A stretch of 64,000 nt of DNA, taken from contig NC_088797.1 of the NCBI RefSeq assembly GCF_011386835.1, forward strand, positions 34,286,001 through 34,350,000. Direction: 5' to 3'. Of the stretch, positions 1 to 64,000 are shown in pieces (positions within the stretch are counted from its first letter, which is position 1; every line of letters begins with the position of its first letter). The notes beneath the pieces were generated by a model. It was not told the origin of the DNA. It searched no databases and saw only the letters and a list, made by a program, of their open reading frames with translations. The stretch comes from Chrysemys picta bellii (taxonomy: Eukaryota). Position numbers and translations under genes: made by a program.

Positions 1-57
1 ACTCTCCCAGCCCTGCCCCCAGACTCTCCAGGCCCCAGCCCTGCCCGCCAGACTCAC

Positions 58-939
58 CGGGCCCGGGCTCTGCTGCTTGCTCCTCTTCATCAGTGAAGAG
101 CTCGTCCTCACCCTCCAGCAGCAGGAAGTCATCTGGGGGCCAGCGCAGCTCCCCGCTCTCCACCTCTCCTGCCTCTGTGGGTTCCACCACGATGGACGGC
201 AGCCGGGCCTTCCCCTGCACTGGACTTCCAAGGGGGCCCTGGCATGGCTTCCTGGGGGAAGGATCTTTGCACATCTCCTTGCACAGCCCTTCACATGGCT
301 CCATGGGGGGATCCCTGCACAGCTCCCAGGGAGGAATGTCCTCACACAGCTCCACGCACGCCACCTCGCAGGGCTCCCTGGGGGGATCCTCGCACATCGC
401 CTCGCACATCTCCTCAGGGGGACCTTTGCACAACCCCTCGCATGGCCCCATAGGGGCGCCTTTGCCCATCTCACACGGCTCCAGGAAGAACTGGGCACAG
501 AGGACAAGGGGGTTGGTTTGGGCGCTGGGGGAGCCTAGCTACCCAGAGACCTGGAATGGCGGGGAGGAAGGCAGGGCAGTGAGGCCCTGATATGAGAATT
601 GGGGTCTGGATCTGATCTACAGGAGGTGGGGGCAGCAGCACAGGGGGCTCTGTCCTGAGGACTCACCTAGCTCTCCATGGGGGCCTCATCCCAGGGGACC
701 CAGTGGGGGGATGTCCCAGGAAGGGGGTGTCTCACCTGGTTCTGTGCAGGAGGCTCTGTCTGGATGAGACTCCTTCCCACTTCTGATAGCCACTGCATCT
801 CCTGGTCAGTGGCGTGGGGCTGAGCCAGGCTGTTCCGCCCTGCGGTTGCCACAGGTAGCTGGATGGGGGTGCAGGCCTCACCAGGGGTCAGCACTGCCTG
901 GGATGGAGCACCACTACAATCCCGAGTTCCTTCAGCCAT
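58..939 (-). CDS. LBHD1: LBH-domain protein (LBHD1-like), partial; continues beyond the left edge
   Basis: Exons 939-736 (MAEGTRD...PAQNQ, phase-0 donor GTGAG) and 490-58 (433 nt, acceptor cccag, phase-1 donor GTGAGT). The second exon encodes FFLEP-[Cys-rich repeat]-RLPSIVVEPTEAGEVESGELRWPPDDFLLLEGEDELF, the LBH signature. The position next to UQCC3 supports LBHD1 rather than LBH. The start codon is uncertain. Confidence 0.85.
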
Positions 940-3182
940 GGCGATGCTGGGGGTAGAAACTGGGAGTCAGAGCTGGGAACGGCCCCGTCTCCTTCCTCCA
1001 CCCAGCCAGGGTTAAGCCCCACGTCTATTCCCCAGGATCCAAGCCCTAAAGTTCAGACACCTCTGCACTGGGAATTCAGGCCCTTCACCAGATTTTTTTT
1101 TTTTTTGGGGGGGGGGGGGGGAAGGATTCCCCACACCACAGAATCCCATATACACACACTGGGACTCCTGGTCCTTCCCCTGTGGGGGATCCCGAGCCCA
1201 CCAGACCCCACACACTGGGGCTCCCAGCCCTTCTCCTGGGGGGAAGAGCATTTCCCTGCCCCAAAGAGCCTCACTGTGACACCCCGAACCTTGCCAGGGG
1301 TCACCTCCCCCTTTCAGCTAGACTATCACCCCCCTCCTCCCTGAGAAGCCCCATTATGGGGACAGAGGGAGTTTGTGCCTGCGGTGACACCCCCACCCTC
1401 AGCACCCCGGTCGGTCACTCACCATCAGGCGCTGCCCTGGGCCATCGCAGGATGTGCGGGGATTACAGGGCCCAGCAGTCCCCAGGGCAAGGAGCTGACA
1501 GATGCTCCAGGCGCCATAAGCGCTTTGTCCTGACACCAAGCTAATCCTCTGGGCACAACAGCCCTATGGTGCCGGGGGGAGGGGGGGAGGGGCTGGGATA
1601 GAGGGATGGGGGGCTGGATTCCTCTAGTCAGTACTCCCCACTAGGACCCCCTGCATTGTCAGTGTCCCCCAACCTGACAAGAGCATCCCTGCTGGGCCCC
1701 CCTGTACTCCCAGCCCTTGGATCCCCCCTGCATTCAATACTCCCCACCCCAGGGAGAATGCTCTCTTCTTGGATCCCCTCCTCCCTGGACTGCACTCTCA
1801 ACCCCATCCCCCACACTATGAGGGCTGCCTGCTCCAGAGAGATGTTCCCAACCCCTGCACCTACAGTCTAAGGTGGAAGCCCAGACCAGATAGGGGCGGG
1901 GGCAGGTGCTACCCTGGGCGGGAGTTGTCCCAGAACAGGGATAATAACATGAGGGGAGGATTGGAATCAGGGCTCAGTTAATCACCCAGTGACCTCATGG
2001 GAACTGCCCAAGCAGCTAACTGGCTGCCCTGGAGGTGGGGGAGCTCTTTAAAAACCAGATAGGGGACCCAGATCTCAGCTTCTGGCATGAAGCTTGCACA
2101 CCCCAGCTAAGGGGCGAGGCCGCTGGATCCCTGGGGCTGCTCCAGTCATTAGGGGTGGAGGGGAGAAGAGATTGAGTCAGCAGATGCTACTGATACAGGC
2201 TGGCTTTCACCATGAACTGGGTCAGGGCAGGACTGGATTAATTTGTCAGCCATGGAGCAATGAACAGCACCCCAGAGCCCCTGGGATTGGGAAGGCCCCA
2301 CCTCAAGCTTTGTCCAGTTTCCAGGCCCCCCCCATGGTCCCATTTCCCTGTCATGCCCAGGTCTAAGACAGCCTGATTACATGACTCCCAAAATTTAAAG
2401 GAGCCTTAATGGGATTGGGGTGATGAGCCCTGGACAGATTAGAGAGGCCACTATGGGGCACATTCACAGCATCATGGGCTGTGGGAGAAATATCCCCACC
2501 CCTTCCCAGACTATTTTATCATTACAGACCACAAGATGTGGAGCCTCAGAACCAATGATTTGCCCACTGAGGGATGGAGACAGAAGGTTGGGTGTCCCCT
2601 GCTCCTACTTGCTTCCCAGGGAGGACCATGGCACAAATCCTCACCCCCTACCCCCGCCTGGCGAAGAGGGACCACAACAGAACTGCCTTCAGGACAGAAG
2701 GTTCCCTGGCCACGTGCAGCCCTGAGATTGATCAGATGAAATCCATTTGGCTCATTCATGTTTCCCTCGTGCACTGCCCAAGACTAATGCAGAACGGGGT
2801 CAGCGGAGCCCTGACGCAGGAGGTTTAGGAGTTGTCTGAGGGAAGCCTGGCCTGGGGAGGCCCAGTCACAGGAAGAGGCAGGGGGAGGGGTCGGTGGAAC
2901 TAACTAAGGCCTCTGTAGGTGCTGAGCATGAGAGCAGCCTGGGCAGAGTGAGACCTGCACAAATACACTCCCCCATCTACACGGCAAGGGACTGACTCCT
3001 CTGTGCCTCTCCAGATGGGGCTGCCCAGTGAGGACCAGACTGAAAACCCCAGAGCAGGCACACTGACCTAGCCACAAAACAGCTCCACCCCTTTCTGTGA
3101 TGGGGGAGCAGGCATCTGGCCCGTCCCAGCCCCCCACCACCCCTCTTTATGCTGGGCCGTCTGGCCCACCCACACGCCCCTG

Positions 3183-3469
3183 CCCTATGGTGGGAGATCG
3201 GGCCGTCAGGCCCAGCCACACACCCTCTCTGCAGTGGGGGAGCGGATAGGCTAGCCCAACCAGATACACAACCCTCTCTATGGCATAAGTCCTCTGATCT
3301 CTATGGTTGCAACGGGACGCTCTGGCCTACCAGTCCCTCCTTTCTATGGTAGCAAAAATCGAACATTCTGGCCCCACTCCGCCTTCTCTCTATAGTAGCA
3401 AAAGGGGGCGCTCTATCCACAGTGCATGCTCTCTATGGTGGTGCCTGGCTCATACCGCCCCTCTATGGT
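3183..3469 (+). promoter_or_regulatory. UQCC3 promoter with about 7 copies of a YTCTATGGT-like motif
   Basis: Copies at 3183, 3276, 3299, 3342, 3388, 3431 and 3461, directly upstream of the ATG at 3590. Binding factor not assigned. Confidence 0.55.
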
Positions 3470-3589
3470 AGCATGACAGGACGCTCTGCCCGGACCCCTC
3501 CCCCACTCTCTCTGGTTACCTTCTGTCCGCGACATCCCCCGGGAAGCCAGAACTCTGTGGCTACTCAGGGTTTTTCATACCGCGCCCTA

Positions 3590-4040
3590 ATGGAACTCCT
3601 GCGACGCCTGGTGCTGGGGAGCCTGATGGTTGCTGGGACCACGGGGCTGGGGATCGGGGCCTGGGCGCTGGCAACGCCGCGGGAGCAGCGCAGGCGGGAG
3701 ATAGCCAAGGTGAGGGGGCCTGGAAACTACCTCCCCTGGGGCGGGTCACAGAGCAGGGGGGCCTGGAAACCAACATTTCTTGGGTTGGGAGGAGAAGGGA
3801 ACTAGAAATTGTTGCTTCACTCTCTTTTCAGGGAGAAGGGGGAGGTCTAGAAATCACCTTGCCCCCCCCCCCCCACCCCCACCGACCACTCCCTTCTCTC
3901 CTTAGGAGCTGCCGGAGGCAAACCCCCTGCGCTGGACGGAGAGGCGACACCAGAATGAGCTGGTAATGGCAGCGATCAAAGAGGCAGCTGAAACAAATGA
4001 GAATGTGGCCCGGAGGTCTTCATCGGACTGGAGCAAGTGA
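3590..4040 (+). CDS. UQCC3: Ubiquinol-cytochrome c reductase complex assembly factor 3, 84 aa
   Basis: Exons 3590-3709 (MELLRRLVLGSLMVAGTTGLGIGAWALATPREQRRREIAK) and 3906-4040 (ELPEANPLRW...ETNENVARRSSSDWSK*). Phase-0 GT-AG intron; AATAAA at 4333-4338. Matches the remembered UQCC3 pattern (one TM segment, TP-E-RR-E, EAA-T-ENVA). Confidence 0.93.
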
Positions 4041-5936
4041 CACTTGACCATCACCCTCCCAAATGGGAGCCAAGGCAACTGGTACTGAGACCCCCCTGAG
4101 ATGGAGCAGGCTGCATTTTCCATCCCTGAAGCCACTGTGGTCTCCATAGTCCAGAATGGGATGGACACTCCCTGGCTGTCAGCAGCTGTAATGATCAGTG
4201 ACCATTATGCTGCCGGGGGCCTCTGTCTCTTATTCCCAGACCCTGGTCACACCCCTGGGGTATGGGGGTTATGCAGATCTGACAGAGTGAAAACTACAGC
4301 ATGGGGTAAAGCAGCAGCATTTTCAGGTCTTTAATAAACTAACCTTGTAAAGACCTGTCTGTTGTTGTGGTTAACGCAGCTGGTGCAATGGGGTTGCTAA
4401 TCATCATGCCTCCCACAGAACTGAATTTTGATAATATCCAGGCAGCTGGTGGGGGTAGATGCCCCTCCCACCAGGCTAAAAACTGCACAGGCTGATATTG
4501 TTATTCCTCCACCTTTCCCACTCTGCTGTTGTGCCTTATCGCCCTGTGAGGGTTTGGCTTTTCTATTGCAAGATCTTTGGCATAGGGTCTATTATTTGCT
4601 CTAGGTCTTTAAAGCCCCCCCTACAATGGGATCCTGGCTTGACTGGCCTTCAGCAACAGAAACATTAAGTAATTGTAGCTTTATCCTTCCTTCTGTCAGT
4701 TTGGTGTACCTGCTTCTCATGGTATACTGGGATTGTGCACTCGGGGTAGGGACCAGCTCTTCTCCATAGGTCCCTGATGGGAGCTTCTAGATGTAGAGAA
4801 TGCTGCAGTCCGTATTCTCAGCAGCACAGGCTATCATGAGTGTAGCACACCTGCCTCCTGCCCTCTATACTGACTTCCCCTAAGTTAAACTCAAGGCCTT
4901 GGTTCTTATCTTCAGTGTGCTCCATGGCTAAGCCCAAGTTGCCAAAAGCTTCAGGACAAGAAGAGCAGAGCACTCTGCCCCTCAGGCACAACAGAACTCT
5001 GGCCTCAGTTTGTCTGTACAGGAGATAGTGCTTCCCTGGGGGCTAGTCCCAGGTTGTAAGAAACTCTCCCAGGAACTAAGAATCAACCCAAATTTCCCCA
5101 TCTTCCACTCCAACGGTCTGGGCCACATCTCCAACTTGCTGTTGCGAACATCCGCACATAGAATATATCATCTCTAAAAAATACAGCCATAATGCTAGCA
5201 GTAACAAAAATCTTCCTTTCCTCCTCCTTGTAGAAAGAACCAGCTGTGGCAAATGTTAGTCATATCTTTTAATGCATCATTCACAAAGAAGCCAGATACC
5301 ACGGGGAATAGGGCTGTATAAGAACCAGAATGGAGCAGAGTTGGTGCTACTGCAATACAAAGGAATAATGGTAATGTTGAATAATAGTTAATATAGATAA
5401 TAAAGTTTTGATATAAATAAAAACTAAACTAATTAAGCCTCCTGTTGCTTTGTGCACTGGCCTGTGCCCCTTGCTCTGGTATCTATTCAGACTGTACTGA
5501 AGAAACTATGTTTGATTATTTATAGGATAATCCCAGTAAAGGGTGAGACCTGTATCAATAACGTACACTATTAAAAAGGGCAAAGTGAAACAAAACCTTG
5601 CAACAGCTACTGAGCATTCCAAGTTTTCCAACCCAAGCTTATGCTCATGCTATCTTCCCTACAGCACCCCTGCTGGGAGAGTCTGGCTCTGGAGTACCTG
5701 AGAGCTCCTCTCACAGTCAGTATTCCTGTCCTGCTTCCTACACTACCCCTGCTGGGAGAAGCCAGACCTAGACTATCTGGGAGCTCCCTCCCTCCAGCTC
5801 ACTCTGCTGGAAGACGCTGGAACTGGAGTAGCCAGGGGCTACCCCCACAGCCAGCACTCCTGGTCCCAGATGTTTATGTAGCTGGGGACATGTAATGGTT
5901 CTACCTCAGCCCCACAAAGGGCTTGTCATGGGGACC

Positions 5937-6061
5937 TAGGGTGACCAGACAGCAAGTGTGAAAAATCGGGACAGGAGGTGTGGGGTAATAGGAGCCCATA
6001 TAAAAAAAAAGCCCCAAATATCGGGACTGTCCCTATAAAATCGGGACATCTGGTCACCCTA
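5937..6061 (+). mobile_element. Non-autonomous hAT (Blackjack/MER81-like) MITE
   Basis: TIRs TAGGGTGACCA...TGGTCACCCTA. Same family as the copy at 34244-34367, in opposite orientation. The TSD is not clean here. Confidence 0.8.
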
Positions 6062-6329
6062 GGAGGGACCCAGCTGTAGGGCTCTCTCCAACTTTCCTCA
6101 TCCTCCCAGGGGTGCAGCATGGGCTCCAATTCCTCTGGGGGCAATGGCAGCTGTCCCAGGAGGGGAGACTGTTTCCATCAGGGTATGCCCAAGGGGGGCC
6201 TTGCACAGAGGCCGTCAGGGACGGAGGGGTTTGGGGAGGGAGTAGGTTCTTCAGAGCTCGGAACTATCAGCGAGTAGGCGACATTGACACACGGACACTA
6301 GACGCTATGACACTGCACCCTCACGGGAA

Positions 6330-6530
6330 GCGTTTCCTGTTCCGTTCTTCCGCTCCCTAGAACCCCAATAGGTTGGGTCAGTACTTCCGGTGGCCAGGTT
6401 CCGCTGAGTTACGAAAGTCTCTATTGCCGGTTTCCTTGCTACCTGAGGAACTTTTCCGTATTTCCGGTTCCCCAATGGGCGCCGCCATCTTCGGAATCGG
6501 CTTCTACCTGCTGCTTCTGTCCCCGCCGCC
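6330..6530 (+). promoter_or_regulatory. CpG-rich housekeeping promoter of DMAC1
   Basis: ETS/GABP ACTTCCGG at 6383-6390 plus further TTCCG cores; YY1-type GCCGCCATCTT at 6481-6491. Intron 1 has an NRF1-like TGCGCGTGCG at 6735-6744 and a palindromic CRE TGACGTCA at 6843-6850. Confidence 0.7.
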
Positions 6531-7330
6531 ATGTCTAAGGCCCTGGAGCAGGGCAAGGAGACCGCGCCTCCCCCCAAGCCTCTGTCCGAGAGCTGCTGGG
6601 GCTGCCGCATCCTGTCCGGCTCGGTGCTGATCGGGGCCGGATTCTGGGTCTATCTAGGCTCGCGCAGGGTCATAAGCCGGGGCATCGCCTCCTCCGTAGG
6701 GAACATCGTCCAGCTCGTCTTCGCAGCCAGTGAGTGCGCGTGCGGGGTCAGGGGCGGGCAGAGCGTGCCCTATCTCCATGGGAACCGTCCCACACGTCAG
6801 TGAGTGCTGGGGTCACAGGTCGTATTGGAGGTCAGGGACATGTGACGTCATTGACGGGGGCAGGGGGTTATAGGTCACCTTAAGGCCAGGGTTCAAGGGC
6901 CACACCAGCTACGTGGGACCAGCCATACAAATCACCCCCATTGGGGCAGTCCAGCCTCTATGGTAGGGAAGGGTCAGTGGCATTACCCCATCTCTCTGGG
7001 ACTGGGGGGTCACTGAAGTATGGGGCAAGGGGGATCATAGGTCATAGAGGGGTTAGGATAACTTCCATGTCTCCCACTACTCCTACTTCTATGCTGGCTT
7101 TAAGAAGCATATGGGCTCATGAGCTAGCAAGTCCCCACCTCCAGGGAAACTATAACCTACATGTTGACCATCCCCTTTAAGTTCCTGGGGGGGGGGGGGG
7201 GTCATGCCCTTAAGGGGAGAGTCAGTCCTATACAGCCACCCCCTGATGTCTCCTGCCTTTCTCCCCTTCAGATCTCCTCTGCTGCGGCGTAATCATCCTA
7301 GCTGATCCATTTGGGAAACTAAAGAAGTAG
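6531..7330 (+). CDS. DMAC1: Distal membrane-arm assembly component 1 (complex I assembly factor, TMEM261), 85 aa
   Basis: Exons 6531-6729 (MSKALEQ...SCWGCRILSGSVLIGAGFWVY...IVQLVFAA) and 7272-7330 (NLLCCGVIILADPFGKLKK*), joined by a phase-1 intron. The CWxCRxLSG and GxxxxADP motifs match remembered DMAC1. Confidence 0.88.
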
Positions 7331-7829
7331 CACAAACAAGGCAGGACAAGGTGTAGCTGCTGCCTCCACCAGCGCTGGCCAAGTCAAACAATGTGTATTT
7401 GGGACAATAACATGAATCCAAGAGAAAACTGTTTGCTTTTTCTTACTATAGTAGCCTCACAGTGGTACCTGGGAGAGAAGAGACCCACCCTAGCTCCCCC
7501 ATTACTACAATCCCCATCTTCTTCTCCACTAAGCTACAGCTGCCTGTAACCCTTCCCTCTCTGCTTGCCTTATGCCATGGCAGCTCCCCAGACTGCCCCT
7601 CTGGTGTAATCCCCCAGACTAGCTCCTGCTTATGGGATGAGCTATGACAGTATTTCTCCCCTGTCTTAACTCACTCTGTTCATTCCAGCATCCAGTTCTA
7701 ATTTAACCTCCTGCTGCTTTGAACCCCCCCCCCCCCCCTTGGCTCCAGCTAGGCTCTGCTCAACAAGAACTGGCCCCATGGGGCCTGGACTCTCAGAATT
7801 GTGGGGGAGGAATTGCATTTCAATCTATC

Positions 7830-8590
7830 CTAGGAAGTAGTGACTCGGAAAGACAGGGATAATCAGCTGACTAGGAGCTCCTAGTGTAGTGCTTTAGCCA
7901 AAAGGGTAATGTGATCCTTGGCTGTATGAACAGGGGAATCAGGGCCGGCACAACCCATTAGGCGACCTAGGCAGTCGCCTAGGGTGCTACAATTTGGGGG
8001 GTGGCGACCGCAGCGGTATTTCAGTGGTGGGCAACATTGCGGGGCGGCACCTTCCACCGCCTAGGGCGGCAGAAAAGCTGGCGGCGCTCCTGAGGAGAAT
8101 CATGTCAGAAAAGAGGCTTTATTCCCTCTGCAGCTGGCACTGGTGCAGCCACTGCTGGAATACTGTGTCCAGTTCTGGTGTCCACAATTCAAGAAGCATG
8201 TGAATAAGCTGGAGCGGGTTTGGAGAAGAACCACACGAATGATTAAAGGATTAGAAAGCCTGCCTTGTAGTGACAGACTCACAGAGCTCAATGTTTTCAA
8301 TTAAAGTGGTTAGGAGGTGACTTGGTCAGTCTAGAAATGCTGACATTGGGAATGAAAATTTCATAGATGGCTTTTCAATCTGGCAGACAAAGATCTAACA
8401 AGATCCACTAGCTGGAAGTTGAAACTAGACAAATTCAGACTAGAACTAAAATGCGGATTCAACAGGAGGGTCATTAACCATTGGAACAAGTTATTCAGGT
8501 CTGGGGTGGATTCTCCATCACTGGAAATCTTTGGCCAAGTTTGCAAAGCTCTTCGGCTCAACTTGATAGCATTTCTGTGTGGAACATGAT
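7830..8590 (+). mobile_element. Degenerate CR1 LINE 3' fragment
   Basis: CR1 ORF2 C-terminal remnants (CTGGAATACTGTGTCCAGTTCTGG, AATGGCTGGAAGTTGAAACTAGACAAATTCAGACT-like) with stops and frameshifts. Confidence 0.8.
7940..8092. mobile_element. hAT-type MITE nested in CR1
   Basis: Ends CAGGGCCGGC...GCTCCTG; 8-bp TSD AGGGGAAT/AGGAGAAT (7/8 match). Confidence 0.7.
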
Positions 8591-9893
8591 CACTTTTAAA
8601 TGCCACATCTGGTCAATTCCAAAATTTCTGAGGGTGTTGTAAGCATCAAAGGCCAGAAACCCAAAAAGGGGGACACACGAAGCCCCTGCCTATTAATGCT
8701 TCTCATATAATATCCCATCTCTTCATCATATAATACCCCATCAACTACATCCAATAGTGTAACGTTGACAGCCTGAATTATTTCTATCAGACAGAAATAA
8801 TGGGGGCACACAAAGCTATTGGTACAGGAGGGGAAATGGAAGACACTGGTGTGAGAATGGGGGGGCAGTCCCTGAATTCTCCCTGTCTAGGGGAATTTTA
8901 GAGGGGGATGGGAAGGTGGCAGCCAGGCAGCTTTTGGGGGAAACTCATCCCGCACAAGCTCCAAAGTGGGCATCCCCCTCGTTAAATCTGATGGGATGCT
9001 TTTCTCAAATCCCCTTTAGTTCAAACAGGAATGCCCGAGGGCCTGCGGTCAGGTCAGACCAAGTGAGCACAGGGGCCTGTTACTAATCCAGACAGATGCT
9101 GGACCCAGCCAGGGGCTGAGTGGGCTTTCCCTCTTCAGTTGTACTGGAAGAGTTTGGGATTCAGCAGCTGCTGGGCAGCATGGCTGGGAAGGTGCTAACA
9201 ACAGATAATGGACAGAGGGTCAAATTCTGTCCTCAGTGCTGAGAGCACGCAGCACCTAGTGCTTAAAGTAAAGGGCCTGCTGGGTTTTATGGCTGACCCA
9301 GCACATGACCTCAGGCAGTGGCACTGAGCCAGCAAACTGGGGAGGGAAGAAAAGGATGTGGAGAGTAAGGGTTCCATCCTGGGAGCAGCACCTACTGCTT
9401 TAACTACTGATTGCAGCCTCAGCCCTGCACCCCCAGCAAGAACTGGGTTGCTCCCTGCCCCCTCCCGCGTTCCCAGCCAGGCTCTTTGCAGGGAGGCTGG
9501 CACAGTCATTCCCTTTCCACAGGGTTTGGATTACAGAGGCTCCCCCCAGCCCAACTGCAGGAACATCTGCTCCAAAAGGGCCCCCATAACTCAAGCTGCC
9601 CAGAGAGGGCAAGCGGGAGCCCCAGGCCCAGAGTGCCCCATATGCTGCTGCTCCTTCAGGGAACAGAGCCTTAGAATGGGCTTCCCAGCCCTGAATGCTT
9701 GGGGAGGGTCCTGGGACACAGGCCCCTTCTCACTTGCCCTCTGTTAAATTATCACCTTCAGCAGCAGCTTTGAAACCCCATTCCAAATCCAGGCCAGTGA
9801 GGCAAAGCCCCCCACAGGGGTATCAACAGCAGCCTGGCTCCTGCCTATGCCCACTAATTCCATACTGGAGCCCACACTCATTCCCTCAGGCTT

Positions 9894-10094
9894 ATAATAA
9901 TAATAATTAATGGAGATATCCCATCTCCTAGAACTGGAAGGGACCTTGAAAGGTCATCGAGTCCAGCCCCCTGCCTCCACTAGCAGGACCAAGTACTGAT
10001 TTTGCCCCAGATCCCCAAGTGGCCCCCTCAAGGATTGAACTCACAACCCTGGGTTTAGCAGGCCAACGCTCAAACCACTGAGCTATCCCTCCCC
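9894..10094 (-). mobile_element. Tortoise-type tRNA-derived SINE with CR1-like 3' tail
   Basis: The minus strand starts GGGGAGGGATAGCTCAGTGGTTTGAGC (tRNA-like A box), has a B box GTTCAATCC, a CR1-like tail and an (ATT)n end. Confidence 0.9.
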
Positions 10095-11195
10095 TTGGGG
10101 GGAGGGTAGGAGCTGGACTGCCTAGCCACAGCTGTTTTCCATCTCCTCACCCACGCAGCTCCCTCCCCCTTGGTGGGAATACTGCCCCCGCTGAGGGGAG
10201 CACACAGCACCGTGCACCAGGGCAGGAGAAGGGGAGTCACAGCCTATTCAAACCCCAGGGCTGTACCTCAGGCTCTTTACTGACCATGGGCCAGGCCTGG
10301 GTGTCACATCTCACCTGGAGGATGGTATGGTCCTGCACAGCAAGTGCCCCCCACTCTCCCAGTCCTGCCCCACACCCTAATGTTGCACTGGGGCCAGCCC
10401 TGAGAGTAAGGGGAGAGCACCTCCTGCAGAGCTTGGACTTTTCTTTGTGCTATCCCCTCCCCATAGTGCCCCCATTGAGCATGTGGGGTAGGACAAGGTC
10501 ACACTGTAGGAATGGAGAGAGCAGAGGAGTCTCTCCACACAGACTGCCTAGGGCAGGGCATCTTCCCTACCCAGGCAGGGCCAGGCCTTTCCCCTCTGAC
10601 TTCTCCAGTTATTCCTCCCAGCCTCTGTCTATGCAGCACCTGCCATGACAGACCCCACTCTTGGGTACGGGGCATCTGTGCAGCACCCGGTGTGACAATG
10701 GGGTCCCCATCTCCGCTACGGGGGGTGATAGTGGCAGCAGCATTTTCTGTGCAGCATCTGGCACAACAAATCTATGACCCTTGGACTATGAATCTGTAGT
10801 GGGGTCCCCTCTCGGCTGGTGGGGGTCTGCTCAGCACCCATCCTGCTGGCTGCCCCCTCCAGCTCAGCTGGGGCCTCCTTCCCATCAGCCCACCAATAGC
10901 AGCATGGGGGAATAATGGGTGGCGGCGGCGGCAGAACAGATGATGTTTATTAGTGTCCCTGGTGCTGGGGCTTGCGCTGTGGCACTCCCCCAGGGAAGCT
11001 GGACACATACCCCCCTGCAGCCGCTATGCTGGGTTCCAGTCCTGGGGAGGTGAAATGGTCAGTCACTTCTCTGGGCTCAGTCGGGCAGGGGGAGGGGCAG
11101 AACCACGGTGTGAGGGTGGCAGAGGGAACCACAGGAATCCAGGGCCGGGGTGGGAAGGGAGCTCCGGTCACAGCACGCATGAGCCAGGGCGTCCT

Positions 11196-14100
11196 TCAGC
11201 TGTTACACTTCTTGGCCACTATGAGAACGGCCGAAGGCACCAAACCTGTTGGGGCAGGAGACAGGCTGAAGCCAGGAACCGAGTGCATATGGGTTGTGAG
11301 GGGAGCAGGTTTGATCCCTGAGAGTGGGAGCGATTTCAGCACAGGGGTCTGAGCTGGAAGGGCCCTGGGTGTTCTGTGGTTTGCATCCTCCCCCGAGAGC
11401 CTACAGGGCCGCAGCCTACCCTGCCCAAGTGAGGACAACAGGGACAGAGCTGGCTCTTGCAGTGGACTCTCTGCTTACAGCTCGGGCTCCTGTCCCCAGC
11501 ACCAGCCAGCAGCACCACCCCACAAGCAGACTCCATGCCCTCCCTTCTCTGATGGGGGCCCCGAAGGAACAGCTGGTGGTCCTGCAGTCATGAGTCCCCA
11601 GCCCAGATCTGTTCTCAAAGGACTCCCCGCTGTTGCTTAGTGGATAGAGTAGTGGGGTCTGGGAGTCAGGACTCCTGGTTTTATTCCCCAGCTCTGGGAC
11701 GGGAGTGGGATCTAGTGGGTCAGAGCAGGGCACCTGGGAGCCAGAACTCTTGGTTCTATTCCCCAGCTCTGCTGCTAACCGTGCCCTCAAACCAGTCACT
11801 TTGCCTGCCCCTCCCCCCCAGGCTTACCTAGCTCCTGCAAGGGCTTCTCCATGTCCTCGTCAGTGAAGATGCGGCGGGGAAAACTGGTGAGGAGGTGGAA
11901 GGGCTCCCCGCCATCCTTGCGGTTCAACTCTATGTACAGCCGCACGGCTGCCAGCTGCTCCTTGGCCTTGAAGGTCTGCGTGAGCGACGTCCCGTCCAGC
12001 AGTCTCACCTGGACGGAGGGCAAGAGGGGCTGAGTGCAGGCCCCATGCCACAGTGGGGCAGCATGCTGGGAGGGCCAGTCCCCCTGCGTTAAGAGGAGAG
12101 CTGCCTGTGTTCTCCTTGTCTTGCAACTCTGGGTGTTATCTCAGAGACAGAGGGCTTCCTCCAGAGCTGCAGCAGCAAGCCAGATCAGGCCAATATCCCA
12201 GTGACTGCCTGGGACCCCCACCACCCTTCCCAGCAAGACCTGCTGTCTGCACCCACCCAGAACCCACAGCAGGGGATGATGGGGGGTAGACTGGCATGTG
12301 TGTAACGAGCAGATGGACGAAGCACAAGAGTCTGTGGGGCTGCCCCCTACCCGGGTACCTGTATTCGGCACTGGTCATACTCTCTCTTCGTGGGCGGTTC
12401 CTGGCTGGGGGATGAGGGCACCGGTGTCTCCTGCGCTGACTCGGCTGGGGCCTGGGAGCTGCTGCCACCTCCAAACTGGATGGGAAAGGTACACAGAGTG
12501 GGACAGGCACTAAGATGCAAATGGGTTCCCCTTCCAGCCCAGGCTTCCCTAGGGACCCCACCCACCCACTCCCTAGCACTCACACAGCGCCCCCCCCCAC
12601 CACCACCACCACCCATACCCAGCAGGCACAGGACAAAGCCACACCCAGGGCATCTCCCTCCCTCCATATAGGGAACTGAGCATGGGATCTCACATGGTGA
12701 ATGGGACCCACCACAGCCCCACCCCCTCATCAGCTCTTCCCCCTACAGCCTCCTTCCACACACACACACCCCACAACCTCCTTGCACCTCCCTCCCCCAG
12801 CTTAAGGAACAGCAGTGGCAGGAGCCACCATGGGGGGCCCGGATCCCACCCAGCCACGGCTGCTTACCCACCTTCTTGACTCGCTCTGCCTTGTCCCGCT
12901 CAATCTTCTCACGCACCCGCTGCCTGCAAGGAGAACAGGCCCAGTTAGAGGTAGCAGCATGGCAGAGGGCGTTTCTGCTGCAACGTCACGGCAAGGGCAA
13001 GTTCCATATCTACATCCACTCCTCCCCCTTTCCCCAATGCACCCCATCCCACTGCCCACCACTCCCTCCACCCATGCACCTACTCCCTCAGTCCCCCACG
13101 CATCCCCATCCCACTCTCCCCGGGCTCTCACTTGGCCAGCTTCTCCTCCATCTTCTCCCTGCGCCTCTCCTCTGCCATCTTCTTCATCTCGTCCTCCTGC
13201 AGCTTCTGGCGGATCATGGAGAGCTCCTGACCCTGCTTGCGCCGCTGCTTCTCCCGCTCAATAGTCTCCCGCTTCTCCCGCTCCTCCCTCTCCCGCTGCT
13301 TCTGTGCGATCAGCTCCATCATCCTGCGGGAGGGACAGGAGTGGGCACCACCTTCCACAGCCCCTGCTTCCCACAGGACCCACAATCCCCCTTGCTCCAA
13401 GAGCTACGCTTCCCAGCATGCCATTCAGCTGGCATCCCAGGGGGACAGGTCTCTCCCTGACAGCCAGGAAATCAGGGAGGTTGAGGGGGTCCTTCCTACC
13501 GCTTGGTCTGTTCCCTCTTCTCCTCTTCAGTCAGGGGGTGCTTGTCATCTCCCTCCGCCGAGCCCTCCTCCACGAGATCTGTAGGGAAAAGCCTCCATTA
13601 TCCTCTGCTCAGAGGCGAGCACCTCCTGCTTCCCACACGGGGTACACAGGTAATGAGCAAAGCACTGGGGCATCAGGGTGGGACCAGGATCCTTCAGAGC
13701 CCCCGTCACTCCAGGGCCTACCCCACATGGATGCGGGGGGGACCACAAGTGTGTGAGCCTGGACCGCAGCAGGGCTCCCAACCCGCCCCTCCTTCAGGCA
13801 AAGCCCACCCCTGAGTCAGTGGGATCCCAGCGCAGGTGGAGGGGGTCGCTCAAGGAAGGAACAGCCAAGAAGCAGGCAAGATACTGGTGCATATGAGCCA
13901 CGGCTCAACCTAGAGGATCCCACAAGTCAGGGTGAGCAGCTTGCCCCCCCTCCACCCAGCGCAGGCAACTCCCCAGGGCTGTTCAAACCTGCTCTGGCTT
14001 CCACGGTCTCGGGGGTGCTTCCCTCGGGTGGCTCCTCCGTGCCCAAGACATGGCCCTGGGGAGGCACGTACGGCTCATCCACGTCAGGGTCATTCTCATG

Positions 14101-16375
14101 CTCCATGAGCCTTTTGAGGAGAGAGAAAGAACAAGCATCAGCAAGGAGAAGGCAGAGTCACAAAGGATGGAAACGCAGACAGATCTAGGGGGAGGGGGGG
14201 CTCCAACACACCAGTCCATGGCCTGCTCGATGCCTTGGTTCCCCGTCAGCGCCAGCGCCTTCTCTCTAAAAGAAACAAAGACAGCCATGGCTGAGTTCCA
14301 TGCAGGAGCTGCACAGCTCTATTACTGCCCCATTCCCACAGCAGCATCGTACCCATGAAATGCTTCATAGACCAGAGACAGATGGACAGCTCAATGGGGT
14401 GACCCAAACCGCCACTGTCCAGGCCCTGAGAACAAATCTGGGTCTCCCCCTCTCCGGCCAATTGACAGAACATTACCCCCAACCTGGAATAGACACCACA
14501 GCCACCAGTGTAACATCAATCCGCGAGCCAGGGATGAGGGGGACTCAGCAGGAAGCACAGAGGGGCCCGTGCCAGGCTGTATAACTGAAGTGATAATAAC
14601 TCATGCTGGTGGAGGCTCTGGAAGGACTAGAATACTGTCTGCTTCAGGGCTGAGCCAATCCTTAGATATTGGGGGCTAAGATGAGGCCTTCATGGGGCAC
14701 GTTGTCCTACAGCTGCTTACTCCTTTGGGTGCAGAGGCACAAATAGCTCCCTTCTCTTCCCCCCTTACCCCCCCAGCACTGGCCCCTCAAAACCCTCCTA
14801 CTGCCTAGGAAGGCCTACCCAAGAGCACGGAGGTGATTTCCCTTCTGCTCATGGCCTTGGTGAGATCAAGACTGGAATCCTGGGTGCTACCTTTGAAATT
14901 TGGTGTTGAGCCATTGAAGAGGGTGAGGAGAAGAGCCTCAAAAACAATTTGAGGGCTGAAGAAAACGCCTGACGGTGAGAGACTGAAAGAGCTCAATCTG
15001 TTTAGTTCATCAAAAAAGAAGACAGAGGTGATCTGACTAGAGCATACGTAGTGGGGAAAAGAGCAGGCACTGAAGGACTCTTTAATGTAACAGAGACAGG
15101 GAGAACAAGAACCAACGGCTGGAAGCTGGTGCCAGACACATTCCAATGAGAAACAATGCACGTTTTTTCCCAGGGAGGGTGATTGACCATTGGAACAAGC
15201 TCCACAGTGCAGGGGTGGAGTCTCCATCTCCAGCCCAGGCTCACTGCCCTTCTGGAAGATGTGTTAGTGAAACACAAGTGATCAGGCTCAATTCAGGGGG
15301 AACTGGGAGACATTATCTGGCCTGTGCTATACCACAGGGCAGACTAGTTGATCTAATGGTCCCTTCTGGCTTTACCCTCTATAACAGCTTCTAGTAATCC
15401 TCTGAAGCACCCTGGGAGCCAGGGCGAGAAGGACCCTGGTTCTGCTCCAGTTGGTCCATTGCAAGGGAACTGACGCTGCTGGCCCCTACATCCAGCTTTG
15501 ATACATGTAGCAGATTTGATTTCAAACAGATCCTGCTGTTCACACTCACTGGCTGTGTTCACTGGCCGGTCCCCCAGTGCTGTTCATGAGGGCGTGCCCA
15601 AGCTGCTGGGGTTGTGAATTCAAGTTAAAGAACATCAAGCTGGCCCCAGCCCCTGCTTTGATTTGGTATTACCAAGGGGGTGCAGCACAGGCATCATTAC
15701 ACAGTGTCTCTGACATGTGACACAGCCAGTCTCCAGCCTCGTCCCAGGGGAGCATTGTATAAATAAATAAATATATGGAGATATATTTATCTCATAGAAC
15801 TGGAAGGGACCCTGAAAGGTCATCGAGTCCAGCCCCCTGCCTTCACTAGTAGGACCAAGTACTGATTTTTGCCCCACATCCTTAAGTAGCCCCCTCAAGG
15901 ATTGAACTCACAACCTTGGGTTTAACAAGCCAATACTCAAACCACTGAGCTATCCCTCTGCCCAGTAAGCATTCCTTGTTTAGTCTGAAGAACCCGGGGC
16001 GGGGCTGGGCAGCGGCATCATCCCTGTTGTTCTGGTGGGGAAATTGAGGCAAAGGGACAGGACTCCCAGTCCCCATCCTCTAACCCACTAGACCCCACTC
16101 TCCTCCCAGCACTGGGGATAGAATCCAGGAGTCCTGCTCTCAGCACTAGATTTTCCCACATTGCACCAGATCCCGCCGTGCTGCCGTTCTACAGCCATAG
16201 CCCATGACCCCCAGTCACTGGTAGGGAGCATCCCGACCTGGTCAAGATGCAGTGGCAGCTAAAGCAGCCTGTGGACGGCTGGGAGGGCAATGAGGGGATG
16301 GAAATAGGGGCATACATACGCTCTGTTCTGGGAGAAGCCCATCTCAATGAGACTCTCCAGTGCTGTGCACTCCAT
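11196..16375 (-). CDS. UBXN1: UBX domain-containing protein 1, 300 aa
   Basis: Coding exons 16375-16320, 14265-14212, 14110-13989, 13578-13500, 13323-13132, 12923-12872, 12475-12359, 12008-11828 and 11245-11196 (903 nt, all phases consistent). UBA ([14 protein letters not shown]), coiled coil and UBX (FPRR...LVPSAVLIV). 5'UTR exon donor near 17246; AATAAA(-) at 10946-10951. Confidence 0.97.
14800..15395 (+). mobile_element. Degenerate CR1 3' fragment in a UBXN1 intron
   Basis: CR1 ORF2 end and 3'UTR-like text (GGACTAGATGATCTAATGGTCCCTTCTGGC-like). Confidence 0.75.
15758..15963 (-). mobile_element. Tortoise-type tRNA-derived SINE
   Basis: Closely similar to the copy at 9894-10094. Confidence 0.9.
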
Positions 16376-17246
16376 GATGTGCTGCTCTGGACCGAGCTCT
16401 CTCTCTGCAAAGGGAAGAGAGGGAGAAGACGTGTTACAGGGCAGCTCCAAGAGGATCGGTGGCTGCTCAAGGACAGAGTGGGACAGCTGGAGAACAGGAT
16501 GTAATATGTGGCACATCCACTACTTGAGAGGTTCCTTGGGCCTGGACCCCACATCTCTCCCAGTGCCAGGAATAGAACCCAGCAGTCCTGGCTCCCAGCT
16601 CCTATTAGATCCCACAGACCCCTTGGGCTCACATGATTTATGCTGCTATAGTGGGATTCACCCCAGGACTAAGCAGCATCACACAAGAGGGTTACAGGTA
16701 GGCCAGGGGGCAAAACCCATGGCAGACAAGGGCAAAGGGGCCACTCAGGCTGTGCCCAGGTGCAGAGCATTGTCCCTGAAGAGGTGTCCAGGAGCCAGAG
16801 AGGATGGGGTGTGATGTCATTTAGCCCTCCTCTACCCACTGGGTTAAAGGTCCCCTTAGACCCTGCAACCAATGACTGGATACACCCAGCTCACAGCTAC
16901 ATTCAGGCCCTGGCACCGGGGTCCACTCTCCTCCACTCCCCACCTCTGCATGTCTAGTGGCACCCCCTCAGGCGGAGACTCCGTCTCATCCCTTCTTTAC
17001 AACCCCCAGGCAGAGCCCCCCCACACCTCCCACAAGCCCCTGTATCTCCCCAGAGCCCCCCTCCAAGCCCCTGTATCCCCCTGTAGAGCCCCCCAAGCCC
17101 CAGTATCTCCCCACAGAGCCCCCCACATCCCCCTGCAGAGCCCCCCCAAACCCCTGTATCTCCCCACGGAGTCTCCCCTCGCGGGGGGCGGGCTAGGGGA
17201 TCTGGGGGGGCAGGTCCCGGCGGGGGATGGTATCCTGAGGACTCAC

Positions 17247-17400
17247 CAGGTCCAACTATCGGAGGCTCCGCGCCGGAAGCAGCGAGACTCGAGCGGCCGC
17301 TGTGTTTGGTCATGTGAGGGCGGCAGACGGCAGCCGCCCAGGAACAAACTGCGTCGTTCCGCGCTCGTCCTTAAAGGGGCAGAGACCCGGAGCGGAGTGG
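17247..17400 (-). promoter_or_regulatory. UBXN1 CpG promoter and first (non-coding) exon
   Basis: CpG-rich, CCGGAAG ETS core, donor CTG|GTGAGT at 17247/17246. Confidence 0.65.
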
Positions 17401-17975
17401 GGCTTAGTGGTTAGAGTGGGGAGGGGGGGAATCAGGATGCCTGAGTTACATCCCTAGTTCTGCCACTGATTCACTGGGTCACTCGGGGTGAGTCACAGCC
17501 CCACTTTCTGCCTCAGTTTCTCCACATCCAACGTGAGAACCTACCCATTAATAGCTGCCCAAGCCACACTCCAGACAGGGGGTCCACAGAATAACCAGGA
17601 CAGAGAGAAACATCCAGCCATGCCCTCTCTAGAGTGACCCCTTTCCCCCCTCATCCAGTGGAACTTATCTCAGCCTCCCCACTGCAGGAGCTGTCAGGTC
17701 CCAGGCTCTGTCTATCTCACTGAGCCTATGCCAACATAATCTGGTTCCCATCACCATAGCATCTGGCTCCCTCACAATCTTTACTGCATTTATCCTCACA
17801 CACCCCAGGGAAGTAGAGCTAGGCTATTATCCCCATTGAACAGAGCAGGAACTGAGGCACAGAAAGACTAAGTGACTTGCCCAAGATCACACAGGAAGTC
17901 TGTGGCAGAGCCAGGAAGTGAACCCGGATCTCCCAAGTTTCAGACTAGTGCCCTGACCAACAGACCATCCTTCTT
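17400..17975. mobile_element. Two MIR/CORE-SINE-like fragments (about 17400-17535 on +, about 17700-17975 on -)
   Basis: CORE-like TGCCTCAGTTTC and GAACTGAGGCACAG...AAGTGACTTGCCCAAG. Confidence 0.7.
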
Positions 17976-18847
17976 TTCTTGTGGAAGCAAGCCCCCTGGT
18001 GCCAGAGGAGAGGAGTGACGAGCCCAATGCCCATCCCCAAGCTTTCGACTCTTTTAGGGCTTGTCTGCACAGTGAAGTTATTCTGGACTAAGGTAGGGTG
18101 TGAATTCAAAGCACAAGGGCTATTCTGGAGCAGTTTCCCAGGTGGCTGCTTTTACTCTGGAATAGCTGTTCCGGTCAATCTCCCCAGTCATGATGAGAAA
18201 AGACCATTGTGTGCCAGGGCCATGTGCTACTGAGGAGACTGTGCTGCAGCCCATAGTCTGCATTCCGTCTCCAGTCCCTGTGGGATGCACATTGCCCAGG
18301 GCCCCAGCAGTGAATGGACACTGTGCTAGGACATGATCTCTACAAACTCAGCTCCCCCCTAGATTCCTCGTGATCTCCTTTGATGCCCTAAATCCACCCC
18401 ACACCCAGCCCAGTAAGGTGGCTCCCCAGTCAGGGAAATGCAGAGCAAAGGAGATATTTCAGGGGGCCCAGCTGTTGTTACTCCAAGACAGATGTGGGGG
18501 TGGCAGCCTGATTTTACCCAGGGAGATGGGAGCTGAGACAAGGAGCCTGATCTGAACCTGGGGGATGAGGTCTTGGGTGAAGGGTGGAGTCTCTTCGCTC
18601 CTCTCTTGGTCTACGAGGCAGGTGGAAGAGGAGATGACTTTGCTTTGAGGGCACATGTGGTGTGAGATGGGGCTGTGAGAGACATCTCCCTAACCCAGCA
18701 TGACACTGCTCAGGTTGGAACATCCCAGCTGAGGCCACAAATGTTTCCTCGGTGATGCCCTGCATCCGGAACCTGCACACATGAGCAGAACCTTGACCTT
18801 CCTGGCCCAGCACCAGTGAGGGGCTGGAGGCACCTGGGCTGGTCAGG

Positions 18848-20534
18848 ATGGTGAGAGGCAGTGGATGGGAGGAGTTTGTTGTGTGTATGTCAAATGGCTG
18901 CCTCATCTTGCCCCACCCCAGAGGCAGCTGCATCTCCCCGCTGGATGAGGGATCCCTGTGTAAATAGCCCCTGTGCCCCACCCCAGAAGGGGCTGCATCA
19001 TAGTTCTGGGCAAGGGATTCCTGTATAAACAGACGCCATACCTCATGCCAGAGCCAGCCACATCTCAGTGCTGAATGAGGGATCCTTGTGTAAACAGCTG
19101 CCATGCCCCCATCCCAGAGGCAACTGCATCTCAGTAGCAGAGGCAGCAGTCTCTGTATATATACTGCCTGCAGTGCATGTTGGGATCCCACCAGCAAAAT
19201 GTCAGATACTGTCATATTGAGCACTGTAGTCCCTTTCACCCCCTCATCTGTCTGTCTATCCTCCCCTTGCAGCAGCCCCCAGACGCAGGATCACACCTAG
19301 GCCTCATGCCTCATGAGCCAGGTCCAGCCTTGTTCTACCCGGCATGGCCAGCTCTCAGCATCCCTCCAGCCCCTTGGGCATCTGGAAATATTGTGGCACA
19401 AGAGCATAACTACTGCAGCTGGCCAGACGCTGAGGGCGTGCGAAGAGCCCCCAGCTCGGAGAGAGTGGGGCCGGCCTCAGTCAGAAGGAGACGGCAAACG
19501 CATCAGGGCCCAGGGTACAAAGCTAGTCAGGTGAGTTGGGGGGCAACAATGCTGGTACATCTGGATAACAATTGGGGGCCAGGGATCTGGGGGACTGGCT
19601 CAGAGCCACAGCCCAGGTCAGGACCCCCATGCAGATCAGTGATCCTTAGAGATCCTACAAGACCGAAAAAGGCATCTTATCTAACCCTACCAGGGGATCC
19701 CTGTATAAACAGTCCCTGAACACCACCCAAGAGGCACCTGCATCTCAGCATTGACGAGGGTTCCCTGTATGAAGAGCCCTTGTGCACCACCTCAGAGGTG
19801 ACTGCATCTCAGTGCCAGGTGAAGGATCCATGTACAAACAGCCTCCGCCCCTCACCAGAGGCATCTCCATCTCAGTGCTCCCCATGATTCCTTCCTGGTG
19901 GGATTAGTGAATTACTGGGTAAAAAGTGCTGAGACGCTCAGATGAAGGGGGGCCTCTAGAGGGTGCAGCATGGGCATTATTATATGGCTGACTTATGTGA
20001 GGTGGAGGGCCCCACACTCCCAGCCAGCAGGTCTTGTACAAGGCAGTGACAGGGGATTGCTGGCGGGGTGGGGAGAGCAGCTCTGAGTTCTAGTTTGGCC
20101 CCTCACTCTAGCTCTGCCCTTTCTCACAGGGACCCTGGGCCTCTATGCCCCCCGGACCCACAACAGCCAGCGTCTTCTGCAGCCACCAGCCCCTCAGGGT
20201 GAGGAGGAGGGCAAAGGCCCAGGCTGTTCAGCCACTCCAGATCCATGGCCTATCCCGGGGCCAGTATCAGCAGCTGTTCCGCTCACTGGTGGAACGGGAG
20301 CTGGATCCAACAGAGACCCCAGGCCATGGGCTAGAATGGGGCCGCAGGATCAAAGAGCAGCTGTTCTACGCTGTGGGCTGCCCCCGCTACCGGCAGCTGG
20401 TGGGCCCCGACGGGCATGTCCGGGTAGTGGAGTATGCGCACCGCACTGGGCACAGGCAGGCCCCACCCCACTATGACATCGACACTGGGGATGAGGAGTC
20501 ACCTGGCACCGAGGAGGCACCAGGCCCACCCTAA
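18848..20534 (+). CDS. Uncharacterised C22orf31-like (DUF4662-like) protein, about 221 aa
   Basis: Model: ATG at 18848-18850 directly followed by GTGAGA (in-frame stop upstream at 18794), exon 19273-19530 (phase 0, ends CAG|GTGAGT) and exon 20130-20534. The C-terminal LQIHGLSRGQYQQLFRSLVERELD...GLEWGRRIKEQLF...CP resembles the remembered DUF4662 pattern IHG-x(4)-YxxxYxSVV...YSLELGxxIKxxL. An alternative ATG lies at 19306. Confidence 0.7.
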
Positions 20535-20733
20535 GAGGCCAATCCTGCAGAGCCCAGCTGGGCCCAGCCACACGCAGGCAAACCTCTGTCAATTACACTG
20601 TGAACGTGGCAGCGTGTGATCTATGTCCTGTCTGTTGTGAAGGGACCGAGGTGGAGCTGAGTCTGGGTCAAGCCAGGTAATTGTTCCCAGCCCTGGGTTT
20701 CTTGATTGCCCTCCCAGGCATGGACCCCATGGG

Positions 20734-21462
20734 TAGGGTTACCTACGTCCGGATTTTCCCGGACATGTCCGGATTTTTGGGCCTCAAATCCCTGTCCGGG
20801 AGGAAATCCCAAAAAGCCGGACATGTCTGGGAAAATAGGGAGGGAGGGGTCGTGGTGCTCGGCCGGGGGCCAGAGCCGCTGGGGCCGGTGGTGCTCGGCC
20901 GGGGGCTGGAGCCACTGGGGCTGGCGGTGCTTGGCCGGGGGCCGGAGCCACTGGGTGCGGAGCCGCTGGGGCTGGGGGCTGGAGCTGCTGGGGCCGGGGG
21001 CCGGCGGAGCGCAGTGCTCGGCTGGGGGCCGGAGCCGCTGGGGCCGGGGGTGCTCGGCCGGGGGCCGGAGCCGCCGGGGCCAGGGCAGGCCGGAGCTGCT
21101 CGGCCAGAACCAGGGCCGGTGCCCCAGGGCCCGAGCTGAGCCGGGCGGGAGACGCCGGGGCCAGAGCCTCTTGGCCTGGGCCAGCCGGCCGCCAGAGGGA
21201 GCCGCTCGGCCGGGGGGGCCGGACTGGGCCGCACCGCGCCCCGCCCCAGATCCAGCCCCAGCTTACCTGCTGCCTCCCTGTTTCAGGCTTCCTGCGAACA
21301 TTTGATTCGCAGGAAGCAGGGGAGGGGGAGGAGCAGGGGGGCAGAGTGTTCAGGGGAGGGGGCAGAGTTGGGACAGGGACTTTGGGGAAGGGGCGGAGTT
21401 GGGGCGGGTCTGGGGCCCTGTGGAGTGTCCTCCTTTTTTTAAATTAAAATATGGTAATCCTA
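20734..21462. mobile_element. Non-autonomous hAT element, 729 bp
   Basis: TIRs TAGGGTTACC...GGTAATCCTA; perfect 8-bp TSD CCCATGGG at 20726-20733 and 21463-21470; GC-rich internal tandem repeats. Confidence 0.9.
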
Positions 21463-22249
21463 CCCATGGGGCTCCGCAGTCCAGCTGCCCTCGACCCCAG
21501 AACTGATGCTCCAGGCCTCCTGAACCCCTAGTTGCTTACATTGACATCCCACTGGCTGTGGGTGCTCTGGGCTTCTAGTTTAACCTCTTGAGGGACAATA
21601 CGGCAGGAACGCAGGGAACACAGAGTTAACGAAGGCAGCTCTGAACCACAGTCACTTTACTCTCCAAAAGCGTTCAAGAGTAATGGATCTCTGGAAAATA
21701 ACAAAAGTCCAAAACCCCCACGCTGCTGGACTCCCCCATCCTGTGCATCCAAGGCCTCTGCTGGTGTTTCAGGCTGTTCAGCTTCCTCCTGTCCTTGCTC
21801 TTCTGCTTCCATGTGGCAATGGCTGCTGCCCACTCAGTGTAGCACCCCACTCTCTTCCTTCTTTGGCTGTGTGGTTAGCTGGATAGCTCCCATACCCTCC
21901 CCCCAGCCAGGCACCTGTGCAGAAGAGGTCCAGGTGGGTAGCTCACCACTCAAGAGTCATTTGACCGCGACAGCTGCAGATTATGAGTCCTGGTGGATTC
22001 TCCGTGCTGGGCCTTTAGCAAGCTGCCACGCCCCTGGGCTGGGCAGGGAAGCTGGCTGTAGGCATTTAAATAGGTTCACCTTCATCAGGGTTACATCATA
22101 CAAATTGGACTTCACAGTTTGATATAGACATATCCCACTGTGTCACATAGATATCCTAGTACAGAGCCGCCCCTCAATGGGGCTGGGATTCTCAGTTACC
22201 CCAGTACAGACTCCCTTGGGTGGAGCTGGGATTACCAGTTACCCCAGTT

Positions 22250-24487
22250 AAAACCATTTAAGAACACCTTACTAATGCACAAAAAGCTTCAATCCGAGAA
22301 CTGAGGAAGAAGACTGTGCTGGTTAAAAAATTGACCTGGTTTAGAGGGGAAGAGAGGGCAGAGATTAAATATATATAGAGAGAGAGAAACACATGGAAAA
22401 AAGGGGACGTTGATAGTAATGAATATATATCAGAAGTTAGGCATTGCAGAAAATTGATAAGGGAAGTAAACAGAAACAAGGAGAAATCTATGATCAGCAG
22501 AGTTAAGGACAATAAGAAGGAGTTTTTAAAATATATTAGGCACAAATAGAATCCTGACAGTGGTATTGGTCCATTACTAGATGGAAATGGTAGAACGATC
22601 AATAATAATGCAGAAAAGGCAGAAGCATTAAATCAATATTTCTGTTTTGTATTTGGGGAAAAACATGATATAGTCTCATCATATGGTAATAATAACCATT
22701 CCACTCATATCTTTCCATTCAGCTAGTATCTCTAGAGGATGTTAAACGGCAACTACTGAAGTGGGTCATTTTAAAATCAGCAGGTCCAGTTGTCTTGCAT
22801 CCACAAGTTTGAAAAGAGCTGGCTGACAAGCTTTCTGGACTGTTACTGTTGGTTTTCAATAAGTCTTGGAGCATTAGGGACGTTCTGGAAGACTGCAAAA
22901 AGCTAACATTGGGCCATTTTTTGAAAGGGTAAACGGGATGACCTGGGTAATTATAGTCCTGTCAGCCTGACATTGATCCCAGGCAAGATAACAGAGCAGT
23001 TGATTCATGGCTCATTTAAGAATTAAACGAGGGTAATGTAATGCGGATCAGCAGGTTTTATGGAAAATAGGCATATTTATGGCAAACTAACTTGATATCT
23101 TTTTTGATGAAATTACAAGTTTGGTTGATAAAGGTAATAGTGTTGACGTAATATACTCAGACTTCTGTAAGGTGTTCGACTTGGTACTGCCCAACATTTT
23201 TATTAAAAAACTAGACTGATATAAAATTAACATGTCCCACATTAAATGGATTTAAAAACTGGCTTAACTGATAGGTCTCAAAATGTAACTGTAAACAGGG
23301 AATCATCATCAAGCATGTGCGTTTCCAGTGGGTCCCCCAAGGATCAGTTCTGGGCCCTATATGCTATTGAACTTCCTCATTAATTATACCTCTACCCCAA
23401 TATAACGCTGTCCTTGGGAGCCAAAAAATCTTACCGCGTTATAGGTGAAACCGCGTTATATTGAACTTGCTTTGATCCGCCGGAGTGCACAGCCCCACCC
23501 CCCCGGAGCGCTGCTTTACCGCTTTATATCCGAATTCGTGTTATATCGGTTCGCGTTGTATCGGGGTAGAGATGTACATGGAAGAAACATAAAATCGTCA
23601 ATGATAAAATTTGCAGATGACACAAAAATTGGGGGAGTGGTAAGTAGTGAAGAGGACAGGTCTCTGATTCAGAGCAAATCTAGATCTCTTGGTAAGCTGG
23701 GTGCAAGCAAAGAATATATCTTTTCATATAACTAAATGTAAAGGTATACAGCTAGGAATAAAGAAAGTAGGCCATACAAACAATGGGGGACTATCCTGGG
23801 AAGTAGTGACTCTGAAAAAAGATTTGTGGGTTGTGGTGGATAATCAGCTGAACATGAGTCCACAGTGCACCTCTGTGGCCCAAAAGGCTAATCCAATCCT
23901 GGAATGCATAAACAGGAATCTCAACTAGAGGTACAGAAGATTTCTGCATTTAGCACTGGTGTGACTGCTGCTGGAATACTGTCCCCTGTTCTGGTGCCCA
24001 CAATTCAAGAATGATGTTGATAAATTGGAGGATTCAGATATGAGCAATGAGAATGATTAAAGAATTAGAAAACATGCCTTATAGTGGTAGAATCAAAGAG
24101 CACAATCTATTTAGTTTAACAAAGAGAAGGTTAAGGTGTGACTTGATAATAGTTTGTAAGTACCTACATGGGAAACAAATATTTAATAATGGGCTCTTTG
24201 ATCTACAAGAGAAAGGTAGAACGCGATCCAATGGCTGGAAATTGAAGCTAGACACATTCAGACTGAAAATAAGGCGTAAAGTTTTGACAGTGAGCGTAAT
24301 TAACCATTGGAACAATTTACCAAGGGTCCTGGTGGATTCTCCATCACTGACAATTTTTAATTCTAGATAGGATATTTTTCTAACACATCTCCTCTAGTTC
24401 AATCAGGAATTAATGCAGGGAGGCCTGCATTATACAGGAAGTCAGATGATCATAGTGATTGATCCCTTCTGGCCTTGAAATCTATGA
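22250..24487 (+). mobile_element. Degenerate CR1 LINE (ORF2 remnant through the 3' end)
   Basis: RT remnants ([11 protein letters not shown] at about 23600), many stops and frameshifts, 3' end ATCTATGA. Confidence 0.9.
23387..23574. mobile_element. Tc1/mariner-type MITE nested in CR1
   Basis: TIRs TACCTCTACCCCAATATAACG...CGTTGTATCGGGGTAGAGATG, flanked by TA on both sides. Confidence 0.8.
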
Positions 24488-24810
24488 AGCCTCTGCTGGT
24501 GCTGGGAGTCCCAGTTTTCTGCAGTGCTGACTCCCTGGGTAGAGCTGGGATTCCCAGTTTCCCCAGTACATCGGCCCTTGGGGTTCCCATATCTGAGCTG
24601 CCCCATGCGGACCCCAGGAATGGGGGTACCTGCTCACTCACATCCCAGCTTGCAGAGAGAAGAGGAGACATCTTCCTGCTGAGTCGAGGGCTGTGAGACT
24701 GGGAGCAGCCTGTGTGCTGTGCTTGCCAGCTGGTGGTGGGCTGGGCAGGCAGCCACAGGGGGAGGGAGCGAGTGCTGTCCCTTTAAGGAACCCCCAGGGA
24801 CAACGGGACT

Positions 24811-24839
24811 GTGTGCACCGGTCACTCACTCCGAGTGCA
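24811..24839 (-). promoter_or_regulatory. Two metal-response-element cores upstream of the ZnT1-like gene
   Basis: TGCACAC (24817-24811) and TGCACTCGG (24839-24831) match TGCRCNC, about 135-165 bp upstream of the ATG at 24974. Confidence 0.5.
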
Positions 24840-24973
24840 AACTCCTGGCGACAAGTGCAGAGCAGTGGGGGCAGGGACTGGAGCCCAGAGCCCAGATAGG
24901 GAGAAGGCTGCTGGGGCAGGGACAAGGCTGCCAGGAGAGTGGGTTGGGGTAGGGACAGGAGTCCAGAGGCTAG

Positions 24974-26633
24974 ATGGGGACAAGAGCCCATATGGGGGCA
25001 GGCACTGTTGGGGTAGGGATGGGGCCGCCCAGGCTGCCGATGCGGACAGGGCACCAGGGCTGGCTGGCAGGGCGAGGGCTGCGAGGGCACCAGGGCTGGC
25101 TAACTGCCCAGCTCTGTCTTGCCATCGGCCTGTTCCTGGCAGAGGTGGTGGCCAGTCGGGTCACAGGCTCCCTGCTGGCTCTCTCCTGCTCACTCCAGAC
25201 GCTGGGGATGGTGCTAGCGCTGGGGGTGGCTCTGCTGGATGGCCAGCTGGCCTGCGGAGCACACCCCGATTGCAGGAACACCTTCGGATGGGTGCGGGCC
25301 CGGGTGGCAGGGACCCTAGTGTGTGGCGTGTTCCTGACAGCACTGTGCCTGGCCCTGCTGCCCAGGGCACTGCACCGGGCAGGGCACCCCCAGGTGACAG
25401 AGCGGCCCCTGGCACTGGTGGGAGTCGGGGCTGCTGGGCTCCTCATTCATCTTGCCAGGGTGAGGCTGGATAGGCAGCACCATCCCGCTCGAGCAAAGAG
25501 TCCCCACAGCGGCCATGCCAGCACCAGCAGAGAGGGCGCAGCCACAGGCAGATATGCCCAGGAGACACAAGGTGAGTCCTGCTGGGGGGGAGGGGGCGTA
25601 CCGGGCTAGGCCTGTCTCTCAGCTAGAGGGGAGGGCTGAGCTGGGGGGTGGTACCAGGCCAGGCCTGCTGTGTCAGCGTGGGTTGAGATGTTTGGGGAGC
25701 GGTGTGGGGGGAAGGGGTACTGGGCCACTCCTTCAGCTTTGGGTGTCGGAGTTTGCTTAAGTAAGAATTGAGCCTGCCCTATGACTCCCATAGTCTTTGC
25801 TCCTTTGCCCCCCCCCGACCTTGCCCAGTGACCCTTGCCCCCAAGCTGTAGCATGACATGCTGCCCCCATACCATTTTCACACCTCTTCCTTCCCCCCTG
25901 CACAGACCTGCTGGGGAACAGGCAGCCTTGGCTAGAGGACGGGTGCTTGCCTGCAGAGGAGTCTGGTGCCTGGCTGGCTCTCTGCCTTCGCCTCCTGGCT
26001 GCCTCCCTGGGCCCTGCCACCGTGCTGCTATATTCACTTGCCTTCCACCTGCTGTGGCCCCCATGTGTGGAGCAAGTGGCCTGCCTGCCCCCCTGCACTG
26101 GGATGCCATGCTGGCCCCTGGGCGGCCCTGCGCCAGCCCTGGCAGAGCTGGGGCCCTGCTGGCTGCTGTACCTGGACCCTGGGCTGTGTGTGGTTGTGGT
26201 GCTGGCTTTGATCCTTTTGGGTGCCCCTTCCCTGCGGGGCTCTGCCTTGGTGCTGCTGCAGGCTGTGCCCGACCATCTGGACCTATGGCGACTTGAGTCG
26301 CATCTGAGGAGCACGGAGGGGGTGGCAGCCCTGCATGAGCTCCATGTCTGGCAGCTGGACAGTTCCTACAGCCTGGTGGCCACGGCCCATGTCTGGTGCC
26401 TTGACACTGCCTCCTACAAGGCTGTGGCCAGGAGGATCCAGCAGGTGTTCTGGGAGCATGGGATCCACGCAGCCACAGTGCAGCCCGAGTTCGGTGCACT
26501 TCAGGAACCGTGCTGCATGGCAGCAGGTGGGGGTGATGGCTGCATGGGGGGGGGTGAGGCCCCCAGGAAGAGGCACCCGTCACTCCCATTCTCCAGCCCC
26601 ACGGTGATCCTGGAGTACGAGACCACAGTGTGA
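24974..26633 (+). CDS. SLC30A1/ZnT1-like cation diffusion facilitator paralog, about 441 aa from the first ATG, with a degenerate transport site
   Basis: Exons 24974-25571 (AAG|GTGAGT, phase 1) and 25906-26633, open throughout. ZnT1-type motifs: EVVASRVTGSL, RNTFGWVRA, a Cys-rich loop ending GPCWLLYLDP, SALVLLQAVP, HELHVWQL, ATAH and HGIHAATVQPEF. AATAAA at 27107-27112. Several in-frame ATGs (24974-25040) make the start uncertain. Confidence 0.9.
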
Positions 26634-27188
26634 GCCATGGGAGCCACCTCTGAACCAGCACTTAAAAGGGACATGTCCTGGAGTGAGCGGGGGCCATGGC
26701 AGCCACTCCCCATGAAGCGTCTGCTCCCCACACTCCTCAGGCAGCTCGGGGAGTATAGAACTGTGCCAGCTCCCCCACCCCTCCGCCATGCCGCTGCTCT
26801 TTGCCTGCCCCAGGCCCATGTGAGATTCCTGGAGGGAGGAGCCGGGGCGTGTAGGGGAGCAGGGGGTGTTGGCAGCCCTGAAGACTGAGAATGAAGTGAG
26901 GAGCAGAAACCGGCCTCCAAGGATCAGCGGCACTATGGAGATTTGGAACCTACCGTGCTGTGAGACAGGGTTGCCCCTGGACTCAGCACTCAGGACAGGC
27001 CATGGCACAGGATGGGGCTCCCCACAGGACTCAGGGTCCCTACAGGATGTGCCGCAGGACGGGGCTGATGTGGGGTCTCTCCTTTTAGAGCACTGCATTC
27101 CCTGTAAATAAAGGGCATGGAGCTGCCTGCCAGGATGTTGCTCTTTATTGCTTGGCGACAGCCACAGGGGTTGGAGCGTCGGGGGGAG

Positions 27189-27236
27189 GTCAGGGACTGG
27201 CCTGGGCTGTGACTCCCTTTCGGCTGATCCCGTCAT
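27189..27236 (-). promoter_or_regulatory. SECIS element (type II-like) core in the 3'UTR of the selenoprotein gene
   Basis: The minus strand reads ATGAC GGGATCAGCCG AAA GGGAGTCACAGCCC AGGCCAGTCCC TGAC. This gives an AUGA/UGA core, helix II with 8/10 pairs, unpaired AAA and a GGG/CCC mini-stem. Helix I is less clear by eye. Confidence 0.85.
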
Positions 27237-27489
27237 GTGCTGGCCTGGAAACCACAGCACCCTGTGCGGAGAAAGGGGAGATGGGGCAGTGTCAGTTCCT
27301 GGCATGTTCCTCCCCCGACCCCACACAGCCAGGGGCGTGTCCTGTGACCCCACATGGGCTGGACTATATCCCTCAACCTCCCACAGAGCGCTGGCCCCAC
27401 CCACGCTGGGACATGACCCCCTAACCCACTGGGCTCCTAACCCCTCCAACAACCCCTCAGCCAGGGTTCTCTTACCCAATCCCTGCTCG

Positions 27490-29676
27490 CTACTGTTCCA
27501 GGACCTTGCTGATGCCTTCACAGATGCGCTGCACCTTGGCGTTACTGTCCACGTAGCCATCACCATTCTATGGGACCAGGGGACGGGTCAGTCTGTGCTG
27601 CCCATGATACCCTGCCCTTCTCCCCAGGACCCCCTAAAGCTGGGGATGTGTACCCCTACTCCGCCTCCCAAAACAGGGATGTGCCCCCTGCACAATGCCC
27701 CCAAGCACTCCCAGAACTGGGGATGTGCCTCCAGCACAGTGCCCCTGTCCAGCCCCCCCAGCTGAGGATGTGCCCCCAGCACACTGCCCCCCAGTGCCGA
27801 GGATGTGCCCCCTAGAACTCTCAAAGCCGAGGATGTGGCCTCCGCAGAGTGCCCCCCAGAGCCCTCAAAGCCAAGGATGTGCCCCCTGCAGAGTGCCCCC
27901 CAGAGCCGGGGATGTGTCCCCAGCACAGTACCCCTCAGCAGCCCCAGCCGGGAGGTACCAACACACAGTGCCTGCTGGGTACTCACGATCTTGGAGTGCA
28001 GGACCTGGCCACTGTCAGGGAGAAGAATCTCGAAGGCCCCAGAGCCGGGGGCCATTTCCCCTGTCTGGAGAGAGAGCGAGTGTGGGGTGAGCAGGTTGGG
28101 GGAAGCGTGGGGACTGAACACCAGAGCGGTGGGCCCAATGGAGAGCTGTTCCAGAGTGGGGGTGAAACCTTGAGGAGCCATGGGGCATGTGATCCCCACA
28201 CAAATCTGGGGGATGCCCTTGGGGGCTCAGGTGAGCAGAGTGGGGCTCCCTACTCTAACCCTGCCCTGCTGGTGCTGGAACAGCTCCCAACCCTGATTCC
28301 CTGTCCCACCAAACCCAGGCCCCCCGCCCCTCCTGCACCTGGTCCCCAAGCCCCAGCCTGACCCCAGTCACTCACAATCTCCAACTGATTTGGGAAGCGT
28401 TTTTCTAGGAACTCCTGCAGCTGCAGGAACTAGGGGGAGCAGAAAGAGAGATGGGGGGGAAGGTCAATGACTTGGAGTGGGGGAGGGCCCTACCACTGCT
28501 CCCCTTTCCCCAGCCCCAGGGAGCCTGTTAGGCCCACAAATCCCCCCTGCGCCCTACCCTTTGGTATCCCCTGGGCACCTCACTCCTTAGAGAAGGAGAC
28601 ACCACCAGCCATCGGGCCCAGCTCCTTCTGCAGGAGGGACCCTGGGGGCGGGTCCCTAGGGGGAAGGGCTGGGAACCCCAAGGAACCGTTCCCCACATAT
28701 GAAGGCATGAAGGCACAGTGAAAGCCAGGGGCACATGGGGGCATTGGGAGGGCACACAGGTGGAATGGGGGGCACACAAGCTGTGTCTCTCACAGTGGGG
28801 GTGGAGGACACATGTGGGGGGAGGCTCTTTACTCACCCGGCTTCTGTATCCTCAGCTGCCACTACAAGGGAAACAGAGCCCAGCATCAGTGTGGAGCGGC
28901 CCCATGCTGAAAGGGAACCAGTGTGGGCAGGAAGGCTGGAGTTTGGGCAGAGACCCAGTGCCAGGGGTGTCAGAATTGTGAGGGTGAGAAGGGAGGCTGA
29001 GGCAGGGACCCAGTGCCTAGGGTGGGCTGTGCCCTTAGGGGGGCAGTTGTGGGTAGGAGGTGCCCAAGGAAGGGGCAGTCCTAGGTAAGGGGTGCCCATG
29101 GGGATGCAGAGCTGTATGGGGTGTGCCCATGGGGGCAGTGCTGGGTGAGGAGTACCCATGGGGAGGTGTAGCTGGGCGAGGGGTGCCCAGGGGGGGTGGA
29201 GCTGTATGGGGTGTGCCCATGGGGGCATTGCTGGGTGAGGGGTGCCCATGGGGGGTGGAGCTGTATGGGGTGTGCCCATGGGGGCATTGCTGGATGAGGA
29301 GTACCCATGGGGCGTGTAGCTGGGTGAGGGGTGCCCACAGGGGTGGAGCTATATGGGGTATGCCAATGGGGGGTGTAGCTGGGTGAGGGGTTCCCTGGGG
29401 GGCAATGCTGGGTGAGGAGTGCCCATGGGGGTGGAGCTGGGTGAGGGGTCCCCATGGGGGTGGAGTTGTATGGGGTGTGCCTATGGGGGTGGAGCTGGGT
29501 GAGGGGTGCCCATGGGGGCCAGAGCTGGGTGAGGGGTGCCCTTGGGCGGCAATGCTGGGTGAGGAATGCCCATGGGGCGGTGCTGGGTGGGGGGTGCCCT
29601 GGGTAGGGGGTACCGGTGGGGGTATCTCTGCCACTTACCAGAAGATGATCCGCACTGGGAGGCATGAGGCAGCCAT
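27490..29676 (-). CDS. Selenoprotein W-like (Rdx family), 90 aa, Sec at TGA 28854-28852
   Basis: Exons 29676-29639, 28861-28837, 28429-28376, 28064-27987 and 27567-27490 (38/25/54/78/78 nt, all GT-AG, phases consistent). Protein: MAASCLPVRIIFCGSUGYRSRFLQLQEFLEKRFPNQLEITGEMAPGSGAFEILLPDSGQVLHSKINGDGYVDSNAKVQRICEGISKVLEQ*. Kozak context ACCATGG; SECIS present; AATAAA(-) at 27144-27149. Confidence 0.92.
27640..27950. repeat. Minisatellite (GGATGTGCCCC-anchored, about 30-45 bp units) in the last intron of the selenoprotein gene
   Basis: Recurring GGATGTGCCCC...GTGCCCCC units. Confidence 0.8.
29085..29625. repeat. G-rich minisatellite (about 28-30 bp units) in the first coding intron of the selenoprotein gene
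   Basis: Recurring GCTGGGTGAGGGGTGCCCATGGGGG-like units; source of many spurious His/Pro-rich ORFs. Confidence 0.9.
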
Positions 29677-29896
29677 GGTGATGCCGGACCCAGCAGGAGA
29701 AGGGGGGATAACAGCTCGGAACCAGCCTGGACCAGAGCAGCCCATTCATCCTGCCACGGGGGAAATGTGACCCCAAGGGCAGCTTCCCCACCAGGAACCA
29801 ACTCCTCCCCCCAGCCTCCCAGCAGCCTTTGCCAGGGCTTGGGGCCAGGGGAATTGGGAGGGGGGCGTCTCAGGTGAAAGCCCCTACTCCATCTGG

Positions 29897-29941
29897 ATTG
29901 GTCTGGGCCAGGTCTGTGGGGCGTCCCAGTTGCTAGGCAAC
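29897..29941. promoter_or_regulatory. CCAAT box and RFX X-box upstream of the selenoprotein gene
   Basis: ATTGG at 29897-29901 (CCAAT on -) and the near-palindrome GTTGCTAGGCAAC at 29929-29941, about 220-265 bp upstream of the ATG. Confidence 0.55.
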
Positions 29942-31921
29942 CTCCTGAAAATTCTGTGTGGGGGCAATGCCCATAGGCCCTGTCCCCTGTACCTCTCACA
30001 ACCCTGCCCTTTACCCCTGCCCTCCATGCCAGATTGCACCCCTCCCCTCAGGTCCCACCCCCAGCATCCCTCCCCACAACCTGCCCCCCTCCCATGCTCC
30101 CTCATCCCCTTTTGCTCCCCCTTTGCCAGCTATTTCCCCTGTATCCTGCTCCCACTGCCCCGCCCAGGCCCTGCTCCATTTCCCAGCCTCTAGCATCTGC
30201 GCGGGGCTAACCCCGCAACTCTTGCAGAATATCTTGTGGGGATCCTGAGTGACCCCATGTGCAGGGGAGTGGAGGGAGAGGGTAGGGGTTGTCACAGCCT
30301 GTCCTTCCCCCTGCCCCTCCTCTGAATGGACACCTGGCCATTGTGAGGGGACCCAGCTGCCAAGCCCCCTGGGTCTGGGTTGAGCCAGGTCACTGTTCCC
30401 AGCCCTGGATCTCTAAGTGCCCTCCCAAGTGCAGCCCCCAGGTCTGAGCTCTTCCTAGGGCTATGGAGACCCCACAGTCTAGCTGCCTTACACCTTGGAA
30501 CCAGCACCCCAGCCTGCCAAAGCCCCTTGTGCTTGGACAGTCTCCCAGGCCACACGTTCTCCAGACACATCTCCCCAGAGGTCCCTGGGCCGCAGGTGCT
30601 CCAGACACATCTCCTTGCAGTCCTCTGGGCCACAGGTGCTCCGGACACATCTCCCCACTTTTGACCTGAGTGGTTGGTCAAAGCCCAGGGCCCTGGGGGT
30701 GATTCTAGCTGGGAGGAGCCTGGACGATGGAGTCTGGGCCCTTTGGTACAATCCTGTGTATTTACAGGGAATGTACAAAGTCCTGTTCCCCCCAACACAG
30801 GCGGCACCAAACACCAGGAGGCAGTGTCCTTGCTCACAGCCCCAGACAGAGCCGCCCCCCAAAGCACTCTAGGTTTGCTCCTGGCTTGTGCTGCCAGCTG
30901 CTTCTTCAGACTGTGTCTGACTCTTGTTTTGACCTGGTTCGCTCTCACCCAAATACCCTGGAGAGCCCTCTGCCCATAGGCCAAATTCCCTGGCGGGCTG
31001 GCATACCCCTTGGCTAAGGTGGGGCTGCCTAGCTGTCTCTTACAGCACTCATCAATGAGGAGTGGCAGTCACAACAGTTTAAGGAGATTTAACCCAGCCC
31101 GCAACAGAACAGGGGCTTGGCCTAGGCATTTCTGAACCACAGGCACATTGCTCTTAACCAAACCACCTAGAGATCCATACTGAGTCAATGACACAACACA
31201 GAGCCCTGACTGCAGCTCCCCGCCCCAGGATGATCTCACCCATCCTGGGAGGTCTAAGTATGTCCAGCATCCTTAAGCCATACCACCCTGCCTCCTCCTA
31301 GCCTTACCGCCAGGCACTGAACGATGGACTGGCCTCACTTAGGGAAGCCCCCCCTTTTAAAATAATCTTGGACCCTCCTTTTCCCATGTGCTTCTGTTGG
31401 GGGAGATGCAGGCTCCAGATGCTTCTGTGGAGAGGGTCAGTCCAAGGTAATGGCCCTAGGGTAGCAAAGGCACTCCCAGCAGGGGAAAGCCAGTCTGTCT
31501 TGTTGCCATCAAGTGATCAAGACACATGCCATAGTCTTTCTATTAGGTGTCCTGCCCCCACCGCACAATGGACGCGCCAATTAACTATGGACATGAAACA
31601 TAACATGAAAGTCACACTCCTCCGGGAAGGTCCCGATACGCAATGGTGCATTCACAGACCCAGGAGGAGGTCACACCGGGATATAGACATTTCTCCCACT
31701 CTGCCACAGGAAGTATCATGAATTTACACCTAGGGCTGAGATGGGAGCCAGGACTCCTGGGTTGTATCCCCAGCTCTGAGAGAGGAGGTGGGTCTAGCAA
31801 ACGTCATCAGGGCAGGCTGGGAGCCTGGACTCCAGGTTCTTTTCCCAGGTGTGCCCCTGTTTTGTGTCTGTCTTTCATGACTATAATATTCTCTGAGCTC
31901 TCCAGGCAAAGGGAAGAATGA

Positions 31922-31968
31922 GTGAGTGAGAGAGAGAGAGAGAGAATGTGTGTGTGTGTGTGTGTGTG
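31922..31968. repeat. (GA)n(GT)n microsatellite
   Basis: Read directly from the sequence. Confidence 0.9.
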
Positions 31969-32679
31969 GTGCCAAGTTCTCTCCCCACACCCATAGTCAC
32001 TGCCCTGGAGAGTGGGCCAGGCTGGGGGTCCCATGGCCAAGGAGTGGGGTACCTGAGGCTCAGTGTCTGGGGCCTCGGGACGGACAGCCCCTTCAACCAG
32101 GCTTCAGGGCCAAGCGGTTGGGGGTTCCCATCTCAGTATGGGACACAGCTACCCAGGGGTGGGGGAACTGATCTGTATTGTGGGGGCAGGGTGGATTGTT
32201 GCCCTAAATGCCATGAAGCACCTTCCCCAGGGCAGGCCCGTCATGGAAACAGGCTGGGGCTCATGCTTCCCCCTCCCGCCCCATCATGGCTTTTCCTGTC
32301 CCATCCTCTGCTCTGCTTCAGCTGGCCCCTTTCTTTTCCTTCCCTTCCCACGGCCCCTCCTGACACTACTCCCCCCACTACCTCATGGCTCAGCTAAACT
32401 GTCCCCTCCCATGCCTGCTGGGACAGAGCCGGTGGCCTTGGCCCAGGGCCCAGGGCAACATGGGGAGGTATGTAGGTCAGACAGGAAACTCTCCAAGCAG
32501 GGAATGAAAGAGGCTTTGTCCTGTCCTCCCCCCTTCCAGCCCCAGTCACAGTGGTGCCACCCTTAACCCTCTGTGCACTAGGCTGCAGCCAGCATTGCAC
32601 GGCACCAAGAAGCACACAGCATGTGTCCGGATAGGCCCGGGGCAAATGCACATGCATGGAGGGGGAAGGGGTTACAAAG

Positions 32680-33185
32680 AGTGTGTCTTTGTGTGTGATG
32701 TGGTGTTTGTGTGGAGGGGCGGGGTGTGTGTTACAGTGAATATACGTGTCTGTGTGAGTCTGACAGTGAGTGTGGGTGACGTGTATAACATGGTGTGTGT
32801 GTTTTTCTGTGACCATGTGGATCGGTGTGTGATATGTCAGTGTGAGTGTGTGGTACAGTGAGCGTGTTCCAGTGAGTCTGTTGTGTGTGTTTGGTATGTG
32901 TGTGACATGGAGTGTGTGTGTGGTACAGTAAGTGTGTGTAAATGTGTGTGTTATAGTGATTGTGTGTTACAGCGAGTGTCAATGAATGTGAGAGTGTTCC
33001 AGTGAGTGAATGTGTGTGTGTCAATGAGCATGTTTCAGTGTATGTGTGGGGGTGTTATAGTGAGCATATGTTGGTGTGTGGTGTGCATTTATGTTACAGT
33101 GAGTGTCAACGAGTGTGCGTTACAGTGAGTGCGTCAGTGAGCGTATTATGTGTTGCAGTGTATGTGTGTTGGTGCATGTGTGAGC
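32680..33185. repeat. Degenerate TG-rich low-complexity tract
   Basis: About 500 bp of interrupted (TG)n. Confidence 0.85.
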
Positions 33186-34243
33186 ATCAGACCCAAGGTG
33201 TTCACAGCTTTCAAGGCAGATGATTGTCCCAAAACTCTAAGCTCTTTGTAATCAGGCGCCGCCTGGGAAATCACTGCACCCTCAAAGCGCCTGAGTGCCC
33301 AGCAGCGAGAGCCCCAGACACACACACTCCTACCTGGCCCTTCCCCCAGAGTGCCCTAATGCAGAGGGGCAGGTCCTGAGCTCACGGCCCAGCCTGAGCA
33401 CTCACACCCCCATGGCAGGGGAGTGCTGGGCTCAGTGTCTGTGAGTGAGTGTCAGGGCGGTGCTGGGAAACCATGCCAGCTCGGGGGGTGCTTAGCGTCT
33501 GGCATGTGAGTGACTCAGGACCGGCTTCTGAAAGTGCCCACCATTGACACCTGGCTTCCACAGCACTGCAGCCAGCGTGGTGAGAGCATGGAAAACCTGG
33601 CCTGGCAGCGAGCGTGTGAGAGAGAGTGTGTGTGTGTGACACTGTCTGTCGGCGAGGGGCTGGACGGGAAGGGGCTGGGGTTTGGCCCCCTTAGCACATG
33701 CTGTGTGTGCATGTCTGTGCGTGTGGCATTCGCAGTGCCTGGGTCTGGATGTCATTCCAAGTATCTGCATGTTTCTCTGTGTGTGCCATTCTCTGTGCAC
33801 ACGTTACTCCACATGCCTGCATGTCTGTGTGAACAAGTGCCAGGAAGGGAAGTGACTGCAATTTGGCCCGTTATTACACTGCGTCCCATACCAGTGGGTT
33901 CCTGTGCCAGGGGACGGTGATGTCTCCCCAGATTACACAACTTGCAGCATGAATGGCTGCGTCACAACAATACAGGAGCAACGCCTTCCCCTACTGCCCC
34001 ATCTCAGTGTCAATCAACGCACAGGGGTCCCTCTGGCTTCAGCACAGCTGGGGTCAGGACACACACATAGGAGGGCTGGACTAGACAGAAGCATCTCCCC
34101 ACCTCCATGCCCAACCAGGCCCCTTGGCACTGGGTGCCCAGCCCTGAATGCGGACGGTATCAAATCCATGCATTCAGCCCTGCTGGCAGGCACAGTGAGG
34201 GTGAGCTCTGCCCCAACTCCTCCTTCCCACCTGCGCCTGGGAC

Positions 34244-34367
34244 TAGGGTGACCAGTTGTCCCGATTTTATAGGGACAGTCCCGATTTTGGGGTCTTTTTC
34301 TTATAAAGGCTCCTATTACCCCACACCTGCTGTCCCGATTTTTCACATTTTCTGTATGGTCACCCTA
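34244..34367 (-). mobile_element. hAT (Blackjack/MER81-like) MITE
   Basis: TIRs TAGGGTGACCA...TGGTCACCCTA; perfect 8-bp TSD CCTGGGAC at 34236-34243 and 34368-34375. Confidence 0.9.
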
Positions 34368-35160
34368 CCTGGGACCTGCAGAACATCCCCCAACACGCAC
34401 CATCTGTCCTGGGCTGCCCCTCACATACCTGGGCACCACGGCTTCCCCAGCAGTCAGCATACAGAGCTGGGCCGTTCCTCAAGAACCCCCAGAGCGAGGA
34501 GGGCGGGGGCTGCTCCTCATTCCCATTGCCTTCTGCGCTGGGGCCCTCTCACACACATCTGGGATGGATCATGTTTTCCAGGCAGTGGTTCAAGGGTGAC
34601 ACTGCTGGGTGCGGCTGTGAGCGCAAACCCCAGCAGAGCTGGGTCCAGACAGACTGTCCAGGAAGTGGGGGGAAGAGCCCCGCTGGGGGGTACCATGATG
34701 ATTCACTGTTCCATGCAACCGAGAGGAGCTGAAGGAGACGAGGGACAAACCTGCGGCCAGGACATTGCTTCTGGGCTTTATTCAACACAAACAAGTTCAC
34801 ATTGCCAGCAGCACAGAACACCCCCAGCCTCCCCACCTCGGCGACCAGCCCTCTGCCATGGCTCCTCCCCCCACCGCGCCATCCCAGCTATGCGGGGGGA
34901 AGGTGGTCCCAAGGTGCAGTCCCGAGGCCAGACATGCAACAGCAACTGGGGTGACCTCCCCCCACAACAAGCAGGGGGAGCCCCAGGCAACTCCCCCACC
35001 CACTGGAGCCAACACAGGTGGTCTGGTGCAGGATGGACTCATTACTCAGAATGATTCATACTGGTTGTCAAAGGCCTCTGCCTATAGGTCCCTCTGCCCC
35101 TCCCCCACCCCTTGGGGCCTCCCCACAGCCCTTGATGCTTCAGGACCCCCCACCTTTCAC

Positions 35161-35193
35161 TATATAAATAAATAAATAACTAAATAAATAAAT
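35161..35193 (-). promoter_or_regulatory. Candidate AU-rich element in the LRRN4CL 3'UTR
   Basis: The minus strand reads ATTTATTTATTTAGTTATTTATTTATTTA, between the stop (35396) and AATAAA(-) at 34777-34782. Confidence 0.45.
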
Positions 35194-35395
35194 GGGGGGG
35201 GGCATCAGGACCTGAGTGGCCTCACCCCATGTGGAGTGGGGGAGGGCATCATGCTCTGGCTCGGTCAGGTGCTGTCCCCCACTAACTCCACTTCTCCACC
35301 AGCCCTGGTCCCCACTGCACTGGACAGTCCATGGGGGCTGACTCCGATCCAGGCCAGCAGTGTATGTGTCTGGGTGCTGGAGGGTTCAGGTGCCC

Positions 35396-36256
35396 CTATA
35401 GCTGCTCCTCGCCCCTGTATAAGCCATTGGCCACCCCACTTGGCCCCACCTCCCCATCCAGGATGTTGTCCTGGGAGCCGTGGAACTGCCGTCTCCTCGA
35501 GCGCAGGGCAAAGTGCCAGGTCAGCGCGGACACCACCACCAGGCCGAACATGGCCGCCAGTCCTGCTGCCACATATGCGTAGGGAAGCTGGGGGGCCAGG
35601 GTGCGGATGGTGCGGCACGGTCCATGGGCCCGACTCCCATCATCAGTGGGGCTGGCACCAGCCTGGTTGGCTGCCATGACACATACCAGGTAGGAGGTGC
35701 TGGGGTGCAGCCCCCCAAGCACTGCCATCCGGAAAGTGCTGTTGAAGATGGGGCCAGCAATGGTGTGGCCCCCATCAGCCTGGTATATCAGTCGGTACTC
35801 CCACACTGTGGAGGAGGGGGCACACCAATGCAGGCTGGCCCCAGACTCAGTGACATGCACTGCCCTCAGCTGGGGTGGCTCCGGGGGCACATCTGGGCCA
35901 GTCACCCCAGGGCACAGGCAACCGGTATCCTTGCTCAACTCTGCACAGGCTGTCTGCAGGTGGCGGCAATGGTGGTAGACACAAGGCTGATGGGATGGGT
36001 TCTGGGAGCCAGGCATCTGTGGGGTATCCGGGGTGGAGGGGTCCTCATAGCTGTAATAGTCTGTCCCCAAGTCGTGCTGGGGGGTGGAGGAGGCAAAGGG
36101 GCTGCTCTCCTGGGCATGGAGCCAGGGCCAGTGGCTCTGGCCCTTCGGGGGAAGGGGTAGGGAGCCTCCCATGCTCGTCGGCGCCCCCTCTGGGCACAGG
36201 ATCAGGAGGCAAGCAGCCATGAGGACTGGAGCCGAGAGTCCCAGGAGGATGGTCAT
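35396..36256 (-). CDS. LRRN4CL: LRRN4 C-terminal-like protein (signal peptide, Cys motif, FN3 domain, TM), 286 aa
   Basis: Single coding exon (acceptor at 36262-36263). PCVYHHCRHLQTAC..CLCPG..PPEPP..LHWCAP motifs, a TM segment and a basic stop-transfer stretch. Synteny between UBXN1 and BSCL2. Confidence 0.93.
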   Translation of the reverse strand: MTILLGLSAPVLMAACLLILCPEGAPTSMGGSLPLPPKGQSHWPWLHAQESSPFASSTPQHDLGTDYYSYEDPSTPDTPQMPGSQNPSHQPCVYHHCRHLQTACAELSKDTGCLCPGVTGPDVPPEPPQLRAVHVTESGASLHWCAPSSTVWEYRLIYQADGGHTIAGPIFNSTFRMAVLGGLHPSTSYLVCVMAANQAGASPTDDGSRAHGPCRTIRTLAPQLPYAYVAAGLAAMFGLVVVSALTWHFALRSRRRQFHGSQDNILDGEVGPSGVANGLYRGEEQL

Positions 36257-37163
36257 GGTTCCTGGAAGAGAGAGGACAGTGTGAGTGTCTGAGCTGAGAT
36301 GATGCTACAGGATACTGGGGTAGGTATGATTCTTCCATCAGAGCACTCTGCCCCAGTCCTGCCTCCTTACAAGATCCCAGGGAGCTATACAGCCCTCGGG
36401 AGCCAGGGCAAGGTCATTGCCCCACTTCACAAAAGAGGAAACTGAGGCACGGATGGGAAGGAACTCACACAAACTGCCAGTCAGTGGCAGAGCTGGGGAC
36501 AGAACTCAGGGGTCCTGATTCCCAACCTGTGCCCCCGCGCACTAGACCCCACTCCCCTCCCAGAGCTGGGGACAGAACCCAGGGGTCCTGACTCCCAGGA
36601 GTCCGTTTGTCCCTATTGGGGTCTGGAACTGAAACCACAACTATCAATAGGATAATACTGTCCATGTGCTCCTTGGGGGCTCCATCCCACAGGTTCTTCT
36701 GCAGGGGAAGGGGGGGCTGGCTGTCCCCACGCAGCAACCCTCACAAGGAGACACCCCTGGGGCTTTGGGTGGGCCAATGGCCTCCAGGCAGGTGTCCCAG
36801 GAGTCTGAGGATGGGGGTTCCCTGCAGCCCCGGTCTCACTCACCCGCCGCTGCCTGTAGCTGGATGGGGACCGGCGTCAGGTCACTGGGGCCACAGGACT
36901 CTGGTCTCCAGCGAGACAGGGCTCAGCGCTGGGGATCGGGGTTCTCCTCTCCGGGGCGCTGGGGGATCGGGGCTGGCACCGCTCGACTCTGCTCTCGCGT
37001 TTCGTCTGCTTCGCTCCAGCAGCTGCAGCAAGTTTTATCCCGTCGGGGAGCTGAGCTCATCCCCCGCCCCCAGCCTAGCTGGGGCTGCCAGGGGGCGGAG
37101 CAGCCCGGGGGGCTCCTGAATGCGGGGGGAGCCACAGGTGGCCATAAGGAACATAAAACTCTG

Positions 37164-37173
37164 CCTTATAAGG
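37164..37173. promoter_or_regulatory. Perfect CArG box in the presumptive LRRN4CL promoter
   Basis: CCTTATAAGG fits CC(A/T)6GG, in a CpG-rich region upstream of a donor GG|GTGAGT at about 36842. Confidence 0.5.
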
Positions 37174-40100
37174 AAATTTCGGTCCCTCCCGGATGATCTC
37201 CCCCGCCCGGAGGCCGCAGAGATGGGGCAGGGAGCTCGGCCCTCCTGCCTCCCCCGTCCCAGCCCAGCCCTCGGAGTCACGGGCACGGTCAGGGCCGGCC
37301 CCGGGCGGGATGGACAATGGGAAGCTGCTCGGCCACAGGTATGTGTTCCAGACAGACTCTTCCTGCCCTGGCCCAGCCCTGACAGGAACCAGACAGACCC
37401 CAGGGACGAAGCCTGGAGCCAGGGCAAAGCATGGGGAGGGCTGGGAGCCAGGACCCTGGCGCTCTAGCCTTGGTTCTAGTAGGGGAGTGGGGGCTAATGC
37501 TTAGGGCAGACAGCCTGGCAGTCGTGACCTGGGTGCTGTCCCCAGTGGGAGGGAAGAGCAGTCTAGTGAGCTAGAGCTTGGAGCCAGGACTCCTGGGTTC
37601 TACCCCTGACTCTGGTGGGGACTAATGGGTTAGAGCAGGGAGAAGGGGCTGGGCAGTAGGATAGGTTTTATTCTCTCCCACTGACTTACTCTGTGATCTT
37701 GTCTCAGGGACTGACATTCACCCTCTTCACAATGGAGACAAGCATCCGGAGAGGCTCCATTCATCCCTGTTTCTAAAGCAGACACCAGCCAAGGTATATG
37801 ACAAGAGGCTGGTGGAGCCAGCCACCCCTTACAGACAATGCTGACCCCATCAGCATGTGTGAGCTCAGGGGAAGGGCAGGAAGTGACAGTGTGTTCCCTG
37901 GATCTCAGCCCCTAACTGCATTGTGCACAGTAGCCCTGGTGGGAGCCAGCCCCGCACTGGAGGCATGGGTGACTCATGTGGAGTAAAGAGAGCAAGAGCA
38001 GCTGTGGTGGATGGGGGGGGGGGGGGGGGGGCTCTGCTCAGACAGACACACAGGGCTCATCACTGCTAGGACAGAGCTGCCAAGGGCAGCTTCTCAGCTC
38101 CTGGGGAAAGCCTGGATCCTGCTCAGAGCCATGGCCGCTCCAGGAGAGGCCTGGCTTGTAGCAGAGCTGGGGGCTTCCCTACTGATTCTCAGGGGAACAC
38201 AGCCTAAGAGGGGGGTTATTAGTATCTGAAATGCCATGGATGGGAAGGGGGCAGTGATGCCAATGTCGGAGTCCTGGCTCCTCCCAGCCAGGGACCTCAT
38301 CTATACTTGCAACTTGCACTGGCTTAAAAGTGACACACTGCCCAAATTAAACCCAAGTTACTACAGCTTGGCTTGGGTCTAGGACTCTGCCAAGTCAGCC
38401 AGCACCAGGCAACTGTTGTTTAACACAGATTGAGTGAGATGCTGGAAACTCCAAACTGTGACAGACTCATGAGTCAGGCTTCCCAAATCACAAGATTTAA
38501 AAAGCACACTAAGTGTTGCAATGTAGGAGCCCCGCACACCTCAGCCCAGAGGCAGCTAACTGCATCTCAGCACCAGGCAAAGCAGCCATGCATAAACAAT
38601 CCCCTTGGGCCATGCTAGAGGCAGTTGTGTCTCCATGCTGGGCAAGGGAACTGGATCCCTCTATAAACACCCCCCTCACTCCACTCCAGAGACAGCTGCA
38701 TCTCAGTGCTGAGAGAAGCAAATTTTGCACCTAACAGAGTTCATTAACTGAGGTCTGTCCAGAGCTTTGTATTCACCTGCTGTGGGCTGGGAGAAGCATC
38801 ATTAGAACTGTCTGGTGAGTTTTAATGTAAAACCAGGCTGCTTTGGTCTTTACATTGTTTAGGGTAATTAGTTTCTTGGTTTAAGCTGACGCAGCAGGTC
38901 CCGCTCCTGGACCAGGACCCCACTGTGCTGGTCAAGGATCACTCATTGCTGAAGATGTTTGTAAAAGATCTGTCTGTGTCCAGCCCCAACTGCCTGTGCA
39001 AAACAAGGAGAGCTTCCCAGCGGCCCGCCCACACAGTTTGGGAAGCTCTTAAAAGGCACAGGCCCTAATACCACAACCACTGTGATAGGTGCTGGATGAA
39101 CCCAGCAAGGGTGGGGCGGTGCAGACAAGACAAAAAGGCACTTGTTTAAAACACATGCTGGTGCTGTTAGTGGTGGCTTGCTGCTGCACGGCCCACTGGT
39201 TTCTGAGTAAGGAGGCTTAGCCCCTGGGTGGTGTCCTGGTATAATGGGGGGTGGTGGGGGGGAAAGGAGGTTTTACACTACTATCATTATACCGCTACAA
39301 TGGCTGTGACTAGCCCAATCCAACCATCTCTAGCTCTAATCCAGCACAGCTCAGAGTGCTTTATGGGAAACTGAGGCACAGAGAGGGCCAAGGGGACTGT
39401 GGCCAAGGTGGGAGTAGAACCCAGGTCTCCCGAGTGCCAGTGCAGTGCTCAGCCCTAACCTTGCCTGGACAGGGATGAGCACCTGCCCCATGGTAGGGAG
39501 CAGCACCACTCAATGACACTAGCAGAGTCAAAGCTGAACTTCATTGGTGCACAGATAAGGCCTATGTTTCCAACCAACCTGAAGCAGAGGGACTGCAAGT
39601 GTTGAGATACAAAAACCTCTGTGGTGGGGCAGGAGAGCAGTTCACTCCCACTGCACCCCCAGGACATCCTTGGATTCCTCCCTTCCCCCTACAAGCTACC
39701 TGGTTGCCACCTTCCCATCCCCCTCTATTACAGGACTCTGCAACCCCCTCCCCCCAACATCCATGCCAGGAGCTCTGTGCCTACACACTGCCCCCTGCCA
39801 TTTCCCCCCCATGCCAGGAGCTCTATGTGCCCACCCAAGGATAAGCCAGAGTCGGATACTTAATCCTAGCAAAGATCTGGGAATGGAGGGAAACGCTCCT
39901 GTGTCAGGGCTCAAGCTGATGTCAGAGGATGTGACCTAACCTGTAGGGAGGTTACTCTACCTCTGTTACTGGGGGGTTCTTGCACCTTCCTCAGCAGCAG
40001 CTGGGGCTGGCAGCCAGTGGCTAGGTGGGCACTGGGGACAGAGCCAGCCTGCTCCTTTCCCTGGGTCCCTGCTGTTAACAGGCTGAGCTGGCTGTACCAA

Positions 40101-42073
40101 AGCGTGTTATTCTGAACAGACTCACTGAGAGCAGCCAGTGGAGCCATTGGTGACTGCCCTGTCCCATCGATGACTCAGCTGGACGGGGAAACATTCCCAG
40201 AAGCGCCTCTCAGGCTTCACAGCCCACATTGCATTTACAAAGGGGCCTTACGCTCCCACCAACTCATTGAAAGGGAAAGGGCTTCAGGCTCTTACGTCAC
40301 GCAAGAGTTAGAGTGGTGAATGCCCCACAGCAGGACAGGGACTGTGCCTCCCACTCCCTCCACAACTGGCCAACCAGCAGCACCCATGCCTGGGCCATCC
40401 ACTGGCTGGCAGTCTAGGGGCTTTGGCTGGGGCTGGGCAGGGAAGTTCTTGCCATCAAAGTGACAGACTGGAGCAGCAAGGACGAGGATGAGGGAGAGCA
40501 CAGGGTGCAAGGGGAAGCCATGGCCACAGCAGCCTTCAGCCCCCTTCTGCTAGGCTTGAACTGGGCTGATGGGACCAGGCCATGTTCAACTTGACTGCAG
40601 GGCAGTGGGGGCTCCTCTACAGTCTTTGTGGAGAGGACGGGCTACCTCCAGGGCAGGGACCCAGAGCTCTTCTTGCCCCCCTGTCCCCTGCCACTCCATC
40701 CCGCTCCAGCTCTGCCACCTGCAACCCAACTCTCTGCAGGGGCAGAAACTTCCTCATGAAGCTACTCCTTGAAGCCCCCAGGCCCAAAGGGGGTAGGTGA
40801 GGGGCACAGGGAGAGCAGATACCTGCCCTGGTGCGTGGGGCTACTTACCTAGGCTGGCAGGCAGAGCAGTCTCAGGTGGGGCCTACAGGAGGGCAGCCAG
40901 AAGCTCATAGCTGGTCCAGAGATAGGAAATGGGATAGGAACCGGCTCCCTGCATTGCCCCCAGCGTACAGCTGGGCTTGGTGGAAGGGGGGGGGGGTGTA
41001 GCTTGAGTTGCCTTGAGGATGTGTCCCCATGGGTGGCAAGCTCCCCCCCCCACCCACCCTGCAAACAGGGCACAAACAAGTGCAGCTCACATGCTGGGAA
41101 AGCACCATTGCACTCCCCCATCCCCACCTTTAGCTCCCAGCCCAAGCCCTGGGAGGCTGGAGTCCAATAAAGGGGAGTTCCTGTACACCCAGCACCCCTG
41201 CACCACTCCCTACAGCGCCCTCTGCTGGAAGGGACAGTCTGGCAGCTACAATGTTGTTCTTCCACCACCCCAGCACGAGGGCAAAGGCTGCAGGGAGTTT
41301 GTGGGTGGGTGGGGTGGCAGGATGCATGGGCTGGGCTCAGAAGCCTGGCCCTGAACCATGTATCACTCATTGCAGCTGCCAAGTGCCCACAGGGTAGGTG
41401 ACAAGTGAAGGCAGCTGCCTGCCAGGAGCAGAGACACCTCCCATGCCAGCTTACAGCCCCCTCTGGAATCCAACACCCCCCCCCATTACTGAGCCCTCTG
41501 GAATGTAGACATCACACAAGCCAGGTGGGAGAGCTCACGCTGGCTTCCTGGCTGCAGTGAGCTCAGTTCAGGAGGGTGGGGAGATACCCTTCCCATCCAG
41601 CTTAGGTGAGGTCCGGCCCAGGCTCCAGCCCAGCAGACAGGAAGGGGTGCGTCTGTGGCGATAGAATGGGGGAGCTGGGGGACCCCCATTATGCTGCCAT
41701 GGATGCCCTTCTTGGGAGCAGGGATGCCTAGGGGACCCCAGCCCACCTCATCCTGAAGGGAGGGATCCTTCTTCTGTTGAGGGGGTAGGAGACTGAGCAC
41801 AACTCGTCTCAGCCCTTCACCACAGGGACTTAGTCCCTCACCTCCATGGAGAGCCCCCCAATCTTGCTGTGGCCTAGAGCCCCACTATCTACACCTGCCC
41901 ACATCCCACCCCCAAGCCAGTAGCCTGGCTCCATTAGCAGGTGGTTTATTAAAATTACAGCAGTTCCAAGTGAGGGGCCAGGAGGCTGGAATGTAAATAT
42001 GAGCTGGGAGCCTGGGGAACAAGGCCAGTGTTTTGGGTTTTTTTGGGGGTGGGGGGAAGATGCCATGGTGCCC

Positions 42074-45000
42074 TCAGGAGCTGGAGCAGACATGTCTCTG
42101 ACGGATCTCAGCCCCTGGGATGGGCTCAGCCCCCTCTCCCAGCTGTGGTAGTGTTAGGAGTGTCCCTGCAGGGGGCGGGTAGTTGGCATCTGTGAACAGG
42201 GAGGACTCCACCGACTCGAACTCAGTCTCTGCAGGAGGAGTGGGGGGAGAGACAGTTAGTGACTACAGAAGAGCAACAAGATGGGGGGGGGGGAAGCAGA
42301 GTGATAGGTAGACACCCTGGGGGAGGGGCTCTCATAGGCTCCAGCAGGAGGAAGCTGCAGGGGTCCTGCAGACACATCCCTTCCTTCAGGGGCTGGACCA
42401 TCTGTCTACCCCCAAGGGGCACATGGACAGCCCACAGGAGACAAAGCCCATTCCCCATAAAGGGGAGGGGCAGGGGACAGCCCACTCCCCCATACAAAGC
42501 TGTTCCCAGCTGCACACCTCACCCTCAGCCCTACTGCACAGTGCAGTTCTAGGTTCCTGCTTGGGTACAGAGGGGTTCCGGGTGCCCTGATGGATGCTGG
42601 AGCCTTGGATCACAGCTTGGTGGGTAAGGAGTGAAAGCTAATGGGTTGGGGGAGGAGGGGAGGGCTGTGAGTCAGGACACCTGGGTTCTATCCCCTGCTC
42701 TGGTGCACAGGGGTTGGGTTATGAGGAGCGTGGAGCCCCTAGGGGGAGGAGCTAGGGAACTGCGTTACCCACCTTCACTCAGATCCAGCTCCTTAGCCTG
42801 GGCTGTGTCCCCTATCGGGCCAATTGTCTCCAGAACCTCACCTGGTAGCTGTGGGGGGGAAGCTGCGGGGGAAGGGGAGAAGCACAGGTCAGAGGCAGGG
42901 CCAGGTCCTGCCCCCTTGCATGGCAACTGGGACGAAGCACCAAGATAGGCCAGGTCACAGGGCCTTGTCCCCTCCTCCACTCCTAGTGTAGCCAACAGGC
43001 CACACTGCTCAAGGCTCGATTCCCTCCCTGATGGGCTCATGGGGTCCCCCCAGTAATGCCTGGGCCTTCAAACGCACACTCATTGAAAAAGTAAATAGAA
43101 ACTGTACCCCCTAATCAGTAGCAGTAACCAGGCATGGGAAAGGGGCACCAGCAATAAGACTCAATGAGTCACATCAGTAGGTCTCTGAGACTCAAGATCA
43201 GCATGAAAATCATGCCTGAAACCAACGTGTGGGAACAAGAATTAACCAGTCCAAATTGGTGTGGCAGAAATTAGGGCTAATGGGTAAACAAAACATAAGG
43301 GGATGGGATGGGCCACCCCCCACTGCCTTTCAGGGTCCTCAGGAAGAGACTCTAGGGGGAAAATGGGTGGAGAGGGATGCTGGCTGGCTAAGACAGAAGA
43401 GCAGGAAGGAGGGAGCTTCACCATGGCTGCCACCCCCACTGTTTGCTGGAACCCCCAGATCCATTGCTGGGCCTTTGACCTCCTGATCCTGAGACACCCT
43501 TATCAGCCTGGGCCAGACAGAGGGATCTAGACAACGTCACCTCAGCTGGCTTTGACTGAATCCGAACCCCTACCCCTTCAGAGGTCCTTTTCCTCCCTTC
43601 TCTCTCCTATCCCTCTCCTTTTGCCTTAGTTGGCCAAGACTGCATATTTTGCAACACTGCTGTAAGCCTGTGACTAGCAAGGCAGCTACAAGCACTGCCC
43701 CGAACAGCCCAACCCTGGTACGAGTTTGCCAGGTGTGGGTGGCTGTGGCTGTTTACCAGCAGTAGATGCAGGTGAGGAGCAGCACCAGAGGCAGAAGCTG
43801 CATTTGCTGTCCCTTTCTTTCCCCATTGGTTTTTCCTTCTAGGAAACAGGATTGGATTTTAAACAGCAACAGCAGCTCCAGCCCATCTCAGCTAATGTTC
43901 TCTCTGTTCCTGGAGGACAGTTACTGCCATTTATCGCTGGTGCAAAGATTGAGAAGTGGGGGGGGAGGGGGGGGGGGGAGGAGAGAGAACAAGGGATGTT
44001 GTTGCCACGCAAGCCTGACTTAACCCTTCACATTCCAAATTCTTTCCCTTGCTCTGTATGGTTAAGGAAGGGTTCCCAGGGGACTGTAATGGTGTTTGGG
44101 GCTAAGCAGGCTGAGGGCTCTGTACTCCAGCCCCCAAGTCTTGGTTAACACTATTCAGTGGCAAGCAGCAATAGGGCCACGTTAACACCTTCGCCTCTAG
44201 GGTCCATCTAAATTAATACAACAGCCCTCCCTCCCTCTCCCAGCCCCACCTCAGTGGGAAGGGAACAGTCCAGCCTCAGGTTCCTGCCCCGCCCCCCCGC
44301 CCCAGCTGGAAGGGAATCATCAGTACCTGTGCCCTGGGGAACCCTCTCCTGGTCATTCTTGCCCAGCCCCGTGGCCTCAGGCTGCAGTGTTGTCAGCTCC
44401 TCTTGGTCTTCTGCTTCAGGACAAAGAGCATCAGGGCAGGGGTGGGGCCAAGACCGGACCTGGTCAGCGCCACCCCTCCCAGGTGAGTGTAACAGGACCC
44501 CCCCACACCCAGCCACAGATAAATGGGAACCCCCCCCCAACCCCACACACTAAAGGGAGAGCCCCCATCCCCCAAACCTGCTTTACCTGGCCTGGGGGTA
44601 GCCAGGCGCCGTCGTGCCTCCTCTCGCCGTTGCTGCAGGCTGGCCCCGTCCCGCATGTTCACCTAGTGGGGAAGACCAGACAGTGGGGGGAACCAGGCAA
44701 CACCAGTCCCCATTAATGCTGCCCCCATCCCACCAGGGCCCCATACCTCCTACGGTATAGTTGAGCATAGCCTCCTGCCCCAACTCCCGCAGGCACTATC
44801 CCCTCACCCTGCTCCACAGACCCCCCACTACTTGCCCTCTTATTCGCATGGGGTACATCCCCTGCTCCACACTGCACCTTCCCTCCCCCCCCCCAATTTC
44901 CTCACCCTTCTGCCCCACGCTCAATGCCCCACACCATACTTCTGCTCCCCTAGCCATGGAGCCCCATAGAGCCACCCTCTCACCTGTACCGAGAGGGGCT

Positions 45001-48000
45001 CCCGGGGCCACACGCTGCCCCAGATCCACTGCAGGTAGCTGAAGAGGACGATGACGCTGAGGAAGGTGAAGTTACTGGCCACGCCCAGGATGGCCGAGGT
45101 CACTGGGAAATTATAGAGCAGGTACCTGGGGCAAGAGGGGGTGGAGCCTGAGCATTAGGGTGCTGCAGCCTGGATCCAGTCTTCCCCCTCCCAGACACAG
45201 GCCCCTCCGCCAGTCCATGGGCCCTCCCCCTAACCCACATGCCCCCCCCCCCAACCCACATGCCCCCCAGCATCATCCGTGGGGGGGGGGGAGGGACAAC
45301 AGATTACAGGGATCAGCTTTGTGGGGTTGCTGAATTGAGTGCACTGCAGTCTCCTAGCACTAGGAACTGCCCCCAGTGCTGCACAGTCCCATCCCTCCCG
45401 CCCTCTCTCCCCACCAGTGGTACCCCCCCCCAATCCTCACCGCAGGCCCGTGAAGTGGGCATGGATCCGCAGCTGTGCCCCATAGATCTGGATCCGCTTG
45501 GTCTGGATTTCTATCACGGCTCCAACAGTTGGGACATACTGGGACACACACAACAGGCAGGCTCAGAGCTGCAGGTGGGGCTATCGCAAGTTCCCCAACC
45601 CTGACAGCAGGGCATGCACCGGCCTCAAGCCCCGCTGCCCAACTCAGACAGCCAGGGTACGTGACCCTCCCCACCAACCCAGACAGAGCTGTAGTCACCC
45701 ACACCCCCAGCCACCAACTCAGATAGCCGAGCATATGCCTGCCCTCTGCTCTCCCTCAGCCCAACCCAGGCAGTGGGGCACATGTGCCCCCTCCATGCTC
45801 CCAACCCACACAGGAAGGGGAGCCATTACTTGCGGGGGAAAAGGGAGGGTCTCTGCACCAGGCACCAGCTCCTGTGCTGGGGGTGGGGAGCAGAGGCTCT
45901 GGCCAGCCCAGGCACGGCCAGCCAGCCCAGGCAGCTAATGCAGAAGAGCCCCCCTCACCGAGTCCTCCCTGTAGTCCGAGTACAGCTCCACCTCGACCAT
46001 CTGCTTCTGCTCAGCAAAGCCCAAGAAGAAGAGCCCAGCAAAGACCAGGGTGTCCAGGGTCTGGAGCAGGCCTGAGCGGTAATGTAGCATGGTCTGGGGG
46101 GAGAAGAGCCAGTGTTAGCATTGAACCCAGCCCCCCCCCCCCCCCCCCCAACATCTCCCACCAGCTCCCCGGGGCCATTAGGGGCACTGCCAGCAGGGAG
46201 CTGCTTCTTGCCCAAGGATCTCCCAGGGTTTCCAAGAGGAGTCCAGGGCTTCAGTCCCACTGCAGAGAGAGGAAGGGAATTGCCAAGAGAGTGCAGGGGC
46301 AGAGCACAGAATAGAACCCCAGTGTCCTGGCTCCCAGCCCTCCCTGCCTAATCCACGGAACCCCCACTCCCTCCTAGAGCCAGGGATAGAACCCAGGAGT
46401 CCTGACTGCCAGCTCTCTTTGCTCTACTACCCCAAGAGACACTGTAGCCCCTGGCTAAGGGTGGAATAGCTGCCATGGGGAGCCCTGCCTCAGCCTCCCT
46501 GGAGCCTCTACCTGAGGCAGCAAGGCCAGAAATGTAGGTGTGTGGGGTGCTGAAATGGTGGAGTGGATGGCTCAGAGAGTGGGCTGAGATGGGCCCCAGA
46601 CTCACCGATCTGGCTATGGAGGAGACGATGCGCCCACCCTTGGTGTAGCAGGACATCACCACCATGAACATGCCCAGCTCCTGGTTCACAGGCGACTCAG
46701 GCAGCTCCAGTTCCAGGGAGATGCGGTAAGGCTGCCCATACATCAGCACCTACAGGACAGCAGGGGGCATCAGAGGGAGGGGGTGCTGCTTGCCCCTCCT
46801 GAACCACCCTAGAGGCCCCACAGCCTCCCAAGACCCTACAGCTGGGGGGAAAGTGCATCAGAGATGGAGCGGGGAGCCTGCCCCCCCCAACTCTCATAGA
46901 GCCTCTTGCTGTGGGAAGAGTACATCAGATAGAGTAGGGAACCTGCCCCCAAACCCTTCCAGAGCCCCCTGCTGCAGGGAGAGAGCATCAGAGATGGAGC
47001 GGGCAGCCTCTCCCCACAGCCTCTCAGAGCCCCCTGCTATGGGGAAAATGCATCAGAGATGGAGCGGAGAGACTACTAACTGTAATCTGTAACCTATCAT
47101 TTAAATCAGCTTCTGTACCAAATGACTGGAGGATATCTAATGTGATACCAATTTTTAAAAAGGGCTCCAGAGGTGATCCTGGCAATTACAGGCCCCCTGA
47201 CTTCAGTACCAGGCAAACTGGTTGAAATGATAGTAAAGAACAAAACTGACAGATACATAGATGAACATAATTTGTTGGGGAAGAGTCAACATGGTTTTTG
47301 TGAAGGGAAATCATGCCTCACCAATCTACTAGAATTCTTTGAGGGGGGGTCAACAAGTATGTGGACAAGGGGGATCCAGTGGATATACTTACTTAGTGTG
47401 ACATCCTATACCTTGGGGGAGAATCCTGGTAATCCCCATATTCCTCATTTATATATAATTTTGATATTGCATATAGAGCATGCCATGTAAGGTATCAGGG
47501 TAAAGGTTATGATCTGCTGAATGTCACTGTTCTATCTAAATATGTATATCATTAGTGCATATGAAGTTATGAGATTGTGTTTTATGGTTGTCAGTAAAAC
47601 ATGCTGTAAATTGGGGAATCGGCCAGATATTAGGTCCCTAGAGACAACAGCAAGGAAAGTAACCAACACCCAGGCAGGTGTCAAACAACAATCAACAACC
47701 ATTGTCCAGCAAGGAAGCTACAATGCAATGACTCACCCGCATAAGGTCACACCAGGGGAATTGATCAACCTTGCCTGGGGATTCAACAATGCCCACCAGA
47801 TGTGCCTGAACTTGTGTTCTCCAAGCACATCACGGACTAAGGGTATAGAACAGAACACAGTGGCCACATAGATTCATAGATTCTAGGACTGGAAGGGACC
47901 TCGAAAGGTCATCGAGTCCAGTCCCCTGCCCGCATGGCAGGACCAAATACTGTCTAGACCATCCCTGATAGACATTTATCTAACCTACTCTTAAATATCT

Positions 48001-51000
48001 CCAGAGATGGAGATTCCACAACCTCCCTAGGCAATTTATTCCAGTGTTTAACCACCCTGACAGTTAGGAACTTTTTCCTAATGTCCAACCTAGACCTCCC
48101 TTGCTGCAGTTTAAACCCATTGCTTCTGGTTCTATCCTTAGAGGCTAAGGTGAACAAGTTTTCTCCCTCCTCCTTATGACACCCTTTTAAATACCTGAAA
48201 ACTGCTATCATGTCCCCTCTCAGTCTTCTCTTTTCCAAACTAAACAAACCCAATTCTTTCAGCCTTCCTTCATAGGTCATGTTCTCAAGACCTTTAATCA
48301 TTCTTGTTGCTCTTCTCTGGACCCTTTCCAATTTCTCCACATCTTTTTTAAAATGCGGTGCCCAGAACTGGACACAATACTCCAGCTGAGGCCTAACCAG
48401 AGCAGAGTAGAGCGGAAGAATGACTTCTCGTGTCTTGCTCACAACACACCTGTTAATACATCCCAAGATCATGTTTGCTTTTTTTGCAACAGCATCACAC
48501 TGTTGACTCACATTTAGCTTGTGGTCCACTATAACCCCTAGATCCCTTTCTGCTGTACTCCTTCCTAGACAGCCTCTTCCCATTCTGTATGTGTGAAACT
48601 GATTGTTTCTTCCTAAGTGGAGCACTTTGCATTTGTCTTTGTTAAACTTCATCCTGTTTACCTCCGACCATATCTCCAATTTGTCCAGATCATTTTGAAT
48701 TATGACCCTGTCCTCCAAAGCAGTTGCAATCCCTCCCAGTTTGGTATCATCCGCAAACTTAATAAGCGTACTTTCTATGCCAATATCTAAGTCGTTGATG
48801 AAGATATTGAACAGAGCCGGTCCCAAAACAGACCCCTGCGGTACCCCACTCGTTACGCCTTTCCAGCAGGATTGGGAACCATTAATAACAACTCTCTGAG
48901 TACGGTTATCCAGCCAGTTATGCACCCACCTTATAGTAGCCCCATCTAAATTGTATTTGCCTAGTTTATCGATAAGAATATCATGCGAGACTGTATCAAA
49001 TGCCTTACTAAAGTCTAGGTATACCACATCCACAGCTTCACCCTTATCCACAAGGCTCGTTATCCTATCAAAGAAAGCTATCAGATTGGTTTGACATGAT
49101 TTGTTCTTCACAAATCCATGCTGGCTGTTCCCTATCACCTTACCACCTTCCAAGTGTTTGCAGATGATTTCCTTAATTACTTGCTCCATTATCTTCCCTG
49201 GCACAGAAGTTAAACTAACTGGTCTGTAGTTTCCTGGGTTGTTTTTATTTCCCTTTTTATAGATGGGCACTATATTTGCCCTTTTCCAGTCTTCTGGAAT
49301 CTCTCCCGTCTCCCATGATTTTCCAAAGATAATAGCTAGAGGCTCAGATACCTCCTCTATTAGCTCCTTGAGTATTCTAGGATGCATTTCATCAGGCCCT
49401 GGTTACTTGCAGGCATCTAACTTTTCTAAGTGATTTTTAACTTGTTCTTTTTTTATTTTATCTGCTAAACCTACCCCCTTCCCATTAGCATTCACTATGT
49501 TAGGCATTCCTTCAGACTTCTCGGTGAAGACCGAAACAAAGAAGTCATTAAGCATCTCTGCCATTTCCAAGTTTCCTGTTACTGTTTCTCCCTCTTCACT
49601 AAGCAGTGGGCCTACCCTGTCTTTGGTCTTCCTCTTGCTTCTAATGTACTGATAAAAAGTCTTCTTGTTTCCTTTTATTCCCATAGCTAGTTTGAGCTCA
49701 TTTTGTGCCTTTGCCTTTCTAATCTTGCCCCTGCATTCCTGTGTTGTTTGCCTATATTCATCCTTTATAATCTGTCCTAGTTTCCATTTTTTATATGACT
49801 CCTTTTTATTTTTTAGATCGTGCAAGATCTCGTGGTTAAGCCAAGGTGGTCTTTTGCCACATTTTCTATCTTTCCTAACCAGCGGAATAGCTTGCTTTTG
49901 GGCCCTTAATAGTGTCCCTTTGAAAAACTGCCAACTCTCCTCAGTTGTTTTTCCCCTCAGTCTTGATTCCCATGGGACCTTACCTATCAGCTCTCTGAGC
50001 TTACCAAAATCTGCCTTCCTGAAATCCATTGTCTCTATTTTGCTGTTCTCCCTTCTACCCTTCCTTAGAATTGCAAACTCTATGATTTCATGATCACTTT
50101 CTCCCAGGCTGCCTTCTACTTTCAAATTCTCAACGAGTTCCTCCCTATTTGTTAAAATCAAGTCTAGAACAGCTTCCCCCCTAGTAGCTTTTTCAACCTT
50201 CTGAAATAAAAAGTTGTCTCCAATGCAGTCCAAGAATTTGTTGGATAGTTTGTGCCCCGCTGTGTTATTTTCCCAACATATATCCGGATAGTTGAAGTCC
50301 CCCATCACCACCACCAAAGGACCACATGCTGGGCCTTTCTCCTGCCCCCGCCTATGCTGCAAGCAACAAGGGCACTCGAAGGTTTCAGTCTTCAAACGTG
50401 AGACTGGCCCAAAGTTTAAGGGACAAACCTGTATATTATGAACTGCAATATCCAGTGGGGTGAGAAAAACTGCTTAGTCTAGATGTTACCCAATCTAATA
50501 GGGTTGAGAGTTTAGACTGCATACTTACATTTTATTTCGGTAACTAACTCTGACTTTTTGTCTATCACTTAAAAATCTATCTTTTGTAGTCAATAAACTT
50601 GTTTTACTGTTTATCTTTATCAGTGAGTTTGCCTGAAATGTTTGATAGATCTGATCAGGTTTGCAAAGGCTGGTGTGTATCCACTTTCCATTGATGAAGT
50701 GGTGAACCAAGTAATAAACCTGCACTGCTTATCTTGAACAGTGCAAGACGGTATATTCCTGAGATGCCAGGCTGGGAGCTGGGGGGATTTGGCTGGTGCC
50801 TTTTTCTGTGATTCATGCGTGGTTCTGGGAGCATTCATGCAATCTGGCTGGGTGTGGGGCTCCACATCCAGTTGGGCTGAGTGAGAACAGCTCCTAGAGG
50901 GGTTTGCTGCTTGTTGTCTCTCACAATGCTTTGCTAGTGACAGACAACCCAGGCTGGAGAGTTAAGAGGGCACAGCAGTCCCAGACTCTACCCCGGGGAT

Positions 51001-53235
51001 CCCGTCGCACTTTTCAGAAAGCCTGTGACAAGGTCCCTCACCAAAGGCTCTTAAGGAAAGTAAGCTGTCATGGGATAAGAGGGAAGGTCCTCTCATGGAT
51101 CGGTAACTGGTTAAAAGATAGGAAACAAAGGATAGGAATAAATGGTCAGTTTTCAGAATGGAGCGAGGTAAATAGTGGGGTCCCCCAAAGATCTGTACTG
51201 GGCCCAGTCTTATTCAACACATTCATAAATGATCTGGAAAAAGGGGTAAACAGGGAGGTGGCAAAATTGAGTAGTTTTGTATCATCTGCAGACAGTTAAA
51301 TCCCAGGCAGACTGCGAAGAGCTACAAAAGGATCCCTCAAAACTGGGTGACTGGGTAATGGCAGAATGAAATTCAGTGTTGATAAATGCAAAGTAATGCA
51401 CATTGGAAAACACAATCCCAACTATACATACAAAATGATGGGGTCTAAATTAGCTGTTACCACTCAAGAAAAAGACCTTGGAGTCAGTGTGGAGAGTTCT
51501 CTGAAAACATCCGCTCAATGTGCAGCAGCAGTCAAAAAAGCGAACAGAATGTTGGGAATCATTAGGAAAGGGATAGATAATAAGACAGAAAATAGCATAT
51601 TGCCCAAGTCTATATAAATCCATAGTACGCCCATATCTTGAATACTGCGTGCAGATATGGTCAGTCACCCCATCTCAAGAGATATATTGGAATTGGAAAA
51701 AGTTCAGAGAACGGCAACAAAAATTATTAGGGGTATGGAATGGCTGTCGTATGAGGAGAGATTAATAATGATAGGACTTTTCAGCTTGGAAAAGAGACGA
51801 CTAAAGGGGGATATGATTGAGGTCTATACAATCATGACTGGTGTGGAGAAAGTAAATAAGGAAGTGTTATTTGCTCCTTCTCATAACACAAGAACTAAGG
51901 GGCACCAAATGAAATTAATAGGCAGCAAGTTTAAAACAAACAAAAGGGAGTATTTTTTCACACAACGCAATGTCAGTCTCTGGAACTCTTTGCCAGAGGA
52001 TGTTGTGAAGGCCAAGACTATAACAGGGTTAAAAAAAGAACTAGATAAGTTCATGGAGGATAGGTCCATCAACGGCTATTAGCCAGGATGGCCAGAGATG
52101 GTGTCCCTAGCATCTGTTTGCCAGAAGCTGGGAATGTGCGATGGGGATGGATCACTTGATGATTACCTGTTCTGTTCATTCCCTCTGGGGCACCTGGCAT
52201 TGGCCACTGTCAGAAGACAGGATACTGGGCTAGATGGACCTTTGGTCTGACCCAGTATGGCCGTTCTCATGTAACCCTCCCAGAGCCCCCCGCTGCAGGA
52301 AGAGTGCATCAGAAATAGAGCAGGGGGCCTGCTCCCTAACCTCACCACTGCAGGGAAAGCTGTCACCCCCACCCAGCGCTGCTGCCAGCTGGCCCCAGAT
52401 AAAAGCATCACACCCACTGGGTGCCCAGGGGGGCAGAACCCCAATGAGCTGACAGCCAGTGGTCTGCTTCACGCCCACTGGCACTTACCCTGTCCCGGTT
52501 GTTTTTGACCAGCGAGATGTTGGCAATGGGGAAGGAGCAGAGATCAGGGCCTGGCAAGCCACAGTCTGTCCTGTGAGACACAAGGCAGTGGGTCATGTTC
52601 AGGGGCCACCAGCTCCGCCAGACCTCTTCAACCTCTCCCCCCCCCCCCCGCTTCCACTGCTACTGCAGGAGTTCAGACCCTTATAGTTGGGAACAGGTCT
52701 CAGCTCAGAGGCACCCACAACCCCAAAAAGTGTGTGTGGGCTGGGGAGTGCTCAGGAGAGCCCTGACTCAGGAGATCTGGCCCAGAGCAGTGGTCAGGTG
52801 GTGCACAGAATCCTAGAACCACAGGTTAGAAGGGACTGCAAGGGTCATCCTGTCTAACTCCCTGCCAAGATAGAACCAACAAATGCTGTAACTCATCCAA
52901 GACAGATGGCTTTCCAGCCTCTTTTTGAAAACCGCCAGCGAAGGAGCTTCTACAGCCTTCCTAAGCAGTCTGTCCCATCCCAGGAAGCAGGGGGGGCCTG
53001 ACCCATCCCAGGGGTGCCCCACTCACCTGAAGCCGTAGTGCACAGGGCTGACATAGCTGACGGTGGGCATGTAGGAGTAGTAGAAGCTGCCATAGAGGAA
53101 GACAGCGATCCAGAGCAGCAGCAACAGCACGCAGAGCAGGATAGCTGTCTGCAGCACTGTGCGCCGCACCCGCAGCAGCAGCAGCGCGGCCACCTCCTGG
53201 GCCCATTGCAGAAAAGGCCCCGTACTACTCATCAT
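42074..53235 (-). CDS. BSCL2: Seipin, 397 aa (short-isoform type)
   Basis: Exons 53235-53027, 52570-52489, 46749-46606, 46093-45959, 45538-45441, 45125-44984, 44662-44587, 44410-44327, 42841-42773 and 42228-42074 (1194 nt). Motifs [49 protein letters not shown] and C-terminal [15 protein letters not shown](-) at 41945-41950. The acceptors at 44410 and 42841 were chosen by phase. Confidence 0.95.
43060..44220. mobile_element. Possible solo LTR in a BSCL2 intron
   Basis: About 1.15 kb of lower-GC sequence ending ...AATTAATACA. The left end and TSD were not resolved. Confidence 0.3.
46765..47070. repeat. About 65-bp tandem repeat (GCATCAGAGATGGAGCGG), resuming at 52270-52335
   Basis: Units at about 46768, 46856, 46922, 46986 and 47050, and again at 52306 after the CR1. 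Confidence 0.75.
47397..51009 (+). mobile_element. Solo LTR (about 1.15 kb), interrupted by a young CR1
   Basis: TGTGA...TCGCA termini, AATAAA near 50592 and 50713, no coding content. Gypsy versus ERV origin not determined. Confidence 0.7.
47870..50321 (-). mobile_element. Young 5'-truncated CR1 with near-intact ORF2 (endonuclease C-terminus plus RT)
   Basis: ORFs 49403-50395 and 47954-49387 are in the same frame, separated by one TAA ([13 protein letters not shown]). Motifs [20 protein letters not shown] and FADD; (AATCTATG)n tail; CCACAT on both flanks. Confidence 0.95.
52807..52975 (-). mobile_element. Short CR1 3'-end fragment
   Basis: GGATGACCCTTGCAGTCCCTTCTAACCTGTGGTTCTAGGATTC on the minus strand. 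Confidence 0.7.
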
Positions 53236-53694
53236 GGCACAGGGGCCTTGAGAGGCCACGCACTGGTGTCTGGGGGGAGCCGAGCCCCCAGCTTCTGTAT
53301 TGAGGAAGGGGGAAATGGAGTGGCAGTGCCTACTCAAGTGCTTGCGAAATGGCTCAGGCTGTTGGAGAGTTCTCTCGGCCAAACTGGAAAGGGCCCAGGC
53401 TCAGTGGTTCCTTTATAGGGAAAGGGCTCTGGCTTAGGGCAGGCTGGCTGGCCCGTCTGCGCCGCTTGGCCTTCCAGTAATTGTCTCTAGCCATGGAAGA
53501 AGGTACCACGGGAGTCACTGGCACCAGGACATGGTGAGCAGGGCCATGCCAATTGGCTTGGCACAGGCCTGCCCTGGGATTGGTCACACGCTGGAGTCTT
53601 GCCTCAGGGGCCAGAGACTGGAGCCAGTCTGAGGAAGGACACAAAAAACAGGATCAGCATAGAAACCACATGGGTGAGTCTAGACTAGGATTGC

Positions 53695-54070
53695 ATGACT
53701 AGCAGCCAGGACTCCTGGGTTCTGTGCCAGCCTAGGGGGAAAGGGATGTGTTAGGAGTCCAGATGCTTGGGCCTATTAGTAGCTTGGAAAGGGGGAGGGG
53801 AGCAGGACTAGATGTCTGGGTACTAGTCTCAGCTAGACAGGAGGGCTTGGGAGTGGAGCTGGGAGTTTAGACTCCCGGTTCTACCTATGAGAAATGCTAT
53901 CCAAGAACTCAGGGGAGGTCTAGTGGTTAGAGCAGGGGGCACTTACAGCCTGGACTCACCAGCTCCGGGAGGGCGCTAGGAGCCAGGACTCCTGGTTTCT
54001 ATCCCAGCCCTGGGTGGGGGTCTAATGGTTAGAGGGGGCAGGGGGAGCTAGGACTCCTAGGTTCTGTCCT
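53695..54070 (+). repeat. Tandem array of MIR-like tRNA-head units (A/B box)
   Basis: Repeated CTAGTGGTTAGAG...GGAGCCAGGACTCCTGGGTTCT units without a SINE body. Confidence 0.6.
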
Positions 54071-54169
54071 AGACCGGTGCGGGGTAGGGCCCGGCGGTCA
54101 GGGCAGGAACCACGGAGCCCCGAGTTCCAGGCCTGGGCAGGGTGCACCAGGAGCCGATCCCAGGGTCTC

Positions 54170-54360
54170 GGCACGTCTCTTACTGACCCGTCCAGCTCCG
54201 TCCTGGATCAGCTGCTCCTGCTCCGCCTCTTCCGGGAGCGAGCGGGAGCCTGCAAAGACGGCGGGGCGGGGCGGGGCCGGGCCGGGAAAAGCTCCTCCCA
54301 CTGCAGGCACCGTCCGTCACATCATTCAAGACGCGCCTCTCCCTGTTTCTATGGTGACAC
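54170..54360 (-). promoter_or_regulatory. BSCL2 CpG promoter and first non-coding exon
   Basis: GC boxes GGGGCGGGGCGGGG, CCGGAAG ETS core, CpG density; divergent from GNG3. Confidence 0.6.
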
Positions 54361-57123
54361 GATCCCCGAGCGAGCCCGAACAGACCCCCCCCCAAACCTC
54401 CCTTCCCCCGTGACACCCTGCCGCTCCAGTCCCCAGTCCCCTCCACCTCCCACCGAGAGACCCCTCCCACTCCAGGGACAGCCCCCTCTCAGAGGGATCC
54501 CCCAGTCCAGTGTCCCTGTCCCCCGTCCCCCCAGAGCAGCCCCCCTGAGAGACAGCAAGACCAGACCCACCCCAGACAGACCCACCCCCCAGGGCTGATG
54601 GGCTCCCAGCCAACTCTGCCCCCATCCCGGAGAGAGATCCCCCTCTCACATCCATGACATGTCCTCCACAGCAAGATCCGCCCCGGGAGCCTGCCCCCCT
54701 TCTTCACCGAGTATATTTGCTCTTCCCCCCAGGGATCTCTCCAACTCTGGGGACCTCCCTCAGAGAGACCCCCTCCTCAAGGCCTCCCCCCAGACAATGC
54801 TCTAAAGTAAGGTGGAGCAGGGGAGAGGGCAGAAGGACTTGTACTGGGGCCCAGCCACACAGAGCTGGGTCAATCCTAGGTGCCTGCTTGACACCGCAGG
54901 TACATGGCAGGTAGCTGGGAGTCAGGACTCCTGGGTTCTGTTCCCAGCTCTGGGGGAATGGAGTGGTGTCTGGCGGTGAGAACTGGGGGGCTGGGAGCCA
55001 GGACTCCCGGGTTCTATCCCTGGCCCTGGCCGAGACATGCTGGGTTGCTCCAGATGTGTCTGTTCCCCTCTCCGTTCCTCGGTTTCCCTCTCTCTGGACT
55101 GGGGCTATCCTTGGGCTCTCAGGTGTGAAACCAGCCAGTCCCCAGCAGGGCTGAATGCCGCTGCCTGTTCCCCACCCCCTTCCACTCCAGGCACTCGCCC
55201 AGCCCCAGGCCCCCTGGGAAGGGGCTCAGAACCAGGCAGGGTAGCAGCCCCCATGCCCGGCGTAGCCCCTGATGTCAGATTTCCAAATGAGTATGGTGGG
55301 GAGACAGCATCCTCACTGCAGCTACTGCGGGCCTGTACCACCAGCAGCTGTGCAGGGGTGCCCGGAGCCCAGCCCCTTCCTTGGCCCCCTCCTGGGGCGC
55401 TCTGCCTCCCCAGCGCCCGCTCCCTTTCTCCTGCCCTGCCAGGGGCTGTGCACCAGGGGGCCCTGGGGCCTGGGCAAGAAGCCAGAGCTCAGCCGGACTC
55501 CGCTGGGCGTGCGCTCCTCCCCCCGGAGCGGGCATGGTCCGCTCCCAGCATCAAGCGGCTCGGAGCATCCTCAAGGTACCACGGGCGCATTGAATTAGCT
55601 GCATCCCGGAGGAGGCACAGGGAGCGGAGCCGTTTGCAGGGCGCCCGGGGCACCTGGGCACACAGGGGAGCCCATCCCAGAGTCTCTCCAGCTCTGGCAG
55701 CGACCGTCGAAGGTCAGTGCCCAGGGGTGCCTTGACTGGCCACTGGGGCGTGCCTGGGTACCCAGAGGGGCAGCCAGCCTTGATGGGGGAGGGGGCAGCT
55801 GGTATCGTCTCTGTACCGTCAGGGCCAATGTGGGGCTGGATGGTGGATGAGTCCCCAGCCATGCCACTGCTTCGGGAAAGGGGGGATGGAGGCAGGGTTC
55901 TCCCCCATCTGCACCCAAAGCATATTGCAGAGAGAGAGGGCAGGATCGAAAAGACGCTGCATTTAGGGGCTCGGGCAGATGCACTGGGGGGTGCAGCTGG
56001 GGAGTGGTCTGCCGAATCTGTTAGAAGCAGAGCAGAGCAAGCAGTAACCCCTTTGTCTGCACACGGGGCTGGGCTAGTCATCCTGTATCCGTGCCCAGCA
56101 CTGTGCTGGGGGACACGGGTGCTGCTCCAGAGACAGCAGTGAGGGGCTGGAGGCTGCGACTCAGCTGGGTAAAAAGGGGCTCAAAGACGGGCTAGAGCTG
56201 GGAGGGGGAACTCAGCTCCTGCCTCCCAGCTTGGTGCTCAGGCCAGTCTGGGATTTTGGGGCCCAGGGGTCTTAGTCCCACCAGGAGACCATCCTGCTGG
56301 GCAGCACAGGGTCCACTGTGCCAGAGGCTGGGGATAGAAGGGGGATGGGGGGGCTCAGGGATGGTCCCCTCAGCTCCCCTCTCCCTGGGACTGAGCCCTG
56401 GGCAGGCACAATTCCCCCTTCAGCCTGGGCAGGTGGCCGCCAGTGTTGAGTGACCATAGGGGTATGACAGTCCATTCTGCATCTACTGCCTCCCACAACC
56501 TCAAGAGGAGCAGTTAATGTACGTAGAACGATGCTCCTAGCCATAAAGCACTCCCGGCTATCCGATGGTACCTTGCTACCCATGGGCAATGACTCCCCTG
56601 CGAATCTCTCCAGGGCAGGAGTAGCCATACTGGAGCAAATTGGGGCTGTCATTCTGGAGCAAACCCCTGCCATGCCCTCCCCCACAATCCCCTCCCCAAG
56701 GGGACTGGGCTTCAACTAGGGGTGCAGGGACTGTCATGACACCCTCCAACCATGGGCCAGGTGGTCCTGGGCAGCCAAGATTGGGGATACAGGTGCCCCA
56801 ACAGCTGGGAGGTCTGGGTTATAGAGGAAACACTGGACAGCCAGGGTCAGGGATATAAAGCCCAGGCCAGGAGAGAGTGGGGCAGACAGGGAAACTGGTG
56901 GGGAGGAGCTGAGCCCAGTCAGGCTTGGAGCCCTCTCTAACCTACAGCCAGCTGAGGACAGTGCTGAGGGGCTAGGAGTGACACAAAGCTGAGGGCAGGG
57001 GCAGTTGTCCAGGGCTCTGTGCCCACCCCATTGGTCAGGAGGCTCCAGGATATAGGCCCTCAGGTGCCCCATGACCCTTGTCCATGCTGAGCCCAACCTA
57101 TGCTCTCCCTCTACAGGGTCCCC

Positions 57124-57682
57124 ATGAAGGGCGAAACCCCCGTCAACAGTACCATGAGCATCGGGCAGGCCCGCAAGATGGTGGAGCAGCTCAAGATTGA
57201 GGCCAGCATGTGCCGGATAAAGGTGGGGACTGGGGTGGCATCTTGACCGCTACTGTGGCAGAAAAGGGCCCCACCCACTCACCCACCTCCAGAACTGGAT
57301 TAGCGAGGAGTTCCCCCCCCCCCCAGCCAATGCTCCTGCCCCACTCCCTCAAGCATCCTCTGTGGGGAGGCCAGAGCTGGAGTAGCCAGAAACTCCCCCC
57401 CACCCCCACCCCACAGCCAGTGCTCCTCCCCCACTCCCTGCAGTGTTCGGTTAGGAGAGGCCAAGGCTGGAGTAGCTGGGAGCTCCCCCTGCTCCTTACA
57501 GCGCCTCCTGCTGGGCCCACCCTGCAGAGTTCTCACCCCTCCCCTCCCTGCAGGTATCCAAGGCAGCAGCTGATCTGATGACATACTGTGATGCTCACGC
57601 CTGCGAAGACCCACTCATCACCCCGGTGCCCACCTCCGAGAACCCGTTCCGTGAGAAGAAGTTCTTCTGTGCCCTGCTCTGA
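57124..57682 (+). CDS. GNG3: G-protein gamma subunit 3, 75 aa
   Basis: Exons 57124-57222 ([33 protein letters not shown]) and 57554-57682 (VSKAAADL...[15 protein letters not shown]). AATAAA at 58825-58830. Possible 5'UTR donor at 55712/55713. Confidence 0.97.
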
Positions 57683-59358
57683 GCCTTGCCTGCCCCACCC
57701 CCTCAGCTACAGCCACCGTGTAATGCCCACTCTTAGCCTCTCCTCCCACCCTGCCCAGGTGATTGGGCAGGACTTCCCTGGTAGGGCCTGACCCACTGCC
57801 AAAGTCTCAGGCCTCTCCACCCACCCAAACTTTCACAGACAGGGCCCCTGCCCGGAGCACAAGCCCCCAAAGCCCCTCCCCTTCAGGGGGAACCCATCCC
57901 ACCCTTACCCCACACACATCAAAGCAGGAGGGGGTATCACACCTCACCCAGGCAGGAGTCACACCAAGTCCTGCTCCCCTCTCCAGGCCTGGGGCAGCTG
58001 AAGCTGCAGGCCCATCCCCAGCAGCGTCACACTGACCCCAAATCATCCCATTTCCATTAGGGGGGAGGGTGTTAGCTCCCAGCCTGCTGCTCCTGGGTGC
58101 CAAAGGGGGAACGAGGCCCATCCCCTTCCCCCAGGGCTGGAGAGGCAGCGCCCAGATTGCAGGGCTCAGCCGCCCCACACAATATAAACTGAGACCTTGA
58201 GAATAAAGTAACAGGAGGCACAGCGCCTGGGGTGGCATCAGTGTTATTGCGGCACCAGGAGCAGTGCCGGAGGTGATGCTGGCACTAGAGGGCCTGGGTT
58301 GGGGGGATGGGGTGGGCATGGGCAGTGCCATTAGAAGAGGCTGGCTGTGGGTGGATAAGAACACTGGCTGGGGCTTGTTTGTGGCGTGGGCAGGGGACAC
58401 TTTTGGGACTAGGGGCCTAGCTTGAGCAGTGAGTGGGGGCCAGGGGCAGTGCCAGGAGCTTTGCTGACATGTATGGGGAGTGGGCAGCCTCCAGCAATGG
58501 GGCCCGATGGTGGGAGTGATGCCCAGGATATAGTCCCCAGAGCCAGTCACCATCCCAGTGGAGATTGGCTCAGGGACCCCAGGAGGGAAGGGAGCAACCC
58601 AGACACCCCCTACTCCCCTCCTGCCCAATTCCCAGCCCTTGGGGAAGCTCAGGGGCTTCCTACACACACAATAATCCACCCATCCCCAAAAACAGCACCT
58701 GGCACCCCTCCCCTCCCGCCCCAGTGCTGGGGCACACATGGCCCCTCTCACCTGACAGGGCCAGACAGCACCCACCCCAGTCCTATCACACCCCCGACTG
58801 ACACATCACTGGGTTCATGGGGAAAATAAATCATGGCTCTTTATAGCTATTTCTATACAGTGAAAAAGCAGCTATGAGACTGCCCACAGTGGGGGACAGA
58901 GCAGGGAGATCCAGGCATGGGGGGAGAGGAGACAGGGGTGCCCAGTGGGGAAGGGCAGGGTGATCTTTGCCCCCATGGGGGGCAGGAGTGACAGGTGGAA
59001 CAGGAGCCAGGTTTGGGCTAGGGTGGAGCGAGCACAGCCCACCTGACACAGTCCTGGAGTGAGGGGGAGGGGAGCCGCACAGTCCAGCCTCCAGCATGGG
59101 GGAGCAGAGTGTGGCAGGCAGCCTGTAAACCGCAGGCCGGGGCTCCCCAGCATGGGCAGCACTGGGGGAGCGGTGCAAGGCGGGGGCGGAGTGAAATTAC
59201 AATTCACTCTCTCCCAGGAGGGGTGGAGCCCCCCACTGTGCAGGAGGGTGCAGGGCAGAGTGAGAGGCACGTGGTCCCTGTGATCCTTTGCTGAGGGTCT
59301 GTGTGTCAGGGGTTGTACTGGGGCAGAGCCCCTGCGACTGACAGACGGCCAGGGAGGC

Positions 59359-63998
<4,640 letters not shown>

Positions 63999-64000
63999 GA

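What the first reader, a model, noticed from the sequence alone, without database searches (positions are those of the whole stretch)
24974..26633. Intact ZnT1 paralog with all four transmembrane Zn ligands substituted: a candidate pseudo-transporter
Seen: TM2 reads LSCSLQTLGMVLAL where ZnT1 has LSDSFHMLSDVLAL (H to Q at 25196, D to M at 25208). TM5 reads CLRLLAASLGP where ZnT1 has FLHVLGDALGS (H to R at 25989, D to A at 26001). The His-rich loop is reduced. Retained are the open frame, the two-exon layout, the ZnT1-type Cys-rich loop, the cytosolic HELHVW/ATAH/HGIH residues and a class-I PDZ-type C-terminus (ETTV). Knowledge: the HxxxD/HxxxD site A is required for CDF transport. CDFs act as dimers, and ZnT1 has transport-independent roles (Ca-channel regulation, scaffolding). 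Inference: a Zn-sensing scaffold, a heterodimeric modulator of ZnT1, or a carrier of a non-Zn substrate.
Basis: partly seen in the sequence, partly recalled or inferred. Interest (0 to 1): 0.85.

Follow-up and report, generated by a model that had tools for sequence, protein, structure and literature searches.

The report
Reptile ZnT1-like protein without zinc site
This painted-turtle gene is an old, expressed and selectively maintained copy of the zinc exporter ZnT1 that has lost every residue of the zinc-transport site but kept the parts that make the dimer, so it most likely works as a non-transporting partner or scaffold, not as a zinc pump.

Summary
Window 24974-26633 (+) holds a two-exon gene with a GT..AG phase-1 intron. 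It encodes 441 aa, identical to the RefSeq model "SLC30A1-like" of Chrysemys picta bellii. Its best solved relative is human ZnT1. All four transport-site ligands are replaced: H43→Q75, D47→M79, H251→R228, D255→A232.

It is not a pseudogene. The frame is intact in seven turtle CDSs. Overall dN/dS is 0.40; it is 0.1-0.25 in TM1-3, TM6, the C-terminal domain and the last eight residues, and about 1 in the N-terminus and the shrunken His-loop. Precisely spliced transcript contigs occur in two related species.

Orthologs at the same locus (next to a UBA-UBX gene) occur in turtles and squamates. All lack D47, H251 and D255, and canonical ZnT1 coexists with them. Trees and an AU test reject a recent sauropsid duplication of ZnT1; the nearest kin are "SLC30A1-like" proteins of cartilaginous fishes.

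TM5 is the most diverged segment, while the predicted dimer-interface columns are preferentially kept. The best reading is a non-transporting protomer analogous to ZnT6, probably pairing with ZnT1; this step is inferred. No paper on this gene was found.

The parts
24974..25571 (+). Coding exon 1 (residues 1-199 plus the first base of codon 200): N-terminus, TM1-TM4 and the start of the cytosolic loop
   Evidence: ORF and translation. Pfam Cation_efflux 47.1 bits against a cut-off of 26.6. ZnT1 match E 3e-25. The spliced product equals P0153.
25572..25905 (+). Intron, 334 nt, GT..AG, phase 1
   Evidence: Splice sites read in the sequence. Contigs of runs X16 and X30 skip exactly these 334 bases, and none of the four runs covers the intron.
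25906..26633 (+). Coding exon 2 (residues 200-441 plus the TGA stop): rest of the loop, TM5, Cys-rich extracellular loop, TM6, C-terminal domain and tail
   Evidence: Translation. ZnT1 match E 1e-44 and ZnT1 CTD crystal chains E 2.6e-21. AF2 model with TM5, TM6 and an alpha-beta-beta-alpha-beta CTD.
25196..25210 (+). TM2 half of the former site A: Q75 (25196-98, = H43) and M79 (25208-10, = D47)
   Evidence: HMMER alignment to human ZnT1. Q is invariant in 10 turtles, with M in 8 and L in 2. Synonymous changes inside the motif among turtles.
25989..26003 (+). TM5 half of the former site A: R228 (25989-91, = H251) and A232 (26001-03, = D255)
   Evidence: HMMER alignment. R or Q, and A or T, in turtles; G/A/R/T/D and A/P/S/V in squamates. 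TM5 is only 18% identical to turtle ZnT1.
25481..25955 (+). Remnant of the His-rich cytosolic loop (residues 170-216, interrupted by the intron)
   Evidence: 52 aa with 4 His against 90-113 aa with 6-14 His in ZnT1. dN/dS 1.11. pLDDT below 50.
26055..26162 (+). ZnT1-type cysteine-rich extracellular loop between TM5 and TM6 (residues 250-285), shortened
   Evidence: The five Cys align with those of ZnT1. A ZnT1 structure paper describes this loop as unique to ZnT1 orthologs (PMC11549101). It is only weakly constrained, with dN/dS 0.72-0.99.
26259..26495 (+). Cytosolic C-terminal domain (residues 318-396), including HELHVW, ATAH and HGIH..QPEF
   Evidence: dN/dS 0.19. Foldseek matches to the ZnT1 CTD crystals with TM-score 0.90-0.93. 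Part of the predicted dimer interface.
26619..26630 (+). C-terminal E-T-T-V, which has the form of a class I PDZ ligand
   Evidence: The last eight residues have dN/dS 0.10. E[YF]ET[TSC]V ends occur in turtles, squamates and shark 'like' proteins.
24852..24973 (+). At least part of the 5' UTR
   Evidence: Transcript contigs start at 24852 (X16) and 24874 (X15).
26634..27093 (+). 3' UTR, minimum extent
   Evidence: Contigs run on to 27093 (X25), 27034 (X30) and 27002 (X16).

Best explanation
The gene encodes a functional ZnT1-family (SLC30) membrane protein that no longer moves zinc through the canonical site. It is an old paralog of ZnT1, kept in turtles and squamates beside the normal ZnT1.

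What is kept: the six-helix bundle, the ZnT1-type dimer contacts (TM3, the cytosolic end of TM6, the CTD beta-sheet), the Cys-rich outer loop and a PDZ-type C-terminus.

What is lost or remodelled: the ion pathway. All four HD/HD ligands are replaced, TM5 is 18% identical to ZnT1, and the His-loop is halved and evolves neutrally.

The most likely mode of action is as a non-transporting protomer that pairs with a transport-competent partner, most plausibly ZnT1. In such a heterodimer it would alter the partner's activity, surface residence or PDZ-dependent placement, as ZnT6 does for ZnT5.

Shown here: gene structure, loss of ligands, purifying selection, splicing, orthology within reptiles, and an origin older than sauropsids. 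Inferred: absence of transport, dimerisation, the identity of the partner, and any effect on it.
For: - Ligand loss is fixed. The 10 turtles have Q, M/L, R/Q, A/T. All 21 squamates lack D47, H251 and D255. According to the ZnT1 structures, Zn is held by D47/H251/D255 with or without H43 (PMC11549101).
- The gene is intact and constrained. Seven turtle CDSs, each two exons with GT..AG, give dN/dS 0.40 (p 9e-14). By segment: TM1 0.11, TM2 0.23, TM3 0.25, TM6 0.24, CTD 0.19, last 8 aa 0.10, against N-terminus 1.27 and His-loop 1.11.
- It is spliced. Contigs of two related species skip the intron exactly and carry no stop codons.
- The canonical ZnT1 coexists in turtles and squamates.
- The fold is retained: six TM helices plus the CTD, and the top Foldseek hits are ZnT1.
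- The interface is retained. Among ZnT1-invariant columns, 27 of 31 predicted interface positions keep the ZnT1 residue against 60 of 142 elsewhere (odds ratio 9.2, p 6e-6). Squamates show the same pattern (p 1e-4).
- The predicted heterodimer of turtle ZnT1 and this protein scores ipSAE 0.72 against a best control of 0.00. The three runs agree in at least 72% of contacts and the partner's pLDDT is at least 67. This mark was reached by 51 of 78 solved complexes and 2 of 108 mismatched pairs.
- Precedent: ZnT6 lacks two site ligands and acts as an auxiliary protomer of ZnT5 (PMC7949119).
Against: - No experiment shows loss of transport, dimerisation or any partner.
- The complex prediction may simply recall the solved ZnT1 homodimer. 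By the tool's own statement it cannot tell which family member binds, so a homodimer fits equally well.
- The interface set comes from that prediction, and such columns are intrinsically conserved in ZnT1 as well (0.96 against 0.90). The enrichment is therefore partly circular.
- Overall dN/dS of 0.40 and a protein rate 2-4 times that of ZnT1 show relaxed constraint.
- Co-expression with ZnT1, tissue and subcellular location are unknown; the run identities are coded.
- The RNA status of the runs is the tool's guess, although an exact GT..AG skip is hard to explain otherwise.
Confidence: 0.4

Rival explanations
1. A non-transporting homodimer that acts on its own as a membrane scaffold or regulator of other proteins. 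The model is the transport-independent roles reported for ZnT1: binding the L-type Ca-channel beta subunit, Raf-1 and EVER proteins. It would be anchored through its PDZ-type C-terminus and would not pair with ZnT1.
For: - The C-terminal EYETTV is under the strongest constraint (dN/dS 0.10) and is shared with shark 'like' proteins.
- The CTD is strongly constrained (0.19).
- CDFs are homodimers by default, and the conserved interface fits a homodimer just as well.
- The ZnT1 interactions with the LTCC beta subunit, Raf-1 and EVER are reviewed in PMC7949119.
Against: - No partner is identified.
- Strong constraint on TM1-3 and TM6 is not obviously needed for a cytosolic scaffold.
- Interface columns stay ZnT1-identical after a very old split although the rest of the protein diverged 2-4 times faster. 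This is slightly easier to explain if the partner is the slowly evolving ZnT1.
Confidence: 0.3
2. The protein is still a carrier or a leak pathway, but for something other than Zn or by a different route, for example protons, monovalent cations or a soft metal through Met/Cys/Gln.
For: - The TM helices are under purifying selection.
- Clade-specific polar residues are fixed in all 31 reptile sequences: T76, T114 and H159. C72 occurs in 26 of 31.
- In-frame deletions next to the TM2 site turn human ZnT1 into a Na+ influx pathway (PMC10554340), so remodelled ZnT1 cores can conduct other ions.
Against: - The four site positions are not conserved between turtles and squamates. M79 is L in softshell and pig-nosed turtles, and R228 is Q in three turtles. 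No common new ligand set is visible.
- TM5 is the least conserved helix (18% identity to ZnT1).
- The TM2-TM3 loop has no conserved metal ligands.
Confidence: 0.15
3. A zinc sensor: the protein does not transport zinc but binds cytosolic Zn at the retained C-terminal-domain sites and signals occupancy.
For: In Chrysemys the ZnT1 CTD ligands H370, E371, H373, H387, H410, H413 and E420 are all present. These residues form the CTD zinc sites of ZnT1 (PMC12290082; PMC11549101).
Against: - H370 is R in 4 of 10 turtles; E420 is A in Chelydra; H408 is W in all turtles.
- In squamates H370 is never His, H373 is often R/Y/F/C/N, and H387 is Q/K/E in geckos.
- The cysteine-bearing C-terminal extension that completes these sites in ZnT1 is shortened.
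- The His-loop is degenerate and evolves neutrally.
Confidence: 0.08
4. A decaying duplicate with no function: a young or slowly dying pseudogene that happens to keep its frame.
For: It evolves 2-4 times faster than ZnT1. The loops evolve neutrally. No orthologs were seen in birds, crocodilians, mammals or amphibians.
Against: - The two-exon frames are intact in seven turtles spanning Cryptodira and Pleurodira, and there are full-length models in about 25 squamates.
- dN/dS is significantly below 1 (p 9e-14) and falls to 0.1-0.25 in the folded parts.
- Spliced transcripts exist.
- The AU test rejects a recent origin.
Confidence: 0.03

Closest known systems
SLC30A1 / ZnT1 (human structures 8XM6, 8XMA, 8ZSB, 8J2G; turtle ortholog P0276)
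   Same: - Best sequence and fold match.
- Six TM helices plus an alpha-beta-beta-alpha-beta CTD.
- The ZnT1-specific five-Cys extracellular loop.
- Two coding exons with a phase-1 intron in the TM4-TM5 loop.
- A class I PDZ-type C-terminus (ESSL in ZnT1, ETTV here).
- Predicted dimer-interface residues are largely identical.
   Different: - All four site-A ligands are replaced.
- TM5 is 18% identical to ZnT1.
- The His-rich loop is halved with few His.
- The extracellular loop is shorter and lacks the N-glycosylation sequon seen in ZnT1.
- The C-terminal extension is much shorter.
- It evolves 2-4 times faster.
- It lies at another locus, between a UBA-UBX gene and LRRN4CL.
- It falls outside the gnathostome ZnT1 clade.
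SLC30A6 / ZnT6 (auxiliary protomer of the ZnT5-ZnT6 heterodimer; yeast Zrg17 with Msc2)
   Same: A CDF protein whose transport-site ligands are replaced by non-coordinating residues, which is maintained by selection and is thought to act only as a partner in a dimer (PMC7949119).
   Different: - It belongs to a different ZnT subgroup: ZnT6 is subgroup IV, while this protein sits with ZnT1/ZnT10 in subgroup I (PMC6147782). The loss is therefore independent.
- ZnT6 lacks two ligands; this protein lacks four.
- ZnT6 works in the early secretory pathway. The location of this protein is unknown.
- No heterodimer has been demonstrated here.
'SLC30A1-like' proteins of cartilaginous fishes (Heptranchias P0016, Scyliorhinus P0216, Narcine P0026, Mobula P0198)
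   Same: - Sister group of the reptile clade (support 94/93 and 96/85*).
- D47 is lost in all four.
- ..E[YC]ET[TSA]V C-termini in three of the four (Heptranchias, Scyliorhinus, Narcine); the Mobula model ends differently.
- About 36-41% identical to the turtle protein.
   Different: - They keep H43 and the CTD ligands. Some keep H251 and/or D255 (Mobula H/D, Narcine R/D, Scyliorhinus H/G), so part of the site may still work.
- Shared synteny could not be shown.
SLC30A10 / ZnT10
   Same: It belongs to the same ZnT subgroup as ZnT1 and is a natural example of a changed site A (N in place of H43, from my knowledge).
   Different: It is a much weaker match (69.7 and 49.2 bits against 155.8 and 92.8 for ZnT1). 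It lacks the Cys-rich loop according to PMC11549101. It is an active Mn transporter.

Membership tests
Cation diffusion facilitator / SLC30 superfamily | Cation_efflux transmembrane domain (Pfam PF01545) | tested here: met
   Exon 1 scores 47.1 bits against a cut-off of 26.6, E 3e-12. PF01545 is precomputed for P0153.
Cation diffusion facilitator / SLC30 superfamily | Six TM helices followed by a cytosolic alpha-beta-beta-alpha-beta domain | tested here: met
   The AF2 model has helices 31-64, 67-95, 105-137, 146-169, 217-249 and 286-317, followed by H-E-E-H-E. The CTD matches the ZnT1 CTD crystals with TM-score 0.90-0.93. Pfam ZT_dimer alone is below its cut-off (16.8 against 26.7 bits).
Cation diffusion facilitator / SLC30 superfamily | Tetrahedral transport site A on TM2 and TM5 (HxxxD / HxxxD in ZnTs) | tested here: not met
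   The positions read Q75, M79, R228 and A232. The protein is thus a member by descent and fold, but not by the functional signature.
SLC30A1 (ZnT1) orthologs | Placement inside the gnathostome ZnT1 clade | tested here: not met
   ML trees place it outside that clade. The AU test rejects a clade of reptile-like plus sauropsid ZnT1 (delta lnL 41.4, p 0.00065). Bona fide ZnT1 is present in the same species.
SLC30A1 (ZnT1) orthologs | Cysteine-rich extracellular loop between TM5 and TM6 | tested here: met
   Five aligned Cys. PMC11549101 describes this feature as restricted to ZnT1 orthologs. The loop is shorter here and single Cys are lost in Natator and Pelodiscus.
SLC30A1 (ZnT1) orthologs | Long His-rich cytosolic loop | tested here: not met
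   46-66 aa with 0-4 His against 90-113 aa with 6-14 His. dN/dS 1.11.
Non-transporting auxiliary CDF protomers (ZnT6 type) | Transport-site ligands replaced while the gene stays under purifying selection | tested here: met
Non-transporting auxiliary CDF protomers (ZnT6 type) | Obligate heterodimer with a transport-competent CDF | tested here: inconclusive
   The predicted complex with turtle ZnT1 scores 0.72 against a best control of 0.00. The runs agree in at least 72% of contacts and the partner's pLDDT is at least 67. The mark was reached by 51 of 78 solved complexes and 2 of 108 mismatched pairs. The pass may reflect the solved ZnT1 homodimer and does not tell a heterodimer from a homodimer.
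Non-transporting auxiliary CDF protomers (ZnT6 type) | No metal transport by the protomer itself | not testable with these tools
   This needs a flux or rescue assay.
Non-transporting auxiliary CDF protomers (ZnT6 type) | Descent from the ZnT6/Zrg17 lineage | tested here: not met
   The closest relatives are ZnT1 and then ZnT10. The likeness to ZnT6 is one of mode of action only.

The most novel reading that the evidence does not exclude
Early jawed vertebrates had extra ZnT1-type genes beside ZnT1 and ZnT10. At least two such lineages lost the zinc site independently and survived for hundreds of millions of years as something other than zinc pumps. One is this lineage, in sharks, turtles and squamates. 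The other is 'group B', in shark, coelacanth, lungfish and amphibians. In the boldest version the remodelled TM core is not inert but forms a new conductance or carries another substrate, as disease deletions beside the TM2 site do to human ZnT1. Mammals and birds would then have lost a whole class of ZnT1-derived regulators or channels.
Probability: 0.12. Interest if true: 0.8.

Novelty: new variant of a known kind. Interest (0 to 1): 0.55.

Why it matters
Genome pipelines name this gene 'proton-coupled zinc antiporter SLC30A1-like', which is probably wrong for reptiles because the antiport site is gone. The gene is a natural experiment of more than 200 million years that separates what the ZnT1 scaffold does without transport (dimerisation, CTD contacts, PDZ anchoring) from zinc export. 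That separation is debated for ZnT1's effects on Ca channels and Raf/ERK signalling. It would be a second, independent case of the ZnT6 solution: a dead protomer kept as a partner. Together with 'group B', it also shows that the vertebrate ZnT repertoire is larger outside mammals than the ten-member textbook set. The gene can be tested directly by expression in ZnT1-null cells.

Tried and rejected
- Pseudogene or decay: rejected.
- Recent sauropsid duplicate of ZnT1 with a long branch: rejected by the AU test. The clade was named after the tree had been seen, and long branches are involved.
- Retrocopy: rejected, because the intron is kept in the same loop and phase as in turtle ZnT1.
- ZnT10 affinity: rejected on scores. 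No ZnT10 sequence could be brought into the trees, because none was among the 150 representatives listed.
- A conserved replacement metal site at the old positions or in the TM2-TM3 loop: not found.
- Synteny of the shark 'like' genes with the reptile locus: uninformative. One neighbour is a histone gene and the other two loci came without DNA.
- Naming the upstream UBA-UBX gene through the PDB: only generic UBX hits. 'UBXN1' rests on my memory of the human protein and of its adjacency to LRRN4CL at 11q12.3.
- Literature searches for SLC30A1-like, ZnT1-like, slc30a1b, ZnT11 and slc30a1l: none of the papers listed concerns this vertebrate paralog. Most hits are about plants or insects, TMEM163, or the zebrafish slc30a1a/b genes, and I did not open them to check. 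The Fukunaka 2009 ZnT5-ZnT6 paper is not held, so ZnT6 is cited through the review PMC7949119.
- Earlier scan notes: nothing relevant.
- One script call returned no answer and was repeated.
Full report
**1. What is in the sequence**

The region holds a two-exon gene on the + strand. Exon 1 is 24974-25571. The intron is 25572-25905 (334 nt, GT..AG, phase 1). Exon 2 is 25906-26633 and ends in TGA. The spliced product is 441 aa. It is identical over its full length to P0153, which NCBI names 'proton-coupled zinc antiporter SLC30A1-like [Chrysemys picta bellii]', on record CM062324.1 of GCA_011386835.2. The window is therefore painted-turtle DNA, and the gene model is the public one.

Exon 1 passes the Pfam Cation_efflux threshold. 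Against all PDB sequences both exons hit human SLC30A1 best (E 3e-25 and 1e-44), with SLC30A10 a distant second.

- The five-cysteine extracellular loop of ZnT1 is present.
- The His-loop is shortened and poor in His.
- HELHVW, ATAH and HGIH are present.
- The C-terminus is ETTV.
- Turtle ZnT1 (P0276) shares the layout of two coding exons with a phase-1 intron in the TM4-TM5 loop.

**2. Is it a live gene?**

I fetched the orthologous loci of six further turtles: Mauremys, Natator, Chelydra, Emydura, Pelodiscus and Carettochelys. All have an intact two-exon CDS with a GT..AG intron.

Nei-Gojobori dN/dS is 0.26-0.49 for every pair. Summed over three independent pairs it is 0.40 (p for omega below 1 is 9e-14). 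The constraint is strongly uneven:

| Segment | dN/dS |
|---|---|
| TM1 | 0.11 |
| TM2 | 0.23 |
| TM3 | 0.25 |
| TM6 | 0.24 |
| CTD | 0.19 |
| last eight residues | 0.10 |
| N-terminus | 1.27 |
| His-loop | 1.11 |
| extracellular loop | 0.72 |

The substituted TM2 motif LSCSLQTLGMVLAL is kept through synonymous changes.

Contigs of four small, transcriptome-sized runs cover the exons and UTRs but never the intron. In two of them, from two related species, one contig joins 25571 to 25906 exactly. The differences those contigs carry introduce no stop. The tool labels these runs 'RNA?' as a guess. An exact GT..AG skip is nevertheless best explained by spliced mRNA.

**3. Who else has it**

Word-indexed and exhaustive protein searches find full-length relatives in more than ten turtle species, covering both suborders, and in about 25 squamates. 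All are named SLC30A1-like or zinc transporter 1-like by pipelines. None was listed from birds, crocodilians, mammals or amphibians. Given the sampling of these searches, that is absence of evidence only.

In the turtle the gene lies between a UBA-coiled-coil-UBX gene on the minus strand (exons 11796-16516) and LRRN4CL (35396-36256, minus strand). A gecko ortholog has the same UBA-UBX neighbour. From my own knowledge, UBXN1 and LRRN4CL are adjacent at human 11q12.3 with no ZnT gene between them. This was not tested here.

Canonical ZnT1, with LSDSFHMLSD, FLHVLGDALGS, a long His-loop and ..ESSL, coexists in the same turtles and squamates. The paralog evolves 2-4 times faster than ZnT1 over the same species pairs.

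**4. The ligand table**

| Group | H43 | D47 | H251 | D255 |
|---|---|---|---|---|
| Turtles (10) | Q | M or L | R or Q | A or T |
| Squamates (21) | H (Q in one of the 21, Lerista; Q also in Sceloporus) | G | G/A/R/T/D | A/P/S/V |

No reptile sequence keeps D47, H251 or D255. [quoted passage not shown] 'SLC30A1-like' proteins of sharks and rays have lost D47 but keep H43 and, variably, H251 and D255.

The cytosolic zinc ligands of ZnT1 are H370/H387/E420, H408/H413 and E371/H373 (PMC12290082; PMC11549101). They are complete in Chrysemys apart from H408 (W), but they vary among orthologs:
- H370 is R in four of ten turtles and is never His in squamates.
- H373 and H387 are often replaced in squamates.

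This argues against a conserved Zn-sensing role.

**5. Origin**

ML trees (LG+C20+F+G4 PMSF) give three results:
- The reptile clade has 100/100 support and sits on a long stem of about 1-1.3 changes per site.
- It is sister to the chondrichthyan 'like' proteins (94/93 and 96/85*).
- It lies outside a well-behaved gnathostome ZnT1 clade that follows the species tree.

Forcing the reptile clade together with sauropsid ZnT1 costs 41.4 lnL units (p-AU 0.00065). There are caveats. The hypothesis was framed after the tree had been seen, long branches are involved, ZnT10 could not be included, and shark synteny was uninformative. The retained intron excludes a retrocopy. I read the gene as an old paralog that arose before tetrapods. 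Its site decayed stepwise: D47 was lost first and the rest were lost on the reptile stem.

**6. What is kept and what is lost in the fold**

An AF2 model (mean pLDDT 61.7, but 80-94 in most TM helices) shows six TM helices and the alpha-beta-beta-alpha-beta CTD. Foldseek ranks the human ZnT1 structures first (E about 1e-20). The ZnT1 CTD crystals match with TM-score 0.90-0.93.

Identity to turtle ZnT1 by segment:

| Segment | Identity to turtle ZnT1 |
|---|---|
| TM1 | 44% |
| TM2 | 42% |
| TM3 | 58% |
| TM4 | 54% |
| TM5 | 18% |
| TM6 | 50% |
| CTD | 51% |

A complex prediction of turtle ZnT1 (residues 14-445) with this protein (residues 31-405) scored 0.72 against a best control of 0.00. The runs agree in at least 72% of contacts and the partner's pLDDT is at least 67. 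The mark was reached by 51 of 78 solved complexes and 2 of 108 mismatched pairs. The interface is the ZnT1-type one: TM3 against TM3, the TM6 end and the CTD sheet.

By the tool's own warning this may be memory of the solved ZnT1 homodimer, and it does not say which family member binds. Using that interface set and only the ZnT1-invariant columns, 27 of 31 interface positions keep the ZnT1 residue against 60 of 142 elsewhere (odds ratio 9.2, p 6e-6). The squamate majority shows the same pattern (p 1e-4). Seven of the eight CTD contact residues named in PMC12290082 are unchanged (L377, H387, Y396, T416, Q418, P419, F421; P393 is T). I read this from the alignment. The enrichment is partly circular, because confident interface calls favour conserved columns.

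**7. Mechanism**

The pattern is this. The ion path is remodelled and not re-fixed on a common new ligand set, and the His-loop is neutral. The dimer contacts, the CTD and the PDZ-type end are constrained. This fits a non-transporting protomer.

The family has a precedent. ZnT6 lacks two site ligands and serves as the auxiliary partner of ZnT5, and heterodimers can redirect ZnTs in the cell (PMC7949119). My estimates for the alternatives are:
- A ZnT1 partner: 0.40.
- A self-standing homodimeric scaffold acting through the C-terminus or CTD, like the transport-independent roles reported for ZnT1: 0.30.
- A new substrate or leak pathway: 0.15. This is kept alive by fixed clade-specific polar residues (T76, T114, H159) and by the Na+ leak of human ZnT1 deletion mutants (PMC10554340).
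- A Zn sensor: 0.08.
- Decay: 0.03.

**8. Novelty and score**

The gene is annotated automatically, but none of the papers returned by my searches of the held library concerns it. I judged this from their titles and abstracts; most were not opened. A dead CDF protomer is a known kind (ZnT6). A ZnT1-lineage one that has lost all four ligands, is old, and is retained in reptiles and probably sharks but missing from mammals is a new variant. It is moderately surprising to a specialist and easy to test. The reasons are that a precedent exists and that the Zn-sensor and novel-substrate ideas find little support.

Noticed in passing
Proteins P0022 (Latimeria), P0050 (Pleurodeles), P0033/P0234 (Protopterus), P0051 (Carcharodon), P0024/P0235 (Geotrypetes); not in the window: A second, separate clade of ZnT1-like proteins with a degenerate transport site (100/100 support). 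D47 is I/V/R/Q, H251 is S/I/W and D255 is S/C, while the CTD ligands are mostly kept. The C-termini read ..TN.NV. The clade is present in shark, coelacanth, lungfish and amphibians.
   Followed up: partly
P0008 (Arapaima gigas 'zinc transporter 1-like'), not in the window: This protein falls inside the ray-finned-fish ZnT1a clade but has Q at H43 and A at D255, on a long branch. It looks like another independent partial loss of site A.
   Followed up: no
window 11796-16516 (-): Exons of a UBA, coiled-coil and UBX gene, for example the UBX exon at 11796-12023 and the UBA exon near 16259-16516. It is the upstream neighbour of the ZnT1-like gene in both turtle and gecko. From memory it looks like UBXN1.
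   Followed up: partly
window 35396-36256 (-): A single-exon gene for LRRN4 C-terminal-like protein (fn3 domain, 286 aa). The exact sequence sits in a cluster with other turtle LRRN4CL proteins.
   Followed up: yes
window 47954-50395 (-): Two adjacent ORFs of a LINE element: a 330-aa endonuclease part and a 477-aa reverse transcriptase. They lie in the AT-rich block at 48-52 kb (GC 0.42).
   Followed up: partly
window 24047-24370 (+): A 107-aa ORF that resembles the C-terminal tail of a CR1-type LINE ORF2 (from memory). It lies about 600 bp upstream of the ZnT1-like start codon, in a low-GC stretch. Similar tails occur at 8143-8304 and 8419-8589.
   Followed up: no
window 24974-25063 (+): The first 30 codons evolve at dN/dS 1.27, and other turtles' gene models start at the Met corresponding to residue 7 or 16. 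The true initiation codon may therefore lie downstream of 24974.
   Followed up: no
window 26715, 26793-26801, 26861 (3' UTR): Small indels separate the related species' transcripts from the window: a +GC, an 8-nt deletion and a +1. All lie in the UTR and none in the CDS.
   Followed up: no
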